From IMG/VR virus record IMGVR_UViG_3300030117_007285, positions 55,593 through 75,592 of that record: 20,000 nt of DNA; one strand, given 5' to 3'. The stretch comes from an uncultured virus (IMG/VR IMGVR_UViG_3300030117_007285). Taxonomy: Duplodnaviria; Heunggongvirae; Uroviricota; Caudoviricetes. Positions 1 to 20,000 of the stretch are shown piece after piece. Position 1 is the first letter of the stretch. Every line of letters begins with the position of its first letter. The notes under the pieces are model-generated. The model was not told the DNA's origin and searched no databases. It saw nothing but the letters and a program-made list of their open reading frames with translations. Made by a program: the position numbers and the translations under genes.

Positions 1-1
1 C

Positions 2-265
2 GTAAAAATACCAATTGAATACTCCGTGCGAATGACATTTAATGTGCTGCATGACCATGTTGTTGGATGGTATGATAACAAATTTGCTGGAGATGGAAGA
101 TTAAACTGGCCGTACAATACAGGACTATCCTCCAATATAACAGCTGGTGGACCAGGAGGCACCGGTGCCAACAACACGGCACCCGGCGGTGTACCCATTC
201 CGGGCTCTCCTGATGCAGTTTCTGCTGGAGGATTTCAAGGTGGGGGGCCTGATTTAATATTTTAA
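2..265 (+). CDS. 3' end of a putative tail/baseplate structural protein (partial, open at the 5' end)
   Basis: The frame is open from base 2 (VKIPIEYSVRMTFNVLHDHVVGW...) to TAA at 265 and has a Gly/Pro-rich tail. It lies directly upstream of the LysM/gp53-like gene, so the product call is contextual. Confidence 0.45.
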   Translation, partial: VKIPIEYSVRMTFNVLHDHVVGWYDNKFAGDGRLNWPYNTGLSSNITAGGPGGTGANNTAPGGVPIPGSPDAVSAGGFQGGGPDLIF

Positions 266-276
266 GGTGACATACT

Positions 277-615
277 ATGAGTTCAAGATATAGAAAAAGA
301 AACATATTGATTAATAATGATGACTCTTATAATCAACAATTTAAAAATAGAGGTGTAAATTCCATTGAACATTTTGCCACAGCGGAATTAAAATACCCAA
401 AATCAACAGAGTTGGAAGGAGTCACCATACATACTGAGAACTACTCTGTTGGTGATCGCTATTATAAGTTTGCCCAAAAATATTATGGAGATCCAAATTA
501 TTGGTGGGTTATTGCTCATTATAATCAAAAGCCAACTGAGAATCTATTTAACATTGGGGATGTTGTTTACATACCCACACCTTTAACTAGAATTTTAGAA
601 ATACTAGAGGGTTAA
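277..615 (+). CDS. LysM-like baseplate wedge protein (T4 gp53 / P2 gpX-like)
   Basis: GDRYYKFAQKYYGDPNYWWVIAHYN...IGDVVYIP fits the LysM-like pattern of contractile-tail wedge proteins. RBS AAGGTG upstream. Confidence 0.75.
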   Translation: MSSRYRKRNILINNDDSYNQQFKNRGVNSIEHFATAELKYPKSTELEGVTIHTENYSVGDRYYKFAQKYYGDPNYWWVIAHYNQKPTENLFNIGDVVYIPTPLTRILEILEG

Positions 616-616
616 T

Positions 617-3088
617 ATGGCAGCACCTACATTATCTGATTACATAAAAAGAAAAGCGCTTCAAGTTTCAAATATTCAAACTCTTATAAGCTATTACGGG
701 GAGCTGTATCAATATTATTCTGATCTCCTACCAGATAACAAGTATATACATTACCTAGAGGAAAATACCTTCACTGAGGGGTTTAGCACAATGCCTCCAG
801 CCACTAGTAAATTCTTAGCGTTACGACCAGATCAGATGAATCTTTTACAACCTTATGTTAGAATTTTTAAAAAATTTAAGTTACCAGGTGGAAAAACTGA
901 AAAATTAGAATTCCCATTCGAAAACAAAACCGATTTGACTTCTCTTGAAGATCCACAAACTTACATTGGCGAGCCTTTTCCTTTTGTAGCTCAGAGGTTC
1001 AATGGTCCAACTGCTTTGCTGTCTGGAATAAGTATTACAGAGGGCGGCATTGACGGTCACGCAGTAACCACAAGAGATACAGACTGGGTTAGAGTTAATT
1101 TTGATTTATTTTTTCAAGATGCAAAACTTTTGTTTAAAAATTGGGGCACAAAAGATAAACCTTTAAGATACAAAGATTTGTTTTCGGTACCCGGCACAAC
1201 TAATTCATATAGTATTGTTTTAGAAATTGGATATAATGCCCCTGACGGTGCTGATGGGGATGTTAAAGTATCATCACAATCAAGAGCAGTTTATGAATTA
1301 TATACTTATGGCATGCCAGCAAGCTATGACTACGAGGAAACTGGAGAACTCTCTTTAAAATTTGAGCTTCAAGGTAACTTTGAAAGAATCCATGATTCAA
1401 TAAATTTATTAGATCAAAAATACTATAAACAAGTAAAAAAAGTAAACAATATGATTGTTTTAGAGGACGATGCGAAAACTTCAGTCGAGGAATACGAAAA
1501 AGAAATAAAAAAACTAACTGATAAAGAAGCCGGCTTAAAAAAAGAATTACAACAAGAGAAAACTAAACCAAATAAAAAACCCACGCTTAAAAATTCTTTG
1601 TTAAAGACACAACAGAATATTAAACAAAAAAGAAATTTAGTTCAAATAGCTAAGTCATCTGGAGCAACTCCTGCGAGTTTTCCGTTTATCACGGCATTGT
1701 ATCAGGCAGGTCTGATTTATTATTTTGAATTAGACAATGATACTTATAAAGATTACGTTAAAAAGATAGCCAAAGGCGAACCGGTTGATGTCTCTGATGT
1801 TACTTATTTACCTAAAAGAAAACAAAAAACTAGGCTAGAACCAATTGATTTTTTGAATAAAAATCCAAATACCAGTGCATACTTTAGTCAAACTTTAAGA
1901 ATAAAAAAATTTAATACTGATGACAAAGATGATTCTAGTGCGGAAAAAATTAAATATTTTTATTTTGGAGACTTGGTACAAGTCATATTAAATAATGCCA
2001 AAGGGACTGGTGTTGGTCAAGACCTAGACCAAATCGGCTCAAGTGAATTTGCTTATCTGTTTGGTCAAATAATGTGGATTAAAAATGAAAAAACAAAAAT
2101 ATTGTACAATATCTTAAATACACCCATATCTCTAGATATGTTTTTATTTGAAATAAACAGAGAAGTTTATCAAAAAAATCTAAATTTTATGTCTTTAACT
2201 TATTTTTTTACAACGTTCATGAAAAGATTTTTTGACTTAACAATTTTTGCCTATGAAAAAGCAGTTTCAGGCCAACAAAATCAAAAGTATTTTGCAGGCA
2301 CATCATACGTGCTTGATAAGGATAAATTCAATTCTGGCTCAAAATTCAAGAGAAAATTATATGATTTTGTTCCCACGTCAGATACAAGAGATACGATTGC
2401 GGCAAGATTGATAACAGCTATGCCGCTAGAAAGCACACTAACACCTCAAATAGCAAAAAAAAGAAATATACCTAAGTTTTACTTGGGCGGACCAGATAAA
2501 GGTCCTTTAAAAAGACTTAGTTTTTCAGTATCGCCCCTACAACTTCAAGCTGAATATCTTCTCGCAAAAAAAATGAGAGCGAACGCTGGTGTTAAAGGTA
2601 AAACAGTAAGTGACCCAGATTTTGATTCAATGTTGATTAGTTCTAGCACTAGATTGAGTCTAAGTTTACTTGGAAACGTGTTTTTTAAGATAGGTGATTA
2701 TATTTTTGTGGATAGTCGATTTGTTGACGGCGGATTTTTTACCCAAGAACAAAACAATATATTTTTTAGTGGATATTTTGGAATATATTCAATATCTCAT
2801 CGGTTTACCGCCAGAGGGGAGTGGTCAACTCAAATCGATGCTGAATTTATTAGCCAATCTCTAGAAATTAACCCGTCTTACAAAGCGTTTGCTGGGGATG
2901 TACCAAGACCTCAAAGTGTAGACGTCGCTGACGGAGCTAATCTTGGCAGACAAGAACTAATTGATATGTCAAAAACTGAATCCACTGTCGACAAAAAAGA
3001 TAGTACCGCGATTGCAAAAGCGCAAGCTAGTTCTGCCGGGAGCGATGAACCAACATCACCGGCGCCGCCTTCGGTACCTAAAAAATAA
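617..3088 (+). CDS. Large virion protein, probable baseplate hub (gp27/gpD-like C-terminus)
   Basis: 823 aa. The C-terminal LSLLGNVFFKIGDYIFVD...SGYFGIYSISHRFT..GEWSTQIDA resembles the terminal beta-barrel of hub proteins. It follows the LysM-like gene and has a central coiled-coil segment. Confidence 0.55.
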   Translation: MAAPTLSDYIKRKALQVSNIQTLISYYGELYQYYSDLLPDNKYIHYLEENTFTEGFSTMPPATSKFLALRPDQMNLLQPYVRIFKKFKLPGGKTEKLEFPFENKTDLTSLEDPQTYIGEPFPFVAQRFNGPTALLSGISITEGGIDGHAVTTRDTDWVRVNFDLFFQDAKLLFKNWGTKDKPLRYKDLFSVPGTTNSYSIVLEIGYNAPDGADGDVKVSSQSRAVYELYTYGMPASYDYEETGELSLKFELQGNFERIHDSINLLDQKYYKQVKKVNNMIVLEDDAKTSVEEYEKEIKKLTDKEAGLKKELQQEKTKPNKKPTLKNSLLKTQQNIKQKRNLVQIAKSSGATPASFPFITALYQAGLIYYFELDNDTYKDYVKKIAKGEPVDVSDVTYLPKRKQKTRLEPIDFLNKNPNTSAYFSQTLRIKKFNTDDKDDSSAEKIKYFYFGDLVQVILNNAKGTGVGQDLDQIGSSEFAYLFGQIMWIKNEKTKILYNILNTPISLDMFLFEINREVYQKNLNFMSLTYFFTTFMKRFFDLTIFAYEKAVSGQQNQKYFAGTSYVLDKDKFNSGSKFKRKLYDFVPTSDTRDTIAARLITAMPLESTLTPQIAKKRNIPKFYLGGPDKGPLKRLSFSVSPLQLQAEYLLAKKMRANAGVKGKTVSDPDFDSMLISSSTRLSLSLLGNVFFKIGDYIFVDSRFVDGGFFTQEQNNIFFSGYFGIYSISHRFTARGEWSTQIDAEFISQSLEINPSYKAFAGDVPRPQSVDVADGANLGRQELIDMSKTESTVDKKDSTAIAKAQASSAGSDEPTSPAPPSVPKK

Positions 3089-3109
3089 TTATTTTATTCT
3101 ATTTAATTT

Positions 3110-4396
3110 ATGTTCAGTAATAATTTTTCTAAGCCATCTGAGTTTTTCAAAAGTAAAAGCGAGTACGATAAATCAATACCACCAGATATTGATCTTAAAA
3201 CCATTGATATGTGGTATAATGTGCCTTATTTTGGCAAAATAGACTCTTTTGGTGTACCAGTTTTTCCAAGAGAAGTATTATTAGGTAATTTAGACACTGA
3301 TGGTAAATTTCAAGCTCTAAAGTTTGTATGTCGTGCGTTTAAAACCTTAGAATCTAAGGTTAACAGATCAAAATCAAAAAATGCTATAGAGCCAAGTTTG
3401 TTAGGCACATTTACTCCTAAAAAAGCTTGGGAGTCTGCTACAGAGTTATTTGATAAATATTTTGAGAACAATATATATAATGCTTTTCTAAACAATTTCT
3501 TGAACAATAAAAGAATAAGCTCATTTAACTGTTTTGTCAAGGAATACATAAATTTTTGTAAATTAGTTGCAGAAGATGTATCTTTAACATTCCCTAGTTT
3601 TATATTGAGCAACAATTGTACCAATAGAATATCTGGATTAATAATTGATTTGTCTAATGATCCTCATGATGATGCAGCAAAAAAAATTAATGACTATTTT
3701 AGTGATGATCAGTATATTACATTTTTAAATCTATGCGAGAGTTATGGATTTAAAGTTAACAGAAACGCTCCATGGCAATTAGTTGCTGATTTATCCAACC
3801 TACAGATGAGAGAGTTTGCAGCTGCAGAAGGTATCGATACTAGACAGAATGGTTTATTTGACACTCTATATTATAAAGATAGTGATCCGCCGCACATAAC
3901 GTATAACAATTTTAAAAGATATCTATGGCAAATGTATTCAGATTGGTTCTCTGTTAATACTACATATTCTAAAATAGAAGTAAAACATGGCTTTAACTCA
4001 TCATCGCCAATGTTTTCACAATTTAAAACTAAAAAAATAAATGAATTACCAGTTGAATTGTCACTGACTTTCTCTGAATTAGAACAATCTTATGGTGAAC
4101 TAAATTTTTTAAAATTATATTTAAAAATTAGATTAATAGAGGTTGACATAGAAAATAAATATGATATACTTGTAAATTATTTAGAACAATATTATAATTT
4201 AGCTGGTATCGAAGGTGCACTAGCTTTTGTGGATAGAAAACTAATAAAAACAAACATTTACACTTCTAACGAGCTTAAACCTTACTTTTTTGACTCTAAA
4301 GTATTGACTTCCGCTGGGTCTTCTGCTATAATAACACAGAATATCAATTCGCCACAATCAGCGAACGGTGGTGGTGGCTCAACTTCTGGATATTAA
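3110..4396 (+). CDS. Hypothetical phage protein (probably virion-associated)
   Basis: 428-aa ORF, the last gene before the promoter-marked switch to replication genes. It ends in GGGGSTSGY and has no recognised catalytic motif. Confidence 0.6.
   Translation: MFSNNFSKPSEFFKSKSEYDKSIPPDIDLKTIDMWYNVPYFGKIDSFGVPVFPREVLLGNLDTDGKFQALKFVCRAFKTLESKVNRSKSKNAIEPSLLGTFTPKKAWESATELFDKYFENNIYNAFLNNFLNNKRISSFNCFVKEYINFCKLVAEDVSLTFPSFILSNNCTNRISGLIIDLSNDPHDDAAKKINDYFSDDQYITFLNLCESYGFKVNRNAPWQLVADLSNLQMREFAAAEGIDTRQNGLFDTLYYKDSDPPHITYNNFKRYLWQMYSDWFSVNTTYSKIEVKHGFNSSSPMFSQFKTKKINELPVELSLTFSELEQSYGELNFLKLYLKIRLIEVDIENKYDILVNYLEQYYNLAGIEGALAFVDRKLIKTNIYTSNELKPYFFDSKVLTSAGSSAIITQNINSPQSANGGGGSTSGY
4143..4170 (+). 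promoter_or_regulatory. sigma70-type promoter inside ORF 3110-4396
   Basis: TTGACA (4143-4148), 16-nt spacer, TATACT (4165-4170), with extended -10 TG at 4162-4163. Confidence 0.55.
4304..4332 (+). promoter_or_regulatory. sigma70-type promoter for the replication module
   Basis: TTGACT (4304-4309), 17-nt spacer, TATAAT (4327-4332), with TGn extension. It lies about 65 nt upstream of the polA-like TTG. Confidence 0.75.
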
Positions 4397-4397
4397 A

Positions 4398-5585
4398 TTG
4401 CTTTTTCAAACATTTGATGAAAAAAATAAGTGCACCTTGGTTTATAAGAAAGGGACATTTTTAGAACAGGTAACGGACCAGTGTACTAAAACTTGGTCCT
4501 ATGCTACTTATCTACAAGATAAGGAGGTGGAATATGCTAGTCTTTACGCTATGGGCCAGTCACTGGAGCAGCTTTGCCCAGAAAATATTAGAGGGGAGTG
4601 GTCCTCCGTCCAAAGAAGAATTAAAGCGGCTTTCAAAGCAGCAAAAGAAGTAGGTTTAGACTTTGATGATTATTGTATTTATGAGTTTATTCCAAGGCAC
4701 TATTTAGAAAACTTTGCAGAAATAAAAAATAAAATTTGTGAGGATGTGTTTAATAGCTATCCAAAGCCTACAAATTATGACCATTTATTAAAAATCAATA
4801 AAGTCATCGCAGATATTAAAACAAAAAAAGTAAATATTGATCCTACAGTCATCGAAAGACTAACGGTGCAGGACAGAAACATATTTAAATTAATAAGTAA
4901 TTGTAATCCATATATTGATTACGATATGTTTAAAACTGTCACTGGTCGATTGGCAACAAAACAAAACTCATTTCCAGTGATGACACTTCCAAAAAAATAT
5001 CGTCAAGTTCTTACACCAACTAATGATTGGTTGTTTGAACTAGACTTTAATGCCTGTGAGCTGCGTGTTGCACTAGCTCTTCTTGGGCACGATCAACCAA
5101 AAGAAGATCTTCATGATTGGAATCTTAAAAACGTTTTCACCAGAACTAAAAGTAGAGAAAATGCAAAGAAAAGAATTTTTTCTTGGCTTTACAACCCAAA
5201 CAGTACTGATGATAAGGTAGATAAGATTTATGACCGTAAAATTCTAAAAGATGTGTATTTTGATAAAGTTTTAGGTAAAGTTCACACACAGTTCGGCCGC
5301 GAAATTGATTCAGATGAAGATCACGCCATTAGCTATATTATTCAATCTACAGCAGCTGATTTAGTTTTTGAGCAAATGTATAAAATTTGGGATCACTTAA
5401 AAGATAAAAAATCTTTTATTAAATTTTGTAATCATGATAGCATAGTTATCGATCTTGCAGAGGAAGACCAGCAAGACATAAATAAAATATCAAAACTATT
5501 TAGTAATACAAGATTCGGTAAATTTAAAGTAAACCATGAAGGCGGTAAAAGCTGGTCAGAAATGAAACCACTAAACATAAAATGA
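4398..5585 (+). CDS. Minimal family-A DNA polymerase (polymerase domain only, no recognisable exonuclease domains)
   Basis: Motifs TVTGRLAT, A (LFELDFNACELR), B (RENAKKRIFSWLYN), IIQSTAAD and C (NHDSIVID). TTG 4398, directly after the upstream TAA, is preferred over GTG 4368. Confidence 0.8.
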   Translation: MLFQTFDEKNKCTLVYKKGTFLEQVTDQCTKTWSYATYLQDKEVEYASLYAMGQSLEQLCPENIRGEWSSVQRRIKAAFKAAKEVGLDFDDYCIYEFIPRHYLENFAEIKNKICEDVFNSYPKPTNYDHLLKINKVIADIKTKKVNIDPTVIERLTVQDRNIFKLISNCNPYIDYDMFKTVTGRLATKQNSFPVMTLPKKYRQVLTPTNDWLFELDFNACELRVALALLGHDQPKEDLHDWNLKNVFTRTKSRENAKKRIFSWLYNPNSTDDKVDKIYDRKILKDVYFDKVLGKVHTQFGREIDSDEDHAISYIIQSTAADLVFEQMYKIWDHLKDKKSFIKFCNHDSIVIDLAEEDQQDINKISKLFSNTRFGKFKVNHEGGKSWSEMKPLNIK

Positions 5586-5592
5586 GGCGTAA

Positions 5593-6441
5593 ATGCAGAC
5601 CGTCATAGGTTTAGGTAGAGCAGGGTGTGATATAGCAGATTGCTTGTCACAATACTCGCAATATCAAATTAAAAAAATAGATGTGGGGTTAAAAAAGACT
5701 AAAACTACATTTGGTCTTAAGCATCAGAGCAGCCCTGAACTTTATGAACAAGCCATTTTGCCGAAAGGCATAAATAACTTCTTAGAGGGGGTGATGTCTG
5801 AAACTTTACTTATCACGAGTTGCGGTGCTGTCTCTGGTGCTTCTTTAAAAATTTTACAAAAAATAAACAAAAGAACTAAAATAAAATTATTATATATTAT
5901 TCCTCAAGAAGATGATCTTATATGTGAAAAAAAATTACAAAATAATTTACTTTTTAATGTTTTTCAAGAATATGCACGATCAAATGTGTTCGACCGCGTT
6001 TTTTTAGTTGACAATTCTAAGATGTCTGATATAATAGGTCCCGTACCAATATTAAGATTTTGGGATTCGATAAATAACTTAGTGGCGACAACATACCACA
6101 TGGTAAACGTATTTCAAAACACGCAACCAGTAATGACTACACAAACAAAACGTATAAATACCGCGCGAATATCTACATTTGGTTTATTAGATTCGCAGAA
6201 CAATTCAGAAAAAATGTTTTTTGATCTTGACATCCCAAGAGAAAAGAGTTATTATTATGGTGTTCCAAAAAAACAATTAGAAGAAGATCCTAATTTAATG
6301 GAGGTTATTAAAAAAAATTTAAAATTCAATATAGAGCATGAAAAAATGAAAACAACTTACTCGGTTCATTCAACCGACTATGATAAGCTTATAGCTTACT
6401 GCGAAAAAAGCAGCACTTTAATACAACAACTAGCAGTGTGA
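5593..6441 (+). CDS. Divergent tubulin/FtsZ-superfamily protein
   Basis: N-terminal VIGLGRAGCDIAD (T1 loop), KKIDVG, FLVDN and FWDSINNLVA follow the order of the FtsZ/TubZ GTPase domain. The GGGTGSG signature is degenerate (TSCGAVSGAS). RBS GAGG. Confidence 0.65.
   Translation: MQTVIGLGRAGCDIADCLSQYSQYQIKKIDVGLKKTKTTFGLKHQSSPELYEQAILPKGINNFLEGVMSETLLITSCGAVSGASLKILQKINKRTKIKLLYIIPQEDDLICEKKLQNNLLFNVFQEYARSNVFDRVFLVDNSKMSDIIGPVPILRFWDSINNLVATTYHMVNVFQNTQPVMTTQTKRINTARISTFGLLDSQNNSEKMFFDLDIPREKSYYYGVPKKQLEEDPNLMEVIKKNLKFNIEHEKMKTTYSVHSTDYDKLIAYCEKSSTLIQQLAV
6008..6035 (+). promoter_or_regulatory. Intragenic sigma70-type promoter upstream of the SSB gene
   Basis: TTGACA (6008-6013), 16-nt spacer, TATAAT (6030-6035), with TG at 6027-6028. 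Both hexamers match consensus exactly. Confidence 0.65.
6227..6255 (+). promoter_or_regulatory. Second intragenic sigma70-type promoter upstream of the SSB gene
   Basis: TTGACA (6227-6232), 17-nt spacer, TATTAT (6250-6255). Confidence 0.65.
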
Positions 6442-6456
6442 AAGATCAACGCACTG
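6434..6456 (+). promoter_or_regulatory. RNA hairpin in the SSB leader
   Basis: CAGTGTG-aaagatcaa-CGCACTG forms a 7-bp stem with one G-U pair, about 10 nt before RBS AAGGAG. Confidence 0.45.
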
Positions 6457-6480
6457 ACTTTAACTAAGGAGAAAATAATT

Positions 6481-7227
6481 ATGGCAATTAATATGGAGAA
6501 AATGCGCGCTCGCATGGAGGCGCTACAAGGAAACGGAAACAACAAAAAAAACAGTTTTTGGAAACCACAGGAGGGCGAACAGACTATCCGTTTGGTAGCA
6601 CCAGCAGATGGAGATCCCTTTCGAGATTATTGGTTTCACTATGATGTAGCGGGTGAGCCTGGGTTTCTTTCGCCAAAACGTAATTTTGGTGAGGATTGTC
6701 CACTCGATGACTATGTTCGTGCCCTGTGGCGTGAGGGTTCTGAGGAATCAAAGCGTGTTGCACGTAAGTTAGGTGCGAAGCAGCGTTTCTTTGCCCCGGT
6801 CCTTATTCGAGGGCAAGAAGATGAAGGCGTAAAAGTTTGGGGCTTTGGTAAGCGTGCTTACGAAACTCTACTTGGTCTTGTCCTTAATCCAGAATACGGC
6901 GATATTACAGATCCCAATGAGGGTACTGATTTAGTTATTGGTTATTCAAAGCCAGCAGGAGCTTCCTTTCCTGAAACTAAAATTACCCCACGCCGTCGTC
7001 CATCACTTTTGCATGAAGATGAAACACAGGCTCGCGCTCTTATGGAGTCCGTCCCTGATTTTGATGAGGTATTTTCAGATGCGCGCCGTTCCACTACGCA
7101 AGTAGCGGATATTCTTGATCGTTTCCTCAACACTGTTGATGAGGCGATATCCAATCAGCCAGTGGCAGCAGCAGCTGGATCGGTTTCGGATGTCGATAAG
7201 GCATTCTCTGAGCTACTAGGTAGCTAA
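6481..7227 (+). CDS. Single-stranded DNA-binding protein, T4 gp32-like
   Basis: FWKPQEGEQTIRLV, FHY, GEDCP, VKVWGFGK, YGDITDPNEGTDL and an acidic-hydrophobic tail (SDVDKAFSELLGS). Strong RBS. Confidence 0.85.
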   Translation: MAINMEKMRARMEALQGNGNNKKNSFWKPQEGEQTIRLVAPADGDPFRDYWFHYDVAGEPGFLSPKRNFGEDCPLDDYVRALWREGSEESKRVARKLGAKQRFFAPVLIRGQEDEGVKVWGFGKRAYETLLGLVLNPEYGDITDPNEGTDLVIGYSKPAGASFPETKITPRRRPSLLHEDETQARALMESVPDFDEVFSDARRSTTQVADILDRFLNTVDEAISNQPVAAAAGSVSDVDKAFSELLGS

Positions 7228-7233
7228 TCCTGC

Positions 7234-7260
7234 GGGGGGCTTGTCCCCCCCTTTATTTTT
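7234..7260 (+). terminator. Rho-independent terminator after SSB
   Basis: GGGGGG-cttgt-CCCCCC followed by CTTTATTTTT, just after the stop at 7227. Confidence 0.85.
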
Positions 7261-7280
7261 ATTATGAAAGGAAGAAAAAA

Positions 7281-7568
7281 TTGCTAGTAAGAGCGATTCA
7301 TTGTGAAGAGTGTAATACAACTGTATACTCAAGAGCATCAGAAGATTTAAGAGAATGTAAGTGTGGCCGAGTTAGAGTTTACGGCGGTTTCTTAAGTCAC
7401 TTTAAATATGACATAATGGGTAAAAAAACAAAGTTTAAAAAAATAAAAATGGAGATCAAAGCAACACCTGATGACTTATATGATGATTATGAAAGCATGG
7501 AAGACAGGTTTGGCTTGATCAATAAGAACACAGATAAAGAAAAAACACAAACAACATATGTTTTTTAG
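7281..7568 (+). CDS. Small Zn-ribbon-type phage protein
   Basis: CEEC...YSRASEDLRECKCGRVRVYGG (CxxC...CxCG...GG). TTG start with RBS AAGGA. Confidence 0.7.
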   Translation: MLVRAIHCEECNTTVYSRASEDLRECKCGRVRVYGGFLSHFKYDIMGKKTKFKKIKMEIKATPDDLYDDYESMEDRFGLINKNTDKEKTQTTYVF

Positions 7569-7577
7569 GAGATAATC

Positions 7578-7913
7578 GTGAAAAAATGGATAAAAGGAGA
7601 AGAAGGTTTTGATAAAGCCTTACAAGATATAGCAAATAGATATAAAGGTCTTGGGGGCGGTCCTACTAGTGAGTCTTCTGTACATGCATCAAAGCAAGAC
7701 ATAAGAGAGGGCTATGCTTGGTTTTGGTCTGATAATAGTGATGTATCTAATCTTATTCAGCGCTCTCGTGAATATATTTTAGAGATTAGAGATCATGGTG
7801 ACAATATTTCATTTAAGCTAGATAAAAGTGGCTATAGAGGCCCCATCTATGCTTTTAGACCAGACAGATTATTAAATGAAAATTTAGGAGAGGAGGAACA
7901 TGAGATTGGCTAA
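7578..7913 (+). CDS. Hypothetical protein
   Basis: 111 aa, GTG start with RBS AGGAG, fills the space between neighbours. Confidence 0.65.
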   Translation: MKKWIKGEEGFDKALQDIANRYKGLGGGPTSESSVHASKQDIREGYAWFWSDNSDVSNLIQRSREYILEIRDHGDNISFKLDKSGYRGPIYAFRPDRLLNENLGEEEHEIG

Positions 7914-9014
7914 AAAGAAATCCGCTGGTCGTTTAACAATGGACCAGATGAGAAAATTAATAAATAAAAAAGCAGGGCAAGAAGTTTCTGTTGATTTAGC
8001 AGATCCGAATAATCCAACAACTGTAAAGCAATGGATTCCAACTGGNNNNNNNNNNGGCTTGATAGTATTATCTGCCGCGGCAAGTTAGCTGGAATACCCG
8101 TGGGTAAAGTTACAGAGATTGCTGGTTTGGAGGCTAGCGGCAAGTCTTACATGGCTGCGCAGATAGCAGGCAACGCTCAGAAGATGGGGATAGATGTTGT
8201 CTACTTTGATTCAGAGTCTTCATTAGACTTTGGCTTTTTAGAGAAGGCCGGATGTGATCCATCTAAGATTCTTTATGTTCAAGCAACTTCAGTGGAGTTT
8301 GTCTTGGAGACGATTGAAGAATTACTCTCTTCAACCGACAGTCAATTTCTTTTTATCTGGGATAGTCTGGCTCTCACGCCTTCTATTTCAGATGTGGAAG
8401 GAGACTTCAATCCACAATCTACAATGGCCGTCAAAGCTAGGATTTTGTCAAAGGGTATGTCAAAACTAACTGTTCCCATTGCGAATAGTCAATCGACTTT
8501 CCTTGTGTTAAATCAGCTAAAGGCAAATATTACTCGCTCACCATCTGAAGCTTTAACAACGCCTTACATGACACCAGGCGGCAAAGCAATGATTTACGCT
8601 TATTCACTTCGTGTCTGGCTTACTCGACCAAAGGCGAAAGCATCTTTCGTAACAGACGATAAAGGTTATCGCATCGGCAATACCGTTAAAGTTAAGTTAG
8701 AAAAGTCTCGCTTTGGTTCGCAAGGGCGTCAATGTAAGTTCCAAATACTTTGGGGCGATAGCGTTGGTGTTGCTGACGAGGAAAGTTGGTTTGAAGCCAT
8801 CCAAGGCTCAGAACATCTCGACCGCGCAGGCGCCTGGTATGAACTTAAATTTAATGATGGCACAAGCGAAAAGTTTCAGTCAGCCCGTTGGTTAGACAAA
8901 CTTGAAGATGAAAAGTTTAAGTCACGCGTATTAGAAATAATGGATGAGGAAGTTGTCCGTAAATTTGATAAAAGAACTGGTGATGCCACTGAGTTCTATG
9001 AGGAAACTGCGTAA
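7900..9014 (+). CDS. recA: RecA/UvsX-family recombinase (one gene, spans the N gap at 8046-8055)
   Basis: WIPTG[gap]WLDSIICRG, Walker A GLEASGKS, YFDSE, Walker B FIWDSLA, LNQL and TPGGKAM. RBS GGAGG before ATG 7900. The frame change coincides with the N run. Confidence 0.9.
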
Positions 9015-9019
9015 GAAAA

Positions 9020-10021
9020 ATGAATGAGAGAGTAGTAATTATAGATGGGCTAAACATGTTTCTGCGAAGTTACATTGTAGTCCCACAGATTTCCAAAGAA
9101 GGTCAGCCCATTGGTGGGACAACTGGCTTTCTTAAATCTCTTCAAAAGCTTTGTCGTGAAATGAAACCAACACAGGTTATTGTTTGTTGGGACGGCCGCG
9201 GCGGAAGTAGAAAACGTAAACAACAAAACAAAAATTACAAAGAGGGTCGTGCACCGATACGTCTTAATCGTGATTTTAAAGTTTTAACTGAGGCGCAAGA
9301 GAAAGAAAATAAAATATGGCAGCAAGAAAGAATCTGTGAATATCTAAATAACTTTCCAGTTATGCAGCTAATCGCAGATGAGGTTGAGGCCGATGATATC
9401 ATATCTTACTTGTGCAGACACAGTAGTTTACGTGATAGTGAGAAAATTATAGTTTCAAGCGATAAAGATTTTTATCAATTGCTTGATCAAAAGACTATAC
9501 TTTTCCGCCCGGTGCAGAAAAAGCTATTAACTCAAAATAGTATAATAGATGAGCATGGTATTCATCCAAACAACTTTGCTCTTGCTCGTGCGATTGTCGG
9601 AGACAAATCTGATAACCTAGATGGAGTTCCTGGCATCGGCCTAAAAACTGTTGCAAAAAGATTCCCTTTCTTTAAAAAAGAAGAAGATGTTTATATTAAT
9701 AATTTGATAGAGTTTTGTGAAAATCAAGAAAGCAATGCAAAAGCGTTCGTCTCTATCAAAGAGAATAAACAACTTATTCAGTCTAATTACAACTTGATGC
9801 AATTGTATAGTCCTAGTTTGTCAACGCAGACTAAACAAAGTATCGAATGGATTGTTGATAACTTTGAACATACTTTTAATAAAACTCAGACACATGCCAT
9901 GATGTTACAAGATGGCATTAACGAGATTAATTGGAATGCGATGTTTGAAAGTTTTGCAAGAATCCAAAGGGATAAAAAAGGGAATCAAGCAAATGAGAAA
10001 ACTAAAACCAATTTTTATTGA
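9020..10021 (+). CDS. 5'-3' exonuclease / flap endonuclease (Pol I N-terminal domain / T4 RNase H-like)
   Basis: IIDGLN, VCWDG, YKEGR, EADDII, SSDKDFYQL and the H3TH motif GDKSDNLDGVPGIGLKT. Confidence 0.92.
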   Translation: MNERVVIIDGLNMFLRSYIVVPQISKEGQPIGGTTGFLKSLQKLCREMKPTQVIVCWDGRGGSRKRKQQNKNYKEGRAPIRLNRDFKVLTEAQEKENKIWQQERICEYLNNFPVMQLIADEVEADDIISYLCRHSSLRDSEKIIVSSDKDFYQLLDQKTILFRPVQKKLLTQNSIIDEHGIHPNNFALARAIVGDKSDNLDGVPGIGLKTVAKRFPFFKKEEDVYINNLIEFCENQESNAKAFVSIKENKQLIQSNYNLMQLYSPSLSTQTKQSIEWIVDNFEHTFNKTQTHAMMLQDGINEINWNAMFESFARIQRDKKGNQANEKTKTNFY

Positions 10022-10364
10022 AAATAGCGAAGTACCGGTCTGGCTGTCAAAGATTGCACCAATTGATGTGTGGGCTTTTTCTTTTGGACCATTTGTTGTT
10101 TGCCGTGGAGAGTTAAGTGAAAAAGTAAGAGTTCACGAAACTATTCATTTTTTACAACAATTAGAAATGCTTTTTGTTTTTCAGTGGATATTGTATGGAT
10201 TATTTTATGTTATTGGCCGCGTGACAAAGGGAAGCTGGAGCGCAGCATACTACGGTAATCCATTCGAATTAGAGGCTTACGATAATGATACAGACTTTGG
10301 CTATTTAGATAATAGACCATGGTGGAGCTGGATTAATTACATAAAAGATCTATTCAAAAAATAA
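9993..10364 (+). CDS. Small HEXXH zincin-like protein
   Basis: HETIH..Q, a hydrophobic helix, and NPFELEAY (candidate third ligand). ATG 9993 is preferred over 9912 because it minimises overlap. Confidence 0.7.
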   Translation: MRKLKPIFIENSEVPVWLSKIAPIDVWAFSFGPFVVCRGELSEKVRVHETIHFLQQLEMLFVFQWILYGLFYVIGRVTKGSWSAAYYGNPFELEAYDNDTDFGYLDNRPWWSWINYIKDLFKK

Positions 10365-10380
10365 AACAAAAATAATTACC

Positions 10381-10422
10381 TATAACGGGTGTGATCATTT
10401 CCGCACCCTTACGGGGGTTATA
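10381..10422 (+). promoter_or_regulatory. Structured RNA leader of the CglF-like gene
   Basis: GGGTGTG-atcatttc-CGCACCC stem (10387-10408), outer TATAAC/GTTATA pair, and an alternative CCC:GGGGG pairing over the likely RBS. Confidence 0.45.
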
Positions 10423-10425
10423 CTA

Positions 10426-10662
10426 TTGAAAAAAACACTTATTATCACTTTACTAATCTTATCTTTTGCAGCAACAGCTGCGCCACCAAAAAAATCAAAA
10501 TTTTATGACTTTGGAGATCAAATGATCGACGGTGAGATTAAAAAACCAACAGGCCAGTATGTTAATTCTAGAGAACGAGCAAGGTTTGATAGGCTGTTAA
10601 GTTTAAAGAAATCTTTTCTGCCTAAAATGTTTCTTACATCAAAAGAAAAAATATTTAAATAA
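10426..10662 (+). CDS. Small secreted protein resembling the myxobacterial gliding-motility protein CglF/GltF
   Basis: Signal peptide MKKTLIITLLILSFAATA, then YDFGDQMIDGEIKKPTGQYVNSRERARFDRLLSLKKSFLPKM. This matches the CglF pattern as I recall it (DF-D--I-GEL-KP-G-Y---R----F--L---R--F-P). Confidence 0.6.
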   Translation: MKKTLIITLLILSFAATAAPPKKSKFYDFGDQMIDGEIKKPTGQYVNSRERARFDRLLSLKKSFLPKMFLTSKEKIFK

Positions 10663-10669
10663 TTTGACC

Positions 10670-10698
10670 TTGACATTGCTTTTAACCTAAGTTAAAAT
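10670..10698 (+). promoter_or_regulatory. sigma70-type promoter
   Basis: TTGACA (10670-10675), 17-nt spacer, TAAAAT (10693-10698). Intergenic. Confidence 0.75.
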
Positions 10699-10727
10699 AT
10701 ATTTAGTGTATAACACAGGAGGCAGTG

Positions 10728-10889
10728 GTGCGTAAGTTTTTATACGGTTTAGGTTTGATGCTGTATGTTTTACTCGCTAGCGCCTTTGTTCAACCAATAG
10801 ATATTAATGAATCATCAAGTATTTCGAAGAGTTTAGAAAATACAAAAGGTAAAAAAAAGAAAAAGAAAAAGCGTTTACTCAGGCGCTAA
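10728..10889 (+). CDS. 53-aa membrane/secreted peptide with poly-basic tail (not in ORF track)
   Basis: RBS AGGAGG then GTG. Translation MRKFLYGLGLMLYVLLASAFVQPIDINESSSISKSLENTKGKKKKKKKRLLRR*. It has its own promoter upstream. Confidence 0.7.
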   Translation: MRKFLYGLGLMLYVLLASAFVQPIDINESSSISKSLENTKGKKKKKKKRLLRR

Positions 10890-10939
10890 ACTTTTTTACC
10901 CTGTAACATTCACCACTTATAAAATAATTGACATTCAAC

Positions 10940-10968
10940 TTGACTTTTTAAACTACAAAGGTTATATT
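10940..10968 (+). promoter_or_regulatory. sigma70-type promoter for helicase/RNR
   Basis: TTGACT (10940-10945), 17-nt spacer, TATATT (10963-10968). An extra TTGACA lies at 10928. Confidence 0.65.
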
Positions 10969-10994
10969 TATATCCACAAGTCAGCGAGGAATTA

Positions 10995-12353
10995 ATGGAC
11001 AGTTTAGGAATTTTTGGAAAGAGTTTCCAAGAAAATATGTGTAAGCTTATGCTTTACGACCGGTCATATTGTGATCAAATGCAAGAAGTACTGGATGTGA
11101 AATATTTAGAATTAAAGTATCTTCAGGTTTTTACAGATAAGCTTTTTGGTTATAAAAAACAATACGGTATACATCCTACAAATGATATTCTTAATTCTGT
11201 TTTTAACACAGAATTGACAGAGGAAAATGAAGTAATCCAAAAACAAGTTATGGATTATTTTATAAAGCTGCAAGCGTTTCCAGATATACAAGATAAAGAT
11301 TATATTGTTTCTAAAAGTGTAGACTTCTGTAGAAAGCAAGTTCTTAAAAAAGCTATGATGAAATCAGTGCCACTTCTGAACAAGTGTTCGTTTGAAGAGA
11401 TAGAAAAACTAATATCTGATGCACTACGCTTGGGCGTAAGCAATGATCACGGCTATGACTACATTAAAGATTTTGAAGCAAGATTTATTGAGAAAGCACG
11501 TAATCCCGTGTCAACTGGGTGGGCAAAGATAGATAAAATTACTAAAGGTGGTTTAGGCCAGGGTGAACTCGTGGTTGTGGTCGCGCCGACTGGTGCAGGA
11601 AAGTCTCATGTTCTTGTGCATCTTGGTGCTCAAGCACTAAAACAAGGTAAAAATGTTGTCCATTTCACGTTAGAATTGGCAGATACGTCCGTTGCGCAAC
11701 GTTATGATGCCTGTCTTACTGGTATTCCATTAGATGAGCTTATAAATCAAAAAGATGAGGTTTATGACGTAATTAAGGATATTGATGGGCAACTCATTGT
11801 AAAAGAATTCCCAACTAAGTCTGCTTCCACTGTGACTCTAAAAAATCACTTGGAAAAGATCAGACAGACAGAAATGGAAATCGATATGATCGTGGTCGAC
11901 TACGGTGATTTGTTAAAAAGTTCAACAGTTCGTAAAAATTCTGAGAAAAGACATGAATTAGAATCTATTTATGAAGAGCTACGCGGACTTGGACAAGAGT
12001 TTGGTTGCCCTATAGTAACCGCTTCACAAACCAATCGAAAGGGTCTAAACGAAGAAGTAATCACAATGGAATCAATCTCTGAGGCATTTAATAAGTGCTT
12101 TGTTGCAGATTTTATTATCAGTCTATCCAGGACTATTAAGGATAGAAACTGTAATATTGCGCGAATTTTTGTCGCTAAAAACAGAAATGGCCCTGATGGA
12201 ATTGTTTTTTCCGCGTTTATGGATACGTCAAGTGTATCCATTAAAGTTCTAGAAAGAGACGATGTTGTAAAACTACAACAACAGCAATTAGCAAAACAAC
12301 AACAAAAAGAGTTCTCCAAAGCCCGAGAAGTCTTTAGAAACATGAACAAATAA
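10995..12353 (+). CDS. dnaB: Replicative DNA helicase, DnaB/T4 gp41-like
   Basis: STGW..ID...GGL, Walker A APTGAGKS, FTLEL, IVVDYGDLL, TASQTNR and KNRNG. Confidence 0.92.
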   Translation: MDSLGIFGKSFQENMCKLMLYDRSYCDQMQEVLDVKYLELKYLQVFTDKLFGYKKQYGIHPTNDILNSVFNTELTEENEVIQKQVMDYFIKLQAFPDIQDKDYIVSKSVDFCRKQVLKKAMMKSVPLLNKCSFEEIEKLISDALRLGVSNDHGYDYIKDFEARFIEKARNPVSTGWAKIDKITKGGLGQGELVVVVAPTGAGKSHVLVHLGAQALKQGKNVVHFTLELADTSVAQRYDACLTGIPLDELINQKDEVYDVIKDIDGQLIVKEFPTKSASTVTLKNHLEKIRQTEMEIDMIVVDYGDLLKSSTVRKNSEKRHELESIYEELRGLGQEFGCPIVTASQTNRKGLNEEVITMESISEAFNKCFVADFIISLSRTIKDRNCNIARIFVAKNRNGPDGIVFSAFMDTSSVSIKVLERDDVVKLQQQQLAKQQQKEFSKAREVFRNMNK

Positions 12354-12366
12354 AGGAGTAAAAAAT

Positions 12367-14229
12367 ATGCCACAAGAGATTGCCAATAAAACCCTGTCGG
12401 ATATTACAGTCCACATGAAGTACGCAAAGTACTTACCCAAAAAAGAAAGAAGAGAGGTGTGGTCAGAGTTAGTGGATCGTAACAAAATGATGCATGTAAA
12501 AAAGTTTCCAGAGATGAAAGAAGAAATAGACGCTGCTTATGAATATGTATATGATAAAAAAGTTTTGCCTTCTATGCGCTCTATGCAGTTTGGCGGTAAG
12601 CCCATTGAAGTGGCCCCTAATCGTATTTTTAATTGCGCCTATTTACCTATCGATGACTGGCGTTCATTTCACGAAATTATGTTTTTACTTCTTGGTGGCA
12701 CTGGCGTCGGCTATAGCGTACAATTTCATCATGTAGATAAGCTGCCAGAAATTGTAACACCATCCACGAAACGCACCCGACGTCATCTTGTTGGAGATAG
12801 CATTGAAGGCTGGGCAGATGCAGTAAAAGTTCTTATGAAGTCTTATTTTGTTGGCGGCTCTAAGGTTCGTTTTGATTATAGCGATATTAGACCAAAGGGT
12901 TCACGCCTAGTTACGTCAGGTGGAAAAGCTCCGGGGCCTCAACCTCTTCGTGAATGTTTGGTTAAACTAGAGGGTATATTATCTAGCAAAGAGACTGGTG
13001 ACAAGCTTACTCCGATTGAAGTTCATGATATGGTTTGTTATATCGCTGATGCAGTCTTAGCTGGGGGCATTCGTAGAGCGGCACTTATTTCTCTTTTCTC
13101 CGCTGGAGATGACGAAATGATCGCGGCAAAGAGTGGTCACTGGTGGGAAAAAAATCCACAGCGTGGTAGAGCTAATAATTCTGTTGTGTTGATGCGCCAC
13201 TTAGTCACGGAAGATTTTTTCAAAGATCTTTGGTTCCGCGTAAAAGCTTCAGGCGCCGGAGAGCCAGGGTTCTATTTTTCAAACGATAAAGATTGGGGCA
13301 CCAATCCTTGTTGTGAAATCGCTCTTCGACCTTATCAGTTTTGCAATCTCACAGAGATTAACGCTTCCGATGTTGAAAGTCAAGAGGAAATAAATGCGCG
13401 CGCTCGCGCAGCATCTTTCATTGGCACGCTACAGGCATCTTACACTGACTTTCATTACCTTCGTGATGTTTGGCGAAGAACAACAGAAAAAGATGCGCTA
13501 GTGGGCGTATCGATGACCGGCATCGCTTCTGGAAATGTATTGAAACTGAACATGAAAGAAGCAGCAAAAGAAGTAAGAAAAGAAAACAAAAGGGTAGCTG
13601 CTCTGGTTGGCATTAAACCTGCGGCAAGAACAACTTGTGTAAAACCAGCTGGCACCACTAGTTTAGCTCTTGGAACTTCATCTGGTATACATGCATGGCA
13701 CAACGATTTTTATATTCGTCGTTTACGGGTCGGCAAAAACGAAGCCATATACAATTATTTATCGATCTTCCATCCAGACTTAATAGAGGATGAATTTTTT
13801 AGACCACATGATACTGCAGTTATCTCTGTTCCTCAAAAGGCTCCTCAAGGTGCCATCACTCGCGGAGAAACCGCCATGAACATGCTAGAAAGAGTAAAGA
13901 AGGTATCCACCGAGTGGGTTAAATTTGGTCATGGCAAAGGTCAGAACACTCACAATGTTTCAGCTACTGTCTCTATTCGCGAAGAAGAATGGGATGAGGT
14001 TGGCCAATGGATGTGGAATAACCGAGCTGTATATAATGGTCTTTCTGTTTTACCTCACGATGGAGGCACATATAAGCAGGCGCCCTTTGAGGACTGTGAT
14101 GAAGTAACCTACATAAAGCTGCTCGATGCGTTAGAGGACATTGATTTGTCTAAAGTCGTAGAGATGGATGATAACACTGACCTGAAGGGCGAGCTAGCTT
14201 GTGCCGGAGGCGCGTGCGAGGTTTCATAA
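12367..14229 (+). CDS. nrdJ: Class II adenosylcobalamin-dependent ribonucleotide reductase (RTPR-like)
   Basis: FNCAY, GTGVG, TNPCCEI, FCNLTE, TTCVKPAGT and the C-terminal redox pair CAGGAC. There is no adjacent beta subunit and no ATP cone. Confidence 0.88.
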   Translation: MPQEIANKTLSDITVHMKYAKYLPKKERREVWSELVDRNKMMHVKKFPEMKEEIDAAYEYVYDKKVLPSMRSMQFGGKPIEVAPNRIFNCAYLPIDDWRSFHEIMFLLLGGTGVGYSVQFHHVDKLPEIVTPSTKRTRRHLVGDSIEGWADAVKVLMKSYFVGGSKVRFDYSDIRPKGSRLVTSGGKAPGPQPLRECLVKLEGILSSKETGDKLTPIEVHDMVCYIADAVLAGGIRRAALISLFSAGDDEMIAAKSGHWWEKNPQRGRANNSVVLMRHLVTEDFFKDLWFRVKASGAGEPGFYFSNDKDWGTNPCCEIALRPYQFCNLTEINASDVESQEEINARARAASFIGTLQASYTDFHYLRDVWRRTTEKDALVGVSMTGIASGNVLKLNMKEAAKEVRKENKRVAALVGIKPAARTTCVKPAGTTSLALGTSSGIHAWHNDFYIRRLRVGKNEAIYNYLSIFHPDLIEDEFFRPHDTAVISVPQKAPQGAITRGETAMNMLERVKKVSTEWVKFGHGKGQNTHNVSATVSIREEEWDEVGQWMWNNRAVYNGLSVLPHDGGTYKQAPFEDCDEVTYIKLLDALEDIDLSKVVEMDDNTDLKGELACAGGACEVS

Positions 14230-14236
14230 AAAACCC

Positions 14237-14265
14237 TTGACAAAGTAATAAAATTTTATTATTAT
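14237..14265 (+). promoter_or_regulatory. sigma70-type promoter (probably leaderless transcript)
   Basis: TTGACA (14237-14242), 17-nt spacer, TATTAT (14260-14265). The predicted +1 falls at about ATG 14272. Confidence 0.75.
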
Positions 14266-14271
14266 ATGTTT

Positions 14272-14571
14272 ATGAAGAAATCAATTATTGGTTTGGTTCT
14301 CACATTTACTCTTGGGTGTGAGATTAGACCTTATCCCTATTCAAGAGTGGAACTAATTAACCAACCAGCACAACCAGTTGCTGCTTGCGAATATAATTTT
14401 TACTATTCTGGTCCAAGAAATTATGAGTATTGCACATCGTATGATGAGTTTGGTGACTGCGGTTGTTATCTGGTTTATGATCCAACTGTCATTGATTACG
14501 AGTGCTATATTGAATATTGTTACTACTGGGATTCTTGCCGGTGGGAAACTTATGACTACAGTTGTTACTAA
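14272..14571 (+). CDS. Cys/Tyr-rich putative lipoprotein
   Basis: MKKSIIGLVLTFTLG-C signal with a relaxed lipobox. The mature part has 8 further Cys and many Tyr/acidic residues. Confidence 0.65.
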   Translation: MKKSIIGLVLTFTLGCEIRPYPYSRVELINQPAQPVAACEYNFYYSGPRNYEYCTSYDEFGDCGCYLVYDPTVIDYECYIEYCYYWDSCRWETYDYSCY

Positions 14572-14580
14572 GGAGATAAA

Positions 14581-14880
14581 ATGAGTCAAGCAATTTTACA
14601 AGTCGTTGAAGACGACAACACAGAAAATGAAAAATCAAAAGAAGAATACATTGTTAATTATCTTAAGTCTATGATCGCTCTAGAAGAGGCTATGGAGCCT
14701 TACAAAGAGCAGAAAAAAGAATTACGAACTGAGTTTATTGAAAACGGTTGGCTTACTAAGGAGGATATATGGTCTGCTGTAAAAGCGCTCCGAATGTATC
14801 AAAAGTCTGCTGATCTCGATGCAGTAAATGAAATGTTTGATATCATTGAAAAGAAGTTTGGAATTAAGGAGGAAGTATGA
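14581..14880 (+). CDS. Small helical protein, phage DsbA/GapR-like dsDNA-binding candidate
   Basis: LEEAMEPYKEQKKELRTEF.ENG...KEDI..AVKALRM pattern. RBS AAGGAG. Confidence 0.5.
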   Translation: MSQAILQVVEDDNTENEKSKEEYIVNYLKSMIALEEAMEPYKEQKKELRTEFIENGWLTKEDIWSAVKALRMYQKSADLDAVNEMFDIIEKKFGIKEEV

Positions 14881-15161
14881 GTTTAGATCCACGAAATCGT
14901 TTTTTACTTTTAGAAGAGGCGCCATCGCCCACAGAACAAGATGCGCCAACTATTCTTTTGCCAGAGGATTATAATGTTAAAACAAATCCATTTGGTGTAT
15001 ATAAAATTAGCCAAATATCAACTGACTGTACTAAAATAACTTTAGATGATATTGGAAAATTAGTAATCGTAGAAGATCATATGGTTTCGACAGCTAGCTT
15101 AGAGCAGGGTGATTTTATTTTAGTTCAAGAGAATCATGTGTATGGTGTTTTAGGAACTTAA
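14877..15161 (+). CDS. GroES-like co-chaperonin
   Basis: 94 aa with LDPRNRFLLLE (cf. L-P--DRVLV), ILLPE, IGKLVIV and FILVQENHVYGVL (cf. YLIL-E-DILAV). ATGA overlap with the upstream gene. Confidence 0.7.
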   Translation: MSLDPRNRFLLLEEAPSPTEQDAPTILLPEDYNVKTNPFGVYKISQISTDCTKITLDDIGKLVIVEDHMVSTASLEQGDFILVQENHVYGVLGT

Positions 15162-15165
15162 TAAT

Positions 15166-15746
15166 ATGTTGACTATAGTAATTTTAAATATCATTACTAC
15201 GACAAGCTTGTCTTACGATTACAATGATTTAATAAATGAAGCCTACAATTGTCGGCATGCCAAAGAGAAGAATCTTAATACCGGAATAGTTGAGAAACTG
15301 TCCGTGATTGAAGATAAGTATTTTCAGTTTTATGATATACCAGAGGAGTTACGTGGCATGTTACTAGCTGCAGCATGCGTGGAAAGCGGTTATGATGCAA
15401 AAGCCAAAGGGGATTGGAAGATCACCTTGGCTCCAAAAAAACATCCAAGAGCAAAAGGTANNNNNNNNNNTTTTGGCAATGGGCAGAAATAAAGTATGGC
15501 CTTAATAGACTTGATCCTATACAGTCAGCCCACGTTTGGATGCAGCACGTTGCAAATACCAGAGAAAAGAATTTTTGTAGAGGCTATAGACTTACAGAAA
15601 AACAAAAATGGTTAGCTGCGTGGGCTCAAGGTGTTCGAGGTCGGCTCACTAAAGAAAACCGATATAGGTGTTTTGAGCGAACCAAACATTGGAAAAAACT
15701 TAAAAAGTGGAAAAGAAATATTAAAAGATATGTCCCAGGGTGTTAA
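15166..15746 (+). CDS. SLT/lysozyme-fold lytic transglycosylase-like protein with N-terminal signal (spans the N gap at 15461-15470)
   Basis: Catalytic-type LLAAACVESGYDAKA, AKG[gap]FW at the position of the G-x-x-Q motif, and RLDPIQSA. The two track ORFs join at the gap. Confidence 0.7.
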
Positions 15747-16413
15747 GATAACAATAGGTGGAAGCTTGGGCGCCCTACAATGGGCTTATCAACACGGGAC
15801 TAGGTTGATAATAAACAAGCTTTTATCCCCTCCTCCCTATGAGCCCCCAAGCACTAAACTCGCTTGGGGGCTACTTTATTACAAATTGATGATGGACGGC
15901 AAGATAATTGGCGGTGATTACGTTAACGCTGTTAAAATCCATGACGACGATGTTATCGTTGTGTGTAAAAACAATGTAATAAATAAAATAGATTACAGTG
16001 AAATCACAGTATTTGATGATAAGAATGTTATGGGACTACCAGATCAGAAAGAGCAGGCTGATCGATATATTGTGGTTGATTCGATGTCTGCGGTTTGTTT
16101 TGTATTTAAAGATGAGAAATTTTGTCATAAAACAAATGATGATCTGGTTTCCGAAATACACATCCAGAAAGATCATATGAACAGCCCAGCTGAGATATCA
16201 GTTGTGTCTAATTTAAATAAGCAACAACTACATGATTTTAATTTTTCTGATACGATGGCCAAGTTTAAAACAGAGACGATATTAAAAGATTTAGGATTTG
16301 TCGGCAATTATATGAAGAGAGATGAAATTGTTTTAGAGGTTGATAAAAGAAATATTCAAACGAAAATGAATATATACGAAGAAACAGAAAAGATAAAGTT
16401 TGTTTATGAATGA
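15730..16413 (+). CDS. Hypothetical protein with Rossmann-like N-terminus
   Basis: KITIGGSLGALQWAY resembles a degenerate dinucleotide-binding beta-alpha motif. ATG 15730 is preferred. Confidence 0.55.
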   Translation: MSQGVKITIGGSLGALQWAYQHGTRLIINKLLSPPPYEPPSTKLAWGLLYYKLMMDGKIIGGDYVNAVKIHDDDVIVVCKNNVINKIDYSEITVFDDKNVMGLPDQKEQADRYIVVDSMSAVCFVFKDEKFCHKTNDDLVSEIHIQKDHMNSPAEISVVSNLNKQQLHDFNFSDTMAKFKTETILKDLGFVGNYMKRDEIVLEVDKRNIQTKMNIYEETEKIKFVYE

Positions 16414-17311
16414 TCCAGCAATAACAATAAAAAATCAATCACATGTAAATTTGGCAGGGATAGTACCAGTTGCTGGCCAGCCACTTGATTTTAATTTTCC
16501 ATGGCATGATAGCTTGATGCCAATTGGTCATAACTATCTTGCTGTTGAAAAAGCAGTCTTTGATTGTGTCGTTGCAGGGTGTAATACAGTTTGGCTTGTT
16601 TGTCCAAAAGACATGCAACCACTTATTAGATATCGTCTGGGCGATTGGGTTGTAGATCCAGTGCGTTATGATAAAGGACATACGTTCGGTAATAGACCAA
16701 AAGTATATGAGGTACCAATTTATTATACACCTATGCACCCAAAAGACACAGGCCGAAGAGATTGTCTTTCTTGGAGCATTATTACTGGAGCACAATACGC
16801 TTGGCATGTGAGTAGAAAGATTAGTAGATTTGCATACCCGGACAAATACTTTGTCTCTTTTCCCTATGGAATGTTTTCACCGTGGTGGTTGAAAGATCAT
16901 AGAACAAGAATACGTAAGACAGATAAAAACTTTTTTGCTGAGTGTGAGGGCAAAAACTTTAAAGACGGGAGCTACTTGCCGTTTACTTTCTTTTCAGAAG
17001 ATTTTTTAGAGTGTCGAAAACATTTTAGAAAGAGCGAAACAAAAGGTTATGACGATAAATTAAATAAACTAAAAGCATCAGAAAGTTGGTCCGGTCGGTT
17101 TTTTACACATGATTTTGTCTTTGATAAAGTAAATACTCAAGAGGGATATACTTGTGATTTACCTTGGTATTATAATGTTGATTCTTGGGATGGTCTAAGA
17201 ACTTGGCTGGCGAGCGAGCACGGTTTAGAAAGACCCAAAGACTTTTTAATGTCTTACAATGAATGGAACCCACTAGGAGTAGATATTGAAGAAGACGATA
17301 AAAATAATTAA
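16406..17311 (+). CDS. Divergent sugar-phosphate nucleotidyltransferase-like (GT-A fold) protein
   Basis: LAGIVPVAG...SLMPIG...AVEKAVFDCVVAGCNTVWLV and the late WYYNVDSWDGL follow the NTP_transferase layout. The GxGTR...PK residues are replaced. ATGAATGA overlap with the upstream gene. Confidence 0.65.
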   Translation: MNDPAITIKNQSHVNLAGIVPVAGQPLDFNFPWHDSLMPIGHNYLAVEKAVFDCVVAGCNTVWLVCPKDMQPLIRYRLGDWVVDPVRYDKGHTFGNRPKVYEVPIYYTPMHPKDTGRRDCLSWSIITGAQYAWHVSRKISRFAYPDKYFVSFPYGMFSPWWLKDHRTRIRKTDKNFFAECEGKNFKDGSYLPFTFFSEDFLECRKHFRKSETKGYDDKLNKLKASESWSGRFFTHDFVFDKVNTQEGYTCDLPWYYNVDSWDGLRTWLASEHGLERPKDFLMSYNEWNPLGVDIEEDDKNN

Positions 17312-17336
17312 CGAAGCACTATTCTATGTTTTGTTC

Positions 17337-17365
17337 TTGACACTTTTATTAGGATTTAGTAGTAT
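17337..17365 (+). promoter_or_regulatory. sigma70-type promoter of dnaE
   Basis: TTGACA (17337-17342), 17-nt spacer, TAGTAT (17360-17365). RBS GGGAG before ATG 17398. Confidence 0.75.
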
Positions 17366-17397
17366 GTATCAGTTACAAAGATTGTTTGGGAGAAAGA

Positions 17398-20000
17398 ATG
17401 ACAGATAGAATACAAAGCAGCATTCCTTTTGTGGGGCTTCACGCTCATAGCGGAACCGGTAGTCCTTTTGATGGTCTTGGTTATCCTAGTGAACATATGG
17501 ACTTTGCTTATCAAAATGGCAATGATGCCCTTGCTCTTACTGATCATGGCAACATGAATGGATTTGCTTATCAAGTTCAACATGCACAGAAAATGATGAA
17601 AGAGGGTAAAGACTTCAAGCCTATTTTTGGTGTTGAAGCTTACTTCCTGCCTAGCATTGAAGAGTGGCGAGAAGAACTGGAGCGCGTCAAAGAAGATAAA
17701 AAAGCAAAGAAGTCGATTGATAAATCGGCCTCTGGAACAACTATTGAGAATGAAGAAAACAAAAGAGAAGTTAAAAATATTCTCAATCGTCGACGCCATC
17801 TTATCTTATTAGCACAGAACCAGAAAGGTCTAAACAACATCTTCTCTCTTGTATCAAAGTCATACAGAGAGGAAAACTTCTATCGCTTCCCGCGCATCGA
17901 TTATGCTATGCTGAAAGAGCACAACGAAGGTGTAATCGCAGCCTCGGCTTGTCTTGGTGGAGTATACGCTGGAAACTTCTGGGAAAACCGTGAACAAGGT
18001 GATGAAGCTGTACTTAATGCTATGCGCGAAACAACCAGAAACATGGTTGGTGTTTTTGGTGATCGTTGGTACGGTGAACTTCAATGGAACAATGTACCAG
18101 AACAGCATCAATTAAACCGTCTAATTGTAAAAGTTTGTAATGAATTTGGCGTCGAATTGATTTCTACGGCTGATAGTCACTATCCAAACAGAACTGCCTG
18201 GAAAGATCGAGAACTTTACAAAAGACTGGGTTGGCTAAGTAGAGGTATGCCCAAGTGGGCAACAAACACGGAACTCCCAGAGGGCGTTGAAGAAATTGGT
18301 TACGAATTGTTTCCAAAGAATGGCGACCAGATGTGGGAGGCGTATAAAGAATATTCACAAAAAGTAGGAGTACAGTACGATGATAATATTATCCGAAGAT
18401 CTATTGAAAGAACGCATCAAATCGCTCACGAAAGAATTGAACGGTTTATGCCAGACAACACAGTTCGCTTACCAAGCTTTGTGGTTCCCGCTGGACAGAC
18501 TCCCGATAGAGCCCTTGTCGCTGCTTGTGTGGATGGGCTTAGAGGGCTTGGCTTAACAAACAACCCAGAGTATGTTCAACGACTAAAAGAAGAGATGAAC
18601 GTAATCAGCGAGCGTGGCTTTAGCAAATATTTCTTAACTATGAAGTCTATCGCTGATAAAGCAACAGAAGTTCAGCTAACAGGTGCTGGACGTGGTTCTG
18701 CTGCTGGTTCTTTAGTTGCTTATGCTCTTGGCATCACACAAGTTGATCCTATCAAATATAATCTTCTATTCTCTCGTTTTATGACGAAAGATTCGAAAGA
18801 CTATCCTGATATCGATTATGATGTTTCTAATCCAATGGAACTTAAAGAAATGTTGATTGATGAGTGGGGCGGCAACACCGTGGTTCCTATCTCTAACTTT
18901 AACAAACTTCAGTTACGTTCTTTAATTAAGGATATTGCAAAATTCTATGAGGTTCCATTTGTAGAGGCAAACTCTGTGACTTCTAAGATGCTCGCAGAAG
19001 CGACCCCTATTGCAAAAAAGAAACACGGTATTAAGGCTGGTGTGTATGCGCCTACGTTTGAAGAGGTGATGGAGTATTCTGACTCCCTCAAAGCGTTTCT
19101 AAGAAAATACCCCAAGATTAAAACTCATGTCGAGGCTTTAGTTGGCGAGGTTCGTTCTGTATCTCGTCACGCTGGTGGCGTTGTTATTGGCGAAGAATTA
19201 GACAAGTATATGCCACTTATTAACTCTGGTGGTGTAACTCAAACGCCTTGGTCTGAAGGTCAGCATGTTCGACAACTAGAGCCAATGGGTTTTATTAAGT
19301 TTGACATTCTTGGCCTTTCCACTTTGAAAATGATTGAAGGTGCTGTCTATCACATTTTAAAGAAACAAGGAAACCCAGACCCCAGCTTTGATGACATTAA
19401 AAAGTTTTATGATAAACATTTACACCCTGATAGTATAAATCTAAAAGACAAGAAAGTCTATGAGAATATCTTTTGGAAGGGTAAGTGGGCCGGAATATTC
19501 CAGTTCGCTGAGAAGGGGGCTCAGAACTTTTGTAAAAGAACGAAGCCAAAGAATATTATTGATATTGCCTCTATCACTTCTATCTATCGTCCTGGTCCGC
19601 TGTCCGCGAACGTTCACGAGGACTTTGTAGAAGCAAAAGAAAACCCAAGAGGTATTCGCTATGGGCATGATATTGTAAAAGAAGTTACAAAAGAAACTTA
19701 CGGTTTCCTTATCTTCCAAGAGCAAATTGCTTTGTTGGCCCATAGATTGGGCAAAGACTTGTCTCTGGATGAAGGTAACAAGCTCCGTAAGCTATTAACT
19801 AAAAAGGGCACTGGAGCAGCTGCCGAACAAAAAAATAAAATAAAACTTAAGTTTATTCAAGGATGTATCGATAAAGGTTTAAAGGAACAATGGGCAGAAA
19901 AAATGTGGGCGAAGTTTGAATACTTCTCCGGCTATGGTTTCAATAAATCTCATGCTGTTTCTTATTCCATTATATCTTTTCAATGTGCTTGGCTATTTAA
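17398..20000 (+). CDS. dnaE: DNA polymerase III alpha subunit (partial, runs off the window; not in ORF track)
   Basis: Manual translation gives PHP motifs LHAHS..SPFDG, LTDHGNM, FGVEAY, HLILLA, SACLGG and TADSHY. Polymerase motifs are GRGSAAGS, YPDIDYD, SRHAGG, KFDILGL, GIFQF, YRPGP, TYGFLIFQEQ and YGFNKSHA. Confidence 0.95.
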   Translation, partial: MTDRIQSSIPFVGLHAHSGTGSPFDGLGYPSEHMDFAYQNGNDALALTDHGNMNGFAYQVQHAQKMMKEGKDFKPIFGVEAYFLPSIEEWREELERVKEDKKAKKSIDKSASGTTIENEENKREVKNILNRRRHLILLAQNQKGLNNIFSLVSKSYREENFYRFPRIDYAMLKEHNEGVIAASACLGGVYAGNFWENREQGDEAVLNAMRETTRNMVGVFGDRWYGELQWNNVPEQHQLNRLIVKVCNEFGVELISTADSHYPNRTAWKDRELYKRLGWLSRGMPKWATNTELPEGVEEIGYELFPKNGDQMWEAYKEYSQKVGVQYDDNIIRRSIERTHQIAHERIERFMPDNTVRLPSFVVPAGQTPDRALVAACVDGLRGLGLTNNPEYVQRLKEEMNVISERGFSKYFLTMKSIADKATEVQLTGAGRGSAAGSLVAYALGITQVDPIKYNLLFSRFMTKDSKDYPDIDYDVSNPMELKEMLIDEWGGNTVVPISNFNKLQLRSLIKDIAKFYEVPFVEANSVTSKMLAEATPIAKKKHGIKAGVYAPTFEEVMEYSDSLKAFLRKYPKIKTHVEALVGEVRSVSRHAGGVVIGEELDKYMPLINSGGVTQTPWSEGQHVRQLEPMGFIKFDILGLSTLKMIEGAVYHILKKQGNPDPSFDDIKKFYDKHLHPDSINLKDKKVYENIFWKGKWAGIFQFAEKGAQNFCKRTKPKNIIDIASITSIYRPGPLSANVHEDFVEAKENPRGIRYGHDIVKEVTKETYGFLIFQEQIALLAHRLGKDLSLDEGNKLRKLLTKKGTGAAAEQKNKIKLKFIQGCIDKGLKEQWAEKMWAKFEYFSGYGFNKSHAVSYSIISFQCAWLF

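Follow-up and report, generated by a model that had tools for sequence, protein, structure and literature searches.

Profile comparisons identify a 78-aa protein of an uncultured phage as a homolog, at the superfamily level, of the gliding-motility protein CglF/GltF, which here has a new, phage-borne branch that is widespread in the ocean. The window, i.e., the whole stretch of 20,000 nucleotides analyzed here, covers the final 20 kb of an IMG/VR record of 75.6 kb (IMGVR_UViG_3300030117_007285, positions 55,593 to 75,592) with a CheckV completeness of 42%. The encoded protein is very likely a functional member of the F family, which we write CglF/GltF/NfsF, and its gene stands among phage replication genes.

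The gene corresponds to an ORF listed on the + strand, stop codon included, with a TTG start (Table 1). This TTG is the first start possible after the upstream stop, and it is shared by all 16 phage sequences compared. The sequence-only reading had described here a 78-aa protein with a signal peptide and the core YDFGDQMIDGEIKKPTGQYVNSRERARFDRLLSLKKSFLP, and both the ORF and the core are found at this place. Pairwise analysis of 14 distinct phage coding sequences (91 pairs) revealed a median dN/dS of 0.058, with a mean dS of 0.56 and a mean dN of 0.033; pN/pS was 0.146 in the signal-peptide part versus 0.069 in the mature part, which is thus the more constrained of the two. In a large protein collection, 230 of 231 candidate proteins matched the F-like protein at E ≤ 0.01. 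Conservation and dN/dS together rule out a spurious ORF: the F-like gene is real and under strong purifying selection. The protein had no match in Pfam or PHROGs even at E ≤ 10 and none in PADLOC at E ≤ 0.01, and a PDB profile search returned RadA only, at chance level (best E 0.014, no stretch passing). A metatranscriptome (X20) contained 6% of the words; its contigs cover only 10835-10873, a poly-A/lysine run, and 10887-11085, the start of DnaB, and none lies on the F-like gene, a result that speaks neither for nor against expression.

Table 1. Features of the F-like gene and its surroundings, in window coordinates.
Feature	Position	Strand	Basis
GGGGG, candidate ribosome-binding site	10413..10417	+	8 nt before TTG; sequence inspection, candidate only
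CglF/GltF-family gene, 78 aa, TTG start	10426..10662	+	NF033764, hhalign, dN/dS
Signal-peptide-like N-terminus, residues 1-18	10426..10479	+	sequence, AF2 helix 2-16, relatives alike
Conserved block KKSKFYDFGDQMIDGEIK, residues 22-39	10489..10542	+	invariants, AF2 beta elements, hhalign
C-terminal helix SRERARFDRLLSLKKSFLPKMFLT, residues 48-71	10567..10638	+	AF2, invariants, hhalign
Small protease-like protein, phrog_15610, HETIH motif	9912..10364	+	PHROGs E 9.9e-19; syntenic in 16/17 viral loci
Promoter-like TTGACA-17-TAAAAT, between both small genes	10670..10698	+	11/12 matches
54-aa ORF, hydrophobic N-terminal helix, poly-Lys/Arg tail	10725..10889	+	kept in 15/15 viral loci examined
Terminator-like hairpin with T-run, end of 54-aa ORF	10870..10897	+	1 found vs 0.3 expected
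DnaB-like replicative helicase, next large gene	10995..12353	+	Pfam DnaB_C 2e-25, phrog_19 3e-71

Against the NCBIfam model NF033764 (CglF), the phage protein scored 37.6 bits (E 1.7e-9), residues 20-70 aligning with positions 33-83 of the 88 in the model, and 11 of 11 relatives of the protein matched the same model. In the reverse direction, a profile of the phage-type family recognized 12 canonical CglF genes, i.e., genes with 81-101 bits on NF033764, at 33.9-44.1 bits. Alignment of the phage-type and canonical profiles with hhalign gave a probability of 97.5% (E 6.2e-12) over 51 columns, in which residues 22-72 of the phage protein face residues 41-91 of the 94-aa canonical protein. This reciprocal profile similarity over the mature domain is that of a member of the CglF/GltF/NfsF superfamily. 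The resemblance to CglF/GltF noticed from the sequence alone thus holds as homology, with a significant profile match, but the score stays below the 90-bit equivalog cutoff of NF033764. This cutoff is narrow: the model is matched by 226 of the 301 genomes of the cellular relatives' phylum, usually two or three times per matching genome, and just 3 exceed 90 bits; in the five MAGs with the closest cellular relatives (G001-G005), all 11 matching places score 24-40 bits. As to nomenclature, PMC4488436 writes 'CglF (GltF)' and names NfsF in passing in its introduction.

The N-terminus of the phage protein shows, in this order, MKK, a hydrophobic run and ATA followed by A, an arrangement that resembles a type I signal peptide both by eye and through the helix of the AF2 model, with a putative cleavage site between ATA and A. 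Since the protein contains no cysteine, it has no lipobox and, as far as its sequence tells, is not a lipoprotein. By inspection, its layout is that of a small exported protein (~80-90 aa, type I signal peptide, no lipobox). In the AF2 model (mean pLDDT 74.7), an extended segment precedes helix 48-71. The conserved block KKSKFYDFGDQMIDGEIK carries the invariant residues F26, Y27, D28, F29, Q32, I34, D35, G36 and I38 as well as short beta elements at residues 33-34 and 37-38, and hhalign pairs it with KKETVYDFEDDVVEGSFI of canonical CglF. The C-terminal helix, whose pLDDT reaches block means over 10 residues of 91 (residues 51-60) and 86 (residues 61-70), contains the invariants R49, F54, R56, L57, L60, K61, K62, S63, F64 and L65, and its end aligns with SFVPEMLKSA, the C-terminus of canonical CglF. 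The most conserved parts of the protein are these regions of predicted strand and C-terminal helix. Residues invariant in the 80 cellular copies (I34, D35, G36, P41, R49, F54 and L60) are intact in 18 of 18 phage copies of group A, and the peculiarities of that group (G30, M33, G43, Q44, N47, S59 and L70) fall between the cellular-invariant positions.

According to PMC3169522, GltF (= CglF, MXAN_4868) of M. xanthus is a cell-envelope protein of 89 aa with a signal peptide; it is needed for gliding, it co-localizes with AglZ at focal adhesion clusters, and GltD no longer localizes to clusters when gltF is missing. The 78-aa phage protein is likewise a small signal-peptide protein, the motifs YDF..G..P..Y..R...L..[IL][KR].SF.P are common to both, and an extended segment with a C-terminal helix is predicted for each (AF2 for the phage protein, PMC11761067 for GltF). 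The two differ in that their identity is ~35%, the phage gene has no gltD/E/G neighbors, and the C-terminal extension EKIFK of the phage protein is unaligned to canonical CglF. According to the AlphaFold predictions in PMC11761067, GltF is mostly disordered; its C-terminal helix lies in a crevice of GltC, an outer-membrane-associated TPR protein, and one strand pairs with the TonB-like domain of GltG, GltD being contacted as well, so that GltF would act as a clasp and form a bridge from the outer-membrane platform to the periplasmic/inner-membrane part. In canonical CglF, the helix predicted to occupy the GltC crevice would be the one ending SFVPEMLKSA. The numbering of GltF in PMC11761067 runs to 147, with the strand at 94-111 and the helix at 133-147. 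The extra residues are presumably N-terminal; if so, the strand would be the KK.TVYDF..D.V.G block and the helix the SFVPEMLKSAEDI end of canonical CglF. In hhalign, these two elements align with phage residues 22-39 and 63-72, and block KKSKFYDFGDQMIDGEIK may therefore be the counterpart of the strand predicted by PMC11761067 to bind GltG.

To which cellular system the phage-type protein belongs was deduced from the loci of its relatives. A scan of one genome per species returned 91 relatives, and the 80 kept are nearly all from Myxococcota, Myxococcales or Deltaproteobacteria MAGs, a few bearing odd automatic labels, e.g., Enterobacteriaceae or Acidobacteriota. In six of six long cellular loci analyzed with NCBIfam, the F gene comes directly after barrels, GltC, a large TPR protein and GltE, all on the same strand. 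These loci contain one or two OMP_myx_plus beta-barrels (64-112 bits, cutoff 60), a GltC-like gene (178-204 bits, cutoff 450), a GltD-like TPR protein of ~1,140-1,230 aa with YbgF-type repeats and a GltE-like gene (58-83 bits, cutoff 225). Of the 56 cellular loci that include a full 10 kb upstream, 52 have a GltC-like gene in the same orientation, and L066, L083, L094 and L100 are the exceptions. GltG was found downstream of the phage-type F gene in none of the six long loci, where the F gene is followed by a DEAH helicase (four loci) or by a choice-of-anchor-D or MIDAS-adhesin-like protein (two loci). The cluster barrel-barrel-GltC-GltD-like-GltE-F without adjacent GltG lies at ~2,000-10,300 in each of L023, L024, L031, L041, L043 and L057.

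A different arrangement surrounds the other F paralog of the same MAGs, namely GltC-(GltD-like-)GltE-F-GltG (168-305 bits)-TPR protein-histidine kinase (L125-L127); in this canonical-type cluster, the G004 and G005 loci show the GltC-like gene, which the G003 contig is too short to reach. In a genome whose CglF lies above the cutoff (100.8 bits), the order is adhesin-barrel-GltC (480 bits)-D-E-F-GltG (500 bits). Because the nearest relatives of the phage protein lie in the cluster without GltG, and a canonical-type paralog is present elsewhere in the same MAGs, sequence and gene order assign the phage-type subfamily to the F subunit of a second, paralogous Glt-like system. This second system of uncultured aquatic Myxococcota appears to be uncharacterized. 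The phage protein finds its best match in the F genes of this system: identity reaches 72-73% in the mature part, these genes score 86-142 bits on the profile on which the window protein scores 139, and all invariant residues are in common. The cellular F genes are embedded in a cluster at 51-70% GC, whereas the phage copies stand alone at 32-47% GC. NfsF of the M. xanthus Nfs sporulation complex is a further paralog of GltF, and the order nfsA-H (barrels, C, D, E, F) presumably resembles the cellular cluster holding the phage-type gene, with the difference that the latter has no adjacent G and H genes. Of the gliding label first given to the phage gene, the kinship with the GltF superfamily stands; the link to gliding is not established, the nearest relatives lying in a paralogous cluster without GltG. 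Fourteen second F-like rows from cellular loci score 28 bits or more against the family profile, and most of them lie just downstream of the first copy. Tandem divergent F-like genes (29-95 bits) occur in L028, L031, L035, L036, L040, L041, L043, L044, L051, L054, L078, L085 and L092.

On the phage side, the window encodes a baseplate wedge protein, a gp32-like SSB, a UvsX-like recombinase, a 5'-3' exonuclease, DnaB, a class II ribonucleotide reductase and a PolIII-alpha-type polymerase (Pfam, PHROGs). Elsewhere on the record are the large terminase, portal, head protease, major head protein, sheath, tube and baseplate hub together with primase, SbcCD and RuvC, and one strand holds 43 of the 44 ORFs of the record remainder. 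With this set of structural and replication genes on one record, the source is a large myovirus and the F-like gene is phage-borne, as had been assumed; a cellular or prophage contig is ruled out, the structural and replication genes all being on one strand. No tRNA was found in the 75.6 kb record. Profile scans of the same record for GltC, GltE, GltG and the OMP_myx_plus barrel gave no match, and a GltC scan of five related viral records, of which two have a completeness of 73-78%, was likewise negative. The F-like gene thus stands without other glt genes in this record, in agreement with the sequence-only reading, and outside the gltE-F-gltG placement that marks gliding GltF. A short family-A polymerase-like ORF, matched by DNA_pol_A in its C-terminal part only, was also observed in the window at 4368-5585, in the same phage as the PolIII-alpha-type polymerase, which has a PHP domain (17386-20000).

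The immediate neighbors of the F-like gene are small. As listed, the phrog_15610 ORF overlaps the end of the exonuclease gene by ~110 nt, and its true start is probably downstream of 9912 because the match begins later in relatives. The 54-aa ORF, preceded by AGGAGG, has a Ser-rich linker and a KKKKKKKRLLRR tail; it gave no Pfam, PHROG or PADLOC match, and it might work together with the F-like protein. Promoter-like sites such as that between the two small genes are no more frequent than in shuffles (3 found, mean of 3.4 in shuffles). DnaB lies downstream of the F-like gene in all 14 related viral loci that reach that far.

The gene is conserved in this setting and occurs well beyond it. In 17 related viral contigs (L002-L018, 58-99% identity), the F-like gene always follows the exonuclease, and the protease-like gene is detectable in 16 of them. 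Three other viral contigs (L019-L021, 64% identity) show other neighbors, including phage GroEL and a MoxR-type ATPase. Among marine metagenome contigs, 464 relatives of the F-like protein were found. Among the 80 kept, 79 lie on contigs of 32-47% GC, and the remaining locus, at 52% GC, has cellular GltD/E flanks; by their flanks, 18 belong to group A and 19 to group B, and 42 were unclassified with the markers used. Nine long unclassified loci were scanned (82 proteins): phage-type genes were present in six (endolysin/amidase domains, NUDIX, thymidylate synthase, RNR, phrog_405 polymerase, peptide deformylase), and three gave no PHROG match. Proteins with endolysin/amidase domains adjoin the F-like gene or lie near it in L195 (10256-11389), L176 (1379-2251) and L203 (7083-7961). 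NUDIX hydrolases, too, are found near the F-like gene in other marine phage contexts, unlike the replication module of the window. The closest ESM Atlas clusters (96, 51 and 65 members) consist entirely (100%) of viral proteins named 'hypothetical protein'.

At least one fifth of the sampled words was present in 13 DNA runs from 7 studies, 12 of these runs being labeled marine metagenome, and the run with the largest share is possibly the source sample itself. Several contigs of a marine DNA run (X1) match only the core (~10491-10551) and have unrelated sequence on both sides, which indicates, on sequence similarity, that other carriers of the family (phages or cells) are present in that sample. 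None of 50,697 GenBank phage records matched in tblastn at E ≤ 10; the F-like gene is thus not carried by any isolated phage deposited there. The earlier statement that no phage cglF had been described agrees with our literature search, in which no account of a CglF, GltF or NfsF encoded by a phage came up; envelope-modifying auxiliary genes are discussed in a 2026 preprint on myxobacterial viruses (10.64898/2026.09.14.751636), in whose accessible text 'Glt' does not occur.

The relationship between viral and cellular copies was analyzed in a quick-search tree of 169 rows, left from 191 after identical cores were dropped; it comprises few columns (83) and omits two long-branch canonical rows as well as tandem and other paralogs. 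One branch (SH-aLRT 90) parts 75 cellular rows from 84 virus or low-GC rows, which puts cellular and viral homologs on opposite sides, and a single label change suffices to explain the virus/cell tree. A smaller earlier tree, with phage groups A and B apart, is superseded by this one. Mean identity is 59% among virus rows, 55% among cellular rows and 52% between the two sets. Only three columns separate the sets strongly (P20, K67 and F69), the main differences being K67 and F69; since K and F are favored by AT-rich genomes, composition may contribute to the split. The branch to the canonical CglF outgroup has a length of 10 and is saturated, so that neither the root nor the direction of transfer can be read from this tree. 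The F-like gene has a GC content of 30%, compared with 37% for the phage and 51-70% for the cellular loci. This GC gap and the single virus/cell branch give the picture, as far as sequences tell, of an old transfer followed by spread within phages, not of a recent capture. The direction was probably from cell to phage because only the cellular copies sit with partner genes. The capture of a host subunit, as initially proposed, is accordingly plausible in its direction, the event itself being old. The gene shows the marks of an auxiliary, host-derived gene: a native cellular context, a dN/dS of 0.058 and 17 syntenic viral loci.

A Myxococcota-type host is plausible for these phages because the family is confined to Myxococcota-type genomes and gltF was found, among 1,180 proteomes, in Myxococcales and Bdellovibrionales only (PMC3169522). 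The predatory deltaproteobacterial-type host suggested by the sequence-only reading fits this family distribution, but the phages, at 32-47% GC, differ widely from all cellular carriers detected, which have 51-70%. Among the 80 kept of the 91 genome relatives, none had a GC content below 51%, and the 80 kept metagenome loci included no low-GC cellular carrier, the one with cellular flanks having 52% GC. Marine Bdellovibrionota are generally low-GC bacteria.

As the best overall explanation, offered tentatively and at less than even confidence, we propose that phage F serves as a working substitute in a Glt-like complex of the host. The host Sec system would export the phage pre-protein to the periplasm, where the mature protein of ~60 residues, which closely reproduces the F subunit (CglF/GltF/NfsF) of Glt-type trans-envelope complexes, would take the F position in the host's own Glt-like complex during infection. 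There it would dock to GltC-like and GltG/D-like host partners, the contacts being those of the published prediction. The likeliest effect would be that host F is supplemented or replaced and the complex stays assembled while host gene expression fails. An action through the host complex is suggested because the phage carries a complete, selected, exported F subunit without partners, and a working substitute is favored because both predicted contact elements are intact. The docking step itself is rather probable, and the supplementing direction of its effect can be put forward with some hesitation. The partner contacts were predicted for a ~35% identical paralog, and both elements are present and conserved in the phage protein; against docking, the nearest cellular clusters have no adjacent GltG, so that one of the proposed partners was not located. 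Phage F would then be an auxiliary gene product mimicking a host protein, for which cyanophage psbA, among the host-derived auxiliary genes of marine phages, offers a likeness in concept only, that of one phage-carried subunit acting on a large host machine; psbA is a metabolic-core subunit, whereas phage F is homologous to a structural adaptor in a motility-type machine that spans the envelope.

The same docking could have the opposite effect, as a two-sided adaptor in excess could uncouple a complex as easily as sustain it. An excess of phage F would then saturate the GltC-like and GltG/D-like sites each on its own, or bind one of them more tightly, and so uncouple or lock the complex; the gain would be receptor masking (superinfection exclusion, progeny spared debris) or a stop of motility or differentiation, which is what the sequence-only reading had proposed. 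Homology and context bear on this effect exactly as they do on substitution, and the most discriminating columns, K67 and F69, fall within the helix predicted to bind GltC, where these virus-versus-cell changes could mean altered binding. In addition, the F-like gene sits among early/replication genes, a usual place for exclusion genes, and there are precedents, since Tip (D3112) and Aqs1 (DMS3) block host type IV pili and T5 Llp acts on FhuA. Tip and Aqs1, however, are motility-organelle inhibitors that are not homologs of their targets, whereas phage F is the homolog of a machine part. Moreover, inhibitory mimics usually lose one interface, whereas in the phage copy both contact elements and every invariant residue are preserved; AT bias, too, would yield K (AAR codons) and F (TTY codons), and PADLOC gave no match. 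We regard uncoupling as unlikely, though worth weighing against substitution, the sequence being compatible with either effect.

Re-use of the protein for a phage-specific task unrelated to Glt, e.g., binding to another TPR protein, would mean that the hosts are not Glt-bearing. The branch that parts virus-borne from all sampled cellular copies, the distance in GC between the phages and any cellular carrier, and the want of both a GenBank isolate phage with the gene and a documented host would agree with it. Purifying selection, however, keeps precisely the residues conserved in the cellular copies, which is unexpected with changed partners and makes this re-use improbable.

Least probable of all is an accessory role in envelope disruption or lysis, in which the secreted protein would loosen the link between the outer membrane and the periplasmic scaffold late in infection, alongside the endolysin: an endolysin/amidase protein is indeed the next gene downstream in L195 and L176 and lies ~2 kb (L203) to 7 kb (L166) away in L203, L205 and L166, and a conserved 54-aa membrane-type ORF follows the F-like gene in the window, but the window and the 17 related loci form a replication module with no endolysin nearby, the neighbors are an exonuclease, a protease-like gene and DnaB, the mature protein shows neither the lipobox nor the transmembrane anchor of spanins, whose cassettes have an adjacent holin and endolysin, and bulk membrane damage needs no strongly conserved contact motifs of a host family.

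Returning to phage F as a substitute subunit, its widest implication, which we consider a long shot, is that a Glt-type trans-envelope machine driven by the proton motive force is central to the infection cycle of many uncultured marine phages, which are spread worldwide and differ in genome layout, and that this is why all of them keep the F-adaptor gene. If this were true, the phage's own clasp would control the coupling of the host motor to the outer-membrane platform, with possible uses in steering infected cells (attachment to or gliding on particles), in excluding rival phages, or in the phage's own entry or exit. It would also be the first virus-encoded structural part of a bacterial gliding-type motility apparatus, and it would identify marine Myxococcota or Bdellovibrionota-like predators as the hosts of these phages. 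GltF is among the least understood parts of Agl-Glt; the long persistence of a viral clade with just this 60-residue adaptor reveals the residues that matter and suggests a control point of the complex at the F position. An unannotated family of marine phage proteins thereby gains a name and a testable function, and the F-like gene becomes a host marker for several groups of large uncultured marine phages.

Attention is also drawn to the second, apparently uncharacterized Glt-like cluster in aquatic Myxococcota. In two of its loci, very large choice-of-anchor-D proteins were observed (L041, 13021-16362; L043, 12634-16614), each with a MIDAS-adhesin-like region (NF052240 'Bdello', sub-threshold), and these could be a surface adhesin of the second Glt-like system.
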